Positions 1-64,000 are shown, counted from the stretch's first letter. The stretch is DNA of 64,000 bases from an uncultured Acidimicrobiaceae bacterium (GCA_963704585.1 OY969919.1:2617621-2681620), one strand, 5' to 3'. Translations and numbers: made by a program. The notes: generated by a model not told the origin, from the letters alone.

Positions 1-322
1 AGACGGACCCATCAGGTGCGCACATGAGCCAGACGACCCAGGAGCACGTGGGACGGGCGAGTGCAGAGGCGCCCGGTGCCGGTGCCGGCTCGCTCCGCAT
101 CCGGCGGTGTCGGGCGCCGTGGCGGGACCGTCTGCGTCCCTCCATGGTGCTCCCGTTCGGCGATCCCCTACGCCGCGGCAACCGGCGCGTGGAAGACCCT
201 GCGGGTGATGTTCCACGCGTACGACGGCAACACCGACGACGGACCTCTTGCCCTCGCCCTCGCCGTCGTCATGGGGTGAGGATCGGACAGAACGCGAACC
301 ACCGGCGCGCCGACCCGGACCC

Positions 323-961
323 TCACGGAAGGAACGGCCCGCCCGGATCGGGAGCACGCCAGAGCCGCCAGATCGGGGGCCCGTCCTTGATCCGCAGCTC
401 GTCGACGACCTCGAAGCCGAGGCGTCCGTACCAGGAGACGTTCTCGGGTCGTTGGGTCTCGGTGTACGCAGGGAGCAGGTCCGCGTCGCACTGCTCGAGC
501 ACTGGCCGAACCACCGCGGTGCCGTGGCCCCGGTGTTGCGCCGCCGGGTCGGTGGCGAGGAGCGCGAGGTACCAGTGGGGCTCGACGGGATGGCGGCGCT
601 CGACCTCGCGGAGGAGCGTGGCGGCGACCCGCCGGTTGCGCATCGTGACGAGCAGCCGCGCGGCGCGGAGGTCGCGTACCTGTCGATCGAAGCGTCCGCG
701 TGGCAAGGCGCCCGGACCGAGCCACCCGGCGAAGCTGAGAGGTCGTCCAGTGGCGCCGGTGACGAATCGAACAGCGGCGTCGGTCCGGAGGTCGGCCAGT
801 GCGGTTCGGAAGACGCGAGGCAGGACGCGGTACTGGGCGAGAAGCCGGTCACCGGTCAGGTAGTTGAAGAGCGGGTCGTCGAAGAACGCGCGCGAGAGCA
901 ACGTCAAGATTGCCGCGGCGGTGTCGGCCCCTTCGACCTTCCGGACCCCGGTCCCGCTCAC
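323..961 (-). CDS. GNAT family N-acetyltransferase
   Basis: C-terminal 212 aa of ORF 323..1255 (…QHRGHGTAVV…WYGRLGFEVV…). GTG at 961 overlaps the stop of the upstream HTH ORF (GTGA). High GC3 in this frame. Confidence 0.75.
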   Translation of the reverse strand: MSGTGVRKVEGADTAAAILTLLSRAFFDDPLFNYLTGDRLLAQYRVLPRVFRTALADLRTDAAVRFVTGATGRPLSFAGWLGPGALPRGRFDRQVRDLRAARLLVTMRNRRVAATLLREVERRHPVEPHWYLALLATDPAAQHRGHGTAVVRPVLEQCDADLLPAYTETQRPENVSWYGRLGFEVVDELRIKDGPPIWRLWRAPDPGGPFLP

Positions 962-1251
962 CGCTGCGACCGGAGCGCGGCGACCTCGTCCCGCAGCGCC
1001 GCCACGTTCGCAGTGAGTGCCTCGAGCAGCTCCACGATGTGGGCGTTCGACGCCCACGGCGAGGGCGCTGGGTCCCCGCCGACCGAGGGCCCGTCGTAGC
1101 CGGCGGACCGCATCAGGCGGTCGTACCCGAGCCCGAGGGCCTGCGCCAGGCCGGCCAACACCCGTGGCGAGGGGGTCCGGACCTGGTCCTGTTCGAGCTT
1201 GTGGATGTAGGCGGGCGAGCATCCGGCGTCCGCTGCGAACCGTCCGTCGTC
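958..1251 (-). pseudogene. XRE-family HTH protein, N-terminally damaged (no in-frame start before the recognition helix)
   Basis: Frame reads DDGRFAADAGCSPAYIHKLEQDQVRTPSPRVLAGLAQALGL…, which is HTH_XRE helices 2-5, directly after the in-frame TGA of the TetR gene. The first start codon is the GTG at 1161. A possible N-terminus (TTG 1255, MRRRTV) lies in another frame. Confidence 0.4.
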
Positions 1252-1902
1252 TCAAGGCGAGAACGTCGCGGCGCTTCCCGCGGGACCGTCGGTGAGCAGC
1301 GGGAGCACCACCTCGCGCACCACGCGAGCGACGAACTCGCGGTCGGGGACCGTGCCGCGCACGAGCAGCATCACGTTGAGGCCCATCACGACGTCGGGCA
1401 GGAGCTCGAGCGGAGCGCGGTCGGCGAGCTCGCCGCGCGCGGCGGCACGTCCGAGCACCTCCTCGAGCACGGCCCGCGGGCGCTCGAGCAGGACGGCCAT
1501 CGCCGCCAGCAGCTCGGGGTCGCGCCAGGCCGCACCGATGAGGCCGACGAACACCCCGAAGGCACGGCGCGCGGGTTCGTCGAAGTCGGGCATCGCGCCC
1601 ACGAGGGCGTCGAGGTCGCCGGCGAGCGTCCCGGTGTCGGGGATCCTCCCGACCGGTGCGACGCGGTCACGCCACGCCGCGACGGCCGCGACCACCAGCT
1701 CTGCCTTCGACGACCACCGGCGGTAGATCGCGCCCTTGCCTGCACGGGCGCGCGCCGCGATCTCGTCGATCGTGAGCCGGTCGTAGCCGAGGTCGGCGAG
1801 CCCGTCGAGCGCAGCCTCGAGGATCGCGGCCTCGCGGCGTGGGTCGAGCGGTCGGCCCGCCCGCCGGGTCGGGGTGGGCGGGGTTGCAATCGACCCTGGC
1901 AC
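1252..1902 (-). CDS. TetR/AcrR family transcriptional regulator
   Basis: N-terminal HTH: [48 protein letters not shown]. Divergent from the ABC exporter genes. Confidence 0.9.
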   Translation of the reverse strand: [216 protein letters not shown]

Positions 1903-1950
1903 GCCTCCATACTAATACGGAACCGTTCCGTATCAAAAGGTGGCGCCCAC

Positions 1951-2904
1951 GTGCCCGAGACGATGATCGAGGTCGACGGGGTGACCAAGTCCTTCGGCGA
2001 GACCCGCGCGCTCGACAGGGTGGACCTCGCAGTCGAGCGGGGGCGCATCCTCGGTCTGCTCGGACCGAACGGCTCGGGGAAGACCACGTTGGTGCGCATC
2101 CTCACCACGCTGCTCCGTGCCGACTCGGGTCGAGCCCGCGTCGCCGGTCTCGACGTCGAAGAGGAGGCGGGCCGGCTCCGGTCGCGCATCGGCCTCGCCG
2201 GGCAGTACGCCACGGTCGACGAGCTGCTCACCGGGCGCGAGAACCTCGAGCTGGTCGGCCTCTGGTACCACCTCCCGAAGGCCGAGTACCGGCGTCGCGC
2301 CGCGGAGATCCTCGAGCGCCTCTCCCTCACCGACGCGGCGAACCGGAAGGTTGCCGGCTATTCGGGCGGGATGCGACGGCGACTCGACATCGGAGCGAGC
2401 CTCATCGCGCGGCCCCCGGTGCTCTTCCTCGACGAGCCGACCACCGGCCTCGACCCGCGGACCCGCAACACCATCTGGGAGTTCATCGAGGAGCTCGTCG
2501 CGGCGGGGACGACCGTGCTGCTCACGACGCAGTACATGGAGGAGGCCGAGCGCCTCGCGCACGGCATCGTCGTCCTCGACGTCGGTCGGATCATCGCCCA
2601 CGGCACCGCCTTCGAGCTGAAGGAGCAGATCGGCGGCGACGTGCTCGAGGTGCGGGTGCGGCGTCCGGAGGATCTCGGTCGGGCACGGTCGACGCTCGCC
2701 GAAGTCGCAGGCGCCGCGGCCCGGGTCGACGACGACCAGCGCATCGTGAGCGTGCCGGCCGACGGTGGCACCCCGCTCCTCATCGCGGCCGGGCGTCGCT
2801 TCGAGTCCGAGCAGATCGACCTCGACGACCTCGGCATCCGACATCCGTCACTCGACGACGTGTTCCTCTCCCTCACCGGGACGCGGCGGACGGAGGAGGA
2901 GTGA
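1951..2904 (+). CDS. ABC transporter ATP-binding protein (DrrA/daunorubicin-resistance type)
   Basis: Walker A GPNGSGKTT, signature YSGGMRRRL, Walker B VLFLDEPTTGLD. GTG 1951 follows AAAGGTGG; ATG 1963 is an alternative start. Confidence 0.92.
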   Translation: MPETMIEVDGVTKSFGETRALDRVDLAVERGRILGLLGPNGSGKTTLVRILTTLLRADSGRARVAGLDVEEEAGRLRSRIGLAGQYATVDELLTGRENLELVGLWYHLPKAEYRRRAAEILERLSLTDAANRKVAGYSGGMRRRLDIGASLIARPPVLFLDEPTTGLDPRTRNTIWEFIEELVAAGTTVLLTTQYMEEAERLAHGIVVLDVGRIIAHGTAFELKEQIGGDVLEVRVRRPEDLGRARSTLAEVAGAAARVDDDQRIVSVPADGGTPLLIAAGRRFESEQIDLDDLGIRHPSLDDVFLSLTGTRRTEEE

Positions 2905-2908
2905 ACCG

Positions 2909-3718
2909 GTGACGGACGTGGCGACCATCGAAGCGGTCAGGGAACGGACCATGACCCCGGCCCTGGCCCTCAAGGACACCGGTGGTGTCGCGAAGCGCAA
3001 CCTCCTCCGGATCCTGCGCACGCCGCAGCTCCTGCTGATCGGCGCGGCCCAGCCCGCGCTCCTCCTGCTCCTCTTCCGCTACGTCCTCGGCGGCGCGATC
3101 CAGGTCCCCGGCGTGTCCTACGTCGACTTCATCGTGCCGGCGGTCTTCGTCGAGGCGGTGCTCATCGGCGGGATGACGACCTCGATCGGCCTGTCGCAGG
3201 ACGTCAAGAGCGGCATCATCGATCGGTTCCGGAGCCTGCCCATGGCCCGCTCCGCCGTGCTCGCCGGGCGCACGGTCGCCGACCTCTGCCGGAGCGTCCT
3301 CTCCCTCCTCGTCATGGTCGTGCTCGGGCTGCTCGTCGGGTTCCGGTTCCACAACACCGCGCCGGCGATCGTGGCCGGGATGGCACTCATCCTCACGTTC
3401 GGCTACGCGTTCTCGTGGGTCTATGCCGCGATCGGGCTCGCCGCCAAGGACCCGGAGACCGCCCAGATCGCCGGCATCCTCCCGTTCTTCATCCTCATGT
3501 TCGCGAGCAATGCGATCGTGCCGGTCCAGACCATGCCGTCGTGGCTCCAGCCGTTCGCCCGCAACCAGCCGCTGAGCATCACCGTCGACGCGGTGCGCGC
3601 GCTCTTCGAGGGAGGCGTGGCCGCGCACTGGGTCTGGCAGACCCTCGCCTGGTCGCTCGGGATCTTCGTCGTGTTCTTCACGATCTCGCTCCGGCTCTAC
3701 CGCCACGTCACCGCGTAG
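2909..3718 (+). CDS. ABC-2 type transporter permease (DrrB-like)
   Basis: Starts 5 nt after the ATPase stop. Six predicted hydrophobic helices and an ABC-2 style N-terminus (AKRNLLRILRTPQLL). Start is GTG 2909 or ATG 2951. Confidence 0.85.
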   Translation: MTDVATIEAVRERTMTPALALKDTGGVAKRNLLRILRTPQLLLIGAAQPALLLLLFRYVLGGAIQVPGVSYVDFIVPAVFVEAVLIGGMTTSIGLSQDVKSGIIDRFRSLPMARSAVLAGRTVADLCRSVLSLLVMVVLGLLVGFRFHNTAPAIVAGMALILTFGYAFSWVYAAIGLAAKDPETAQIAGILPFFILMFASNAIVPVQTMPSWLQPFARNQPLSITVDAVRALFEGGVAAHWVWQTLAWSLGIFVVFFTISLRLYRHVTA

Positions 3719-3751
3719 AGCGGGCCGCGCCGAGGATCCGGATCCGTTCAA

Positions 3752-3774
3752 CCGCCGAGTCGCCTACTCGGCGG
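3752..3774. terminator. Hairpin between convergent genes (CCGCCGAGT-cgcct-ACTCGGCGG)
   Basis: Perfect 9-bp stem with a 5-nt loop between the permease stop and the end of the sulfotransferase gene. No clear U-tract. Confidence 0.4.
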
Positions 3775-4390
3775 GGTCGAGCCCGAGCTCCTTGCGCGCG
3801 TCCTGCGTGGTGTTGACCTTCGGGAACGGTGTTCCAGGCACTTCGACCCCGAGTGCGGCGCAGATCGGTCCCCAGCCGTCGCCCGGGGACCACTCGAGCA
3901 GGCGATCGGCCGGAGCGGTGCGGCGCACCTCGTCGTTGTGGGCGAGGAAGGCAGCCTTGGCGGCTCCCTCGTCGCGCCAGTCCCCGCAGAAGCGCTCCAT
4001 CATCCCGCGGCCCATGGCGGTCCAGCCGTCGTCGGGCACGTCGGGAGCGAAGTAGGTCTCGAGCGCGATGAAGATCGTGTTGGAGACGCTGCGCCACCAG
4101 TCGTCCGCGTCGCGGACCGATAGGAGGATCACCGCGTCGGGGAACGCCTCGCTCTGCTCGCGCCAGAACGGCGCCGACGGCCAGTCGACGGTCGCGCGGT
4201 AGCCGGCGAAGAAGCTGTCCCAGTCGGGGAGGGATCCGGCATAGGCGGCCGCCCAGATGTCGGGATCGTCCGGGCGCTCGCGCACTTCGAACATGTGGTA
4301 GCAGGGGCCGCCGAGCAGCTCCTCGAGGGCGAGCTTCAGCGACGCCGTCCCGGTCCTCCCGAGTCCGGCACCGACCACGTCGAGCGCCAT
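3764..4390 (-). CDS. Sulfotransferase family protein (Sulfotransfer_4-like)
   Basis: N-terminal P-loop-like GAGLGRTGTASLKLALEELLGGPCYHM, typical of actinobacterial sulfotransferase-family proteins. Confidence 0.7.
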   Translation of the reverse strand: MALDVVGAGLGRTGTASLKLALEELLGGPCYHMFEVRERPDDPDIWAAAYAGSLPDWDSFFAGYRATVDWPSAPFWREQSEAFPDAVILLSVRDADDWWRSVSNTIFIALETYFAPDVPDDGWTAMGRGMMERFCGDWRDEGAAKAAFLAHNDEVRRTAPADRLLEWSPGDGWGPICAALGVEVPGTPFPKVNTTQDARKELGLDPAE

Positions 4391-4511
4391 GTCCCCTCCT
4401 CCCGATGCCGGATGTCGTCCCGAGGCACGCTAGCCCGCGAGGCGGCGGGTCCTGCGCCGAGCGTGGGCGGCGGACCGGCAGACGTCGCAGCGCTCCCGGT
4501 AGGTTGCCGGT

Positions 4512-5151
4512 GTGCTGATCCCTTCGCTCGACCTCGACCGTGTGGAGGAGGCCCATGCGCGGCTCCTCCACACGATCGCCACCCTCGACGACGAGTCGGT
4601 GCGGCGGTCGAGTCTCCTTCCGGGATGGACGGTCGGTCACGTGCTCACCCACCTGGCACGCAACGCCGACAGCCATGTGCGCCGGGCGGCAGCCGCATCC
4701 GACGGCGAGATGGTCGACCAGTACGAGGGTGGAGCCGACGGGCGCGCCGCCGACCTCGAGGCCGGCGCGGACCGACCCGCACGCGACGTCGTCGAGGACG
4801 TGCGCCGCGACCTGCGCCGCGGCGGACCGTGCCTGGCGGAACCTGGACGTCGTCGCGTGGTCGGGACGATCACGCGACGCGACGGGGCAGGTGCGCCACC
4901 TGTTCGAGCTGCCATCGCGACGCTGGCAGGAAGTCGAGGTCCACCTCGTCGACCTCGATCTCGGGTTCACCCCGCTCGACTGGCCGGAGGCGTTCGTTGT
5001 CGAGTGGCTGCCGCGCACGCGCGAGCGGCTCTGGGCACAGCTTCCGGACGAGGCGCGGCAGTTCGACTTCGGCGCGCCGTCGGCCGAGCTCGCCTGGCTG
5101 TACGGGCGCACCACGGTCGGTGGGCTCGGGGCGGCACCGGCGTGGGGCTGA
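4512..5151 (+). pseudogene. Maleylpyruvate isomerase family mycothiol-dependent enzyme (DinB/MDMPI), +1 frameshifted
   Basis: The N-terminal half (LPGWTVGHVLTHLARNADS) is in the frame of ORF 4512. The C-terminal half (ADRAWRNLDVVAW…WQEVEVHLVDLDLGF) is in the frame of ORF 4540. The switch is near 4806-4835. Length 640 nt = 3n+1. Confidence 0.7.
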
Positions 5152-5271
5152 GGCGGGTCGCGCCGAGGCCCGGAGTGATCGTGGCGGCGGCCGGGGCCGC
5201 CGAGCGGCACCCGAAGTAGGCTGCTCGCGTCATCCGGGTTCGGTTCCGAGTCGAGCGGGAAGGAGGGACCC

Positions 5272-6411
5272 GTGTCCGTGCTCATCGACTCCGACACGCA
5301 CCTCTTCGAGCCGGCCGGCATGTGGCGCGAGTACGCCGACCCCGCTGATCGCGACGTCGCGCTCCGGATGGCGAAGGACGAGCTCGGGTACACGTGGCTC
5401 ATGGCCGGCGAACGCCGGCTCAGCCTCGGCGGCCCGCACCGGCCCGGCGACGTCGACGGGATCGGCCACTTCCGCCAGGGACTCGTCGAGGGCCGGCCCA
5501 CCGACTTCGACCTCGACGCGTTCAACGAGCCCTACGCCGACCCGCGGGCCCGGCTCGAGCAGCTCGACCACGCGGGCTTCGGGGCGTCGATCATGTTCCC
5601 CAACTACGGCATCTCGTGGGAGCGCCCGCTCGACGGGAACCTGCGGGCCACCCTCGCCAACATGACCGCATGGAACCGCTGGATCGTCGAGATCGCGGCG
5701 CGCGGCGAGGGCCGGCTCTATCCGGTGGGGCATCTCTGCCTGCGCGACCTCGAGTGGCTCGAGATGCAGCTCGCCGCGCTCGCCGCGGGCGGGATCCGCC
5801 TCGCGATGCTCCCACCCGCGCTGGTCGACGGCCGGCCGCTGTCGGACCCCGGGCTGGAGCGGGCGTGGGCCGCGTTCGTCGACCACGGCATCACGCCCGT
5901 GTTCCACGTCGCGAACCAGCCGCGCCCCTTCGACGAGGCGTGGTACGGCGAGGACCTCGAAGGTGGAATCTCGCCGCTCAGCACCGTCTTTCTCTGGACC
6001 GCGGTGGGGCTCGCGCTCGCCGACCTCATCCTCAACGGCGTGCTCGAACGCCATCCGGATCTGCGGCTCGGCGTGATGGAGCTCTCGGCGCCCTGGGTGC
6101 CGCTCCACCTCCAGATGATGGACGGCGGCTACCGGCACACGGCGCGGTTCAACGGGGAGTCGACCGGGCTCTCGATGATGCCGAGCGAGTACTTCCGCCG
6201 TCAGGTCCGGGTCGCCGCGTTCTCCTACGAGCTGCCGAAGCGGCTCATGGCCATGGCGGGCGACCTCTTCATGGCCTGCAGCGACTATCCGCACACCGAG
6301 GGGACCGAGCGCGCCCTCGACGACTACCGGTCGACCGGCCTCGAGCCGGGTCCGGAGACCGCGGGGTTCTTCGGCGGCAACGCCGCGTTCCTCCTCCGCC
6401 TCGACGCCTGA
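5272..6411 (+). CDS. Amidohydrolase family protein (Amidohydro_2 / ACMSD-like)
   Basis: IDSDTHLFEP metal-binding start and a C-terminal SDYPHTEG motif. GGAAGGAGGG RBS lies 5-14 nt upstream of GTG 5272. Confidence 0.85.
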   Translation: MSVLIDSDTHLFEPAGMWREYADPADRDVALRMAKDELGYTWLMAGERRLSLGGPHRPGDVDGIGHFRQGLVEGRPTDFDLDAFNEPYADPRARLEQLDHAGFGASIMFPNYGISWERPLDGNLRATLANMTAWNRWIVEIAARGEGRLYPVGHLCLRDLEWLEMQLAALAAGGIRLAMLPPALVDGRPLSDPGLERAWAAFVDHGITPVFHVANQPRPFDEAWYGEDLEGGISPLSTVFLWTAVGLALADLILNGVLERHPDLRLGVMELSAPWVPLHLQMMDGGYRHTARFNGESTGLSMMPSEYFRRQVRVAAFSYELPKRLMAMAGDLFMACSDYPHTEGTERALDDYRSTGLEPGPETAGFFGGNAAFLLRLDA

Positions 6412-6418
6412 GGTCCCC

Positions 6419-7214
6419 TCAGCTCGGCGCGAGTCCGAGCTGCGCCGCCCACTCCTGCACGCACGCGGCGAAGAAGGCGTCGCGCGCGCCCGGCTCCTCG
6501 GCGATCACGTTGTGGAACTGGCCGAACAGCTCGAAGGAGACGTAGCCGAACAGGCCGAGCCAGGTGAGCAGGCCGCGCTGGACGACCTCGTCGGGCAGCC
6601 CGGCAGGGAGCTGGGGCCGCACCGGCCCGAGGCCCGTGACGACCGCGGCCTCCGCCGGTCGCGCCGTCGGCGACGGGGCGAGCGCTCCGGCCTCGACGGC
6701 GTCGACGAGTATCTGCGCGAGCACGCGGGTGACCCGGCTCGCCGGCGCGACGGTGTCGACCGGGGCCGCGTAGCCGGGGACCGGTGAGCCGTAGATGAGC
6801 GCGTACTCGTTGGGATTGGCGTGGGCCCACGTCCGCACCGCGACGCAGGCCGCAGCGAAGCGGCCGAACAGATCCGCGCGGTCGACGGGGTCCTCTGCGG
6901 CTTCGGCTGCGGCGCCGATCGAGTCGTAGGCGTCGACGATGAGCCGGGTGAGCAGGTCGTCGCGGCTCGCCACGTACCGGTAGACCGCCGACGACGCCAT
7001 CCCGAGCTCCACGCGCGACCGCCCGGAGGCTGAGGGCGGCGGCTCCTTCGGTGGCAAGCTGCCGGCGGGCGGCGTCGAGGATCTCGCGGGTGATCTCGGC
7101 GCGCGCCCGCTCCCGTGCCGTGCGAGGAACCGAGGTGGGGGACGCGTCCGTCGTGGCGCCTGCTGCGACGGCGCTGGCTGCCGTGGCCTCGAGCTGCGTC
7201 GGCGTGCCGGTCAC
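6419..7214 (-). pseudogene. TetR family regulator, +1 frameshift inside the HTH
   Basis: …ITREILDAARRQLATEGAAALSLRAVAR is in one frame and ELGMASSAVYRYVASRDDLL… in the next. One extra base near 7010 splits the canonical AVARELGMASSAVYRY helix. Length 796 = 3n+1. Confidence 0.75.
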
Positions 7215-7253
7215 CGCCCGATCATGCCACGGATCGAGAGCGGTGGCAAGAAA

Positions 7254-7270
7254 CAAGAGCAATGCTCTTG
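7254..7270. promoter_or_regulatory. Candidate TetR operator: perfect palindrome CAAGAGCA-A-TGCTCTTG
   Basis: Lies in the 135-bp divergent region between the TetR gene (start 7214) and the SDR gene (start 7350). Further AAGAGCA half-sites occur at about 7306 and 7323. Confidence 0.45.
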
Positions 7271-7349
7271 CATCGGACGACCGATCGTGCAAGGATGGGA
7301 ACCAAGAGCACCGCTCACAACAAAGAGCAGCGATAGATGGAGGTCAGCC

Positions 7350-8375
7350 ATGGGAAGCACGCAGAGGAGCAGCCGGCATGTCGTCGTCGGTGCGGGACCG
7401 ATCGGGAGCGCAGTCGCGAGGCAACTGGTCGCTCGTGGCGACGACGTGGTCGCGGTCACCCGCTCGGGGTCGGGTCCGGACGGGACGCAACGGGTCGCGG
7501 CCGATGCGGCCGACAAGGCGGCGCTCGCCGCCATTGCCGGCGGAGCGACGGCCCTCTACAACTGCGTGAACCCGCCGTACGACCGGTGGCCGACCGAGTG
7601 GCCACCCATCGCCGCATCCCTGCTCGGCGCGGCAGAGCGCACCGGTGCGGTGCTCGTGACCGTGGCCAACCTCTACGGGTACGGTCCGGCACGGCTCTCC
7701 CTCGGCTCCGACGCCTACGACCCCGTACACCCGATGACCGAGGAGACCCCGCTGGCGGCGGCCGGCACCAAGGGTCGCGTCCGAGTCCGCATGTGGCTCG
7801 ACGCGCTCGCCGCGCACGAGGCGGGACGGGTGCGCGCGGTCGAGGTCCGTGCCTCCGACTACGTCGGTCCCGGCGCCCAGAGCATGGGGGGCGACCGGCT
7901 CGTGCCGCGGGTTCTCACCGGGAAGGGCGTCACGACGATCGGGTCGGTCGATCGCCTGCACACCTGGAGCTACACCGAGGACGTCGCGCGCCTTGCGGTC
8001 GCGGTGGCAGGCGAGCCCTGCGCGTGGGGCCGTGCGTGGCACACGCCGTCCCATGCCCCGCGGACGCAGCGGGAGCTCGCGGTCGAGTTCGCGCGTGCTG
8101 CAGCGGTCGCGCCGGTGCGCACCCACGCGATCCCGCACGCCGTGCTCTACGCGCTGGGAATCGGATCGTCCGTGCTCAAGGAGCTGCGTGAGACCGAGTA
8201 CCAGTTCCGCGACGACTTCGTGATGGACTCCACCGCGGCGCGACGGACCTTCGAGATCGAGCCCACCCCCTGGGCCGAAGTGCTCGAGGGGACGCTCCGC
8301 TCGTACGGCTGGGCGCCGGGAGGTGCGATGTCGGGTGGTCGGAGCCGCGGCCGGTCGACGGCCGGGACGCGCTGA
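7350..8375 (+). CDS. NAD-dependent epimerase/dehydratase family protein (extended SDR)
   Basis: Rossmann start VVVGAGPIGSAVARQLVARGDDV. ATG 7350 is preceded by GATGGAGG. Confidence 0.85.
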   Translation: MGSTQRSSRHVVVGAGPIGSAVARQLVARGDDVVAVTRSGSGPDGTQRVAADAADKAALAAIAGGATALYNCVNPPYDRWPTEWPPIAASLLGAAERTGAVLVTVANLYGYGPARLSLGSDAYDPVHPMTEETPLAAAGTKGRVRVRMWLDALAAHEAGRVRAVEVRASDYVGPGAQSMGGDRLVPRVLTGKGVTTIGSVDRLHTWSYTEDVARLAVAVAGEPCAWGRAWHTPSHAPRTQRELAVEFARAAAVAPVRTHAIPHAVLYALGIGSSVLKELRETEYQFRDDFVMDSTAARRTFEIEPTPWAEVLEGTLRSYGWAPGGAMSGGRSRGRSTAGTR

Positions 8376-8376
8376 G

Positions 8377-8961
8377 ATGCCCGCGGCGATCACCGCGGCG
8401 GTCGACGGCGTCGACGCACGCACGGTCGCGCGCACGGCGTGGCAACGTCGGACGCTGCTGGTCGGCGGCGTACTTCAGGCCGTCTTCGGGGCGCTCTGGC
8501 TCGAGCGGGGCCTCCATGCGCTGGTGCCGTCGAGCGCAGCGGTCGTGGTCGCCGGATCCGCGCTCGTCGCTGGCGGAACGGCCGCGATCCTCCTGCGGCG
8601 TCGCGCCCCGTGGCCCCGGGGAGGAGCAGCGCGCCGCATCGAGGTGCAGCTGACGACCGCCACCGTGGTGCAGCTCGCGGTCGCCGTCGCTCTGCCGATC
8701 CTGCTCGGGCACCTGGGCACCGGCCGGTACACCCCGGCAGCGATCGTGGGCACGACCGGCCTGTTGCTGCTCGCGGTCCACCGCCTGGTCGACTCCCCGT
8801 ACCACCGCCGAGCCGGACGGCTCCTCGTCGAGCTCGCTGCGGTCGCGGCCCTCTTCGGCGGTGCACGACCGGCGCTCTTGGCCCTCGCTGCCGCGTCGGT
8901 GCTCCTCGGCTTCGCGGCGGCGGGATTCGCCCGGCTCGCCCGCGGGGCACCCCCCTCCTGA
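8377..8961 (+). CDS. Hypothetical membrane protein
   Basis: ATG lies 1 nt after the SDR stop. Four or five hydrophobic helices. I recognise no family. Confidence 0.5.
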   Translation: MPAAITAAVDGVDARTVARTAWQRRTLLVGGVLQAVFGALWLERGLHALVPSSAAVVVAGSALVAGGTAAILLRRRAPWPRGGAARRIEVQLTTATVVQLAVAVALPILLGHLGTGRYTPAAIVGTTGLLLLAVHRLVDSPYHRRAGRLLVELAAVAALFGGARPALLALAAASVLLGFAAAGFARLARGAPPS

Positions 8962-9075
8962 GCGCACAGTCGGGCGCGGCCGGCCGCGGCGCTCGTGTCA
9001 GGATGGAGGAGCACGCTGGATGTCGTGCCGCCGGTGGGGCGGTGACCGCGCCCACTCGACCGACGGGGGTCGACC

Positions 9076-10629
9076 GTGCCGCAGCAGCTCGACGAGGTCC
9101 GTGCCTCACCACATGCCGCCGCCGACGACGCGTCCGCCGCCCGAGGAGCGCTCCCCGACTTCGCGGTCCGACCGGTCGTCACGGTGGCGACCGCGTTCGT
9201 CATCGTCGAGCTCGCGGTCGCCGCCCGCTACGGCTTCCACCGTGACGAGCTCTACTTCCTCGCCTGCGCCGCGCCACCTGGCGTGGGGCTACGTCGACCA
9301 GCCGCCGGTCGTCCCCGCGGTGGCGTGGTTCGAGTCCCACCTCTTCGGGTCGTCGGTCGTGGCGCTCCGGATCCTGCCGGCGCTGGCCGGTGGCGGGGCG
9401 GTCGTCTGCAGCGGCGCGATGGCGAGAGAGCTCGGGGGTGCGCGCAAGGCCCAGACGCTCGCCGCGCTCGCCGGTGCCACCTCGCCACAGGTGCTGGCCG
9501 CGTGCCACCTGCTCTCGACAACGTCCTTCGACCTCTCGCTGTGGGCGGTGCTCTCGCTCCTCGTGCTGGTCGTGCTCCGCACGGGCGACGGTCGCTGGTG
9601 GCTGGCGATCGGCGCGGTCGCCGGTGTCGCACTGCTCACCAAGCTCAACGTCGCCTTCTTCCTCGTCGCGCTCGTCGTCGGACTGCTGCTCGCGGGCCGG
9701 CGCCGGCTCTTCGCCAGCCCGTGGCTGTGGGGTGGAGCCGCCATCGCGGTCGCGTTCTGGATGCCGAACATCCTCTGGAACGCACGACACGATTGGGCCG
9801 CGCTCGCGATGCTGCGGACGCTGCACGCGGAGAACGGCGGGCTCGGCGCGTCCTTCGGTTTCATCCCATCCCAGCTCGTCGTCGTGGGGCCGGTCCTCGT
9901 CGTCTTCTGGATCGCCGGACTCCGCGGCCTGCTCCGGACGCCCGCCGGGCGGCCGTTCGGGATCGCCTTCCTCGTCCTCCTCGGGTGGTTCACCGTCACG
10001 GGGGCGAAGTCGTACTACCTTGCCGGCGCCTACTTCGTGCTCTTCGCGGCCGGTGGGGTCTGGGCCGAGCGGCGCCTCGACCGGAAGGTGCCGCCTCGAG
10101 GGCTGCGCGGGTGGATCACGCTCATGGTCGTCGGCGCGGTCATGGCCGTCCCGTTGGCGCTCCCGGTCCTGCCCGAGCACGACCTGGCGACGGGTCCGTG
10201 GGAGGGGAACATCAACAAGGACCTCGAGCGCGACGGTCGGCTGGCCTGCATTCGTCCGTCAGCTCGCCGCGGTGGCGGCCACGTTGTCGCCGAGCGAGCG
10301 CGCGCACCTCGTCGTCTTCACGGGCGACTACGGCGCCGCCGGCGCCGTCGACCGGTTCGGCACCGCGGTCGGACTGCCGGACGCGATCAGCGGGCACAAC
10401 TCGTACTGGTGGTGGGGACCGGTCGGAGCGCAGCGACGGCGCGACCACGATCGCGGTCAACCTCTCGTCGTCGTACCTCCGGACGATCTTCAGGACGGTG
10501 ACACCTGCGGGGACGGTCGCGACACCGGGCGGGGTCTGGTCGGAGGAGCGCGGCGATCCGATCTGGATCTGCCGGGGCCAGCGGGTCTCGTGGGCCGCGG
10601 CGTGGCCCGCCGCGCGCCACTACGGCTAG
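9076..10629 (+). pseudogene. Glycosyltransferase family 39 (PMT_2/ArnT-like) membrane protein with three +1 frameshifts
   Basis: Homology-like signal moves through the frames in order. First YGFHRDELYFLAC (ORF 9076 frame). Then RHLAWGYVDQPPV…LTKLNVAFF… (ORF 8861 frame). Then TVGWPAFVRQL…FTGDYGAAGAVDRFG…SGHNSYWWWGP (ORF 9390 frame). Finally ATTIAVNLSS…PIWICRGQRVSWAAAWPAARHYG (back to the ORF 9076 frame). Switches are near 9270, 10228 and 10425. Confidence 0.75.
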
Positions 10630-10654
10630 GACCGTTCCGGGCCCGCCCGGCAGG

Positions 10655-11242
10655 TCAGCCGACGGTGAGCGGTTCCCGTCCGAGCGCGGCGAGGAAGCGA
10701 TCGCGGGACGGCGCATCGGGCCGGACCGGACGTGCCTGCCCGAACTGCGCGGGGTCGCGGACCGGCTCGAGCACGACCGCCGCTGCGGCCGTGGCCGTGT
10801 CCCACAGCTCGTCGCGGCAGTCGAAGGCGACGCCGGCCGCGGTCGCGACGTCCCAGGTGTGTGCGAGCACGTCGACGAGGTTGATGCCCGCAGCCTGGGA
10901 CGCGGTGAGCACTCCGAAGGGGAGTCGGCACGTGCGGCTCCGGTCGGTCTGCGCCCACGCCCGACCCGCGTCGAGGACGACGAGCAGCACCGCCGCGCGG
11001 TGGTCGGGGCCGATGAGATCGCCGTCCGGCGTCCTCGGCGCGTCGGTCTCGCCGGCAGCGAAGGCGGCGAACTTGGCGGTCACCCCGATGGAGTGCCCGA
11101 GCACGTCGCGCACGGTCCAGCCGGGACACGGCGTCGGCCGGTCGAGGTCGGCGGTGTCGATCTGCCCGCACACGTCGAGCTGGACGGCGAGGGCGTCGAA
11201 GAGGGCGGAGATCTCGTCCACGGCCACCAGCATGGCCGTCAT
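10655..11242 (-). CDS. TIGR03086-like / MDMPI-N family metal-binding protein
   Basis: LDRPTPCPGWTVRDVLGHSIGV motif. ATG at 11242. Confidence 0.8.
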   Translation of the reverse strand: MTAMLVAVDEISALFDALAVQLDVCGQIDTADLDRPTPCPGWTVRDVLGHSIGVTAKFAAFAAGETDAPRTPDGDLIGPDHRAAVLLVVLDAGRAWAQTDRSRTCRLPFGVLTASQAAGINLVDVLAHTWDVATAAGVAFDCRDELWDTATAAAAVVLEPVRDPAQFGQARPVRPDAPSRDRFLAALGREPLTVG

Positions 11243-11358
11243 CGGTCGCCGATCGGTGCACCCGCGCTCCCCTCCGGCGCGCAGCCTACGATCCGCGACG
11301 GCAAGCGAGCGTCGGCCCGGCCCGGACCGGTTGCGCTCGAAGGGAGTGGGGGAGGACC

Positions 11359-11832
11359 GTGACGACATCACTGCTGATCTTCGGGGCGCTCGGCGTCGCG
11401 ACCACCGTCTACGCCTTCGTCGCCAACCGGCGGCTCTTCCAGGACGGCGCGGCCGGGCGCACCTCCGCGCTCGAGGTGGTCTACTACGTGCTCGGGCTCG
11501 CCTCCCTGCTGATCGGCTGGTACTGCAACGTGCGCTACGTCCATGCGACCGGAGGTCACGCGACCTACTGGAGCTACACCAAGGCGCTCTTCTCCAACTG
11601 GGCGTCGGACTCGGCTGCGCAGGACTACACGATGGTCAACCTCGTGCTCCTGCCGCTCTGGACGATCGTCGACGGCCGACGGCGGGGGATGCGATCGCCG
11701 TGGATCTTCTACGTCATGAGCTTCTTCACCAGCCTCGCCTTCGCGATGGCCTGGTACCTCGCGTTCGTCGAGCGCCAGCTCCGCTACAACCGTGCGGAGG
11801 AGTCCTCGAGGACCGCGGTGCCGCAGTTGTAG
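11359..11832 (+). CDS. DUF2834-like small membrane protein
   Basis: Four hydrophobic helices. The pattern resembles DUF2834 (recalled, not searched). Its 3' end overlaps the convergent oxidoreductase gene by 49 nt. Confidence 0.6.
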   Translation: MTTSLLIFGALGVATTVYAFVANRRLFQDGAAGRTSALEVVYYVLGLASLLIGWYCNVRYVHATGGHATYWSYTKALFSNWASDSAAQDYTMVNLVLLPLWTIVDGRRRGMRSPWIFYVMSFFTSLAFAMAWYLAFVERQLRYNRAEESSRTAVPQL

Positions 11833-13349
11833 CCCGGGATGAAGGTGACCCCGGGTCCGCCGTGGCAGCCCACGCCGCAGAGGTAGAGGCCCTCGATCGG
11901 AACAGGCGAGTCGGCCCAGCCCCGCGGTCCGGGGCGGAACGGTCCCATGCACTCCGGCTGGAGGAGTCCGTGGCAGAAATCCCCACCGGTGCACCCGAAC
12001 ATCAGCTCGTAGGTGTACGCGGGGTAGTTGAACTGTCGGTCGATGAGGTCGGGGAAGTTCGGCGCCTTCGCCGCGATCTTCTCGACGATGCGCGCAGCCA
12101 TCTCGTCGCGGAGCTTCGGCTGCTCCTCCTGCGACCGGGCGATCGGGTAGTAGAAGGCGAACGAGCTGGCGGCATGCTTCCCCTCCGGCGCCATCGCGGG
12201 GTTCTCCATCGTCGGGATCGCGAGGTTGAACGACGGTGACTCGGGGACCAGCCCGCGCACGCATCGCTCGAAGTCGAGCTGCATCTGCTCGGCGGTGCCG
12301 AAGAAGGTCACGTTGCGCCGGAAGTCCCCTTCGTTGAGCACCGAGGCCTCGCCGGTGTACTCGGGCAGGCCGTCGAGCGCGAAGTGCACCTGAAAGTAGG
12401 CCGCCCGGTGATCGATGGCCTCGACCCGTTGCACGAACGCGTCGGGAAGGGCCTCGCGGTCGACGAGCTGGGTGAAGGTCGCCGTCGGGTCGAGGTTGGA
12501 GACGACGACCGGTGCCGTCGCCACCGTCCCGTCGCCGAGCTCGACGCCCTGCACGCGCCCGCCGGACGCCACGATCTTCGCGGCCTTGGTGTGCCGGCGG
12601 AGCTCGCCGCCGTGCTGCTCGAAGAGCCCGAGGAGGTGCTCGGACATCGTCCCGATCCCACCGCGCACCTTGGACATGGTCGCCTCACCGGGTGACGCGA
12701 GGGCGAACGCAAGGCAGAGGGCGCTGCCCGGCGAGTAGGGACCGCGGTACGTCGAATTGACGGAGAGAAACGCGAGCATGCTGCGGACCTGCGCGTGCTT
12801 CTCGCGGTCGGGCAGGTGCCGGTCGACGACGTCCATCACGCTGCCGAACAGCGCGGTGCGGATCGCCTCCCGCTCCTGCTCGTTGGCCGCGACCTCGAAC
12901 ATCTCGTCGAACGACCTCGGGGGACGCCGGACGTCGAAGCGGCCGATCGCTCGGGCGGGCGCCTCCGCCCAGGCCGCGATCTCGGCCATCCCGAGCACCG
13001 CCTCGACGCCCAGACGGTCGTTGAGGTGCTCGACCAGGCGCTCGGGATCGCTGTAGAGCAGCAGGGGTGGCTGCCCGGAGGCGCCGAGGCTCGCGGACTG
13101 GAACTCCGGCTCGTAGATCGGGCACTCGCCGAAGCGCAGGTCCTCGAAGATCTCGTTGGGGATCGGGAACTGGATCGAGCCGGCGAGCTCGAACTTGTAC
13201 CCGCGGGCGAGCTCGGTGGTCGAGGACATCCCGCCGATGAAGTGGTTCTTCTCGAGGCAGAGGACCCGGAGCCCGCCACGGGCCATCACTGCGGCGGCGG
13301 TCAGGCCGTTGTGGCCGGCTCCGATCACGATGGCGTCGTAGTCCGACAT
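11784..13349 (-). CDS. NAD(P)/FAD-dependent oxidoreductase, phytoene desaturase (CrtI-like) family
   Basis: MSDYDAIVIGAGHNGLTAAAVMARGGLRVLCLEK dinucleotide fold. GAGGAG RBS. The 961-aa ORF upstream of this ATG is a high-GC artefact. Confidence 0.88.
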   Translation of the reverse strand: MSDYDAIVIGAGHNGLTAAAVMARGGLRVLCLEKNHFIGGMSSTTELARGYKFELAGSIQFPIPNEIFEDLRFGECPIYEPEFQSASLGASGQPPLLLYSDPERLVEHLNDRLGVEAVLGMAEIAAWAEAPARAIGRFDVRRPPRSFDEMFEVAANEQEREAIRTALFGSVMDVVDRHLPDREKHAQVRSMLAFLSVNSTYRGPYSPGSALCLAFALASPGEATMSKVRGGIGTMSEHLLGLFEQHGGELRRHTKAAKIVASGGRVQGVELGDGTVATAPVVVSNLDPTATFTQLVDREALPDAFVQRVEAIDHRAAYFQVHFALDGLPEYTGEASVLNEGDFRRNVTFFGTAEQMQLDFERCVRGLVPESPSFNLAIPTMENPAMAPEGKHAASSFAFYYPIARSQEEQPKLRDEMAARIVEKIAAKAPNFPDLIDRQFNYPAYTYELMFGCTGGDFCHGLLQPECMGPFRPGPRGWADSPVPIEGLYLCGVGCHGGPGVTFIPGYNCGTAVLEDSSARL

Positions 13350-13423
13350 CGGCAGCTCCTCGGTCTCGCGGCCACCGGACCGTAGCGAGGGCCCGAAACG
13401 TTGTCTACTTCTGGGCGCCAGGC

Positions 13424-14380
13424 TCAGCCCGTGAGCGCCTCCCGCCACGGCGTGAGGTCGAGCAGCGGGTAGCGGATCCGGGTCTGCCGGAGCACCGCTT
13501 CGGTCCAGATCGGGTGGCCCGGCGGCGGGAACCCGAACAGCTCGAGCTCGCGGGGCGTGCACCGTTCGGCGAAGCGGGTCCACTCGGGCCCAGTCGAGCG
13601 CGACTGCGCCTGGTCGTACCCGATCCACTCGTGCGCGGCGTGGCGGAAGGCGAGGGCGAGCAGCACGCGTGCGGTGCCGGGGGACCGGAACGCGGTCCCG
13701 CGGTGGAACACGTCCGACCGGTAGGCGAGGTACGAACCGCGCGGGCCGACCGCGGAACGCTCCGAGCGGTAGACCTCGGGGGCGACCTCGGGCATGAGGA
13801 CGAAGTTGTGCTGCGGGAGGTCCTTCGTCACGCTGGTCGGGACCACGGCCGTCGGGTTGTCCGCCTCGGTGACGTCGGTCAGGTAGAGGAATCCCTCGAG
13901 GTTCCACCAGGGCGCCTCGGCCACCGGCGGCAGCCATGAGTGGTTGCGGTCGGTGTGCATCGGCTGCTCGTACTCGACGAGACCCTCGTACTTGGCCGTG
14001 GCGTGGACCTGGTAGAGCCGGAGGTCGGTCGTGTCGAGGGCCCGCTCGGCGAAGTCGACCACGGACGGGTGGACGCAGAGCCGGTTGAGCGCACCGCTGC
14101 CCGGGAACGGGAAGGGATCGGACCACCGCTGCTGCTCCGATCGGAAGCCCGGACCCGTCTCGGGCCAGGTGAGCTCCTCGGTGGGCTCGCGCGGGTGGCC
14201 GCGGCGCCGCTCGGTCTCGCCGTCGGGGTCCGCGTGGTACTCCTCGTCGGTCGGGTAGAGGAGGTGGAGGTCGTCGAGCACGGCGTCGATCTCGTCCGTG
14301 CCGACGAGGCCGTCGAGGAGCACCCACCCCTCGGTGCGCCACACCTCGACCTCGTCGTCGGTCGCACGTCGCGAGCCCAT
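13424..14380 (-). CDS. Phytanoyl-CoA dioxygenase (PhyH) family Fe(II)/2OG oxygenase
   Basis: C-terminal 318 aa of ORF 13424..16252, with HTDRNH… and YRSDVFHRG motifs. Probably co-transcribed with the CrtI-like gene. Confidence 0.8.
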   Translation of the reverse strand: MGSRRATDDEVEVWRTEGWVLLDGLVGTDEIDAVLDDLHLLYPTDEEYHADPDGETERRRGHPREPTEELTWPETGPGFRSEQQRWSDPFPFPGSGALNRLCVHPSVVDFAERALDTTDLRLYQVHATAKYEGLVEYEQPMHTDRNHSWLPPVAEAPWWNLEGFLYLTDVTEADNPTAVVPTSVTKDLPQHNFVLMPEVAPEVYRSERSAVGPRGSYLAYRSDVFHRGTAFRSPGTARVLLALAFRHAAHEWIGYDQAQSRSTGPEWTRFAERCTPRELELFGFPPPGHPIWTEAVLRQTRIRYPLLDLTPWREALTG

Positions 14381-14404
14381 CAGTCTCCGACCGCCTTTCG
14401 TCCC

Positions 14405-14448
14405 GGCACCGGTCCGCCGTCGGCGAGCGACGTCGGCGGACCGGTGCC
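14405..14448. promoter_or_regulatory. Long inverted repeat GGCACCGGTCCGCCG-N14-CGGCGGACCGGTGCC
   Basis: Perfect 15-bp arms in the 258-bp divergent region between the PhyH gene and zwf. The spacer can pair further (GTCG/CGAC). Confidence 0.4.
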
Positions 14449-14638
14449 ATTCTGACCGCGCGCCGACACGGCCGGCGAGTCCCTGCGGCGCGCGGTCCGG
14501 GCCCCCGTGCCGCGCGATCGCACCGCGCCCCGCGGCCGACCCTGGGAACCGGGGTCCAACCGGTCGCGGAAGGCGTGCAATACGCTTTCCTTCTCGGAGC
14601 CCCCACTGGGCCGCCCGGGGCGAGTCGAGGACGGACCG

Positions 14639-16258
14639 ATGGCATCGACCGACAGAGACCTCGTGGCACCGTCCGAGGACGCCGGCGTGGTCGGGGCCCG
14701 GTCGCTCCCCCCGTCGGTCGAGGGGGCCGAAGCCGTGGCGGCGGTGGCCGCCCGGGGCGGGGAGCCGACGGGGCGCCCCCGCCCGGTGCCGAGTACGAAG
14801 ACCGTGGTGGTCCACGCCCCGGACGACCACCATCCGGTCCCCCCGCACGTGATCGTCCTCTTCGGAGCGACGGGCGACCTCACGAGGCGCAAGCTGCTTC
14901 CCGGGCTCTTCCACCTCTCGAGGGCGGGCCTGCTCCCCGAGTGCCGGATCGTGGCCACGTCGCTCGAGGAACTGGGCGAGGACGAGTTCCACGGCATCGC
15001 CCGCAGTGCGTGCGAGGAGCACGCCCGTGGCGACGTGCTCGAACACGAGTGGCAGGAGTTCCGCCGCCACCTGCGATACGTCCCCGAGTCGCACGGGCCC
15101 TCCGCACTCGCGACGGTGGTCGAGCACTCGGAGTCGACCCTCTCGGCCGAGCCGAGCAGGCTCCACTACCTGAGCATCCCGCCCCACGCTGCCGGCAACG
15201 TCGTGCGAACTCTCGGCGAGGCGCGCCTCACCGAGCGGTCGCGCATCATCATGGAGAAGCCCTTCGGCACCGACCTCCTGTCCGCGCGGCTGCTCAACAC
15301 CGTCGTCCAGGAGCACTTCGACGACGACCAGGTCTTCCGCATCGACCACTTCCTCGGCAAGGAGGCCGCGCAGAACATCCTGGCCTTCCGGTTCGCCAAC
15401 GGGCTCTTCGAACCGATCTGGAACCGCGAGCACATCGACCACATCCAGATCGACGTGCCCGAGTCCCTCGCCGTGGGGTCGCGCGCCGCGTTCTACGAGC
15501 AGACCGGCGCCTTCCGCGACATGGTCGTGACCCACCTCTTCCAGATCCTCGCGTTCGTGGCGATGGAGCCGCCGACCGCGCTCGAGCCGCGTGCGATCAA
15601 CGAGGAGAAGAACAAGGTGTTCCGGTCGCTCCGCCCGATCGACACCTCGCGGGTGATCCGCGGGCAGTACGAGGGGTACCGGACGACCGACGGCGTCTCC
15701 CCGGACTCCGAGACGGAGACGTTCGTCGCCCTCCAGTGCGAGATCGACAACTGGCGCTGGGCAGGGGTGCCCTTCTACCTCCGGACCGGCAAGGAGATGG
15801 CCGAGGGGGCGCGCATCGTCTCGATCGCGTTCCGCGCACCGCCCAAGTCGATGTTCCCGTCGGGTTCGGGCGTGGGGAGCCAGGGCCCCGACCATCTGAC
15901 CTTCGACCTCGCGGACAGCTCGAAGCTCTCGTTGTCCTTCTACGGCAAGCGCCCCGGCCCGGGGATGAAGCTGGACAAGCTGAGCCTCCAGTTCGCGCTG
16001 CACGAGACCGACAGCGCAGGGAGCGTGCTCGAGGCCTACGAGCGGTTGATCTACGACGCGATGATCGGTGACCAGACGCTCTTCACCAACGCGGAGGGGA
16101 TCGAACGGCTCTGGGAAGTCTCCCAACCCCTCCTCAACGACCCGCCCGAGGTCGAGCTCTACCGGGTCGGTTCGTGGGGGCCGTCGTCGATCAGGGAGCT
16201 GATCAGCCCACGCTCGTGGCGGCTCCCCTTCGAGCGCGAATGGCGCCAGCACCCCTGA
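14639..16258 (+). CDS. zwf: Glucose-6-phosphate dehydrogenase
   Basis: LFGATGDLTRRKL, RIDHFLGKE and EKPFG motifs. About 60-aa Ala/Pro-rich N-terminal extension if ATG 14639 is used. Confidence 0.93.
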   Translation: MASTDRDLVAPSEDAGVVGARSLPPSVEGAEAVAAVAARGGEPTGRPRPVPSTKTVVVHAPDDHHPVPPHVIVLFGATGDLTRRKLLPGLFHLSRAGLLPECRIVATSLEELGEDEFHGIARSACEEHARGDVLEHEWQEFRRHLRYVPESHGPSALATVVEHSESTLSAEPSRLHYLSIPPHAAGNVVRTLGEARLTERSRIIMEKPFGTDLLSARLLNTVVQEHFDDDQVFRIDHFLGKEAAQNILAFRFANGLFEPIWNREHIDHIQIDVPESLAVGSRAAFYEQTGAFRDMVVTHLFQILAFVAMEPPTALEPRAINEEKNKVFRSLRPIDTSRVIRGQYEGYRTTDGVSPDSETETFVALQCEIDNWRWAGVPFYLRTGKEMAEGARIVSIAFRAPPKSMFPSGSGVGSQGPDHLTFDLADSSKLSLSFYGKRPGPGMKLDKLSLQFALHETDSAGSVLEAYERLIYDAMIGDQTLFTNAEGIERLWEVSQPLLNDPPEVELYRVGSWGPSSIRELISPRSWRLPFEREWRQHP

Positions 16259-16304
16259 CCCGACCTGCGTGCCTCCCTACCATGGCGGGGAGGAGGTGGA
16301 TGCG

Positions 16305-16520
16305 GTGAGCGACTTCGTCAAGGTGGTGGCAGCAGGACCGATGTTCTTCGTGAGCTCGTGGGTGCTCATGCTCTTCGCGGGGATCGTCTGGTCGGACGTG
16401 GGGATCCGCCCGTTCGGCTACGTGACCTCGATGGTGGTCACCATCGGGCTCTGGCTGACGCTCGCGCCGGCGATCGGTGCGGTGGCCCGAGTCCCGAAGG
16501 CCAAGCGCTCCGACCACTGA
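16305..16520 (+). CDS. Small two-helix membrane protein (hypothetical)
   Basis: GGGGAGGAGG RBS lies 8 nt upstream of GTG 16305. Two hydrophobic helices. Start uncertain (ORF opens at 16269). Confidence 0.4.
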   Translation: MSDFVKVVAAGPMFFVSSWVLMLFAGIVWSDVGIRPFGYVTSMVVTIGLWLTLAPAIGAVARVPKAKRSDH

Positions 16521-16535
16521 ACGGCGCGGCGGGCC

Positions 16536-17921
16536 TCAGCTCGTCACGAACTGCGGGAGCCAGGCGGCGGTGGCGGCGAGCAGCTCGTCGGTCATCGCGA
16601 CCAGCTGCTCGAAGGGGAGGTGGCGGGCCACCTGGTCGGTGAGCATCGCCTCGAGGACGCGCGTGCGATCGCCGGACAGCGCGGCGTCGACGGTGAGCTC
16701 CTGCGAGGCGGAGATCTGGCGGAGCACCTCCCCGAGCACCGAGTCGACACGCGCGGTGTCGCGCGGACGGACGCCGCCCTCGCCGGTCACGCCGATGCAC
16801 TCGACGACCGCACCTTCGGGGAGGTTCTCGACCTGACCGCGGTTGGGGAGGTTCATCGGAAGGTGGTGCTCCGCCCCAGTTGCCACGCCGGCCACCAGCT
16901 CGGCCACCAGCTCGCCGGACGGCCACGGAGGGATCTCGTCCGCCGCGAGCAGATCGGCCACCTCGCGGTCGTCGGCGACCTTGTCGGCCCGGTGCCCGCT
17001 GAGGCCGTAGTGGTGGACGCCCCAGTCGCGGCCGAAGTCGGAGTGCGGCGTGACGAATCCGGGGAGGAACTCGACGATGTGGGTGTCCGAGGCGCCGGGC
17101 AGGACGCCGAACCGCCGGAACAGCTCGAGCTTGACCCGGTGGTTGGCGAGCACGTCGGCCTTCGTCCAGGTGTCGCCCTCGGAGACCTTCTGCCAGTGCA
17201 TCCCCTGGACCGGCGCCATCCAGATCGGCTCGTCGGTCCACGCGCCGGGAGCGTCGAGGATGTCGCGGAGCATGGCGAAGCCATCCGCACCGTCGACGCG
17301 GAGATCGGTCACCAGCGGGAAGTGGTTCACGCCCGCCGAGACCGGATCGATGGAGTGCATCGGCGCGTCGAAGAGCAGGCTGAGCGAGAACTTGAGCCCG
17401 ACCAGCTCGTTGCAGAGCCCGACCACGGACACGCCCGACTCGCGCACGGCCGCGCGGCAGAGGGCGGTGAGCGGGTTGCTCACGTTGACGAGCAGCGCGT
17501 CGGGGCAGTGCCGCTCCATCGCCGCCGCCACCTCGCAGACGACCGGGGCGCTGCGCAGCGCCCGGCTGATCCCTCCGGGCCCGACGCTGTCACCGACGGG
17601 CTGGCGGATGCCGTAGCGCGCGGGGATCTCGAGGTCGTGGCGCATGCTCGCGAAACCGCCGACCGTCAGGGCGATGATCACGAACTCCGCACCTTCGAGC
17701 GCGTCACCGAGGTCGGTCGTGGCCCGCACCGCGAGATCGATCCCGCGCACCTTTGCGATGTGGGCGGCAACCTCTTCCATCAGGGGGAGCGACCCTCCGT
17801 CGACGTCCATGAGGGCCACGTCCGCGGCGTGCAGGGCCTCGGTGTTCGCGAAGTCGACGAGCAGCCGGGGCGTCCAGTGGGTGCTCCCGCCGCCGACGAT
17901 CACGATCCGGGGTGCGCGCAC
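16536..17921 (-). CDS. Glycoside hydrolase family 4 (NAD+/Mn2+-dependent glycosidase)
   Basis: IVIVGGGSTHWTPRLL N-terminus, GLCNE catalytic Cys motif, VNHF. Confidence 0.85.
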   Translation of the reverse strand: MRAPRIVIVGGGSTHWTPRLLVDFANTEALHAADVALMDVDGGSLPLMEEVAAHIAKVRGIDLAVRATTDLGDALEGAEFVIIALTVGGFASMRHDLEIPARYGIRQPVGDSVGPGGISRALRSAPVVCEVAAAMERHCPDALLVNVSNPLTALCRAAVRESGVSVVGLCNELVGLKFSLSLLFDAPMHSIDPVSAGVNHFPLVTDLRVDGADGFAMLRDILDAPGAWTDEPIWMAPVQGMHWQKVSEGDTWTKADVLANHRVKLELFRRFGVLPGASDTHIVEFLPGFVTPHSDFGRDWGVHHYGLSGHRADKVADDREVADLLAADEIPPWPSGELVAELVAGVATGAEHHLPMNLPNRGQVENLPEGAVVECIGVTGEGGVRPRDTARVDSVLGEVLRQISASQELTVDAALSGDRTRVLEAMLTDQVARHLPFEQLVAMTDELLAATAAWLPQFVTS

Positions 17922-18013
17922 GGACGAACGCTACCCGGTGGGCTGTTGCCTTGGCGGAGGCGGTCGCGTACGGCGGGCCCGGTCGCGGGTGCCTGACTCC
18001 GGTTGCGACGCGC

Positions 18014-20335
18014 CTACCCGGGGCGCCCGGACCCGCTCTCGGCGAGCGACGACGCCGGCTCGCCCGCGCCGGGTGCCCCGTCGTCCGGGGACGTGGCCGG
18101 GGGCTCGACGTCGACCTCGACGCCGAGCGTCGGGACGATGCGGTCGAGCCAGCGCGGCAGGTACCAGTTCGCGTTGCCGAGCAGCTCCATCACCGAGGGC
18201 ACGAGCACGAGCCGGACGAGCGTGGCGTCGATGAGGATCGACGCGGCGAGCCCGAGACCGAACACCTTGAGCACCCGGAGCGGATCGCCGATCACGAAGG
18301 AGCCGAAGACGCAGATCATGATCGCGGCCGCCGCGCTGATCACCCGGGCGGTCTTCGCGAGCCCGTCGGCCACCGACAGCGAGTTGTCCCCGGTCCGCCG
18401 CCACTCCTCTCGGATCCGGCTGAGGAGGAAGACCTCGTAGTCCATCGAGAGGCCGAAGAGGATCGTGAACATCATGAGGGGGATCCACGGATCGATGGGT
18501 CCCGTGTGGCCGATGCCGATGATCGAGCCCCCCCAGCCCCACTGGAAGACCGCGACGATCACGCCGTACGCGGCGCCGACCGACAAGAGGTTCATGATCG
18601 CCGCCTTGACCGGGATGACCACCGAGCGGAAGACGGCCATCAGGAGCAGGAACGCGAGCACGATGACCGCGCCGATGACCCAGAAGAGGCGGCTCGCCAG
18701 GTATGCCGACGCATCGACGCTCGCGGCGGTCTCTCCGCCGACCAGCACGTGCAGGCCCGTGCCCGCGGTCGCGGCAGGGATCACGTGGTCGCGGAGGTCG
18801 CCGACCAGCTGCGCCGTCTGCGCGGCCTGGGGCGCGGTCGTCGGATAGGCGATGATCACCGCCGCGCTGTGGTCGGCGCTGACCTCGACCGGGGTGGCGA
18901 ACGCGACGCCGGGCGTCTCGCGAAGCGCCGTGCCGACCCGGTCCATCGTCGCGACGTCGGTGGTGGACGAGACCGGGGCCGCGACAACGAGGGGTCCGTT
19001 GAAGCCGGGCCCGAATCCCTCGGCGAGGAGGTCGTAGGCCTGGCGGGTGGTCAGCGACGTCGGGTCGTTGCTCGCGTCGGTGAACGCGAGGCGCATCGAG
19101 AAGAGCGGGATCGCGAGCGTGAGCAGGACCGCCAGTGCCGCGATCCCCGCGATCCACGGTCGTCGTTGGATCATCCGGCTCCACCGGTACCAGAAGCTGT
19201 CGGGTGCGGGCGTGGCGCCCGTCTGGAGGAGGCGCGGGAGGTGCATCCGGTCGATCGCACGGCCGGCGAAGCCGAGCATGGCGGGCAGGACCGTCATCGA
19301 ACCGGCCATCACCAGCAGGACCGCGATGATGGTGCCGACCGCGAGGCCCTGGAGGAAAGGGAGCTGGAGGACGAAGAGGCCCACGAGCGAGATCACGACC
19401 GTCGTGCCGGCGAAGAGCACGGCCCGACCCGACGTCATGAGGGAGGTGACCACGGCGTCGCGCGGCTCGCGGCCTTCGAAGAGCCCCTGCCGGTACCGGG
19501 TCACGATGAAGAGCGCGTAGTCGATGCCGACGCCGAGGCCGATCATCGCCAGCATCTCGGGGGCGAAGATCGGGACGTTGAGGACATGGCTCAGGATGTC
19601 CTCGAGCGCGAACCCGATCGCGATCCCGAAGAGGGCCGTGAGGATCGGCAGGCCCATCGCGACGACCGAGCCGAACGAGATGAGCATGATGATCATCGCC
19701 GCCATGATCCCGGCGCCCTCGCTCGGCCCCGGCGATGCGGTGACGACCTTGCCGATCGGTCCGCCGCCGAGCGCGACCTCGTAGCCGGGGCGCGCGAAGG
19801 ACTTGGCGGTGTCGATCACGTCCGAGACGGCGGCGTTCGGAACGGTCGCCGCGTCCTCGTCGAACTGCACGACCGCGAAGGCGATGCGCCGGCTCGGCGC
19901 GATCTGGTGACCGGTCGGGTCGAACGGGCTCTGCACGACCGAGACGTGCGGCAACGTCGCCAGCTTCGCCACCATCGCGTCGGTCGTCGCGCGGTTCTGC
20001 GGCGTGCCGATCGGATCGGTCGTGGCGACGACCACGTCTGCGCTCGTCCCGGCGGTTCGCGGGAAGCGCGCCGCGAGGAGGTTCTGCACCTGCTGGGAAG
20101 GTGAGTTGCCGGACCCGAACGACTCCTGGAACCGGCTGCCCATCGTCTGGGCGAGGGCGGTGACCACCACGATGGCCGCGATCCACCCGAGGACGACCTG
20201 GCGCCGATGGTCGTGGCTCCAGGCCGCCAGCCGTCCGAGGGCGCCGGTGTCATTGCGCGGGTGGGGATCGCGATCTGTCTGCCCGGCGCCGTTGGAAGGC
20301 GCCGCCGGGCCTGCCGGGGAGGTAGAATTCATCAC
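18014..20335 (-). CDS. MMPL family RND-type transporter
   Basis: 773 aa with two 6-TM bundles and periplasmic loops. MMPL-typical segments (GIDYALFIVTRY, GLSMDYEVFLLSRIREE). Confidence 0.93.
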   Translation of the reverse strand: MMNSTSPAGPAAPSNGAGQTDRDPHPRNDTGALGRLAAWSHDHRRQVVLGWIAAIVVVTALAQTMGSRFQESFGSGNSPSQQVQNLLAARFPRTAGTSADVVVATTDPIGTPQNRATTDAMVAKLATLPHVSVVQSPFDPTGHQIAPSRRIAFAVVQFDEDAATVPNAAVSDVIDTAKSFARPGYEVALGGGPIGKVVTASPGPSEGAGIMAAMIIMLISFGSVVAMGLPILTALFGIAIGFALEDILSHVLNVPIFAPEMLAMIGLGVGIDYALFIVTRYRQGLFEGREPRDAVVTSLMTSGRAVLFAGTTVVISLVGLFVLQLPFLQGLAVGTIIAVLLVMAGSMTVLPAMLGFAGRAIDRMHLPRLLQTGATPAPDSFWYRWSRMIQRRPWIAGIAALAVLLTLAIPLFSMRLAFTDASNDPTSLTTRQAYDLLAEGFGPGFNGPLVVAAPVSSTTDVATMDRVGTALRETPGVAFATPVEVSADHSAAVIIAYPTTAPQAAQTAQLVGDLRDHVIPAATAGTGLHVLVGGETAASVDASAYLASRLFWVIGAVIVLAFLLLMAVFRSVVIPVKAAIMNLLSVGAAYGVIVAVFQWGWGGSIIGIGHTGPIDPWIPLMMFTILFGLSMDYEVFLLSRIREEWRRTGDNSLSVADGLAKTARVISAAAAIMICVFGSFVIGDPLRVLKVFGLGLAASILIDATLVRLVLVPSVMELLGNANWYLPRWLDRIVPTLGVEVDVEPPATSPDDGAPGAGEPASSLAESGSGRPG

Positions 20336-20345
20336 TGATGAGTTC
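20325..20345. promoter_or_regulatory. Candidate TetR operator GAATTCATCA-C-TGATGAGTTC
   Basis: 21-nt palindrome with one mismatch (core TCATCA-C-TGATGA is perfect). It overlaps the MMPL start codon, 52 nt from the divergent TetR start. Confidence 0.4.
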
Positions 20346-20396
20346 TAGCACACCCCACCCGGGCGTTGGAAGGCCCGACCGGCCGAGGATCCGGCG

Positions 20397-20990
20397 GTGA
20401 TCGCGATCCGTGGGCGCCGGCCCGGGGGCGGCGACACCCGCGCACAGATCGTCGAGGCCGCGCGGGAGTCGTTCGCGGTGGACGGCTACGCGTCGACCAG
20501 CATCCGCGCCGTCGCCCGCCGCGCGGGGGTCGACCCCGCCCTCGTCCACCACTACTTCGACGGCAAGGCCGAGCTCTTCGTCGAAGCCATGGCGCTTCCG
20601 GTCGACCCGCGTGCGATCAACGAGCACGTGTCGGCCGGGCCGTTCGACGGCGTGGTGCTGATCGAGCGATTCCTCGCACAGTGGGAGGACGGCGCGCCGG
20701 GCGGCCCGGCCTCGTTCGTGAGCCTCGCGCAGGCCATCACGAGCTCGCCGGCGGTGGCGGACAGCGTGCGCGAGTTCCTCGCCGAGCGGATCGGCGTGCA
20801 CGGCCTCCCCGACGACGAGCTCGCGGTGCGGTTGCGCCGCCGCTCGCTCATCTCGTCGCAGCTCCTCGGCATCGCCTGGACGCGCTACGTCATGCGGATC
20901 GAGCCGATGGCCTCGGCGAGCCGCGCCGAGGTCGCACGCTGGGCCGGCCCGACCATCGACCGGTATGCGACCGGGCCGATGGAGGCCTGA
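20397..20990 (+). CDS. TetR family transcriptional regulator
   Basis: RAQIVEAARESFAVDGYASTSIRAVARRAGVDPALVHHYFDGKAELF. Divergent from the MMPL gene. Confidence 0.9.
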   Translation: MIAIRGRRPGGGDTRAQIVEAARESFAVDGYASTSIRAVARRAGVDPALVHHYFDGKAELFVEAMALPVDPRAINEHVSAGPFDGVVLIERFLAQWEDGAPGGPASFVSLAQAITSSPAVADSVREFLAERIGVHGLPDDELAVRLRRRSLISSQLLGIAWTRYVMRIEPMASASRAEVARWAGPTIDRYATGPMEA

Positions 20991-21028
20991 GCCCGCAGGA
21001 ACGCGCGGCCGCCGCCCGGCGTCCGCTG

Positions 21029-21694
21029 CTACCGGTAGATGTTGACCGACTCGTCGAGCCCGAACCCGGCCGGGTCGCCGCGGCCGGTCGACGCGAGCAC
21101 GAACGCGAAGGCGTCGCCTGTCACGCGACGGCCGCCTCCGCCGGCGACCGCGAACGCCTCGATCCCGTCGAGCTCGAGGTCGGCGGGCCCCCACCCCTGG
21201 TCGGTGAGGACCTGCGCGATGTGCGAGACGGACGGCCGGAGCGCCTCACCGGTCGTGCCGGTCCTGCCGATCGCCGAACCCATGTCGTCGGCGTGCAGCC
21301 AGGTGTCGAACCAGAGCGCCTCGATCCCGAAGCCGAGGGTCCCACCCGCCCCCGCCGGCAACGGTGCATCCCACGCGTCGTCGTCGAACGCGGCGGCGAG
21401 GCCGGTCGCGGCCTCGATGCCCGAGCGGAGCTCCTCGACGAGCTCGGCAGGCGGCCGGCCGCGGCGCTGGTCGACCTGGCGCTCGGTGACCTCGGGGGTG
21501 CCGACCCCGTCGAGGTTGAGGCTCACGACGTCGGTGAGCTGGCCGGCGACGTGACCGGCGACGTCGGCGACGCGCCAGCCCGCACACCGGCTGGGCGTCT
21601 CCCACTCGCGCTCGCTGAGCCCGCCGACGAGCGACGCGAACGACTCGTACTCGGCGAGCATCCCCGGGACGACGAAGGTACGGGGCAGGGTCAT
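21029..21694 (-). CDS. Maleylpyruvate isomerase family mycothiol-dependent enzyme (TIGR03083-like)
   Basis: CAGWRVADVAGHVAG motif. ATG 21694 with GAGGAGGAG RBS. Confidence 0.8.
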   Translation of the reverse strand: MTLPRTFVVPGMLAEYESFASLVGGLSEREWETPSRCAGWRVADVAGHVAGQLTDVVSLNLDGVGTPEVTERQVDQRRGRPPAELVEELRSGIEAATGLAAAFDDDAWDAPLPAGAGGTLGFGIEALWFDTWLHADDMGSAIGRTGTTGEALRPSVSHIAQVLTDQGWGPADLELDGIEAFAVAGGGGRRVTGDAFAFVLASTGRGDPAGFGLDESVNIYR

Positions 21695-21718
21695 GGCTCC
21701 TCCTCGGATGGGCCTGTA

Positions 21719-21735
21719 ACATGCACTTGGCATGT
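21719..21735. promoter_or_regulatory. Inverted repeat ACATGC-acttg-GCATGT in a divergent promoter region
   Basis: Lies between the MDMPI gene (start 21694) and the TetR gene (start 21743). An adjacent GCATGC palindrome sits at about 21741. Confidence 0.3.
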
Positions 21736-21742
21736 ATCTTGC

Positions 21743-22387
21743 ATGCAGAGTGCACGAAAGGTCAAGTGGCAGTTGCCGTCACGGCGCACGCAGGCGGAGC
21801 GGTCGGAAGCCACCCGGGGCGCCCTCGTCGACGCCGGCCGAGTGCTCTTCGCGACGAAAGGGTACGCCGGCTCGGCCCGCGAGGAGATCGTGGCCGCAGC
21901 CGGGGTCACCCGCGGCGCGCTCCAGCATCACTTCGGCGACAAGGCCGGCCTGTTCCGAGCGGTCTACGAGACCGTCGAGCAGGAGGTCGTGGCCGCGACC
22001 GCGGAGGCGGCGATGGCCGCCGGCGACGATCCGGTCGAGCGTCTCCGGGCCGGGTGCCACGCCTACCTCGACACGGTGCTCGATCCCGCCGTCCAGCGCA
22101 TCTGTGCGATCGACGGTCCGGCGGTGCTCGCGCCGGCCGAGGTCGACCAGATCACCGACCGCTACGCGCTCGGCCTCGTGCGCATGGCGGTCGAGGAGGC
22201 CGTCGACGCCGGCTCGATCGACCCCGCGCCGGTCGAGCCCCTCACCCGGATGCTCCTCGCAGGGGTGACCGCGGCCGCCCAGTACGTGGCGACGGCCGAG
22301 GAGCCCGAACGTGCCCGGGTCGAGGCCGGGAAGACGGTCGACCTGCTGCTCGACGGGCTCCGCCGCGCACCGGGTGCGCGTGGATGA
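21743..22387 (+). CDS. TetR family transcriptional regulator
   Basis: RGALVDAGRVLFATKGYAGSAREEIVAAAGVTRGALQHHFGDKAGLF. It is the C-terminal part of the long artefactual ORF 20366..22387. Confidence 0.85.
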   Translation: MQSARKVKWQLPSRRTQAERSEATRGALVDAGRVLFATKGYAGSAREEIVAAAGVTRGALQHHFGDKAGLFRAVYETVEQEVVAATAEAAMAAGDDPVERLRAGCHAYLDTVLDPAVQRICAIDGPAVLAPAEVDQITDRYALGLVRMAVEEAVDAGSIDPAPVEPLTRMLLAGVTAAAQYVATAEEPERARVEAGKTVDLLLDGLRRAPGARG

Positions 22388-22414
22388 CGCGGGCGCGGCC
22401 GGGCAGGGCGCGGC

Positions 22415-22825
22415 TCAGCCGGCGCGCTGGGTGAAGCTGAACCAGTTGCCCGAGTCGTCGACGACGATCGCCTCGACGCCGTACGGCCGTTCTGCCGGCT
22501 CCTGGCGGAACGAGACGCCGCGAGCGGCGAGCGCCTCGTGGTCCGACCGGCAGTCGGTCGTCGCCATCACGCCGGGGCTGAGGGCGCCCCGTTCGACGAG
22601 CGACCGGACCTGCTGGGCGGTCTCCGCGTCGAGCATCGAGTGCGCCGGGTCGAGCAGTAGGAGCTCCTGGCCGTTCCCCCCGGGCGGCCGGACCGTGAGC
22701 CACCGCATCCCGTCGTCGAGCACGAGGTCGTTGGTGAGCTCGAAGCCGAGCTGCTCCACGTAGAAGCGCTTCGCCGAGTCCTGGTCGAGGACCCACACCG
22801 TGACGATCGAGATCCCGGTGATCAT
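22415..22825 (-). CDS. VOC family protein (glyoxalase/bleomycin-resistance fold)
   Basis: 136 aa with a SIVTVWVLDQDSAKRFYVEQLGFEL start, typical of the VOC fold. Confidence 0.85.
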   Translation of the reverse strand: MITGISIVTVWVLDQDSAKRFYVEQLGFELTNDLVLDDGMRWLTVRPPGGNGQELLLLDPAHSMLDAETAQQVRSLVERGALSPGVMATTDCRSDHEALAARGVSFRQEPAERPYGVEAIVVDDSGNWFSFTQRAG

Positions 22826-23377
22826 GCGTTCCTCCTCTGCCGGTCCGCCGACCAGATTAGGAGTGCGGGAGCGGCACCGGTCGCTCCGCCGGGGCGAAGC
22901 CGATGCCCGCGACCGGCGCCGGCCCAGCCGTCGCCTCGCGTGCGCCCCGGGTGGGGAAGACGACGCGCTCGTACACCGCGTACTTGGCGAGCCAGAGGAC
23001 GACGCTGATCACGAGGAAACCCGCGGCCACGATGGCCACGTGGAACGGCGCAGCGCGTGGGACGACCGCGGCGACCAGACCGGTGGCGATGCTGGAGGCC
23101 GCGATCGAGACGGCGGAGACCGTCCAGTAGAGGACGATCTGCCGCCCCACCCTGCGGCGCGGCGCCTCGCGCCAGATCCAGTAGCGGCTGAGGAGGTAGG
23201 AGGGCACGGTTCCGGCGAGGTTCGCGGCGAGGGCGGCGGCGGTGGCGCCGAGGAGCCCGCGACCGTAGAGCACGACGAGGGTGATCTCGCTCACGCCGAA
23301 CGCGAGCACCGAGGTCGCGCCGTACCGCACGAGCCGGCCGATCCCCGCCCGCCGGGCGCGGAGCCGGGCGCCGCGGT

Positions 23378-25662
<2,285 letters not shown>

Positions 25663-25693
25663 GCACGCGTGCCGCCGGCGCTACGGTGGCCCG

Positions 25694-26062
25694 ATGGACT
25701 GGTCAAACTGGGCTGCCCGTCTCGAGATCGCGCTCGGACCGGAAGGTGACTTCCCGTCGTTCTTCGCACCCGGGGCGCTCTTCAGCGACCCGGTGAACGC
25801 GCCGACCGAGGACCTCGCGGCGATCGAGGAGATGACCAAGGCGTCGTTCCCGGACTGGCGACAGGAGATCACCTCGGTCCACGGCGACGCGACCGGCGGC
25901 TCGTTCGAGTGGATCGGACGGGGCACTCTGGGTGGGACCACGCCCATCGTCATCCACGGGTGCACGGCCGTCGACGTCGACCAGGCCGGCCTGGTCACCC
26001 GCTGGCGGGACTACTTCGACCTGCAGGAGATCGAGGCTCAGCTCGGCGCCACCCAGGGCTGA
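25694..26062 (+). CDS. SnoaL-like / NTF2 family protein
   Basis: 122 aa. Size and pattern suggest the SnoaL fold (IEEMTKASFPDWRQEI…VTRWRDYFD). Assignment by eye only. Confidence 0.55.
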   Translation: MDWSNWAARLEIALGPEGDFPSFFAPGALFSDPVNAPTEDLAAIEEMTKASFPDWRQEITSVHGDATGGSFEWIGRGTLGGTTPIVIHGCTAVDVDQAGLVTRWRDYFDLQEIEAQLGATQG

Positions 26063-26082
26063 GCGAACGGTCGCGACGGCTG

Positions 26083-27072
26083 CTACGAGTCGAGGATCTT
26101 GTCGATCGCCTCGAGCTCCCCGGGTTCGAAGTCGAGCCGGTCGAGCGTCGCGAGATTCTGGTCGAGCTGGGCGAGGCTGCTCGCCCCGACCAGCGTCGAC
26201 GTCACCCGCGGATCGCGGAGCGTCCAGGCGAGGGCCATCTGCGCGAGCGACTGGCCGCGGCCCCGCGCGAGCTCGTGGAGGGCGCGCACCCTGGCGAGGG
26301 TGGCCTCGTTGAGCTCACCGCGGTCGAGGGTGTCGGAGGTGTTGGCACGTGAGTCGGCCGGTATCCCGTCGAGGTAGCGGTCGGTGAGGATCCCCTGCGA
26401 GAGCGGCGAGTAGACGATGCAGCCCGCGCCGGCCTCGGCGATCGCGTCGAGGGTGCCGTGCTCGATCCAGCGGTTGAGCATGGAGTAGGGGGGCTGGTGA
26501 ATGAGCAGCGGCGTGCCGTGCTCGGCCAGGATGGCCGCGGCCTTCGCAGTCTGTTCCGGCGGGTACGACGAGATGCCCGCGTACAGGGCTTTGCCCTGCC
26601 GGACCGCGGTCGCCAGAGCGCCCATCGTCTCCTTCATCGGTGTGAACGGGTCGAAGCAGTGCGAGTAGAAGATGTCGACGTACTCGAGCTGCAGGCGTCG
26701 GAGGCTCGCATCGAGGCTCGCGAGGAGGTACTTGCGCGAGCCTCCCTCGCCGTACGGCCCCGGCCACATGTCGTAACCCGCCTTCGTCGAGACGATGATC
26801 TCGTCCCGGTACGGCGCGAGGTGTCCGCGGAACGCACTGCCGAAGTTGGTCTCCGCCGCTCCGGGGGGAGGTCCGTAGTTGTTGGCCAGGTCGAAGTGGG
26901 TGACGCCGCGGTCGAAGGCACGGGTGAGCATCGCCCCGACCTCCCGGGCATCGCGTGCGTCGCCGAAGTTCTGCCAGAGCCCGAGCGAAACGAGCGGGAG
27001 CTTGAGCCCGCTCCGTCCGCACCGTCGGTACTCCATGCGCTCGTAGCGGTCGCCTGCTGCGGTGTGGGTCAT
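26083..27072 (-). CDS. Aldo/keto reductase (YghZ / L-glyceraldehyde-3-phosphate reductase-like)
   Basis: GVTHFDLANNYG, STKAGYDMWPGPYGEGGSRKYL, YVDIFYSH. 329 aa. Confidence 0.9.
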   Translation of the reverse strand: MTHTAAGDRYERMEYRRCGRSGLKLPLVSLGLWQNFGDARDAREVGAMLTRAFDRGVTHFDLANNYGPPPGAAETNFGSAFRGHLAPYRDEIIVSTKAGYDMWPGPYGEGGSRKYLLASLDASLRRLQLEYVDIFYSHCFDPFTPMKETMGALATAVRQGKALYAGISSYPPEQTAKAAAILAEHGTPLLIHQPPYSMLNRWIEHGTLDAIAEAGAGCIVYSPLSQGILTDRYLDGIPADSRANTSDTLDRGELNEATLARVRALHELARGRGQSLAQMALAWTLRDPRVTSTLVGASSLAQLDQNLATLDRLDFEPGELEAIDKILDS

Positions 27073-27271
27073 GCGGCAACCCTATTGAAGAACCCGGCGC
27101 ACGATCCCGTGAGGCGGTATGCCTGCGCCGGCAGAGCGGGCGGCAGTGCCGCTGTGGCCGACCCGGCGCGGCGGTGCCGTCGGGACCGCCCTGGCATAGA
27201 GTCTGCGGCGACGTGACCGGGTCCGCGCGTCTCTGGACGGGGGACGGGGATCCGGTGGGGGAGGTGGGCTC

Positions 27272-28345
27272 GTGGGCGAAGTGCCCGAAGTGATGCCGGT
27301 GGCCGTCTACCAGCGGCCGGGGGAGGTCGCCGTCGAGGAGCGACCGGTCCCGATGCCCGGTCAGGGTCAGCTGCTCGTGCGGGTCGACCACTGCGGCATC
27401 TGCGGCTCCGACATCCACCTGCTCCTCGAGGGGTGGGCGGGCAAGCCTGGTCTGATCGCCGGCCACGAGTTCAGCGGATCGATCGCCGCCCTCGGACCGG
27501 GCGTCTCCGGCTGGGCGGTCGGCGAGCCGGTGCTCGGCGGCCCGTCGCCCAAGTGCGGGCACTGCCGGCGCTGCCTCGAGGGGAAGCCCTCGCAGTGCGA
27601 GAACCGCAACAGCACCATCGTCGACGGCGAGGACGGCGCCTTCGCCGGCTACGTGCTGGTCCGCGAGACGGCACTGCTCCGCATGCCGGAGGGGATGAGC
27701 AGCAGGACCGCCGCACTCGCCGAGCCGCTCGCCGTCGCGCTCCACGGGATCAACCGTTCCGGGGTGGCCGAGGGGGATCGCGTCATGGTGATGGGCGCCG
27801 GGCCCATCGGCGCGCTCTCGATCGCGGCCCTCGCAGCGCGTGGGATCGGCCCGATCCTCGCGGTGGAGCCGGGGGAGCGGCGCAGGCAGCTCGCGAAGGA
27901 CCTCGGCGCGAGCGAGGTCCTCGACCCCGCCGAGCTCGAGGTCTTCCCGCCGTGGGAGCCCGAGCGGCTCGCGTCGCGGGGAGTCCACGTCGTCCTCGAG
28001 TGCTCGGGCAAGAAGCCGGCCATGGAGGCCGGCTTCAATCAGCTGCTGCGCGGCGGGACGCTCGCCCTCGTCGGTGCCGGAATGGAGGCTCCGACCTTCG
28101 ACCCCAACCGATTCCTCCTGAACGAGCTCTCGGTGGTCGGCTCGTTCATCTACGACAAGGGCGGCTTCGAGGCGGCGCTCGAGCTGCTCGCCACGGACGA
28201 CTTCCCGAGCGACCTGCTGCTCGAGGCCGAGGATGTGCCGCTCGACCGACTCTCGGAGGCGCTCGCCGACCTCGCGTCCGGCCGGCTCGGCGGCAAGGTG
28301 CTCGTCGTGCCCCGGCTCGCAGCCGACGGACCACGGAGGAATTGA
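27272..28345 (+). CDS. Zinc-binding alcohol dehydrogenase family (MDR) protein
   Basis: CGICGSDIH and GHEFSG catalytic Zn motifs, CGHCRRCLEGKPSQC structural Zn motif, MGAGPIG Rossmann motif. Confidence 0.9.
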   Translation: MGEVPEVMPVAVYQRPGEVAVEERPVPMPGQGQLLVRVDHCGICGSDIHLLLEGWAGKPGLIAGHEFSGSIAALGPGVSGWAVGEPVLGGPSPKCGHCRRCLEGKPSQCENRNSTIVDGEDGAFAGYVLVRETALLRMPEGMSSRTAALAEPLAVALHGINRSGVAEGDRVMVMGAGPIGALSIAALAARGIGPILAVEPGERRRQLAKDLGASEVLDPAELEVFPPWEPERLASRGVHVVLECSGKKPAMEAGFNQLLRGGTLALVGAGMEAPTFDPNRFLLNELSVVGSFIYDKGGFEAALELLATDDFPSDLLLEAEDVPLDRLSEALADLASGRLGGKVLVVPRLAADGPRRN

Positions 28346-28791
28346 TGGCCCACACCCTCTACCCGAGCGGGATCCCCCGCTTCAACCACGTCGCGATGAG
28401 CCTGCCGGCCGACGCGCTCGATGCCGCGCACCGGGCCGACCTCTGCCGGTTCTGGCACGACGTCTTCGGCTTCGACGAGCTCGAGATGCTGACCGAGGAT
28501 CGCCGGCGTCTCGTGCTGTCCTGCGTCCACTGGGACCAGTTCATCTTCCTCGCAGCGGAGGACGTGCCGATGCGCTGCCCGCGGCTCGACCACTTCGGCT
28601 TTTCGGTGGGGTCGCTCGCCGAGCTGGAGGGCTTGCAGGAGCGCATCGCCGCCTATCGCGAGCACGACGACCGGGTCGACCTCATCGACCTGCACGTCGA
28701 CGACCAGAAGGTGGTCAAGATCCACTCGCTCTATGTTCGGTACCTCCTCCCCATGATGTGCGAGGTGCAGTGGTGGGAGTTCGTCAAATGA
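28345..28791 (+). CDS. VOC-like protein
   Basis: ATGA overlap with the ADH stop. IPRFNHVAMSL… and LDHFGFSV are consistent with a glyoxalase-fold duplication. Confidence 0.6.
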   Translation: MAHTLYPSGIPRFNHVAMSLPADALDAAHRADLCRFWHDVFGFDELEMLTEDRRRLVLSCVHWDQFIFLAAEDVPMRCPRLDHFGFSVGSLAELEGLQERIAAYREHDDRVDLIDLHVDDQKVVKIHSLYVRYLLPMMCEVQWWEFVK

Positions 28792-29783
28792 GCGCGCGGC
28801 CGTCGGGACGACTCCAGCTCGGGGTCTTCGTGCCCCAGGGCTGGAAGCTCGAGTACACCGGGTGGAGCGGCCCTGACGCGTGGGCGCGTTCGGTCGAGCT
28901 CGCACAGCTCGCCGAGGCGCTCGGCTACGACCACCTCTGGGTCTACGACCATGTCGAGACCGTGCCGCGTCGCGAGCCGTCCCACGTCTTCGAGGCGTTC
29001 ACCATGCTCGCCGCGCTCTCGCAGCGCACCTCGAGCGTCGGACTGGGCCAGCTCGTCACCTGCTCGTCGTACCGGAACGCCGGGCTCCTCGCGAAGGAAG
29101 CCGCGTGCATCGACGTCTTCTCGGGCGGCCGCGTGATCCTCGGGCTCGGCGCCGGCTGGTACCACGAGGAGTACGGCGCCTACGGCTACGAGTACCTCCC
29201 GGACCCGGTCCGGCTCGCGGTGCTCGACGAGACCCTCGACGCGGTGCAGCGCCTCTGGACCGAGGAGACCGTGACCCTCGACGGCGCGCACGTGCAGCTG
29301 CGCGGCGCGTTCTGCGATCCGAAACCGGTCCAGAACCTCCCGCCGCTCCTCGTCGGCGGCGGTGGGGAGCGGGTCAACCTCCGCATCGCGGCCCGCCGGG
29401 CGGACCTCACCAACTGGCAGGTCGGGCTCGAGTCCTTCGTGCGCAAGTCGGAGCTGCTCGCCCGGTACTGCGACGAGATCGGCCGGCCGTTCGAGGAGAT
29501 CGTGCGGACCCACGGTCCGGACTGCCGCATCTTCGACACCGAGGCGGAGGCGGTCGCCTGGTGCGAGACCGAGGACGGCGGCCACCTCTGGGGCGGCACG
29601 CCGACGGAGGACTACCTCGCGGAGAACTTCGTCGGAACGGTCGAACAGGTCATCGACAAGACGCAGGCATTCGTCGACGCGGGCTGCGGCGGCCTCATCC
29701 TCTGGCTTCGCGACTACCCGAGCGACGAGACGCTCCGGCGGTTCGTCGCAGAAGTGGTCCCCGCCCTCAAGCTCCCGAGCTGA
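28788..29783 (+). CDS. LLM class (luciferase-like) oxidoreductase, probably F420-dependent Rv1855c-type
   Basis: ATGA overlap with the previous gene. LGVFVPQGWKLEY…LWVYDH…LGLGAGWYHEEY pattern. Confidence 0.85.
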   Translation: MSARPSGRLQLGVFVPQGWKLEYTGWSGPDAWARSVELAQLAEALGYDHLWVYDHVETVPRREPSHVFEAFTMLAALSQRTSSVGLGQLVTCSSYRNAGLLAKEAACIDVFSGGRVILGLGAGWYHEEYGAYGYEYLPDPVRLAVLDETLDAVQRLWTEETVTLDGAHVQLRGAFCDPKPVQNLPPLLVGGGGERVNLRIAARRADLTNWQVGLESFVRKSELLARYCDEIGRPFEEIVRTHGPDCRIFDTEAEAVAWCETEDGGHLWGGTPTEDYLAENFVGTVEQVIDKTQAFVDAGCGGLILWLRDYPSDETLRRFVAEVVPALKLPS

Positions 29784-29828
29784 TCGCCAGTCGCTTCCGC
29801 CGGCGCGGGCACCGATCGGCGCGGGTGT

Positions 29829-31463
29829 TCACTTGTGGTGCACCCCGAGCTCGATGGCCTTGACGAGGAGCAGGAGCACGGCGACGACCAGGTAGCCGCG
29901 CAGGAGGTACATGCCGATGAGGCGGCCGCGCGACCAGGTCGGTCGCTCGAGGAGGGCGAGCGAGGGCATGCGCCAGTTGGCGCGCTGCTCTCTTGAGACC
30001 GCCGGTACGGGCTCACGGCGCGACCGCTGCCGCACGAGGGCGATGCCGCCGATCAGGTAGCCGACGACGAGCACCCCGCCGAGCACGACAGAGAGGACCC
30101 GCACGTTGACCTGGCTGAAGAGCGTCGTCGCCATGAGGACGAGCGACATCATGAGCAGCACGGTCACGATGACGGTCGCCAGCACGTTGAGCCACGTCCG
30201 GTTGACCCACGGTCCGAGGACCTCCTTGTCGTTGCAGAGCAGGAGGAGGAAGACCGTCGCGCTGGGCAGGAGCACGCCGGCCAGCGCCTGGACGGCCGTT
30301 GTGATGAGGCCGAGCGGCGCACCGGGGATCAGCACGATGCCGGCGGCGACCACCACCATCGAGGCGAACGCGCCGTAGAAGAACTTGGCCTCGCGCCAGC
30401 TGCGGTGCAGCGAGTGGCGCATGCCGAAGATGTCCCCGAAGGCGTAGGAGGTCGCAAGCGTGACCGATGCCGCGCCGATGATCGACGCGTTGAGCAGGAC
30501 GATGGCGAAGAGCGCCCCGGCGGCGTGCCCGACGGTGCTGTCGAGGCCGCTCGCGACGCCACCGGCGTTGGTGAAATGCCCGGCGAACGTCGTGCCGCCG
30601 AAGGCGGCGGCCGTGACGGCCATGAGCAGTGAAGCGGCGAAGACGGTGATCAGCGATCCGATCACGGTGTCGGCGCGCTCGTAGTTGATCCAGCGGGGGG
30701 TGATCCGCTTGTCGACGATGTTCGACTGCTGGAAGAAGAGCTGCCACGGTGCCACGGTCGTCCCGACGATGGCGATGACGAGCAGCACCGAGGTCGAGGT
30801 GAACCCGCCCTGCACGCCCGGAGTCGCGAGATGGTGGAGGAAGTCTCCGGCAGACGGGTGGCTGAAGACGGCGAGCGGGATCACGAGGAAGTTGGCGAAG
30901 ATGAACACGAACATGAACCGCTCCCACCGCCGGAAGCTGCCTGTCGCGGTCATGGCGACGAGCGCGAACGCGGCGATGGGGACCGAGACGTACTGGCTCA
31001 CGCCGAAGTAGCCGAGGGCGAGGCTCACCCCGATGAACTCCGTCGCGATGGTCAAGAAGTTGAGGATGAACAGGTCGCCGACGGAGAAGGCCCCCCAGAA
31101 GGTGCCGAAGCGCTCGTTGATGAGGCGCGCGTGGCCCACCCCGGTGACCGCGCCGAGGCGGACGACCATCTCCTGGTTCACGATGAGCACCGGTACGAGC
31201 AGCGGGAGCGTCCACAGGAGGGTGAGCCCGTAGTTCTGACCGGCCTGTGCATAGGTCGAGACGCCACCGGCGTCGTTGTCCCCGATCATCACGATGAGGC
31301 CCGGACCCATGATCGCGAGCAGGGTCAGCGCGCGGGCTCCCCAGCTGCGGCGCACGCCGACGTCGTGCTGGCGGATCGTCCCGAACGCGCCCCGGATGTC
31401 GCCGAGGTGCGCCTCGTCGAGCACCGCGGACGACGGCTCGGATGAGGCGATCTGCTCGTCCAC
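29829..31463 (-). CDS. NRAMP-family transporter with NRMT-type (Mg2+) binding-site substitutions
   Basis: NRAMP fold throughout. TM1 reads GDNDAGGVSTY where canonical transporters have DPGN. TM6 reads GTTVAPWQLFF where canonical transporters have GAxVMPH. GTG 31463 follows AAGGAGGTG. Extra C-terminal helix. Confidence 0.8.
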   Translation of the reverse strand: MDEQIASSEPSSAVLDEAHLGDIRGAFGTIRQHDVGVRRSWGARALTLLAIMGPGLIVMIGDNDAGGVSTYAQAGQNYGLTLLWTLPLLVPVLIVNQEMVVRLGAVTGVGHARLINERFGTFWGAFSVGDLFILNFLTIATEFIGVSLALGYFGVSQYVSVPIAAFALVAMTATGSFRRWERFMFVFIFANFLVIPLAVFSHPSAGDFLHHLATPGVQGGFTSTSVLLVIAIVGTTVAPWQLFFQQSNIVDKRITPRWINYERADTVIGSLITVFAASLLMAVTAAAFGGTTFAGHFTNAGGVASGLDSTVGHAAGALFAIVLLNASIIGAASVTLATSYAFGDIFGMRHSLHRSWREAKFFYGAFASMVVVAAGIVLIPGAPLGLITTAVQALAGVLLPSATVFLLLLCNDKEVLGPWVNRTWLNVLATVIVTVLLMMSLVLMATTLFSQVNVRVLSVVLGGVLVVGYLIGGIALVRQRSRREPVPAVSREQRANWRMPSLALLERPTWSRGRLIGMYLLRGYLVVAVLLLLVKAIELGVHHK

Positions 31464-31690
31464 GGGGCTCACCTCCTTCGTTCGGGCGGGGGACGGTGCT
31501 CGGGGCAGGCGCCATGCCGGGGCCGTGTCCGATCCGGCGGGCCCGGCGAGCGTGGATGGAAGGGGCACCGGCACGGCGGGGCACCTGTGGTGGGGGACGT
31601 CGCGGCAGCGAAGCCGTCGCGGTCCGCCGTGCGCACGTGCGCGAGGTCAGAGCGGATCGTCGCTGGCGGGTTTTCGCTCGCGCCGCACCG

Positions 31691-32980
31691 TCAGTCCTCG
31701 ACCGACGACGTGCCGAAGTCGCGCCGCCATCCCGTCGGGAGGAGGAGCTCGAGGACGTCGTCGACCGTGACGACGCCCAGGATCCGCTGGTGGTGCGCGT
31801 CGAGCACCGGGGCCACGACGAGATTGAAGTCGGACATCTTGCGGGCCGTGGCACCGAGGTCCCAGTCCGGGTGGACGTGGGGCGGGTCGTGGTCGAGCAC
31901 CGCGTCGAGCTCGTCGGAGGGGCTCGCCTTGATGAGGGTGACGGCCGGCGCGGAGCCGCTCACGTGGTCGTTGTCGTCGAGCGCGAACACGACGTTGAGC
32001 GTCTCGACCGGTGCGGTGCTCCGCTGGACGGCCTGGAGCGCAGCTCCGACCGACAGTGAGCCGGGAACGCAGAGGAAGTCCGGGCTCATGAGGCCCCCTG
32101 CGGTCTCGGGGTTGTAGCTGAGCAGCGAGCGGATCTTGCGTCGCTTCGGCTCCGGGACCAGCTCGAGGATGGGAAGGCGACGTTCCTGGTCGACCTCGGT
32201 GATCAGGTCGGCGGCGTCGTCGGGGGCCATCGACGCGAGGAGGCGCGCGGCTTCGCGGTCCGGTCGCGAGTGAAGGAACTCGACCTGGTGCTCGGTGTCC
32301 AGCTCCTCGAAGACGTCGGCCTCGAGCTCGACGTTCTCACCGACCGCCTCGATGATCTCCTCGCCCTCCTCGTGGGACGCCGCCTCGACGAGATCGGCGA
32401 TCTGGGCGGGGTGGAGCTTGGCGAGCTTGCGGTAGGGGATCCGCAGTCGCGACGACGGGACGTGCGAGACGAACGGCTCGATGCTCGCCCAGTCGACGAC
32501 CGGTCCCGATGGCGCCTTGCGGCCCAGTCGACCGGGAAGGAAGCGCTGGCGCAGGGGATGGCTGGAGGGGTCGACGCCGACCACCTCCCAGGTCCCGTCC
32601 ACGTTCGCGAGCTCGATCTCGTTCGCCCGGATCAGCCGCCCACCGACGAAGTTGATGAGGTGGTGCGCCAGCAGGTCCCGTGCGAGCAGGAGCTCGCCGG
32701 GGCGTCGCTCGAAGCGCCGGAGGTCGACGCGCCGGCCGTCGAAGAGCACCCGGCCGCGCTCGAATCGTGCGACCTTGCGGATCGGGACGAAGAGGTCGCG
32801 GCCGCCGATCCTCACCACCAGTCCGACCACCGGGGGATGGGGACGGTCGCCGAGCCGGACGATCAGGTCCTCGACGCGACCGATCCGGTCGCCGGCGCGG
32901 TCGACCAGCGGGCGCTTGATCGCGTTCGAGAGGTGGAGGATCTCGACGTCCTGCTCGGCCGCGACCTCGTGCGCAGTCAT
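31691..32980 (-). CDS. Soluble MgtE-like protein: PRC-barrel-like N-terminus + MgtE N-domain + tandem CBS, no membrane pore
   Basis: HPAQIADLVEAASHEEGEEIIEAV…EADVFEELD…AARLLASMAPDDAADLI is MgtE_N-like. Two CBS-like units follow and the protein ends at …TGWRRDFGTSSVED with no hydrophobic helices. Confidence 0.78.
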   Translation of the reverse strand: MTAHEVAAEQDVEILHLSNAIKRPLVDRAGDRIGRVEDLIVRLGDRPHPPVVGLVVRIGGRDLFVPIRKVARFERGRVLFDGRRVDLRRFERRPGELLLARDLLAHHLINFVGGRLIRANEIELANVDGTWEVVGVDPSSHPLRQRFLPGRLGRKAPSGPVVDWASIEPFVSHVPSSRLRIPYRKLAKLHPAQIADLVEAASHEEGEEIIEAVGENVELEADVFEELDTEHQVEFLHSRPDREAARLLASMAPDDAADLITEVDQERRLPILELVPEPKRRKIRSLLSYNPETAGGLMSPDFLCVPGSLSVGAALQAVQRSTAPVETLNVVFALDDNDHVSGSAPAVTLIKASPSDELDAVLDHDPPHVHPDWDLGATARKMSDFNLVVAPVLDAHHQRILGVVTVDDVLELLLPTGWRRDFGTSSVED

Positions 32981-33051
32981 CGGTCTCCCACCGTAGTCGT
33001 CGTCGATCCGTCCTCCGCGGTGCGACACCGACCGGGGTTCGGGAGCCGTGG

Positions 33052-34917
33052 TCAGTCCGCGAGCGTCCCGGTCCCCTCGGGGGTGCGAATCGGGAGTGGC
33101 ACCCGGGCGACGACCACGTCGGGCCGGCGGTGGAGCTGCGCGGTGAGCGCGAGGTCGACCTGATTGTGGAGGAGCCGGTACCGGAAGTGCTCCGGGATCA
33201 CGACGGGGATCAGGACGACGACCTGCCGGTCCCCCTGCATGCGGAGCTCGTCGACGACCCCGAGGATCGGCTCGACGATCGAGGCGTACTCGGTGTGCAG
33301 GACCCGGAGCGGGACGCCGGGATCCCACTCCCGCCACTGAGCCTCCACGTCGGGTGGCCGGTCCTGCGCGGGCACGCCGTCGATGACGACGGTCACGGCG
33401 AGGACGTCGTCGCCGAGGGAGATCGCCTCGGTCAGCGCGTGGTGGGTCATGCGTGAGACGGACGTCACCGGGACGAGCACGATCGTCCGCTTGCGATGGA
33501 GGGGCGGCTGCGTGGTGCCTACTCCGAGCTCCTGTGCGGAGCGCGAGTAGTACGCCTCGATCCGGTTGAAGAGCAGGATCAGCAATGGAATGGCGACGAC
33601 GACGACCCAGGCACCCTCGACGAACTTGGTCACGAGGAAGATGACGGTTGCGAGGGCCGTGACGACGGCGCCCGTTCCGTTGACGATCGCGCGCCGGGTC
33701 CAGCCCGGCTCCCTCGTCCGGCGCCAGTGGACGACCAGTCCGGCCTGCGAGAGCGTGAACCCGGTGAAGACGCCGATCGCGAACAGCGGGATGAGCGTGT
33801 TGGTGTTGCCCCCGACTGCGACGAGCAGGATCGCCGAGAAGACCGTCAGCGCCAGGATCCCGTTGCCGAACACCAGCCGCCGGTCGCGCAGGCCGAAGAA
33901 GTGCGGCAGGCAGTTGTCGCGTGAGAGCAGGCTCGTGAGAACGGGCAGGCCGCCGAACGAGGTGTTGGCCGCGAGCGCGAGGACGAGGGTGATCGTGATC
34001 GACACGAGGTAGTAGGCCCAATGGCGCCCGACCGCCTCGGCCATGATCTGGCTGAGCACCGTCTCGTTCGAGCGGGGCTGGATGTGGAACTTGTTGGTGA
34101 GGACGGCGAGACCGAGCAGCATCGTGCCGAGGATCACGCCGAGGAGCAGTTCCGTCCGCTTCGCTCGTTGGACGCGAGGCTCCCTGAACAGCGGCACGCC
34201 GTTCGCGATCGCCTCGACGCCGGTGAGCGCGCTGCACCCCGCCGAGAATGCCTTGAGCACGAGCAGGATGCCGACGGCCTCGAGCGGATGGGTGGCGACC
34301 ACCGACGCGCCGGCAGGCGGTGTGCCGGCTCCGAATGGATGGACGAGGCCGACCGCGATGATCGCGAGGAGGCCCACGATGAACACCATGGTCGGAAGGA
34401 GGAATGCCCGGGCACCCTCACCGAGCCCGCGGAGGTTGAGCGCGGTGATCACGAGCAGGATCCCGATGCAGATGGGGACCGTGTACGGCGCCGTCGACGG
34501 GAAGGCGGACGAGAGCTGCCCGACGCCCGCGGCGATCGAGACCGCAACGGTCAGCGTGTAGTCCACGATGAGCGCCCCGCCGGCGAGCTTGCTCACCGCG
34601 GCTCCGAAGTTGTCGCGCGTGACCGCGTAGGCACCGCCTCCGTGCGGGTACGCATCGATCACCTGGCGGTAGGAGATCACGAGGATCGTGAGCAGCCCGA
34701 TGATGGCGATCGTGATCGGGAGGATGAGGTGCAGCGCGGTCGCACCCGCCGCAGCGAGCACGACCAGGATGGCCTCCGGTCCATACGCGACCGAGGTCAG
34801 CGCGTCGAGGGAGAGCGCTGAGAGCCCTTCGACCGGTGTGATCTCCTCGCTTGCGGCTTCGCTGGTCGACAGCGCGTGGCCGAAGAGGATCCGCTGCACC
34901 CTCCGGGTCGTACTCAT
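33052..34917 (-). CDS. APC superfamily permease with C-terminal cytosolic domain
   Basis: 12 TM helices ([17 protein letters not shown]… motif) plus an about 170-aa soluble tail. Start taken at ATG 34917. Confidence 0.85.
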
Positions 34918-35041
34918 CGGGACGGGCGCGACCGGCACGCGATGAGTGGCATCGGCACCGGAGTCTACGAGTGGCTCAACGCGCGGACGCGGCACGTCCG
35001 GGCACGCCTCCCCGTCGAGCTCGGCCGGTTCGAGCTCCGAC

Positions 35042-35071
35042 TTGTTGGACGGATTTTGCGCACCGTAGGGT
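35042..35071 (+). promoter_or_regulatory. Possible promoter of cysK (TTGTTG-N18-TAGGGT)
   Basis: TANNNT-type -10 hexamer 39 nt upstream of the cysK ATG. Pattern match only. Confidence 0.25.
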
Positions 35072-35109
35072 CTTCACGTCGGAACAGGCTCGTGAAGGGT
35101 GTGACGATC

Positions 35110-36042
35110 ATGAAGATCGCGGACGACATCACCCAGCTCATCGGCAATACGCCGCTCGTCCGGCTCCGCCGACTGACCGAAGGGCTCGGCGCCGACGTGG
35201 TTGCGAAGCTCGAGTACTTCAATCCCGCGCACAGTGTGAAGGATCGGATCGGCGTCGCAATGATCGACGCGGCCGAGGAAGCCGGCTTCATCGGGCCCAA
35301 CACGATCGTCCTCGAGCCGACCAGCGGCAACACCGGTATCGCACTCGCCATGGTGTGCGCAGCGCGGGGCTACCCGTGCGTGTTCACCATGCCCGAGACG
35401 ATGAGCAAGGAACGCCGCGCGCTGCTGCGTGGGTACGGCGCCGAGCTCGTCCTCACGCCGGGGCCGGACGGTATGGCCGGCGCGATCGCGAAGGCGGAGG
35501 AGCTCGCGAAGAGCGACTCCCGGTACTTCGTCCCGCAGCAGTTCGAGAACCCTGCGAACCCTGCGATCCACCGGAGGACCACCGCCGAGGAGATCTGGCG
35601 CGACACCGACGGCGGCGTCGATGCCGTCGTGGCCGGCGTCGGAACCGGTGGGACGATCAGTGGCGTCGGCGAGGTTCTGAAGGAGCGCAAGCCGTCGGTG
35701 CGGATGGTGGCCGTCGAGCCCGCGGCGTCACCCGTCCTCTCGGGAGGTCAGAAGGGTCCGCATCCCATCCAGGGGATCGGCGCGGGATTCGTTCCGTCAA
35801 TCCTCGACACGTCGGTGATGGACGAGGTCGTCACCGTCGAGAACGACGACGCCTTCGAGTACGCGCGCCGGGCGGCGCGCGAAGAGGGGCTGCTGGTCGG
35901 CATCTCCTCTGGCGCCGCGATCTGGGCCGCGCTGCAGGTCGCCGCGCGACCCGAGAGCGCGGGGAAGCTGATCGTCGTGATCGTGCCCTCCTTCGGCGAG
36001 CGGTATCTGTCCACCCCGCTCTTCGCCGGCCTGGTCGACTGA
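35110..36042 (+). CDS. cysK: Cysteine synthase A (O-acetylserine sulfhydrylase)
   Basis: [11 protein letters not shown] (PLP lysine), [20 protein letters not shown]. Confidence 0.93.
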
Positions 36043-36044
36043 GC

Positions 36045-36746
36045 GTGCTCGCGACGCTGCGGAGCGATCTGGAGGCGGCCCGCAGTCGCGATCCGGCGGC
36101 GAGGTCCAGCTTCGAGATCGCCCTTTGCTACCCGGGTGTGCACGCGGTCTGGAGCCACCGCGTCGCCCACCGGCTGTGGTCCAGCGGCTGGAGACTGGCG
36201 GCGCGCTTCTGTTCCGCGGCGACGCGGGTGGTGACCGGGGTCGACATCCATCCCGCCGCGCGTCTGGGCCCGGGGCTCTTCATCGATCACGCGACCGGTG
36301 TCGTCATCGGTGAGACCACCGAAATCGGGCGCGATGTGACCCTGTACCAGGGTGTCACTCTCGGTGGCACGAGCCTCGAGCGGGTCAAGCGCCATCCCAC
36401 GATCGGTGATCGGGTGACGATCGGCGCAGGTGCGAAGGTGCTCGGTCCGGTCACCGTGGGCGACGACAGCCGGATCGGCGCGAACGCGGTCGTGGTGAAG
36501 CCGGTGCCGCCGAACTCGGTGGTCGTCGGCGTGCCAGGACAGGTCATCGCACGGAGTCGCCCGAGGACCACCGACGCGCAGCCGGACCTCGACGGCACGC
36601 TCCTTCCCGACCTCATCGGGACGAGCCTCCAGGCGCTGCGCCGTCGGGTCGACCGGCTGGAGACGGCGGTCGAGGGAAGGTCCGCCGAACCCGAGGTGCG
36701 GCCGTCGGAGTCCGGCATCTGGCAGGGGGAGGACTTCTCGATCTGA
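36045..36746 (+). CDS. cysE: Serine O-acetyltransferase
   Basis: [31 protein letters not shown] hexapeptide repeats. GTG lies 3 nt after the cysK stop. Confidence 0.9.
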
Positions 36747-36995
36747 CGAGGCCGGTGCTGCCGGACGTTTCCGTCTAGCCAGGCGCGAGTGCTGTTCGAC
36801 ACTCAGAGTGCTTCTGTTGACACAGAAAGTGACCAAAGCCTCTGGTCCGCAGCGCGGGGAAGGCGCAAGGTCAGAGAAGAGAGGCAGCGAACCCTTCGGG
36901 GTGCACCGCCTCAGCAGGGAGCGATTCCGTTCGGACGCGAGGGCCACCTTTGACGCGAGCGCCGACGCGTCCTCAGCCGAAAGGGGCAGGTCGCC

Positions 36996-38582
36996 ATGGA
37001 ACGGACGCGGCAGTCAGTCGGTGGAGACGGACCGGAGCCGAGGCAGAAGCGATGGTCGGGTCACCGGATCGCGAGGTTGCGGCGCCGGCTGCGGTCCGTG
37101 TCGGTCTTCGGCCTGTCGCTACTGACTGTCGGCGCACTGTCGTTGCCGCTCCTGGCGACACCGGTGGTTGCTTCGGGACCCCCTCCGTCGGTGACCGCGG
37201 TCGTTGCGAACAGCGGTCCACTCTCGGGTGGGCAGCGGGTGACCGTCCTCGGCACCGGCCTCTCGAGCCCGACCGCGGTGCACTTCGGTCTCAATCTGGC
37301 CACCGTGCTGGCGAGCACGAACACGACGGTGACGGTGACGTCCCCGGTGGGGTCGGCAGGGACCGTTCACGTGTCTGTCACCACGTCAAACGGAACGAGC
37401 TCGTTGACGAGCGCCGACTTGTACAGGTATGTGCAGGTACCGAGTCTCTATGTGGCGGACTCTGGCCTAGACGAGATCACGCCAATCACCTTCGCAAGCC
37501 AGGTTCCGAGAGCTCCTATCGGCGTGGGTGGAACGCCGACAGCAATCGCGATCACACCGAACGGCTCGACGGCACTTGTAGTGGACAGTGGATCGGACGA
37601 CGTCACTCCAGTCGATCTACCAACGGGAAGTCCAAGCGCGTCAATTTCCGTCGGCAGTGATCCGACGGCGATCGCGATCACGCCGAATGGAGCGACCGCC
37701 TACGTGACGAACAGCGGATCGGGCACGGTTACCCCAATCGCGACCGCCTCTGGTACGGCGGGTACGCCGATCACCGTCGGGAGCGATCCAGCCGGCATCG
37801 CCATCACGCCAGACGGACAGACCGCGTACGTCGCGGTGAGAGGGACCGGACATGTCGTGCCGATCGCTCTGGGATCCGGCACGCCCGGGACACCGATCGC
37901 CGTCGGCAGCCAACCGACGGGGATCGCGATCACGCCCGACGGTGCCACGGTGTACGTGACGGATGCAGGTTCGAACCAGGTGACACCGATCACGGTCTCG
38001 AGTGGTGCTGCCGGCACGCCCATCGGTGTCGGTACGACCCCTGTTGGCATCGCCGTCACTCCGAGTGGCCGCACTGCATTCGTCACGAACAGCGGTTCGG
38101 ACAACGTCACGCCGATCGCCCTGCCGAGTGGCGCCGCCGGGACGCCGATCGGGGTGGGGAGTACTCCCATCGGAGTCGCGTTCACTCCCGACGGATTGAC
38201 TGCTTACGTGTCCGATTCGGGCGAGGACGACGTGACGCCCGTCACGGTCTCGACGGGGACCGCCGGAACGCCGATCGACGTGGGGAGCGTCCCGCAAGGT
38301 CTCGCAGTTAGCCCCGACCAGGCGCCGACGGCGTCATTCACAGCGGTTCCCGCCGTTCCCGGGTCTGCATCGACGTTCGACGCGTCGGCGTCCGGAGCCC
38401 CCGCTGGGACGATCGCCCAGTACGCATGGGACTTCGGAGACAGCAGCACCACCGTGACGAATTCTGCGACGGTGAGTCACACCTACCTGGCAGCTGGGCC
38501 AGTTCACAGCCGGCTTACGGTGACGGATTCGGCTGGTACATCGACGATCGACGACATTCGCAGGTCAAACCGTTTCGAATAG
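36996..38582 (+). CDS. Secreted protein: signal peptide + IPT/TIG + about 7 YVTN-type 42-aa beta-propeller repeats + PKD domain with a disrupted C-terminus
   Basis: Signal-like LSLLTVGALSLPLLATPVVASG. Repeats follow P(I/V)xxxxGxxGxPIxVGSxPxGIAITPDGxTAYVTNSGSxxVT. The PKD core is YAWDFGDSST…TVTDSAGTST. The expected continuation FAGQTVSNSGANVG is in the +1 frame. Confidence 0.8.
   Translation: MERTRQSVGGDGPEPRQKRWSGHRIARLRRRLRSVSVFGLSLLTVGALSLPLLATPVVASGPPPSVTAVVANSGPLSGGQRVTVLGTGLSSPTAVHFGLNLATVLASTNTTVTVTSPVGSAGTVHVSVTTSNGTSSLTSADLYRYVQVPSLYVADSGLDEITPITFASQVPRAPIGVGGTPTAIAITPNGSTALVVDSGSDDVTPVDLPTGSPSASISVGSDPTAIAITPNGATAYVTNSGSGTVTPIATASGTAGTPITVGSDPAGIAITPDGQTAYVAVRGTGHVVPIALGSGTPGTPIAVGSQPTGIAITPDGATVYVTDAGSNQVTPITVSSGAAGTPIGVGTTPVGIAVTPSGRTAFVTNSGSDNVTPIALPSGAAGTPIGVGSTPIGVAFTPDGLTAYVSDSGEDDVTPVTVSTGTAGTPIDVGSVPQGLAVSPDQAPTASFTAVPAVPGSASTFDASASGAPAGTIAQYAWDFGDSSTTVTNSATVSHTYLAAGPVHSRLTVTDSAGTSTIDDIRRSNRFE
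37480..38330 (+). repeat. Intragenic tandem repeat, period 126 nt (YVTN blades)
   Basis: Six full copies and one partial copy of the 42-aa unit are visible in the translation. Confidence 0.8.
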
Positions 38583-38641
38583 CGGTGCCAACGTCGGCGA
38601 CAGTCACCCGAGCGAATAGTTCTTCCGCCTGAGGTAGACTG

Positions 38642-40447
38642 TTGTCTCCAAACGCTGGTCAGGCCGAGGGAGGTGGGACGACGGTCATCATCCCAGGATC
38701 GGACTTCACTCCGACGACGGCAGTGAGTTTCGGCACGAATCCCGCAGTTCCGAGCTTTACCGTAATCGATACCGATCGGAAAATCACCGCGGTGTCGCCG
38801 GCGGGGACCGGCACCGTCGACGTGACCGTGACGACGGTCGCCGGCACATCCGTGACGTCAGAAGCAGACCAGTTCACGTACGCACCCGTCCCGACCGTGA
38901 CGTCGGTCTCGCCATCGCAGGGTGCGGCGACCGGGGGCTCGACCATTGTCGTTTCGGGAACCGGTTTGACCGGAGCATCGCTCGTGTCGTTCGGTTCGAG
39001 CGCGGCGTCGTTCAGCGTCGACAGCGCCACGTCGATCACCGCGACCGTGCCGGCGGGCTCCCCCGGAACGGTTGACGTGACAATCACGACACCAGGAGGA
39101 ACGTCGAACACCTCGTCGTCTGACGAGTACACATACGTTGCCGCCCCCTCCGTCACGAACATCTCGCCAAACTCCGGACCCTCGGTCGGCGGCACCGACG
39201 TGACGATCACAGGGACCGGATTCATCGGGGTCTCATCGTCAACTGGTGTCCATTTCGGGTCGCCTGCGGCGACCGCTATCACCGTCATGAGCCCCACGTC
39301 GATCACCGCAACTGCTCCGCCCGGCACGGCCGGCACGGTCGACGTCACCGTGACCGGCACGGGTGGCACGTCGCCCACGTCGCCGTCTGACGAGTACACC
39401 TACGTCGGCGGACCGACCGTCACAGCGATCTCACCGAGCTACGGTCCGACGGCCGGCGGCACGACCGTGACTATCTCTGGCACGAACTTCGTCGGCGTCT
39501 CGACCTCGACGGGCGTCATGTTCGGCTCGACTCCGGCGACCGGCGTCACCATCACGAACGCGACCTCCATCACGGCCACGTCACCGCCCGGAGCGGCCGG
39601 CACGGTCGACGTCACCGTGACCGGCATGGGTGGCACGTCGTCGGCCGGCCCGGGTGCGCGCTTCACGTACACGGCGTCGCCCTTGCCACAGCGCACCGGT
39701 TACTGGCTCGTGGCTTCGGACGGCGGCGTCTTCTCCTTCGGCGGCGCGGCCTTCTACGGCTCGGCCGGGAACCTCGTCCTCAACGAGCCTGTTGTGGGAG
39801 CGGCAACGACGCCGGACGGCAATGGGTACTGGTTGGTCGCATCCGACGGCGGCGTGTTCACCTACGGCGACGCGGGCTTCTACGGATCGACGGGCAATCT
39901 GGTCCTCAACGAGCCCATCGTGGGCATGGCCACGACCGCCGACGGGCGCGGCTACTGGTTGGTGGCAGCAGACGGCGGGATCTTCGCGTTCGGTGACGCC
40001 GCATTCCACGGATCGGCCGGTGACCTGATCCTCAACAAGCCGATCGTGGGCATGGCCGCGACACCGGACGGCGGGGGCTACTGGCTCGTCGCAACCGACG
40101 GTGGTGTCTTCGCCTACGGCGACACAGCGTTCTACGGCTCTGCCGGCAACCTCGCACTGAACAAGCCGATCGTCGGGATGGCGGAGGTGCCACAGGGCAA
40201 TGGCTACTGGTTGGTCGCGTCCGACGGTGGCGTGTTCACCTACGGCGGTGCCGAGTTCTACGGCTCGACCGGCGACATGCGGTTGAACGAGCCGATCGTC
40301 GGGATGTCGGCCACGCCCGACGGGGGTGGCTGCTGGCTCGTCGCCTCGGACGGAGGGATCTTCTCGTTCGGCGACGCCGTCTTCTACGGCTCGACCGGTG
40401 CGATGGTCCTCAACAAGCCGATCGTGGGCATGGCTGCACTCGGATGA
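38642..40447 (+). CDS. Four IPT/TIG domains + six 40-aa GYWLVASDGGVF repeats. No signal peptide or good start; probably the detached 3' part of the upstream gene.
   Basis: The ORF opens with TTG directly inside an IPT domain (SPNAGQAEGGGTTVIIPGSDF). It is in frame with ORF 38426..38632 across a single TGA (38630-38632). Confidence 0.7.
   Translation: MSPNAGQAEGGGTTVIIPGSDFTPTTAVSFGTNPAVPSFTVIDTDRKITAVSPAGTGTVDVTVTTVAGTSVTSEADQFTYAPVPTVTSVSPSQGAATGGSTIVVSGTGLTGASLVSFGSSAASFSVDSATSITATVPAGSPGTVDVTITTPGGTSNTSSSDEYTYVAAPSVTNISPNSGPSVGGTDVTITGTGFIGVSSSTGVHFGSPAATAITVMSPTSITATAPPGTAGTVDVTVTGTGGTSPTSPSDEYTYVGGPTVTAISPSYGPTAGGTTVTISGTNFVGVSTSTGVMFGSTPATGVTITNATSITATSPPGAAGTVDVTVTGMGGTSSAGPGARFTYTASPLPQRTGYWLVASDGGVFSFGGAAFYGSAGNLVLNEPVVGAATTPDGNGYWLVASDGGVFTYGDAGFYGSTGNLVLNEPIVGMATTADGRGYWLVAADGGIFAFGDAAFHGSAGDLILNKPIVGMAATPDGGGYWLVATDGGVFAYGDTAFYGSAGNLALNKPIVGMAEVPQGNGYWLVASDGGVFTYGGAEFYGSTGDMRLNEPIVGMSATPDGGGCWLVASDGGIFSFGDAVFYGSTGAMVLNKPIVGMAALG
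39698..40444 (+). repeat. Intragenic tandem repeat, period about 120 nt (six GYWLVASDGGVFxFGDAxFYGSxGxxxLNxPIVGMAxTPDGxx units)
   Basis: Six GYW/GCW-initiated units counted in the translation. Confidence 0.85.
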
Positions 40448-40489
40448 TGTGGCACGACGGACGGCGCCGGGAGACCGGCACCTACCGCA

Positions 40490-41704
40490 TCACCAGGTCG
40501 GTTCGGTGACGAACGACGGATCGAGCGACTCGACGGACGGTGCACCGACGAGGCGGAGCGTGCGGTCGATGTCCTGGCGAAGCACCGAGAGGATCTTCGA
40601 GACCCCTGCCTCACCTGCCGCCGCCAGTGGATAGGCCCAGGCGCGTCCGATCATGGCGGCCTTCGCGCCGAGCGCGACCGCTTTGACGACGTCGGAACCG
40701 CGGCGGAATCCGCCGTCCACGAGCACTTCGACCTGGTCGCCGACGGCGTCGAGGATCTCGACGAGGGCCGGCAGCCCTGCCGCGACGCCGTCGAGCTGTC
40801 TCCCGCCATGGTTCGAGACGATGATCGCCGAGACGCCGGCGTCGACGGCGCGCTTCGCGTCCTCGGCCGTCACGATGCCCTTGCAGATCACCGGTCCGCC
40901 GAACTCCTCGCGCATCCACGCGAAGTCCTCCCAGAGCGGCGGCCGTGTGAGCCAGTACATGAGGGCCTCGCCCTCGGACAGACGCTTGCCGTCGAGCTCG
41001 ATGCTCGACGCGTTGACCATTTCGAGCTGGAACCGGTCTCGCGCAAGGTCGAGCAGCCACCACGGATGGGCGATCGCCTGTGGCGCCATCCGGAGCATCG
41101 TGTCGCGGTCGAACGTGATCGGCGGCGAGATGCCGTACTTGTGATCGCGCTCGCGGTTCCCAGGCGTCTGCGTGTCCACGGTCACGACCAGCGCGCCGTA
41201 GCCGGCGTCGCGCGCTCGACCCACGAGCTGCTCCGCTCCGTCCCTCCCACCGAGGAAGTAGAGCTGGAACCAGACGGGTCCCGTTGCGGCCTTCGCCACC
41301 TCCTCGATGCTGTGACCCGACATCGAGCTCAAGGTGAAGATCGTTCCGGCCTTGCCGGCTGCACGCGCCCCCGCGACATCCCCCGACGGCTCCATCATCC
41401 GGGTGAACCCGACCGGGCTCAGCAGCAGTGGCATCGAGACCGGGGTGCCGAGCACGGTCGTCGCGAGCTCGGGTCCGGGGTCGCACCTGGTCACGCCCAT
41501 GCGCGGGACGAACCCCAACGATTCGATCACCTCGCGGTTGGCGGCGAGCGTCCGCTCCTCGCCGGCGGCTCCGTCGATGTAGTCGAACACCGCGGGGGGA
41601 AGCCGTCGGCGGGCGAGGCGGCGCGCGTCGGCGACGGTGTTGAGCTTCCGGAGCGTCCGCTCGAGCCGCATGTCGGAAAGCGATCGCCTGGGTCGGTCGG
41701 CCAT
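40490..41704 (-). CDS. FMN-dependent alpha-hydroxy acid dehydrogenase/oxidase (LldD / glycolate oxidase family)
   Basis: SNHGGRQLD, VLVDGGFRRGSDVVKAVALGA, WFQLY motifs. Start is ATG 41704 (or 41671). Confidence 0.88.
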   Translation of the reverse strand: MADRPRRSLSDMRLERTLRKLNTVADARRLARRRLPPAVFDYIDGAAGEERTLAANREVIESLGFVPRMGVTRCDPGPELATTVLGTPVSMPLLLSPVGFTRMMEPSGDVAGARAAGKAGTIFTLSSMSGHSIEEVAKAATGPVWFQLYFLGGRDGAEQLVGRARDAGYGALVVTVDTQTPGNRERDHKYGISPPITFDRDTMLRMAPQAIAHPWWLLDLARDRFQLEMVNASSIELDGKRLSEGEALMYWLTRPPLWEDFAWMREEFGGPVICKGIVTAEDAKRAVDAGVSAIIVSNHGGRQLDGVAAGLPALVEILDAVGDQVEVLVDGGFRRGSDVVKAVALGAKAAMIGRAWAYPLAAAGEAGVSKILSVLRQDIDRTLRLVGAPSVESLDPSFVTEPTW

Positions 41705-41905
41705 CAGAACGGCCACAGTAGGCACTGCGTTCACGCTCTGCCATTTCGTCGGGCCCGAGCCGAACGCAGCCGGCGAGCCGACGCGCCGGTCGGGAGGTGC
41801 CGCCGATCCGATGAGCCGTGAGACACGGCCGTGCACCGTCATTGACGCCTGATGACGGGCTTCCTAGTGTGCGAAGAAGAGGTCGATCGCGACGAGGGGA
41901 GGGGA

Positions 41906-43114
41906 ATGGTCACGGTCATCGCCCACGAGCTCGAGCTCCCGATCTACGACCCGACCGGTGTCGACAAGGACGATCGGCTGGAGCTCATCGCCGCCGCCCG
42001 GAGCCGGCACTGGCTCGCCCGCACACCCCTCGGCTACGCGGTCACCCGATATGAGGATGCTGCGGCCATCCTGCGCGACCGGAGGTTCCACAACGCCCTC
42101 TCCCTTCTCCCGCAGATGCACGGGATCGAGGGGACCTACCTCGAGGATCGCCGCCCGTCGATCCTCGGCATGGAGGGGGACGAGCACACCCGCCTCCGCC
42201 GGCTGGTGAATCCCGCGTTCACACCTGCAAGCGCGGATGTGCTCCGTCCGTTCATGCGGAGCGTCATCGGCGAGCTCATCGACCGTGTCGCACCGACCGG
42301 GCGGTGCGAGTTCGTCGCCGACGTCTGCGAGCCGTACCCGATCCCGATCATCTGCGAGCTGCTCGGCGCGCCACGCGAGGACTGGCAGCTCTTCTCGCAG
42401 TGGGCCACGGACATCTTCCGGATCTTCAACCAGAACCTCGCCGAGGACCTCCCGGTGATCCAACGCGCATCGGAGGCGCTCGAGGCGTACGTGCACGCGC
42501 TGATCGACCGCCGCCGCAGCGAGCCGTCGGACGACCTGCTGAGCCGGCTGATCGCGATCGAGGAGGCCGGCGACCGCCTCGACACGGACGAGCTGGTCAT
42601 GCTCGCCGAGGCGGTGCTCATGGCCGGGACGGACACCACCCGGAACCAGCTCGGATGCTGCATCGCGCTGCTCACCGCCCATCCCGATCAGTGGTCGATC
42701 TTCGTCGGGCGGCCTGAGCTCGCCCCGCGGGTCGTCGAGGAGACCATGCGCTACCTCGGCGCGGTGCAGGCCACGATCCGCGTCACGTCGGAGGACATCG
42801 AGTACCGCGACGTCCTCTTCCCGCGGGGCACCCTCATCGGCGTGTCGCTCGCGGGAGCCAACCGCGATCCCGCCACGTACGACGAGCCGGATCGCTTCGA
42901 CGTGAGCCGCGAGCCGTCAGTGCAACAGATGACGTTCGGGTCGGGGATCCACCGCTGCCTCGGTGCCCCCCTGGCGAGGGCGGAGCTCCACGAGGCGCTC
43001 GTGCTCGTGGCCGAGCGGCTGCCCGGCCTCGAGCTCGACGGGACGATCGAGTGGAAGCCCGAGACGTTCGGGATCTGGGGACCGGCCAGCCTGCCCCTGC
43101 GCTGGCACGGCTGA
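41906..43114 (+). CDS. Cytochrome P450
   Basis: Heme loop FGSGIHRCLGAPLA, I-helix AGTDTT, EETMR (ExxR). ATG 41906 follows GAGGGGAGGGG. Confidence 0.9.
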   Translation: MVTVIAHELELPIYDPTGVDKDDRLELIAAARSRHWLARTPLGYAVTRYEDAAAILRDRRFHNALSLLPQMHGIEGTYLEDRRPSILGMEGDEHTRLRRLVNPAFTPASADVLRPFMRSVIGELIDRVAPTGRCEFVADVCEPYPIPIICELLGAPREDWQLFSQWATDIFRIFNQNLAEDLPVIQRASEALEAYVHALIDRRRSEPSDDLLSRLIAIEEAGDRLDTDELVMLAEAVLMAGTDTTRNQLGCCIALLTAHPDQWSIFVGRPELAPRVVEETMRYLGAVQATIRVTSEDIEYRDVLFPRGTLIGVSLAGANRDPATYDEPDRFDVSREPSVQQMTFGSGIHRCLGAPLARAELHEALVLVAERLPGLELDGTIEWKPETFGIWGPASLPLRWHG

Positions 43115-43258
43115 GCCGCGCGGCGTCAGGGCTCGACCCGGGCGCACCGCCGAATTCTCGCTGGTCGGGTTCGCAAAGGGGTCGGCTATGTTCTCGACCG
43201 TGCGCCCCCTCGCGAGCAGCATCCCGATCCTCTTCGGCCCCGCCGGCGGTAGCTCACG

Positions 43259-43843
43259 ATGAACATCGTGGTCAGCAACGTCAAGGGTGGCGTCGGCAAG
43301 ACGACGACCTCGATCTACCTCGCGGCCGCCGCGGTGGACCGCGGCTGGGATCCCGTGGTGCTCGTGGACTCGGACCGCCAGGCGTCCTCCGCCGAGTGGT
43401 ACGACGAGCGTCCGATCGACGGGGTCGAGCTGGTCGAGGCGCCGTCGGAGCGCACCGTCGGCAAGGCCCTGGCCGGCAACAAGGGGCTCGCCGTCGTCGA
43501 CACCCCGCCCGGTGACGAGCGGATCGTGCGCGCGGCGATCGACCGTGCGGACGCGGTGGTCATCCCCACGCGGGCAGGAGGCGTCGAGTACTCGAGGGTT
43601 GCGGCGACCCTCGACCTCGTGGGGAGTCGGAGGCGCTGTGGCCTGGTGATCTGTGCTGCGAGGCTCGGGACGAACGACCTCGACGAGGCGATCGCCTGGT
43701 GGAAGGAGGCCAAAGTGCCCATCTGGGGCATCGTCCCCGAGCGGGTCGGGATCGCGTCGGGCCCCGAAGCGCGCCTCTACCGCGAAGGGCTCGACCTCTA
43801 CTCGTCGGTGTTGAAGCGGGCGGTGCGGAAGCGGGCGGCCTGA
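43259..43843 (+). CDS. Small ParA/MinD-like P-loop ATPase (194 aa)
   Basis: Deviant Walker A SNVKGGVGKTTT and Walker B-like AVVDTPPG. No ParB-like or centromere-binding gene is adjacent. Confidence 0.85.
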   Translation: MNIVVSNVKGGVGKTTTSIYLAAAAVDRGWDPVVLVDSDRQASSAEWYDERPIDGVELVEAPSERTVGKALAGNKGLAVVDTPPGDERIVRAAIDRADAVVIPTRAGGVEYSRVAATLDLVGSRRRCGLVICAARLGTNDLDEAIAWWKEAKVPIWGIVPERVGIASGPEARLYREGLDLYSSVLKRAVRKRAA

Positions 43844-43880
43844 AGGCGCCAAGGTTCCGGCCCCGGTGAGCGCCTGACCG

Positions 43881-44273
43881 TCACTCGCTCAGCGCATCCG
43901 GGCCGCTCGGCACGTCGACTGCGTGCTCCCGGAGCACCTCGAGGGGCACGATCTCGAGCGCCCGCTCATGGGTGGACGCGAGCACCACATAGGCGGCCGC
44001 ACCGTCGACGTGGGCGCGGTACCAGTTGACCGCGGTCACGCACCAGCGGTCGCCGGCAACGAGTCCCGGGAACCGGTACTGGGGCATCGGCGTGACGAGA
44101 TCGTTGCCGATGGCACGTTGGTGCTCGAGGAACTCGGCCGTCACGACCGCGCAGATGGTGTGGCTCCCGACGTCCTCCGGGCCCGTGTTGCAGCAGCCGT
44201 CGCGGTAGAAACCCGTGACCGGATCGGAGCCGCACGGCTCGAGCGGCTCCCCGATGACGTTCATTTCGCTCAC
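43881..44273 (-). CDS. DUF2237 family protein
   Basis: PLEPCGSDPVTGFYRDGCCNTGPEDVGSHTICAVVT is the characteristic DUF2237 N-terminus. Confidence 0.8.
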   Translation of the reverse strand: MSEMNVIGEPLEPCGSDPVTGFYRDGCCNTGPEDVGSHTICAVVTAEFLEHQRAIGNDLVTPMPQYRFPGLVAGDRWCVTAVNWYRAHVDGAAAYVVLASTHERALEIVPLEVLREHAVDVPSGPDALSE

Positions 44274-44333
44274 GACGTGCAGTATCGCAGGCCCACCGAC
44301 GACGCCCGAGGTGACCGGTGGGCGCCGCGCCGC

Positions 44334-45242
44334 TCAGGTCGAGCGGACGAAGTCGATCACCACTCGCGCGAGCTCGGGCCCGCGGTCCTCTTGGAGGAAG
44401 TGTCCACCGCCGGTGATCGTGGTGTGCCGCTGCCCGTTCGTACCCGGGATGCGTGCCTGCAGCGCGCGGTCGGAGCCGCCGGTGATCGGGTCCTGGTCGC
44501 TGAACGCGGTGAGGAACGGTTTCGTGAACTCGCCGAGGACCTCCCACGCCGCGCGGTTGGCGGGCGCCGCCGGATCGTCAGGTGAGATGGGCACGAGCGT
44601 CGGGAACTGGCGCGCACCCTCGGTGTACGTCTGGTCGGGGAACGGCGCGTCGTACGCGGCGATGACGTCTTCGGAGAGGTCGGTCGTGCAGCCGCCGTTC
44701 ACGATCAGTCCGGTCGGGAAGACCTCGACCTCCTGTGAGAAGGTCAGCCAATTGAGGAACGCCTCACCGGGCTGTTGATCGCCGGTCGGGAGGAAGGTGT
44801 TCGCGGCCACGACCCGCGCGAAGCGGTCGGGGTGCTCGCCGACGAGACGGAGTCCGATGAGGCCGCCCCAGTCCTGGCAGACGAGCGTCACGTCGCGGAG
44901 GTCGAGGCGGTCGAAGACGAGGCTTCGGACCCACTCCACGTGGCGCGCGTAGGTGTACTCCGTCCGCGGTGTGGGCTTGTCCGAGCGTCCGAAGCCGACG
45001 AGGTCCGGTGCGACCGCCCGCAGTCCGGCCTCGGTGAGCAGAGGGATCATCCTCCGATAGAGGAACGACCACGACGGCTCACCGTGGAGCAGCAGGACGA
45101 CAGTCCCGTCGCGAGGCCCCTCGTCGAGGAAGTGCATGCGGAGTGAGCCGCCGTCCTGGTCCGCGACGTCCGCATAGTGGGGCTCGAACGGGAAGTCGGG
45201 GAGCCCGGCGAAGCGCTCGTCGGGTGTGCGGAGGACCAGCAT
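44334..45242 (-). CDS. Haloalkane dehalogenase (alpha/beta hydrolase)
   Basis: LLLHGEPSWSFLYR, nucleophile elbow CQDWGG, C-terminal GGGHFLQED. Confidence 0.85.
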   Translation of the reverse strand: MLVLRTPDERFAGLPDFPFEPHYADVADQDGGSLRMHFLDEGPRDGTVVLLLHGEPSWSFLYRRMIPLLTEAGLRAVAPDLVGFGRSDKPTPRTEYTYARHVEWVRSLVFDRLDLRDVTLVCQDWGGLIGLRLVGEHPDRFARVVAANTFLPTGDQQPGEAFLNWLTFSQEVEVFPTGLIVNGGCTTDLSEDVIAAYDAPFPDQTYTEGARQFPTLVPISPDDPAAPANRAAWEVLGEFTKPFLTAFSDQDPITGGSDRALQARIPGTNGQRHTTITGGGHFLQEDRGPELARVVIDFVRST

Positions 45243-45577
45243 CAGTGCGCCACCTCGAAGTCGTTGTCTCCGTCGATCGCAGGAGCATCGCCGGGCCTGG
45301 TCGGCGGCCTGACCCTAACAGGACCCTTGTCCAGGGAGTCTTCCTCCGGGCCGACGTCGGATCGGGTGCGGGTCGCCGAGGGCGCGACAGAACGTACGCG
45401 CCCCCTCCGGGACGCCTGGCCTGTTGCATTCGAGCAGGGCTTCCCCTAGGTTTCGCCCTGGTTGGAGGAGCCGCACGGGGGCAAGCAGGGGCACGCTGCG
45501 TCAGCCACACGCCAAGTCGGAACGGGAGGAGCGGACCCTCGGGTCCGTGCCGATCGAAGGTCTGAGGAGAGACGTAG

Positions 45578-47476
45578 ATGAGAGCAACACGAACGCTGTC
45601 TGTTCGCCTGGCGTCGTTGGGCGGTGCAGTGGCGCTGGCATTTGTCGGCATTGTCGGGACAACCGGTCTGGTCGCCTCGGGTGGCCCGGCGGCGGCTGAC
45701 ACGTCCCCATTCACGTCGACCTGCCTCCTTGCGGCACCATTCGGATCGACGCCCTTCCCGGGCACGATCGTCACAGGAAAGATCAGTCCGAGCCCCGCTC
45801 CGGCCGGTGGAGGGTTCAGCGTCACCAATCTCGCGATCGAGCTCACGCTGCCGTCCTCGATCACGTCGCTCATACCCGGCGCGACGATCGCGGGCACGTT
45901 CACGTCGACCCTGACCGCGACCGGCGCGACGCCTTCGTCGCAAGCGGTCACCTACACGATCCCGACGACGACCATCACCAACCCGGCTCCGCCGATCGTG
46001 GCGACGGCGCCTGACGCGTCGTTCACCGCGGACGCTTCCGGTGCACCGTCGGTCTCGATCTCGACCGGCACGGCGGGGTCGTTCTCTGCCGTTCTCAACG
46101 GCACACCGGTCACTCCGCCATCAGCGTGCACGAACCCCGCGGAGACGATCGATACCGCGACGATCGCGTTGCCTGCCGGGCAGCTCTCGGCAGTGCTGCC
46201 GAACGCTGATGCGCCTGCGGGCGGGGCAACCGTGGTGATCCACGGTCGCTTCCTGAGCAATCCGACCTCGGTGACGTTCGGTGGCGTCCCGGCGACCAGC
46301 TTCAAGAGTTTGACGCAGAATTCGATCCAGGCGGTCGTGCCGCCCGGCGCCGCTGGCACAGTCGAAGTGGAAGTCACGACACCGGCCGGCGCGTCGACGA
46401 CCGTTCCGTTCACCTACACGAACGGCCCGATCGTGACCGGGGTGTCGCCGAGCACCGGACCACCGGCAGGCGGCACGACCGTCAACATCACCGGGACCGG
46501 CTTCCAGAACAATGGTGACGCGACCGTGGTCGACTTCGGCTCGACACCGGCCGCGAGCTTCACGGTCAACTCGGACACCTCGATCACCGCGGTCTCGCCG
46601 CCGGGCACCGCCGTGGCCGATGTGACGGTGACCGCACCCGCGATCGGCCCCGCTGTTCGGGAAGGGCACATCACCGGCGTCCCGACGGTCTCGATCGTGA
46701 GCCAGCAGGACAACTTCAACTACCGCGAGGGCTACTGGCTGACCGGTGGCGACGGCGGGGTGTTCAGCTACGGCAACGCGCCGTTCGAAGGGTCGGCCGG
46801 TGGTCTCACCCTCAACGCGCCGATCGTCGGGATGGCTTCGACGCCTGATGCAGGTGGGTACTGGCTCGTCGCGTCGGACGGCGGCGTCTTCTCCTACGGA
46901 GACGCTCAGTTCTGGGGCTCGGCAGGGAACCTCGTCCTCAACTCGCCGATCGTGGGTATGGCGCCCACACCGGACGGGTTCGGGTACTGGCTGGTCGCAG
47001 CCGACGGCGGCGTCTTCTCCTACGGCGACGCCTTCTTCTACGGCTCGGCCGGTGGTCTCACCCTCAACGCGCCGATCGTGGGCATGGCTGCCACGCCCGA
47101 CGGCGGCGGCTACTGGCTCGTCGCCGCCGACGGTGGCGTGTTCTCCTACGGTGACGCCGTGTTCCACGGCTCGATGGCCGGAACGCCGCTCGTGACCCCG
47201 ATCGTCGGCGTCTCGGCGACGCCCGATGGTGGCGGCTACTGGATGACCACCGGGGACGGTGGAGTGTTCAACATGGGCGATGCCGGCTACTTCGGCTCGA
47301 CCAGTGGGACCGTCATCAGCGCCCCGGTCGTCGGCCTCACGGGCAGCCCCGACGGCAACGGCTACTGGTTGGCCGCGGCTGACGGCGGCGTCTTCGCCTA
47401 TCCCGACGCCACCTTCTACGGCTCGGCCGGCGGCACGATGCTCAACGCACCCGTCGTGGGCATGGCGTCCTCCTAG
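45578..47476 (+). CDS. Secreted protein: signal peptide + two-Cys N-terminal domain + two IPT/TIG domains + six GYWLVAxDGGVF repeats
   Basis: Signal is RLASLGGAVALAFVGIVGTTGLVASGGPAAA. IPT units carry GGATVVIHG and GPPAGGTTVNITGTGF. The C-terminal repeats are paralogous to those of ORF 38642..40447. GAGGAGAG RBS. Confidence 0.85.
   Translation: MRATRTLSVRLASLGGAVALAFVGIVGTTGLVASGGPAAADTSPFTSTCLLAAPFGSTPFPGTIVTGKISPSPAPAGGGFSVTNLAIELTLPSSITSLIPGATIAGTFTSTLTATGATPSSQAVTYTIPTTTITNPAPPIVATAPDASFTADASGAPSVSISTGTAGSFSAVLNGTPVTPPSACTNPAETIDTATIALPAGQLSAVLPNADAPAGGATVVIHGRFLSNPTSVTFGGVPATSFKSLTQNSIQAVVPPGAAGTVEVEVTTPAGASTTVPFTYTNGPIVTGVSPSTGPPAGGTTVNITGTGFQNNGDATVVDFGSTPAASFTVNSDTSITAVSPPGTAVADVTVTAPAIGPAVREGHITGVPTVSIVSQQDNFNYREGYWLTGGDGGVFSYGNAPFEGSAGGLTLNAPIVGMASTPDAGGYWLVASDGGVFSYGDAQFWGSAGNLVLNSPIVGMAPTPDGFGYWLVAADGGVFSYGDAFFYGSAGGLTLNAPIVGMAATPDGGGYWLVAADGGVFSYGDAVFHGSMAGTPLVTPIVGVSATPDGGGYWMTTGDGGVFNMGDAGYFGSTSGTVISAPVVGLTGSPDGNGYWLAAADGGVFAYPDATFYGSAGGTMLNAPVVGMASS
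46729..47473 (+). repeat. Intragenic tandem repeat, period about 120 nt (six GYW… units)
   Basis: Six units counted in the translation. Same repeat family as 39698..40444. Confidence 0.85.
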
Positions 47477-47498
47477 TCGGGACGCACAAGGCTGTTGC

Positions 47499-47530
47499 GA
47501 AGGACCGGGGGTTCCGACCCCCGGTCCTTC
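47499..47530. terminator. Strong hairpin GAAGGACCGGGGGT-tccg-ACCCCCGGTCCTTC
   Basis: Perfect 14-bp stem with a 4-nt loop, 23 nt after the stop at 47476 and upstream of ilvD. The downstream tract GTCGTTCC is only weakly U-rich. Confidence 0.7.
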
Positions 47531-47623
47531 GTCGTTCCGGGCCCGTGATCGGATGTCCATCGGGATCGCGGACCGGTGAGGGGTCCGTCGGCGGTCGCGC
47601 CGCGCACGCCGTACCATGCAGGG

Positions 47624-49339
47624 ATGGCCAACGACCGATCGATCGATCCCGCGGAGGCGCCGCTCGAGGGGCGCAAGCCCCGGAGCTTCGAGGTCACCGA
47701 CGGCCCGACCCGGGCACCCGCACGGGCCATGCTGCGGGCGGTCGGGATGACCGACGGCGACTGGGACAAGCCGCAGATCGGGGTCGCGTCGTCGTGGAAC
47801 GAGGTCACCCCCTGCAACCTCCCGCTCGACCGCCTCGCCAAGCGGGCGAAGGAGGGCGTCCGCGAGGCCGGTGGGTACCCGCTCGAATTCGTCACCATCG
47901 CCGTCTCGGACGGGATCTCGATGGGTCACGAGGGCATGCGCGCCTCCCTCGTCAGCCGCGAGGTGATCGCGGACTCGATCGAGACGGTCATGCACGCGGA
48001 GCGGTTCGACGCGATGGTCACGCTCGCCGGCTGCGACAAGTCCCTGCCGGGCATGTTGATGGCGGCGGCACGGCTCAACCTGCCGTCCGTCTTCCTCTAC
48101 GGCGGGACGATCCTCCCCGGTCGGGTGCGGGACCGCGCGCTCGACATCACCTCGGTCTTCGAGGCGGTCGGTGCGCACGCGGTGGACGCGCTGACCGACG
48201 AGGAGCTCAGCCTCATCGAGCACAACGCGTGCCCGACCGAGGGTTCCTGCGCGGGGATGTTCACCGCCAACACGATGGCGTCGGTCGCGGAGGCGCTCGG
48301 CATGTCCCTGCCGGGGAGCTCCTCGGCACCGGCCGTCGACCGTCGGCGTGACGACGCGGCCTTCGCGAGCGGCGAGGCGGTCGTCGCGCTCCTCGAACGC
48401 GGCATCCGCCCACGGCAGATCCTGACCAAGGAGGCCTTCGAGAACGCGATCGCCGTCACCATGGCGCTCGGCGGTTCGACCAACGCGGTGCTCCATCTGC
48501 TCGCGATCGCCAACGAGGCGCGGGTCGAGCTCGCCCTCGAGGACTTCAACGACGTGGCCGCGCGCGTCCCGCACCTCGCCGACACCAAGCCCCACGGGAA
48601 GTACCACATGAGTGACCTCGACCGGATCGGCGGGGTCCCGGTCGTGATGGCCGAGCTGCTCGACGCAGGTCTCCTCCACGGTGACTGCCTGACCGTGTCG
48701 GGGAGGACCGTGTCCGAAAACCTCGCCGCACTCGAGCCGCCGGCACCCGACGGCGAGGTGGTGCACGCGATCGGCGATCCCATCCACGTCCAGGGCGGCA
48801 TCGCGATCCTCTCGGGGTCGCTCGCGCCGAACGGCGCGGTGGTCAAGGTCGCAGGCATCGACCAGCTGACCTTCGAGGGAACGGCGCGCGTCTTCGACGG
48901 CGAGGACGTGGCGATGGAGGCGATCCTCGCGGGGTCGATCGAGTCGGGCACCGTCGTGGTCATCCGGTACGAGGGACCCAAGGGCGGGCCGGGGATGCGC
49001 GAGATGCTCGCGGTCACCGGGGCGATGAAGGGCGTCGGGCGCGGTTCGGACTGCGCGCTCGTGACCGACGGCCGGTTCTCCGGCGGGACCCACGGGTTCT
49101 GCATCGGGCACGTCGCGCCGGAGGCCGTCGACGGCGGCCCGATCGCGCTGGTGGCCGACGGGGACCGCATCGCAGTCGACGTCGTCGCACACACCATCGA
49201 CCTCGTGGTCGAGCCGGACGAGCTCGACCTGCGCCGTGCGGCGCTCAAGCATCCGGCGCCGCGGTACACGACGGGCGTGCTCGCCAAGTACGCGCGGCTG
49301 GTGACCGGCGCCGAGCGGGGCGCGGTCACCGAGCCGTAG
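47624..49339 (+). CDS. ilvD: Dihydroxy-acid dehydratase
   Basis: [43 protein letters not shown]. Confidence 0.95.
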
Positions 49340-49350
49340 CGGCGGGACCG

Positions 49351-49812
49351 GTGGCGAACTGGGGAGCGTTCGCGGCCGGCGATCCCGATCTGGCCGTGCT
49401 CGCGGCCGCTCGGATCGACCGCGACGGCCTGGTGCTGGTGGGCACCCTCCGGGCAAACGGATGGCCGCGGATCAGCCCGGTGGAACCGCTCATCGTGGGG
49501 GTCGAGCTCTACCTCGGGATGATGTGGCGCTCGCGGAAGGCCCTCGACCTGCTCCGCGACCCTCGTCTCGTCGTCCACTCGGCGACCAAGGACGCCTCGG
49601 GGGCCGAGGGGGACGTGAAGATCTACGGCCGCGCGGTCGAGGTGACGGGTGCCGACGAGCGGGAGGAGTACTGCCGGCGGCTCGAGGAGCGGATCGACTG
49701 GCGGCCAGAGGGCGACTTCCACCTCTTCGCGGTCGACATCACCGAGGTCGGCTACTTCGCGGTCGCAGGAGGCGGCCACGAGGTCCACACCTGGAGGGCC
49801 CCCGGAGGGTGA
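49351..49812 (+). CDS. Pyridoxamine 5'-phosphate oxidase family protein
   Basis: LVGTLRANGWPRISPVEP split-barrel pattern. GTG start. Confidence 0.65.
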   Translation: MANWGAFAAGDPDLAVLAAARIDRDGLVLVGTLRANGWPRISPVEPLIVGVELYLGMMWRSRKALDLLRDPRLVVHSATKDASGAEGDVKIYGRAVEVTGADEREEYCRRLEERIDWRPEGDFHLFAVDITEVGYFAVAGGGHEVHTWRAPGG

Positions 49813-49874
49813 TGGGGTCCCGACCGGGGAAACGCTTGCTGCTCGCGGCCGGGGCGTGTCACAATGGCGGGATC

Positions 49875-49922
49875 ATGGCTAGCGCACCGTCCCGCCGCAC
49901 CAACCTGGTACTCGTCTCGTAG
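49875..49922 (+). CDS. Candidate ilvB leader peptide [15 protein letters not shown]
   Basis: 15-codon ORF ending in Leu-Val-Leu-Val-Ser-stop. It lies 123 nt upstream of ilvB and is followed by a terminator hairpin. Confidence 0.5.
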
Positions 49923-49956
49923 CGCACGCGACGCTTCCTCGCCGTGTGCGCGTTCC

Positions 49957-49983
49957 GACCTCCCAGACGGGAGGTCGTTTTCG
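49957..49983 (+). terminator. Attenuator terminator GACCTCCC-agac-GGGAGGTC followed by GTTTTCG
   Basis: Perfect 8-bp GC-rich stem with a 4-nt loop and a T-run, between the leader ORF and the ilvB RBS. An upstream alternative pairing GCGCAC/GTGCGC occurs at 49922-49950. Confidence 0.6.
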
Positions 49984-50044
49984 TGTCCCGCCACAATTCC
50001 GCCCACCGCAGCAACGACCGACCATCGCCGACAAGGAGCCCCCG

Positions 50045-51868
50045 ATGGAACTGACAGGAGCACAGGCGCTGATCAAGAGCCTGGAGATGGAGCAGGTGGA
50101 GGTCATGTTCGGCCTCCCGGGCGGCGCCATCCTCCCGGTGTACGACCCGATCATCGACTCGTCGATCCGCCACATCCTGGTCCGCCACGAGCAGGGCGCC
50201 GGACACATGGCCGAGGGCTACGCCCAGGTCACCGGGCGGCCCGGCGTCGCGATGGTCACGAGCGGTCCGGGGGCGACCAACATCGTGACCCCGCTCGCGG
50301 ACGCCCACATGGACTCGATCCCGCTGGTGGTGGTCAGTGGGCAGGTGCCGACGACCGCCATCGGCACCGACGCGTTCCAGGAGAGCGACATCACCGGCAT
50401 CACGATGGGGATCACCAAGCACAACTGGCTGATCACCGACGTGCGCGACATCCCCCGGGTCGTCGCCGAGGCGTTCCACGTCGCGACGACCGGCCGGCCC
50501 GGACCCGTCCTCATCGACATCCCGAAGGACGTCGCCAACCAGACGATGGAGTGGTACTGGCCCGACGCGGGCGATCTCGACCTTCCCGGGTACCGGCCGG
50601 TCACCGAGGGCGATCCCGCATCGGTCCGCCGGGCGGCGGAGCTCGTGCTCGACGCCGAGCGGCCGGTCATCTACGCCGGCGGCGGCATCCTCAAGGCGCG
50701 GGCGGCGGCGGGTCTCCGCGAGCTCGCCGAGCGCACCGGAATCCCGGTCGTCACCACCCTCATGGCACGGGGCTGCTTCCCCGACTCCCACCCCCTGTGC
50801 CTCGGCATGCCGGGGATGCACGGCAACTACACGGCGGTCACCTCGATGCAGAAGGCCGACTTGCTCGTCGCCCTCGGGAGCCGGTTCGACGATCGGGTCA
50901 CCGGGCGGGTCGACGCGTTCGCGCCGGAGGCCAAGATCGTCCACGTCGACATCGACCCCGCCGAGCTCAACAAGGTCCGCCGCGCGGACGTCGCGATCGC
51001 CGGGGACTGCCGCGAGGTCATCGACGAGCTGCTCGCCGCGCTCGACTCGCTCGGTCTGCCGCACTCGGACGCCACCCGGGGCGGTTCGGGCGGCGCCCCG
51101 GTCGATGCGGTGTCCGGCGCTGCGGCGGTCGCCGGGTCGTACGCCGCATCGCGTCCGCGTGAGCGGCTCGCGCCCTGGCGGGCGCAGCTCAGCGCATGGC
51201 AGCAGCGGTACCCGCTCGTCTACGACCAACAGCCCGGGACGGGGTCGCTCAAGCCGCAGTTCGTGCTCGAGATCCTGCGCGACGCGACCCCCGAGGACAC
51301 CATCGTCGCCTCGGGTGTCGGCCAGCACCAGATGTTCGCCTCCCAGTGGTGGCAGTTCGACCATCCCTACACCTGGGTCAACTCGGGCGGTCTCGGGACG
51401 ATGGGCTTCGCGGTGCCCGCGGCAATCGGGGCGAAGGTCGGGCGGCCGGGGAGGATGGTCTGGGCGGTCGACGGCGACGGCTGCTTCCAGATGACCGCGC
51501 AGGAGCTCGTCACCGCGAGCTCGGAGCGGATCCCGGTCAAGGTGGCCATCCTCAACAACGCCTACCTGGGCATGGTCCGGCAGTGGCAGGAGATGTTCTA
51601 CGGGGAACGGTACTCGGAGGTCTACCTCTCTCCGGACCTGCCGGACTACGTCGGCTGGGCCGAGTCGATGGGCTGCGTCGGCATCCGCGTCGAGTCCACC
51701 GAGGAGGTGGCCCCCGCCATCGACAAGGCGAACGACATCGACGACCGACCGGTGGTCATCGACTTCCGGACCGACGCGTTCGAAAAGGTCTTCCCGATGG
51801 TCGCCGCCGGATCGTCCAACGACGACATCGTCGTCGATCCCTCGCAGGCAGGGGGGCCGGACCAATGA
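50045..51868 (+). CDS. ilvB: Acetolactate synthase large subunit
   Basis: [42 protein letters not shown], and the ThDP motif GDGCFQM…NN. Confidence 0.95.
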
Positions 51869-52422
51869 GCGTCTACGGCACCGACCGTCGGCACCACACC
51901 TTGACCGTGCTGGTGGAGAACAAGTCGGGCGTCCTCGCACGGGTCGCCGGCCTCTTCTCGCGGCGCGGGTTCAACATCTTCAGCCTCGCCGTCGCGCCGT
52001 CCGACAACGAGCGCCTCAGCCGGATCACCATCGTCGTCGACGTGGAGTCCTCCCCGCTCGAGCAGATCATCAAGCAGCTCGACAAGTTGGTGCCGGTGGT
52101 CTCGATCACCGAGCTCGATCCGGCGCACTCGCGCGAGCGGGAGCTCCTCCTCGCGACCGTCGAGGCGGGTCCCGAGACTCGAGGTCAGGTGATCCAGCTG
52201 GTCGGCGTCTTCGAGGGGAAGATCGTCGACGTCGGGCTCGACCGGCTCACCGTGATGCTGGCCGGTGCGCCGAGCAAGCTGGACGATTTCGAAGAGCTGA
52301 TCCGGGGCTACGGCATCGTCGAGATGCAGCGGACCGGTCGCGTCGCGCTGCCTATGCTGGACCGGGCCGATCGCGACCGAGGACACCTCGAGGTCGCCCA
52401 CGACACGCAGAAGGCAGGTTGA
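51865..52422 (+). CDS. ilvN: Acetolactate synthase small subunit
   Basis: ATGA overlap with ilvB. ACT domain [28 protein letters not shown]. Confidence 0.93.
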
Positions 52423-52427
52423 ACACG

Positions 52428-53453
52428 ATGGCCACGCTCTACTACGAGAAGGATGCCGACCCGGGCGTCATCGCCGACCGCAAGGTGGCGATCATCGGCT
52501 ACGGCTCCCAGGGCCACGCCCACGCGCTCAACCTCGCCGAGTCGGGGGTCGATGTGCGGGTCGGCCTCCGGCCGGGGTCGTCCTCGAGGCAGAAGGCCGA
52601 GGAAGCCGGGCTGCGGGTCACCTCGGTTGCCGACGCGGCGGCCGAAGCGGACCTTGTCATGATCCTCCTTCCCGACACCGAACAGGCCGCGGTCTACGAC
52701 GCCGAGATCGCGCCGAACCTCCGAGCCGGAGACGCACTCTTCTTCGCGCACGGCTTCAACATCCGCTTCGGGCTGATCTCCCCGCCTGCCGACGTCGACG
52801 TGGCGATGGTCGCGCCGAAAGGACCCGGCCACCTGGTGCGCCGGACGTACACGGAGGGCGGCGGCGTGCCGTCCCTCATCGCGGTCGCGGCCGACCCGTC
52901 GGGCAAGGCCCGTGCCCTCGCGCTCGCCTATGCGCACGCCATCGGGGCCACCCGGGCCGGCGTGCTCGACACCACGTTCGCCGAGGAGACCGAGACCGAC
53001 CTCTTCGGGGAGCAGGTCGTGCTCTGCGGCGGGCTCACCGCGCTCGTGCAGGCGGGGTACGAGACACTGGTCGGCGCGGGCTATCAGCCCGAGTCCGCCT
53101 ACTTCGAGTGCCTCCACGAGCTCAAGCTCATCGTCGACCTCATGTACGAGCAGGGGATCAGCGGGATGCGCTTCTCCATCTCCGACACCGCCGAGTACGG
53201 CGATCTCACCCGCGGGCCGCGGGTGATCAACCAGGCCGTGCGCGACGAGATGGGCCGCATCCTCGGGGAGATCCAGGACGGGAGCTTCGCGAAGGAGTGG
53301 GTGGCGGAGAACGCCGAGGGCCGCCCCAACTTCACCGCCCTCCGCCAGCAGGGACTCGACCACCCGATCGAGAAGGTCGGCGAGGAGCTCCGGGCGATGA
53401 TGCCCTTCGTGAGCGCCGGTCGGCAGAAGATCCAGGACGTGAGCGGCGGCTGA
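52428..53453 (+). CDS. ilvC: Ketol-acid reductoisomerase
   Basis: [36 protein letters not shown] 52419 is an alternative start. Confidence 0.95.
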
Positions 53454-53520
53454 GCCGGACGTCGTGACGACCGGGCGACGAGTCGCGCCACGATGAGGAC
53501 CGCGCCGTGAGGACGGCACC

Positions 53521-54036
53521 GTGAAGGTCGAGGGCCTCGCTCCGACGTTCCGGCACCTCGACGATCCGGACCTACCGTGGCAGCGGGTGAAGTCGATCCG
53601 CACCGCGGACGGCGTGACCGCGTCGGTGTGGGAGAAGTGGCTCGCGTTCTCACCCGAGCCGCAGTACCTCTCGCTCTACGCGCGGTGGGATCCGGGCATG
53701 GTGGTGCGGCGGCACGGCCACTACAGCCCGCACGTGGTCTTCGTGGTCTCGGGCGAGCTCTCGTGCGACGGGCGCCACTGCCCGGCCGGCACCCACATCG
53801 AGCTCCCGCTCGGCGCCGCGTTCGGTCCCTTCGTCGCGGGCCCGGAGGGGGTCGTGCTCTACGAGGTCATGATGGGCGACCCACGCTCGTGGGGCGATGA
53901 CGCCGCGGCGTTCGAGGCCGCGCTCACGTCGCGTGGCGCAACGGCGCTGCCCGATCCAGAGATCGAGCTGCCGGCGTGGCTCGCCGATCTGCGGTCGCGC
54001 TGGGTCGTCGACGGCGAAGAGGTCGACGCACCCTGA
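53521..54036 (+). CDS. Cupin-domain protein (hypothetical)
   Basis: RRHGHYSPHVVFVVSGEL…AGTHIELP resembles a cupin two-motif core. GTG start. Confidence 0.5.
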   Translation: MKVEGLAPTFRHLDDPDLPWQRVKSIRTADGVTASVWEKWLAFSPEPQYLSLYARWDPGMVVRRHGHYSPHVVFVVSGELSCDGRHCPAGTHIELPLGAAFGPFVAGPEGVVLYEVMMGDPRSWGDDAAAFEAALTSRGATALPDPEIELPAWLADLRSRWVVDGEEVDAP

Positions 54037-54099
54037 CCGGCCCTGGCGCCGGCCCCGGCCGCGCCGATTCGGTGGCGGCGACGATGGACCCCCGCGGGA

Positions 54100-55254
54100 T
54101 CAGGAGAGGGCGCCCACCACGTAGTTGATGCAGGCGCAGAGCGCGGCGACGTCTTCGGGATCGATCGCCGGGAACATCGCGATGCGCAGCTGGTTCCTGC
54201 CGAGCTTGCGGTACGGCTCGGTGTCGACGACGCCGTTGGCCCGGAGCACCGCGGCCACCGCCGCCGCGTCGATCGAATCGACGAGGTCGACGGTCGCGAC
54301 CACCCGGCTCCGGTCCTCGGGGTTGACGACGAACGGCGTGGCGAAGTCCGAGGCCTCGGCCCAGGTGTAGAGCACCTCGGCGGAGCGGTCGCACCGGCCG
54401 GCAGAGAACTCGAGCCCTCCCTGCTTGTTGAACCAGGTGACCTGGTGGTCGAAGAGGAAGATCGTGGCGAGCGCCGGCGTGTTGTAGGTCTGGTCGAGCT
54501 TCGAGTTGTCGAGGGCGATGGCGAGGTCCATCGACGCCGGCACCCACCGCCCGGTCCCCGCGATGCGGGCGATGCGCTCCTGCGCAGCGGGGGAGAGCAG
54601 CGCGACCCAGAGCCCGCCGTCCGAGCCGAAGCACTTCTGGGGTGCGAAGTAGTAGGCGTCGAACGCGGCCGGGTCGACCCGGAGGCCGCCCGCACCGGAG
54701 GTCGCGTCGACGGCCACGAGGCCCCCGCCGTCGGCGGCCGCGGCCGCGCCCTTCGGCCTCGCGATGGGCATCATCACGCCGGTCGAGGTCTCGTTGTGGG
54801 TGAGGGCGTAGACGTCGACGTCGTCGCGGGCGACCGGCAGCGGGTGTGTCCCGACGTCGGAGGTCACGACCTCGGGATCGTCGATGTGGGGCGCGGCCGC
54901 CGCCGCCGCCGCGAACTTGGAGGAGAACTCGCCGAAGGAGAGGTGCTGGCTCTTTCGTTCGATGAGGCCGAAGGTGGCCGCGTCCCAGAAGCAGGTCGTC
55001 CCGCCGTTGCCGAGTGCGACCTCGTAGCCGTCGGGGAGCGAGAACAGCTCACGCAGGCCCTCGCGGAGGCTGCCGACGACCGACTTGACCGTCCGCTGGC
55101 GGTGGCTCGTCCCGAGGTAGGTGCCGGACGCGGCGGCGAGCGCCTCGACCGCCTCGGGGCGCACCTTCGACGGGCCCGACCCGAACCGCCCGTCAGCAGG
55201 GAGGAGGTTCGCCGGGATCTCGATGTCAGGGGTGTCGGTCACATATGGAATCAT
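54100..55254 (-). CDS. serC: Phosphoserine aminotransferase (actinobacterial type)
   Basis: DGRFGSGPSKVR, HNETSTGV, YYFAPQKCFGSDGGLW (the PLP lysine is in the QK segment). Confidence 0.9.
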   Translation of the reverse strand: MIPYVTDTPDIEIPANLLPADGRFGSGPSKVRPEAVEALAAASGTYLGTSHRQRTVKSVVGSLREGLRELFSLPDGYEVALGNGGTTCFWDAATFGLIERKSQHLSFGEFSSKFAAAAAAAPHIDDPEVVTSDVGTHPLPVARDDVDVYALTHNETSTGVMMPIARPKGAAAAADGGGLVAVDATSGAGGLRVDPAAFDAYYFAPQKCFGSDGGLWVALLSPAAQERIARIAGTGRWVPASMDLAIALDNSKLDQTYNTPALATIFLFDHQVTWFNKQGGLEFSAGRCDRSAEVLYTWAEASDFATPFVVNPEDRSRVVATVDLVDSIDAAAVAAVLRANGVVDTEPYRKLGRNQLRIAMFPAIDPEDVAALCACINYVVGALS

Positions 55255-55319
55255 GACACCATGGCCCGCGCGACTGAAACCGGCACCACCGGATCCGGGC
55301 TGCGTCGCGCGCTTCGGCG

Positions 55320-56525
55320 ATGAGCGCGGCCCGGATCTCCGCCCGCGTCGCGGCGGTCTCCCCGTCGGCGACGCTGGCGGTCGACGCCAAGGCCAAGGCG
55401 ATGCAGGCCCAGGGTGAGAGCGTGATCGGCTTCGGCGCCGGCGAGCCCGACTTCCCGACGCCGGCGCACATCGTGGCCGCAGCCGTCGAGGCGTGCCGCG
55501 ACCCGCGCAACCACAAGTACACGCCGACCGGCGGCCTGCCCGAGCTGCGCGAGGCGCTCGCGGCGAAGACCAGGCGCGACTCCGGGCTCGAGGTCGCGGC
55601 CTCGCAGGTGCTGGTCACCAACGGCGGGAAGCAGGCGATCGCCAACGCCTTCGCCGTGCTCTGCGACCCCGGCGACGAGGTGATCGTGCCCGCGCCCTAC
55701 TGGACGACGTACCCCGAGGCGATCTCGCTTGCGGGCGGTGTGCCGGTCGCTGTCGGGACCGGCGTCTCGAGCGGCTTCCGGGTCAGCGTGGATCAGCTCG
55801 AGGCCGCCCGCACCCCACGCACCAAGGTGCTGCTCTTCGTCTCCCCGTCGAACCCGACCGGCGCCGTCTATCCGCGCGGTGAGATCGAGGCCATCGGGCG
55901 GTGGGCCGACGCCAACGGCCTGTGGATCGTGACCGACGAGATCTACGAGCACCTCGTCTACGACGGCGCCACGCAGCATTCGATGCCGGTCGTCGTGCCC
56001 GAGCTCGTCGACCGGTGCATCGTCGTGAACGGGGTGGCGAAGACCTACGCGATGACCGGCTGGCGGGTCGGGTGGATGCTCGGCCCACCCGACGCGATCG
56101 CCGCCGCGACGAACCTGCAGTCGCACACCACGTCGAACGTCGCGAACGTGAGCCAGCGCGCCGCGCTCGCCGCGGTCTCCGGTGACCTCGAGGCGGTCGC
56201 CGAGATGCGCCGCGCCTTCGACCGGCGCCGTCGTGCGATCCACGCGGGGCTCAATGAGATCGACGGCGTGACCTGTCTCCTCCCGGAGGGAGCGTTCTAC
56301 GTGTTCCCCTCGGTCGAGGATCTGCTCGGCCGCGAGCTCCGCGGGAGGCGTCCGGCGACGTCGGCCGAGCTCGCGGAGGTCGCCATCGAGGAGGCGGGGG
56401 TCGCGGTCGTCCCGGGCGAGGCCTTCGGCGCTCCGGGGTACTTCCGGCTCTCGTACGCGCTGGGTGACGACGATCTCGCCGAAGGGGTCTCGCGCCTCGC
56501 CAAGCTGTTCGGCGAGGCGTCCTGA
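55320..56525 (+). CDS. Pyridoxal-phosphate-dependent aminotransferase, class I (aspartate aminotransferase-like)
   Basis: [36 protein letters not shown] (PLP lysine), FRLSYA. Confidence 0.9.
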
Positions 56526-56588
56526 ACGCATTTCGGGTGCGGCTCGGCGCGCGGACGCGCGTCTCGATCGACGAGGGAGAGGAAGACC

Positions 56589-58154
56589 ATGGCGAGGGTG
56601 CTCGTTACTGAGCAGTTGGCCCAGCGGGGACTCGACCTGCTGCGCGAGGCCGGCCACGAGGTGGACGAGTCGCTCGGGCTCGGCCCGGACGAGCTCGTCG
56701 CCGCGGTCGCCGGAGCACAGGCACTGATCGTCCGCTCCGCGACGACGGTCACCGCAGACGTGCTCGCTGCGGGCAGCGACCTCGTCGTCGTCGGGCGCGC
56801 CGGGATCGGCCTCGACAACGTGGACGTTCCCGCGGCGACCGCCCGCGGCGTGATGGTGGTGAACGCGCCGCAGTCGAACATCCTCTCCGCCGCCGAACAG
56901 GCGATGGCGCTGCTGCTCGCCCAGGCCCGCAACATCCCCCAGGCTCACGCCGCGCTGGTCGCGGGAAAGTGGGAGCGGTCCAAGTGGGAAGGTGTCGAGC
57001 TCTACGGCAAGACCCTCGGCGTCATCGGCCTCGGCCGGGTGGGGGCCCTCGTCGCCCAGCGGGCCTTGGCGTTCGGCATGCGACTCGTCGCGTACGACCC
57101 GTTCATCTCGGCGGACCGCGCGAAGCAGATGGGCGTGGAGCTGGTCGACCTCGGCGAGCTCGTCGAGGTGTCCGACTTCGTGACGGTCCACCTCCCGAAG
57201 ACACCCGACACGATGGGTCTGATCGGCAAGGACCTGCTCGCGCGGGCGAAGCCGGGCCTTCGCATCGTCAACACCGCCCGCGGCGGAATCGTCGACGAGG
57301 AGGCGCTCGCCGAGGCGATCCGTTCCGGCCGGGTGCAAGGTGCCGGGCTCGACGTCTTCGCAAAGGAGCCGACCACCGAGTCCCCACTCTTCGAGCTCCC
57401 CTCGGTGGTGGTCGCACCGCACCTCGGCGCATCCACGACCGAGGCACAGGACAAGGCCGGGGTCACCATCGCCGAGCAGGTGATCCTGGCGCTCAACGGC
57501 GACTTCGTGCCCTTCGCGGTCAACGTCGACGCGGCCGACGTGTCCGAGACCGTCCGGCCCTTCATGGGCCTCGCCGAGCAGCTCGGGCGGATCCTCGCGT
57601 GCCAGAACGACGGGCTGCCCGGCACGCTCGAGGTCGAGTACCAGGGGGGCCTCGCCGGTGCAGGGACCGACATCCTGACCCTCTCGCTCCTCAAGGGGGT
57701 CTTCGCCGCGGTCACCGAGGACCCGGTCTCCTACGTCAACGCCCGGCAGGTCGCGGCCGAGCGCGGCCTCGAGGTCCGCGAGATCTCGACGGTCACGGCC
57801 CACGACTACGTGAACCTGATCACCGTCCGCGGCGGCGGGCACTCGGCTGCCGGCACGCTGACGGGACCACGCAGTGAGGCCCACATCGTGATGATGGACG
57901 ACCACACGGTCGAGGTGCCGCCCGCGCCGCACATGCTGGTCGTGCGCAACGACGACCGCCCCGGCGTGATCGGCGTCGTCGGCACGGTCCTCGGCGAGGC
58001 GCTGGTGTCGATCTCGTCGATGGCCGTCGGTCCCTCGGCGACCGGTCAGACCGCGCTGATGGTGCTCTCCACCGACAAGAAGGTGCCCGACGACGCGTTG
58101 GCCCGGCTCCGGCAGGACTCGGGCATCAGTGATGTCCACACGCTCGAGCTCTGA
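56589..58154 (+). CDS. serA: D-3-phosphoglycerate dehydrogenase (long form with ASB and ACT domains)
   Basis: GRAGIGLDNVD, GVIGLGRVGALVA, APHLGAST, and a C-terminal ACT domain (NDDRPGVIGVVGTVLGE). Confidence 0.93.
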   Translation: MARVLVTEQLAQRGLDLLREAGHEVDESLGLGPDELVAAVAGAQALIVRSATTVTADVLAAGSDLVVVGRAGIGLDNVDVPAATARGVMVVNAPQSNILSAAEQAMALLLAQARNIPQAHAALVAGKWERSKWEGVELYGKTLGVIGLGRVGALVAQRALAFGMRLVAYDPFISADRAKQMGVELVDLGELVEVSDFVTVHLPKTPDTMGLIGKDLLARAKPGLRIVNTARGGIVDEEALAEAIRSGRVQGAGLDVFAKEPTTESPLFELPSVVVAPHLGASTTEAQDKAGVTIAEQVILALNGDFVPFAVNVDAADVSETVRPFMGLAEQLGRILACQNDGLPGTLEVEYQGGLAGAGTDILTLSLLKGVFAAVTEDPVSYVNARQVAAERGLEVREISTVTAHDYVNLITVRGGGHSAAGTLTGPRSEAHIVMMDDHTVEVPPAPHMLVVRNDDRPGVIGVVGTVLGEALVSISSMAVGPSATGQTALMVLSTDKKVPDDALARLRQDSGISDVHTLEL

Positions 58155-58164
58155 GGCGAGTTCG

Positions 58165-58519
58165 TTGCACGACTCACAGCGCGCTCCGGGTCCCCCGCTC
58201 GCGCCGGGGCAGGTGGTGACCGTCTTCCGCTCGCGGCGCCGCCCGGGGGCGGAAGCGGACTACGCGGTCGTGGCCGACGAGATGCTGCGCGCGGCGCGTG
58301 CGATGCCCGGTTTCGTCGACTTCAAGATCTTCACGGCGGACGACGGCGAGCACCTCTCGGTCATCACGTTCGAGACAGCTGAGGCGCAGCGTGCCTGGCG
58401 CGACGACCCGCGGCACCGACAGGCGCAACAGCGTGGGCGCGCTGGCCTTCTACGAGGAGTACACGATCCAGGTCGCCGAGTGCACGCACGTCGCGAGGTG
58501 GGAGCGTGGCGAGGACTGA
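58165..58519 (+). pseudogene. Antibiotic-biosynthesis-monooxygenase (ABM) domain protein, +1 frameshifted
   Basis: [17 protein letters not shown]…PGFVDFKIFTADDGEHLSVITFETAEAQRAWRDDPRHRQAQQRGR is in the ORF 58129 frame. The natural continuation LAFYEEYTIQVAECTHVARWE is in the ORF 58298 frame. The switch is near 58436-58444. Start uncertain (GTG 58129, ATG 58132 or TTG 58165). Confidence 0.6.
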
Positions 58520-58578
58520 CCACTCGCGAGGAACGCTCTGACGTCCATCTCGCGAGGAGCGCTGGGACGTCCCGGCGG

Positions 58579-58764
58579 TCAGCCGGCTCGGTGCGGATTG
58601 GTGGGCACCGGTGGCCAGAGGTCGTTCGTGACCCCAGACTCCGTCGCCGGGCCGTCGCGCGTGATCAGCCGGTAGCCGATGGCGACGGCGAGTACACCGG
58701 CCACCGCCGCCGTGAACACGATCGCCAGGCGCCGCGTCCACGTGAAGATGTCCTTCAGCACCAC
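58579..58764 (-). CDS. Small single-pass membrane protein (hypothetical)
   Basis: 61 aa with one hydrophobic helix (LAIVFTAAVAGVLAVAIGY). Acceptable GC3. No recognised family. Confidence 0.35.
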   Translation of the reverse strand: MVLKDIFTWTRRLAIVFTAAVAGVLAVAIGYRLITRDGPATESGVTNDLWPPVPTNPHRAG

Positions 58765-58898
58765 CTCACCTTATGGCGCGTCCAGCGTTCGGCAAGTGAA
58801 GTGGTGGTCAGGGCGGGGTGGCCGATCTGTGATCCGTCGAGGTCACTGGTGCGTCGGAATCGCGGTGTCGCGACCAGCCCTCCGGAGCGTGCGTCCTC

Positions 58899-59480
58899 CT
58901 ACCCTCCGGACGCCTTCGGCACGCTCGTACCGGTCGGAGGAGGCCGAGAGATCTGACTCACGATCGTCGAAGCCAGCGTCTCGAGCTGACTGACCGGCGA
59001 GGTCCCGGTGACCATCACTTGGGTCGAGCCGACCAGCGCGACGACGGAGCTGAGGGTGAGCGAGCCGGCGGGAGCGCCGAAGCTGAACGACCCCGCGGTG
59101 AGACCGGTCACCGGCGTCGTCTGTCCGAACGTGCTCGAGACCTTCGAGCTGTAGCTCTGGAACGAGGCGGGCGTCACCCCCGAGTCGAACTGGGTCACGA
59201 TGGAGGACGGGAGCACCTTCGCCTTGTAGTTGCAGGTCGTCTGCGAGCCGTGGATGCCGACCTGTGCCGGAGCCACGGTCTCCCCGGTGGCGGCTTTGAT
59301 ATCGGCTGGGGTGATCAGCAAGCAGAGTGCCCCACGGGCCCTCAGCATCGCTCTGGTCGAAGCGCTCAGTGTGGTCGTGGTCGTGCTCGATGAACTCGAA
59401 CATGCGCTCGAGACGGCTACGACGAGCAAGGAGCCGGCGAGGAGGGGCGCGTGGCGCCAAGGCTTGGGCCTCCGGAGCAT
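58899..59480 (-). CDS. Lipoprotein (hypothetical)
   Basis: Signal plus lipobox LLVVAVSSAC, followed by a Ser/Thr-rich linker. Confidence 0.6.
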   Translation of the reverse strand: MLRRPKPWRHAPLLAGSLLVVAVSSACSSSSSTTTTTLSASTRAMLRARGALCLLITPADIKAATGETVAPAQVGIHGSQTTCNYKAKVLPSSIVTQFDSGVTPASFQSYSSKVSSTFGQTTPVTGLTAGSFSFGAPAGSLTLSSVVALVGSTQVMVTGTSPVSQLETLASTIVSQISRPPPTGTSVPKASGG

Positions 59481-59758
59481 GCGGAGACGTTACACGGGCT
59501 GACAGGCGGAGGACGGCGGGACGACCTCCGTATGAGTGCGGCGCGTGGAGTCCTTCGTCGACGCAGTCGCGGTGTACGGCGACGTCCCTGGGGACGATCG
59601 TCGCCGCGGCCGCGTTGACATCGAGGGCGCCGGTCTGATCAGAATGGTGCGCCGAACGGGGCCGACTGCTGCATCGTCCGGCGATCGCGGAGCACCTGAA
59701 CCGAGTCTGGCCGACCGACCGATCACCGAACCGACGAGGGACACCCAGGACATCCAGC

Positions 59759-60466
59759 ATGAGTGAACGACGACCGAATTCTCCCTGCCCTGCATGGCGT
59801 CGACTCCGCCGCGCCGCCGCGGGGGCCACCGCGGTTCTGGCGTTGTGCCTCGCGGCCTGTGGGGGCAGCGGCTCGGCATCCACCGGGTCGGTGACGACGG
59901 CCGCGCTGGTCAAGACGCCGCCACTCCCGCTCCAGGGCTGCACCTACATGATCAACGGGCAGGTCCCGCCCGGAGAGGCGCCCGGCGAGAGCCCGGCGTT
60001 TCCGCAGTCACAGCCGGATGCCGCGGCCGCCTCGGCGATCGCGAGCATCCGTGGACACGGCGGGTCCGCCATGGTCGGCAGCTTCCTGCTGCCTGCCGGC
60101 ACTGCGCTCTACAACGGTCCCGACACGAGCCAGCCGCCCGTGGGCACGGTCTCATCCACCCAGCAGTTCGTCGTGGTCGAACCGGTCGTCTGGGTCGATC
60201 ACTCGGGGAAGCGCTGGCTGGCCTCCTTCCTTGCTTGCGGCGGTCCGAATCTCTACTGGATCTCGGTCGACCAGGTGGATTCGAAGCAGCCGGGCGGCGC
60301 AGGGTCAGTGGGATCGCAGTTGACCGCGTTCCAGAAGGCGCCCCCGTACACGCAGACCGGAAAGGCCTCGTTCCTGCCGATCAAGGTCGACCACACCGAT
60401 CACTTCGTCTTCGACGACCCCCGGGTCACCTTCGCGATCGGCCGGGGCGAGCTCATCATCAGCTGA
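59759..60466 (+). CDS. Lipoprotein (hypothetical)
   Basis: Signal plus lipobox AVLALCLAACGGSG. No recognised domain, and it does not resemble PstS. Confidence 0.6.
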   Translation: MSERRPNSPCPAWRRLRRAAAGATAVLALCLAACGGSGSASTGSVTTAALVKTPPLPLQGCTYMINGQVPPGEAPGESPAFPQSQPDAAAASAIASIRGHGGSAMVGSFLLPAGTALYNGPDTSQPPVGTVSSTQQFVVVEPVVWVDHSGKRWLASFLACGGPNLYWISVDQVDSKQPGGAGSVGSQLTAFQKAPPYTQTGKASFLPIKVDHTDHFVFDDPRVTFAIGRGELIIS

Positions 60467-60524
60467 CCCCGGCCCCTGGCTCCTGGGCCCGGTTCGAGGC
60501 GTGAACCCCGGCGGATGCGCCTTC

Positions 60525-60579
60525 GATCACGAAATGATCACCCGGAGGTCGACCAAAGTTTGAACTGAGTTCACTTCTC
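60525..60579 (+). promoter_or_regulatory. Array of five contiguous 11-nt direct repeats resembling PhoP PHO boxes
   Basis: The units are GATCACGAAAT, GATCACCCGGA, GGTCGACCAAA, GTTTGAACTGA and GTTCACTTCTC. The recalled actinobacterial DRu consensus is G(G/T)TCAYYYR(G/C)G. The array lies 120 nt upstream of pstC. Confidence 0.5.
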
Positions 60580-60699
60580 CTGGCTAGCTTCGCCATCGGT
60601 CCTTGAATTCAGCGACAGGCCTCGAGCCGGTGCGGGGCTGACGGCCGAGCGACCATGCCGACGGCCGAGCGACGAAAGCAGCCAGAGAGGTCCAGGGAC

Positions 60700-61698
60700 A
60701 TGTCCATCCACGCTGATTCGACACGCGTCGGTGCAGGGACCGGGGTCCCCGGGCCGATCGCTGTCACGAAGGACTACAGCGTGCCGGACCGGATCTTCCG
60801 TCGCGGGGTCCAGGCCGCGGGCTTCGGCGTCCTGGTCCTGCTGGTCGCCATCGGGATCTTCCTCTTCCACGCGGGCTACCCGGCGTTCCATGTTGCCGGA
60901 ATCCACTTCTTCACGCAGTCGGGATTCCAGACACTCGGCGCGCATCCGTCGTTCGGCGTGTTGGCGTCGATCGTCGGCACTTTGGAGGTGGCCGGCGTGG
61001 CCATGTTGGTCGGGACCCCGGTGGCCGTCGCCACCGCGATCTTCCTCAGCGAGTACGCACCGCTGTGGAGCAGGCGCTCGCTGATCGCGATGATCGACCT
61101 GGCTGCGGCGATCCCGAGCATCATCTTCGGACTGTGGGCCGTCTTCGAGCTGCAGCCGAACGTCGTCGGCTTCAGCACATGGCTCTCGCGCCACGCATCG
61201 TTCATCCCGTTCTTCAGAGTCGTGAGCCCCCCACTCAATGCGTCCTTGTTCATTGCCGGACTCGTCGTCGGCATCATGATCGTTCCCATCGTCGCCTCCA
61301 TCTGCCGTGAGGTCTTCTCGCTTGCCCCGCCCGGGGAACGCGAAGCGGCACTCGCGCTCGGGGCCAGCCGGTGGCAGATGATCCGCTCCGTCGTGCTTCC
61401 CTTCGGACGTGGCGGCATGATCGGAGCCGTCATGCTCGGCCTCGGGCGCGCCCTCGAGGAGACGATCGCGGTGGCGATCATCCTCGGCCTCTCGTTCACC
61501 GCCACTCCCTACATCCTCCAGCACGGCGGCACGACCATCTCCCAGCTGATCGCGGTCAAGTTCGGATCGGGCGGCACCCTCGGCACGCAGGATCTCCTCT
61601 TCTGCGGCTTCATCCTCTTCGTCATCACCATGGTGATCAACCTGGCCGCTTCTGCCATCGTGAACCGGTCCCGGAGTGGGGCGGGGATCGACCTGTGA
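60700..61698 (+). CDS. pstC: Phosphate ABC transporter permease PstC
   Basis: [44 protein letters not shown]-type EAA loop. Six TM helices. ATG 60655 is an alternative start. Confidence 0.9.
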   Translation: [332 protein letters not shown]

Positions 61699-62996
61699 CG
61701 TCAGGGACCGGCAGTCAAACGGCACCTCCCGGGGTGCTGATGCCGCCGTCGACGTCAGCGACGGCCTCCTTGCCGCGACGAGAAGCGCCGTCCGATCCGA
61801 CTGGAGGAGAGCCGCCCGACGGACCGCGCCCCCCCTCCCGCGGCCGAGGCGGCTTGCCACGCCACTGCGTCCTCGGGACTTCGGAGTCCGCGACATCTGG
61901 CTGTTGGTGATCTCGGCGCTGTCCTCGTTCTGCCTGACGTGGATCATCTTCTTCCAAGCCACCACGTTGACCGGCGCGTTCGGCTTCCTCGTCTGCTGGT
62001 ACGCCGGGTTCCTCGCGCTCATCTGGCTGAGCACCGCGCAGGTCGTCGAACGATCGGTGGCCACCGACCGGGTGGTCGCGGTGCTGGTCGTGAGCGCGGC
62101 CCTGCTCGTCACCGGGTTGGTGGTGTTCATCGTCGCCTGGGTGGCCTACAAGGCCATCCCGAACATCCACTGGGGTTCGCTCTTCTCGCACGACCAGTCG
62201 CATCTCGACGCGACCGATCCGAACGCCCTCGCGCACGTCGGGGTGCTCCACGCCGTCATCGGCACACTCGAGCAGGTCTTGCTCGCCGCGTTGATGGGCG
62301 TGCCCTTCGCCATCGCGACCGCAATCTTCCTCAGCGAGGTGAGGGGCTGGGGGGTGCGGACCGTCCGCACGGTCGTGACCGCGATGAGCGGAACACCGTC
62401 GGTGGTCGCGGGGATCTTCGTGTACTCGATGCTGATCCTCACCGGTGTGCTCAGCTATTCGGGCTTCGCCGCGTCGCTTGCCCTGATCGTCATCTTGCTG
62501 CCGTCCGTGACGAGGGTCGTCGAGGAGGTCCTCCGTGTGGTCCCGAGCGGCCTCCGTGAGGCGTCGCAGGCCCTCGGTGCACCCGAGTGGCGTACGGTCT
62601 GGTCGGTCGTGCTGCCGACCGCCCGGTCCGGCGTGGTGACCGCTGTCCTGCTCGGCGTCGCCCGCATCGTCGGTGAGACGGCGCCGCTGCTCTTCACCGC
62701 CCTCGGATCCCAGGTGAAGAATTCGAACCCGTTCGCGCATGCGCAAGGGGCGTTGCCGCTTGCCATCTGGTCGGACGTGAAATTCCGCCCAAGCCGTCTA
62801 TCAGGCGCTCGCCTTCCAGGCGGCCTTCGTCCTCATCTCGATCGTGCTCGTGCTGTTCGTACTGGCCCGGCTCTTCTCGCGGCCCAAGGGCATACGATCG
62901 AAGAAGGTCCAACAGGAGGTCGACGACGACATGATGGCGCGCTACTTCCTTCCGCTCCCCATCGACCGTCCCAACGAGAGTGAGGTCGGCCCGTGA
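61695..62996 (+). pseudogene. pstA: Phosphate ABC transporter permease PstA with a C-terminal +1 frameshift and an ambiguous N-terminus
   Basis: The core (EASQALGAPEWRTVWSVVLPTARSGVVTAVLLGVARIVGETAPLLFTA) is in the ORF 61676 frame. The last TM (AQAVYQALAFQAAFVLISIVLVLFVLARLF…) is in the next frame and ends with a TGA at 62994-62996 that overlaps the pstB GTG. The only good start (GTG 61695, overlapping the pstC stop) is in that same other frame, upstream of a C7 run at 61829-61835. Confidence 0.75.
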
Positions 62997-63865
62997 CGAC
63001 CGATCTGAGCATGCCACCTTCCTCGGCCGACCTGCCGAAGAGCACGCCGTCCAGCCGGGGGCGACACTCGGCGACGGGTCAGCGCTTGGCCTTCCAGGCA
63101 GGGGAGATCGATGCGAGCGGGGTCTGCGCGTGGTTCTCCGGTCGGCTCGTCCTCGAGCTGGTCTCCTTGACGATGGAGCGGTCGAAGGTCACGGCCCTTA
63201 TCGGCCCTTCGGGCTGTGGCAAGTCCACCTTCCTCCGGATCCTCAATCGCATGCACGAGGTCGTCCCCGGCGCGCAGCTGGCGGGGTCGGTGAGCCTCGA
63301 CGGCGTCGACATCTACGGTCCCGGGCAACGGGCCATGGACACCAGACGACACATCGGGATGGTCTTCCAGAAGCCGAACCCGTTCCCGGCGATGAGCATC
63401 GCCGACAACGTGCTCTCGGGGCTCAAGTTCTCGCGGATCTCGCCGGCCAACCGCGACGAGCTGGTCGAGGAGATGCTGACCAAGGCGGGTCTGTGGAACG
63501 AGGTCAAGGACCGGCTGGGCGAGCTCGGCGGGGCGCTGTCCGGTGGCCAGCAGCAGCGGCTCTGCATCGCCCGGGCGCTGGCCGTGCGCCCCCGTGTGCT
63601 GCTCATGGACGAGCCGTGCTCGGCGCTCGACCCGACGTCCACACTGCGCATCGAACGCACGGTCCAGGAGATCGCCGACGAGGTGACCGTGGTGATCGTG
63701 ACCCACAACATGCAGCAGGCCCAGCGGGTATCCGACTACTGCGCCTTCTTCCTGGCGGAGGAGAACAAGCCTGGACGGGTCATCGAGTCGGGTTCGACCG
63801 CCACCATCTTCGAAAGTCCCACCGATCAAAGGACGTCTGACTATGTCAATGGCCAATTCGGCTGA
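62993..63865 (+). CDS. pstB: Phosphate ABC transporter ATP-binding protein PstB
   Basis: [42 protein letters not shown]. Confidence 0.93.
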
Positions 63866-63886
63866 GTCAATGGCCAGTTCGGCTGA
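63845..63886 (+). repeat. 21-bp tandem duplication GTCAATGGCCAATTCGGCTGA / GTCAATGGCCAGTTCGGCTGA
   Basis: Two adjacent copies with one mismatch. Copy 1 holds the last six codons and the stop of pstB. Copy 2 holds the ATG of the next ORF. Confidence 0.85.
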
Positions 63887-64000
63887 TCGAGCACCGGGCC
63901 GCCCTCGCCGGCGGACGGTTCGGCTCGGTGTCGCGGCCGCTTGCCTGGCGCTGATCGCCACCGCAACACCGTGGTCTATCGCGGCGGCCGGGGCGAGCCC
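63870..64000 (+). CDS. 5' end of a secreted protein gene (partial, runs off the window)
   Basis: MASSADRAPGRPRRRTVRLGVAAACLALIATATPWSIAAAGAS is an Arg-rich n-region plus a hydrophobic core, as in a signal peptide. Identity unknown. Confidence 0.4.
   Translation, partial: MASSADRAPGRPRRRTVRLGVAAACLALIATATPWSIAAAGAS

Follow-up and report, generated by a model that had tools for sequence, protein, structure and literature searches.

The NRMT clade of SLC11/NRAMP carriers has been recognised by its metal-site residues: DxxG on helix 1 replaces DxxN, and TxxA/T on helix 6 replaces A/CxxM (PMC8806188). The same work reports that NRMTs have lost the H+-pathway histidines, and that the carrier EleNRMT transports in proteoliposomes, with no partner protein mentioned. 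The paper also states that EleNRMT carries Mn2+ as well as Mg2+. Residue T224 of EleNRMT is required for Mg2+ transport.

A genomic association of such carriers with MgtE was described by Shin et al. 2014 (PLoS Genet, PMC4072509), who found that most NrmT genes adjoin a gene for an MgtE fragment, which usually lies just upstream. They suggested that the MgtE-like partner exerts feedback control in trans, and named "metal chaperone activity" as another conceivable role. In their experiments, CabNRMT complements without its partner. The Acidobacterium capsulatum carrier fully rescued a Mn2+-transport mutant, but its rescue of a mutant in Mg2+ transport took millimolar Mg2+. When the A. capsulatum pair, the one pair put to such a test in the literature, was co-expressed there was no added effect on Mg2+ rescue, which counts against a regulatory partner.

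Here we describe a pair of this kind in an actinobacterial sequence of 64,000 nucleotides, the whole of which we call the window. The first-pass annotation of this sequence had considered the pairing to be without a described example. This does not hold, given that the pairing was published in 2014 (PMC4072509) and is common in bacteria.

The carrier and its metal site

An NRAMP-type carrier gene and a pore-less MgtE-like partner gene are present where the first-pass annotation had placed them, with the 227-nt gap that it gave (Table 1). Its expectations for hmmscan were likewise borne out: PF01566 matches the carrier, PF03448 and PF00571 match the partner, and the MgtE membrane domain is not matched. 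The PF01566 (Nramp) match to the nrmT product has an E-value of 7e-75 and spans profile positions 2-356 of 357. Translation of nrmT starts at a GTG codon at position 31463, with a Shine-Dalgarno sequence, GAAGGAGG, 8 nt upstream at 31472-31479. Homologues of the carrier in Acidimicrobiales are 540-550 aa long, 79-85% identical and aligned from residue 1.

Table 1. Features of the nrmT-partner locus, with positions counted from the first nucleotide of the window
Feature	Coordinates	Strand	Details and basis
nrmT, NRMT-clade SLC11/NRAMP carrier, long form	29829..31463	-	544 aa; stop codon included
Carrier C-terminal extension, residues 449-544, without counterpart in EleNRMT	29832..30119	-	alignment, hydropathy, charge counts
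Carrier helix-6 motif T235-T-V-A238-P-W240 (TxxA)	30744..30761	-	HMMER alignment to solved structures
Carrier helix-1 metal-site motif D64-A-G-G67 (DxxG)	31263..31274	-	HMMER alignment to solved structures
Intergenic spacer	31464..31690	-	227 nt
Partner gene, soluble PRC + MgtE_N + CBS-pair protein	31691..32980	-	429 aa; ATG start
Partner conserved C-terminal tail L-P-T-G-W-R-R-D-F-G, residues 414-423	31712..31741	-	partner alignment
Partner CBS pair, residues 300-413	31742..32083	-	Pfam PF00571, E 7e-11; PDB alignment; AF2; Foldseek
Partner MgtE_N helical domain, residues 189-291	32108..32416	-	Pfam PF03448, E 1e-20
Partner PRC-barrel domain, residues 16-83	32732..32935	-	Pfam PF05239; AF2 model
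Partner D222, equivalent to Thermus MgtE E59 (Mg7)			acidic in 108/114 partners
Partner D254, equivalent to Thermus MgtE D91 (Mg4)			Asp in 102/114 partners
Partner D258, equivalent to Thermus MgtE D95 (Mg6)			Asp in 114/114 partners
Partner D408, equivalent to Thermus MgtE D247 (Mg4)			Asp in 104/114 partners
Partner E411, equivalent to Thermus MgtE D250 (Mg5)			acidic in 98/114 partners

The best relative of the carrier in the PDB is EleNRMT (7QIA; 217.7 bits, E 2.5e-63), whereas non-NRMT chains (MntH/DMT, Mn2+ NRAMPs) score at most 70 bits, with E-values of 1e-16 or weaker. The carrier is therefore nearer to the characterised NRMTs than to Mn2+/Fe2+ NRAMPs. Its scores against the NCBIfam MntH and Nramp models fall far under the cut-offs of those models.

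In HMMER alignments, the helix-1 motif falls on EleNRMT D55-A-G-G58 and on the DPGN of 5M95_A, a PDB chain that we take to be ScaDMT. The helix-6 motif aligns with EleNRMT T224-T-I-A227-P-W229 and with ATIMPH in 5M95_A. Because both motifs align to these sites, the replacements of Asn by Gly, Ala by Thr and Met by Ala are real and lie at the metal site, where DAGG and TTVAP had been proposed to fall. By its sequence, the carrier is a member of the NRMT clade, with the DxxG and TxxA signature. Both helix-6b histidines are gone, with W240 at the first position and Q245 at the second (W229 and N234 in EleNRMT). The carrier keeps E142 and Q392, the equivalents of EleNRMT E133 and Q379.

The 11-helix layout of EleNRMT is not matched; the carrier has about 13 predicted helices, two of them beyond the aligned core. 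Eleven helices are a description of EleNRMT and no strict criterion for the NRMT clade, and we treat the two predicted C-terminal helices as a long-form variant within this clade. The C-terminal extension is laid out as a predicted TM12 (residues 459-477), a basic loop (478-515, with 10 Lys/Arg) and a predicted TM13 (516-534). The loop carries the conserved motif W-R-M-P..L..L.RP.WSR.R. Judging from the alignment, the extension is confined to a carrier subclade with at least 48% identity. The AlphaFold model of the carrier is poor because the underlying alignment is shallow (mean pLDDT 42.6); we rejected it as unusable and noted its secondary structure alone, in which the low-confidence extension has helices at residues 454-482 and 512-541.

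The partner and its putative sensor residues

Homologues of the partner align from residue 1. Pfam, PDB alignment, an AF2 model and Foldseek agree with the first-pass description of a PRC-barrel-like N-terminus, an MgtE N domain and a CBS pair, without a pore. The PF05239 match that identifies the PRC barrel is marginal in the partner itself (21.4 bits, with the cut-off at 21.2) and clearer in homologues; a PRC match by Pfam occurs in 10 of 10 diverse partners, and in 7 it exceeds the gathering score. The AF2 model has beta strands within residues 13-80, at a pLDDT of about 67-88. The barrel is followed by a second beta region (96-135) and then by a conserved, poorly modelled linker (136-182).

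Over about 228 residues (E 3.5e-23), the partner can be aligned with positions 25-252 in the cytosolic domain of Thermus MgtE, and its match to TIGR00400 is limited to profile positions 26-251 of 450. A Foldseek search with the partner's AlphaFold model gave MgtE cytoplasmic domains as the top matches, with E-values of 1e-14 to 1e-11. The five-helix membrane domain that forms the C-terminal pore of MgtE (PF01769) gave no Pfam match in the partner. Because the protein ends 16 residues past CBS2, and has neither a hydrophobic domain nor a Pfam match there, it is not an MgtE channel. It is a soluble protein homologous to the cytoplasmic gating module of MgtE, set behind a PRC barrel, and is probably a dimer.

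The C-terminal tail occupies the place of the MgtE plug helix, and is modelled by AF2 with low confidence. The partner alignment shows no variation at P415, G417, R419, R420, D421 and G423, and hardly any at F422. This tail motif (consensus LP.GWRR.FG) is kept in the partners of long-form carriers only. We also considered the PRC barrel as a matched docking partner of long-form (13-helix) carriers only. This pairing was rejected because the PRC region is also present in the partners of short-form carriers (39/41 uncut frames, and 10/10 by Pfam).

To locate sensor residues, we mapped the partner onto Thermus MgtE through an alignment to 2YVY, in which the chain index minus 3 gives the native MgtE numbering, and took the Mg2+ site assignments from PMC5882242. 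At the predicted sites of the N/CBS interface, the acidic ligands of Mg4, Mg6 and Mg7 are retained, as is one ligand of Mg5 (Table 1). The other Mg5 ligand, MgtE D226, is replaced by N386, and is thus Asn instead of Asp. In MgtE, mutation of these sites abolishes Mg2+-dependent closure (PMC5882242). The plug helix, which transmits the signal in MgtE and holds sites Mg2 and Mg3, is missing from the partner.

Conservation of the gene pair

A survey of gene neighbourhoods, which the first-pass annotation had suggested, found the linkage to be conserved. From 80 species-representative genomes of Actinomycetota, Chloroflexota, Dormibacterota and Acidobacteriota we drew 75 informative loci, of which 72 have the partner gene upstream of the carrier gene and in the same orientation. 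So do 45 of the 52 informative loci from metagenomes, which carry short-form NRMTs and whose partners are only 22-36% identical to that of the window. The partner is absent from the fetched sequence in 3/75 and 6/52 informative loci, respectively. Conversely, two look-ups were centred on the partner, and an Nramp gene is directly downstream in both. The contig index gave no exact match to the window partner, and its 83% identical homologue P0002 was used there instead. The adjacency of nrmT and the partner is far above chance. A partner of about 420 aa (PRC + MgtE_N + CBS) accompanies roughly 90% of the sampled NRMT loci, in several phyla.

The spacer has a median length of 278 nt in the clade. 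Across the spacers of 16 related loci nothing is conserved but the Shine-Dalgarno sequence, and a non-conserved spacer of this length weakens the case for co-transcription, a point against an uptake module. In its predicted folding, the spacer of the window does not stand out from shuffled controls (z -0.48), and a scan for promoters and terminators found nothing above shuffled expectation. An Rfam scan of positions 27000-37500 for an M-box or other riboswitch (E<=1) returned only three unrelated weak matches; the absence of an M-box counts against tying the locus to Mg2+.

As for other neighbours, an APC-family permease gene (33052..34995) was considered as a third component and rejected; it is syntenic in the nearest relative only, and is absent or elsewhere in other loci. 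A cysK neighbour was identified by synteny with the related locus L001. One related locus lies among transition-metal genes, namely a CDF efflux gene, an ArsR-type regulator and a P-type ATPase.

Possible function of the pair

We think it reasonably probable that the two genes form a divalent-cation uptake module of the Clostridium NrmT type, in which the partner throttles the carrier. By analogy with EleNRMT, we infer that the carrier most likely takes up Mg2+, and Mn2+ too, acting as a uniporter that is uncoupled from H+ and powered by the membrane potential. In the manner of MgtE, the partner would bind cytoplasmic Mg2+ at the acidic sites where its N and CBS domains meet, and its CBS pair may also bind nucleotide. 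We further infer a physical interaction and a direction of regulation: closure of the domains would alter how the partner docks on the carrier's cytoplasmic face, with contacts made by the PRC barrel, by the conserved linker and tail, or by all of these, such that import would be throttled at replete Mg2+. Regulation by a trans-acting sensor is plausible, being consistent with the conserved linkage, the kept MgtE ligand residues and the fact that NRMTs transport without a partner, as this last observation fits a regulatory role. The loss of the plug helix, the Asn at one Mg5 position and the informative loci that lack a partner in the fetched sequence speak against it.

It is important to consider which ion is involved. 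The first-pass annotation had presented the carrier as one for Mg2+; the NRMT signature supports this, but the assignment was overstated, since the A. capsulatum carrier acted mainly as a transporter of Mn2+ and EleNRMT transports both ions. The module might then mainly import Mn2+ or another transition metal, with the partner sensing Mn2+ or some other ligand in place of Mg2+. The A. capsulatum carrier, which has an MgtE-like neighbour and no riboswitch, gave full Mn2+ rescue and Mg2+ rescue only at millimolar concentrations (PMC4072509), and the Mn2+ transport described for EleNRMT (PMC8806188), the lack of an M-box at the window locus and the transition-metal genes around a related locus point in the same direction. 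However, the carrier has the same DxxG/TxxA set as EleNRMT, whose T224 is needed for Mg2+ transport, and the partner retains the acidic Mg2+ ligands of MgtE. We therefore regard a module mainly for Mn2+ or another transition metal as unlikely, though deserving of serious consideration.

The partner's role could also be something other than regulation of the carrier. It might be a chaperone or buffer for the imported metal, as in the "metal chaperone activity" raised by Shin et al. (PMC4072509), or a protein of independent CBS/PRC signalling that is merely co-expressed. Such roles would accord with the lack of effect of co-expression on rescue (PMC4072509) and with the loss of the plug helix that couples the MgtE sensor to its pore. 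Yet the genes remain adjacent on the same strand across phyla despite partner identities of only 22-36%, which speaks for a tight functional link, and the conserved residues correspond to a low-affinity regulatory site and not to one of the chaperone type; a partner that does not regulate the carrier thus seems to us quite improbable. That the genes are functionally unrelated and adjacent by accident would suit the 227-nt spacer and the promoter and terminator scan at shuffled level, but order and strand are kept in 72/75 and 45/52 loci while other neighbours, e.g., the APC permease, are not conserved. The linkage surveys effectively refute accidental adjacency, and we give it almost no credence.

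Returning to a partner that throttles the carrier, a more specific proposal can be made, which we offer tentatively and consider somewhat doubtful. The partner may be a detachable gating module, responsive to Mg2+ and perhaps to nucleotide, so that a channel's sensor would have been re-used in trans on a LeuT-fold carrier. Its PRC barrel, linker or tail could mediate docking, and the TM12-loop-TM13 hairpin of the carrier, whose loop is predicted to be cytoplasmic, may provide the platform. The hairpin would in that case have been gained in the long-form clade of Actinobacteria and Chloroflexota.

Comparison with known systems

The locus is a further example of a known module and establishes no new principle. 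The surveys do provide a well-defined protein pair on which the hypothesis of a regulator in trans is directly testable, and they single out a subclade of long-form carriers that has candidate elements for docking. Within the literature searched, the PRC domain, the long-form carrier, an interaction between carrier and partner, and the partner's retention of Mg4, Mg6 and Mg7 with loss of the plug helix are undescribed.

The Clostridium NrmT systems (PMC4072509) share with the window an NRMT carrier directly downstream of a homologue of the MgtE cytoplasmic domain, and the idea of a regulator in trans is the same. They differ in that a subset of members has an M-box, which the window locus lacks, and in that the partner of C. 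acetobutylicum is split in two, whereas that of the window is a single gene of 429 aa. The window carrier is moreover a long form with two predicted additional C-terminal helices, and its host is a high-GC actinobacterium of the Acidimicrobiales type. The text of Shin et al. 2014 on Clostridium NrmT leaves the PRC barrel and CBS domains unmentioned. In the A. capsulatum pair Acp2976/Acp2977, as in the window, an NrmT-group carrier gene follows an MgtE-like gene and a riboswitch is lacking; its carrier, however, acted mainly as a Mn2+ transporter and its partner had no detectable effect.

EleNRMT of Eggerthella lenta (7QIA and related PDB entries; Ramanadane et al. 2022, PMC8806188) has the same D-A-G-G and T-T-x-A-P-W metal-site residues as the window carrier, the equivalent E133/Q379 pair, and the same loss of H+-pathway histidines. 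It is shorter, its 438 aa and 11 helices comparing with 544 aa and some 13 predicted helices in the window carrier, and it was characterised without a partner protein.

The cytosolic domain of Thermus thermophilus MgtE (2YVY, 2YVX) shares with the partner its N domain and CBS pair, together with the acidic ligands of Mg4, Mg6 and Mg7 and one of Mg5, although the equivalent of D226 is Asn in the partner. Compared with MgtE, the partner has no plug helix or pore, has about 185 aa of PRC barrel and linker added N-terminally, and is a separate polypeptide.

Identification of the gene pair

Both reading frames proposed in the first-pass annotation, one for an NRAMP-family carrier (the nrmT product) and one for a soluble partner, were found where it had placed them, separated by a gap of 227 nt in a window of approximately 70% G+C. 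For both proteins, the nearest homologues are from metagenome-assembled genomes of Acidimicrobiales. The anticipated Pfam matches were also recovered: Nramp in the carrier (E 7e-75), and MgtE_N (E 1e-20) and CBS (E 7e-11) in the partner, where the PRC-barrel match is marginal and there is no match to the MgtE membrane domain. The original observation is correct and was made with care, and we have high confidence that the module consists of an NRMT (NRAMP-related magnesium transporter) and an MgtE-like partner.

Features of the pair and of nearby genes (window coordinates unless residues are given; conservation is counted over 114 partners)
Feature	Position	Strand	Remarks
Carrier gene	29829..31463	-	GTG start; GAAGGAGG 8 nt 5' of start
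Carrier extension, residues 449-544	29832-30119	-	two predicted helices around conserved basic loop
Predicted TM12	carrier residues 459-477	-	in C-terminal extension
Strongly basic loop	carrier residues 478-515		10 Lys/Arg; invariant W497-R-M-P500 and R507-P..W-S-R512
Predicted TM13	carrier residues 516-534	-	in C-terminal extension
Partner-carrier spacer	31464-31690		equivalents in related loci L001-L081
Partner gene	31691..32980	-	same strand as carrier; ATG start
Beta barrel	partner residues 13-80		AlphaFold model
Second beta region	partner residues 96-135		AlphaFold model
Linker	partner residues 136-182		AlphaFold model; highly conserved, poorly modelled
Helical MgtE_N domain	partner residues 183-288		AlphaFold model
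CBS pair	partner residues 303-413		AlphaFold model
MgtE E59 (Mg7)	partner D222		acidic in 108/114
MgtE D91 (Mg4)	partner D254		Asp in 102/114
MgtE D95 (Mg6)	partner D258		Asp in 114/114
MgtE D226 (Mg5)	partner N386		mostly Asn
MgtE D247 (Mg4)	partner D408		Asp in 104/114
MgtE D250 (Mg5)	partner E411		acidic in 98/114
APC-family permease, 647 aa	33052-34995	-	AA_permease_2, E 3.6e-30
Probable cysK-cysE pair	34876-36746	+	divergent from permease
528-aa protein	36996-38582	+	TIG/IPT domain, beta-propeller repeats (Lactonase/NHL-type matches), C-terminal PKD

The carrier

Among all PDB sequences, the best match of the carrier is EleNRMT, the Eggerthella lenta NRMT of solved structure (7QIA; E 2.5e-63), whereas Mn2+/Fe2+ NRAMPs match with E values of 1e-16 to 1e-5. 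In alignments, carrier D64-A-G-G67 pairs with EleNRMT D55-A-G-G58 and with DPGN of PDB chain 5M95_A, which we take to be ScaDMT, while T235-T-V-A238-P-W240 pairs with T224-T-I-A227-P-W229 and ATIMPH, respectively. The substitutions that the first-pass annotation had read in TM1 (DAGG) and TM6 (TTVAP) therefore fall on the metal-site motifs of EleNRMT.

About 100 additional C-terminal residues are present in carriers at least 48% identical to that of the window; EleNRMT, with its 11 helices, and other short forms lack them. The motif of the basic loop (W-R-M-P ... RP.WSR.R) is conserved across the long-form NRMT subclade. Because the C-terminus lies outside the cell in 11-helix NRAMP structures, and given the positive-inside rule, this loop should face the cytoplasm. 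We found no description of the extension in the NRMT literature examined.

NRMTs are defined by the signature DxxG-TxxA/T (Ramanadane et al., PMC8806188). Since the carrier contains this signature and has EleNRMT as its best PDB match, we classify it as an NRMT. W240 and Q245 take the place of the two H+-pathway histidines in helix 6b, and the equivalents of EleNRMT E133 and Q379 are kept as E142 and Q392. EleNRMT carries Mg2+ and Mn2+ with no H+ coupling (PMC8806188), and our best guess, by analogy, is that the carrier would do the same. It is uncertain whether Mg2+ rather than Mn2+ is its main substrate.

The partner

The partner covers only positions 26-251 of the 450 in the NCBIfam MgtE model, and residues 25-252 of Thermus MgtE align with it (E 3.5e-23). 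The top Foldseek matches of its AlphaFold model (mean pLDDT 70) are MgtE cytoplasmic domains. These comparisons agree with the pore-less PRC-like, MgtE_N and CBS architecture suggested in the first-pass annotation; alignment and model together identify the partner as the cytosolic module of MgtE with an added PRC barrel. All three matches were found in 10 of 10 diverse partners tested, and partners are about 410-430 aa long in both of our surveys. In MgtE a plug helix bears sites Mg2 and Mg3; the partner lacks this helix and ends 16 residues past CBS2 in a conserved tail, LPTGWRRDFG. The tail (LP.GWRR.FG) is kept only in partners of long-form carriers.

We transferred the MgtE Mg2+ ligands (PMC5882242) through an alignment to 2YVY, in which native numbers are obtained by subtracting 3 from the chain index (offset verified on E59, D91, D95, D226, D247 and D250), and counted their conservation with both surveys pooled.

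Conservation of the linkage

Scanning species-representative genomes with an NRMT alignment yielded 80 loci with long-form carriers (59-83% identity) in Acidimicrobiales, Solirubrobacterales and other Thermoleophilia, Streptomyces, Kitasatospora and Pseudonocardiaceae, as well as in Chloroflexota, Dormibacterota and Acidobacteriota. Among the 75 informative loci, i.e., those with at least 1.3 kb of upstream sequence, the partner is upstream on the same strand in 72 (adjacent in 67, with a 2-3 kb insert in 5) and absent within the sequence examined in three (L037, L040 and L078). A scan of metagenome contigs, run with aligned short-form NRMTs of 392-461 aa, gave 52 informative loci: the partner is directly upstream in 45, downstream on the opposite strand in one, and absent within the sequence examined in six (L085, L092, L096, L097, L141 and L146). 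The next gene was Nramp in both of two partner-centred look-ups. The linkage, which the first-pass annotation had proposed to survey, is thus conserved. In six loci from long-read assemblies (L005, L014, L016, L038, L049 and L061) the partner gene appears split across reading frames, most likely by assembly frameshifts rather than as pseudogenes.

The spacer in the long-form clade is GC-rich (median 278 nt, range 22-604) and unconserved except for the SD sequence; in many short-form loci the two frames abut or overlap. With so long a spacer, the carrier might have its own promoter or be differentially expressed. No riboswitch was found at the locus.

The permease gene has the same orientation as the partner and is located 71 nt upstream of it, and the C-terminal ~190 aa of its product have no Pfam match. 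We rejected it as a conserved neighbour, as this synteny occurs only in the closest relative, L001. In the probable cysK-cysE pair, the first ORF has a PALP-domain gene as its syntenic counterpart in L001, and the second has hexapeptide-transferase repeats. The 528-aa protein, probably secreted or on the surface, is unrelated to the pair. In one related lineage (L163 and L164, 1-3965) the pair adjoins metal-related genes: a ~1500-aa P-type cation ATPase, a CDF cation-efflux gene and an ArsR/HTH_5 regulator.

Possible regulation in trans and comparison with known systems

Because the linkage and the sensor residues are conserved and the partner is dispensable for transport, we see about an even chance that the partner senses cations and regulates the carrier in trans. 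The PRC barrel may be a docking element, given that the PRC barrel of the photosynthetic reaction-centre H subunit packs on the cytoplasmic face of the membrane subunits.

The first-pass annotation was mistaken in supposing that no example had been described, since Shin et al. 2014 (PMC4072509), who named NrmT, linked it to an MgtE-like fragment and proposed cytoplasmic feedback regulation or else metal-chaperone activity. The idea of a sensor in trans is plausible, yet it was published in 2014, twelve years ago. In the literature searched, no second paper links NrmT with such a fragment, and none names a PRC barrel together with MgtE. The present pair adds a few structural details for which we found no description; the pairing itself was already known. 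Shin et al. showed Mg2+ complementation for two Clostridium NrmT genes, while the A. capsulatum carrier gave full rescue of Mn2+ transport and only weak rescue for Mg2+, to which its partner added nothing (PMC4072509).
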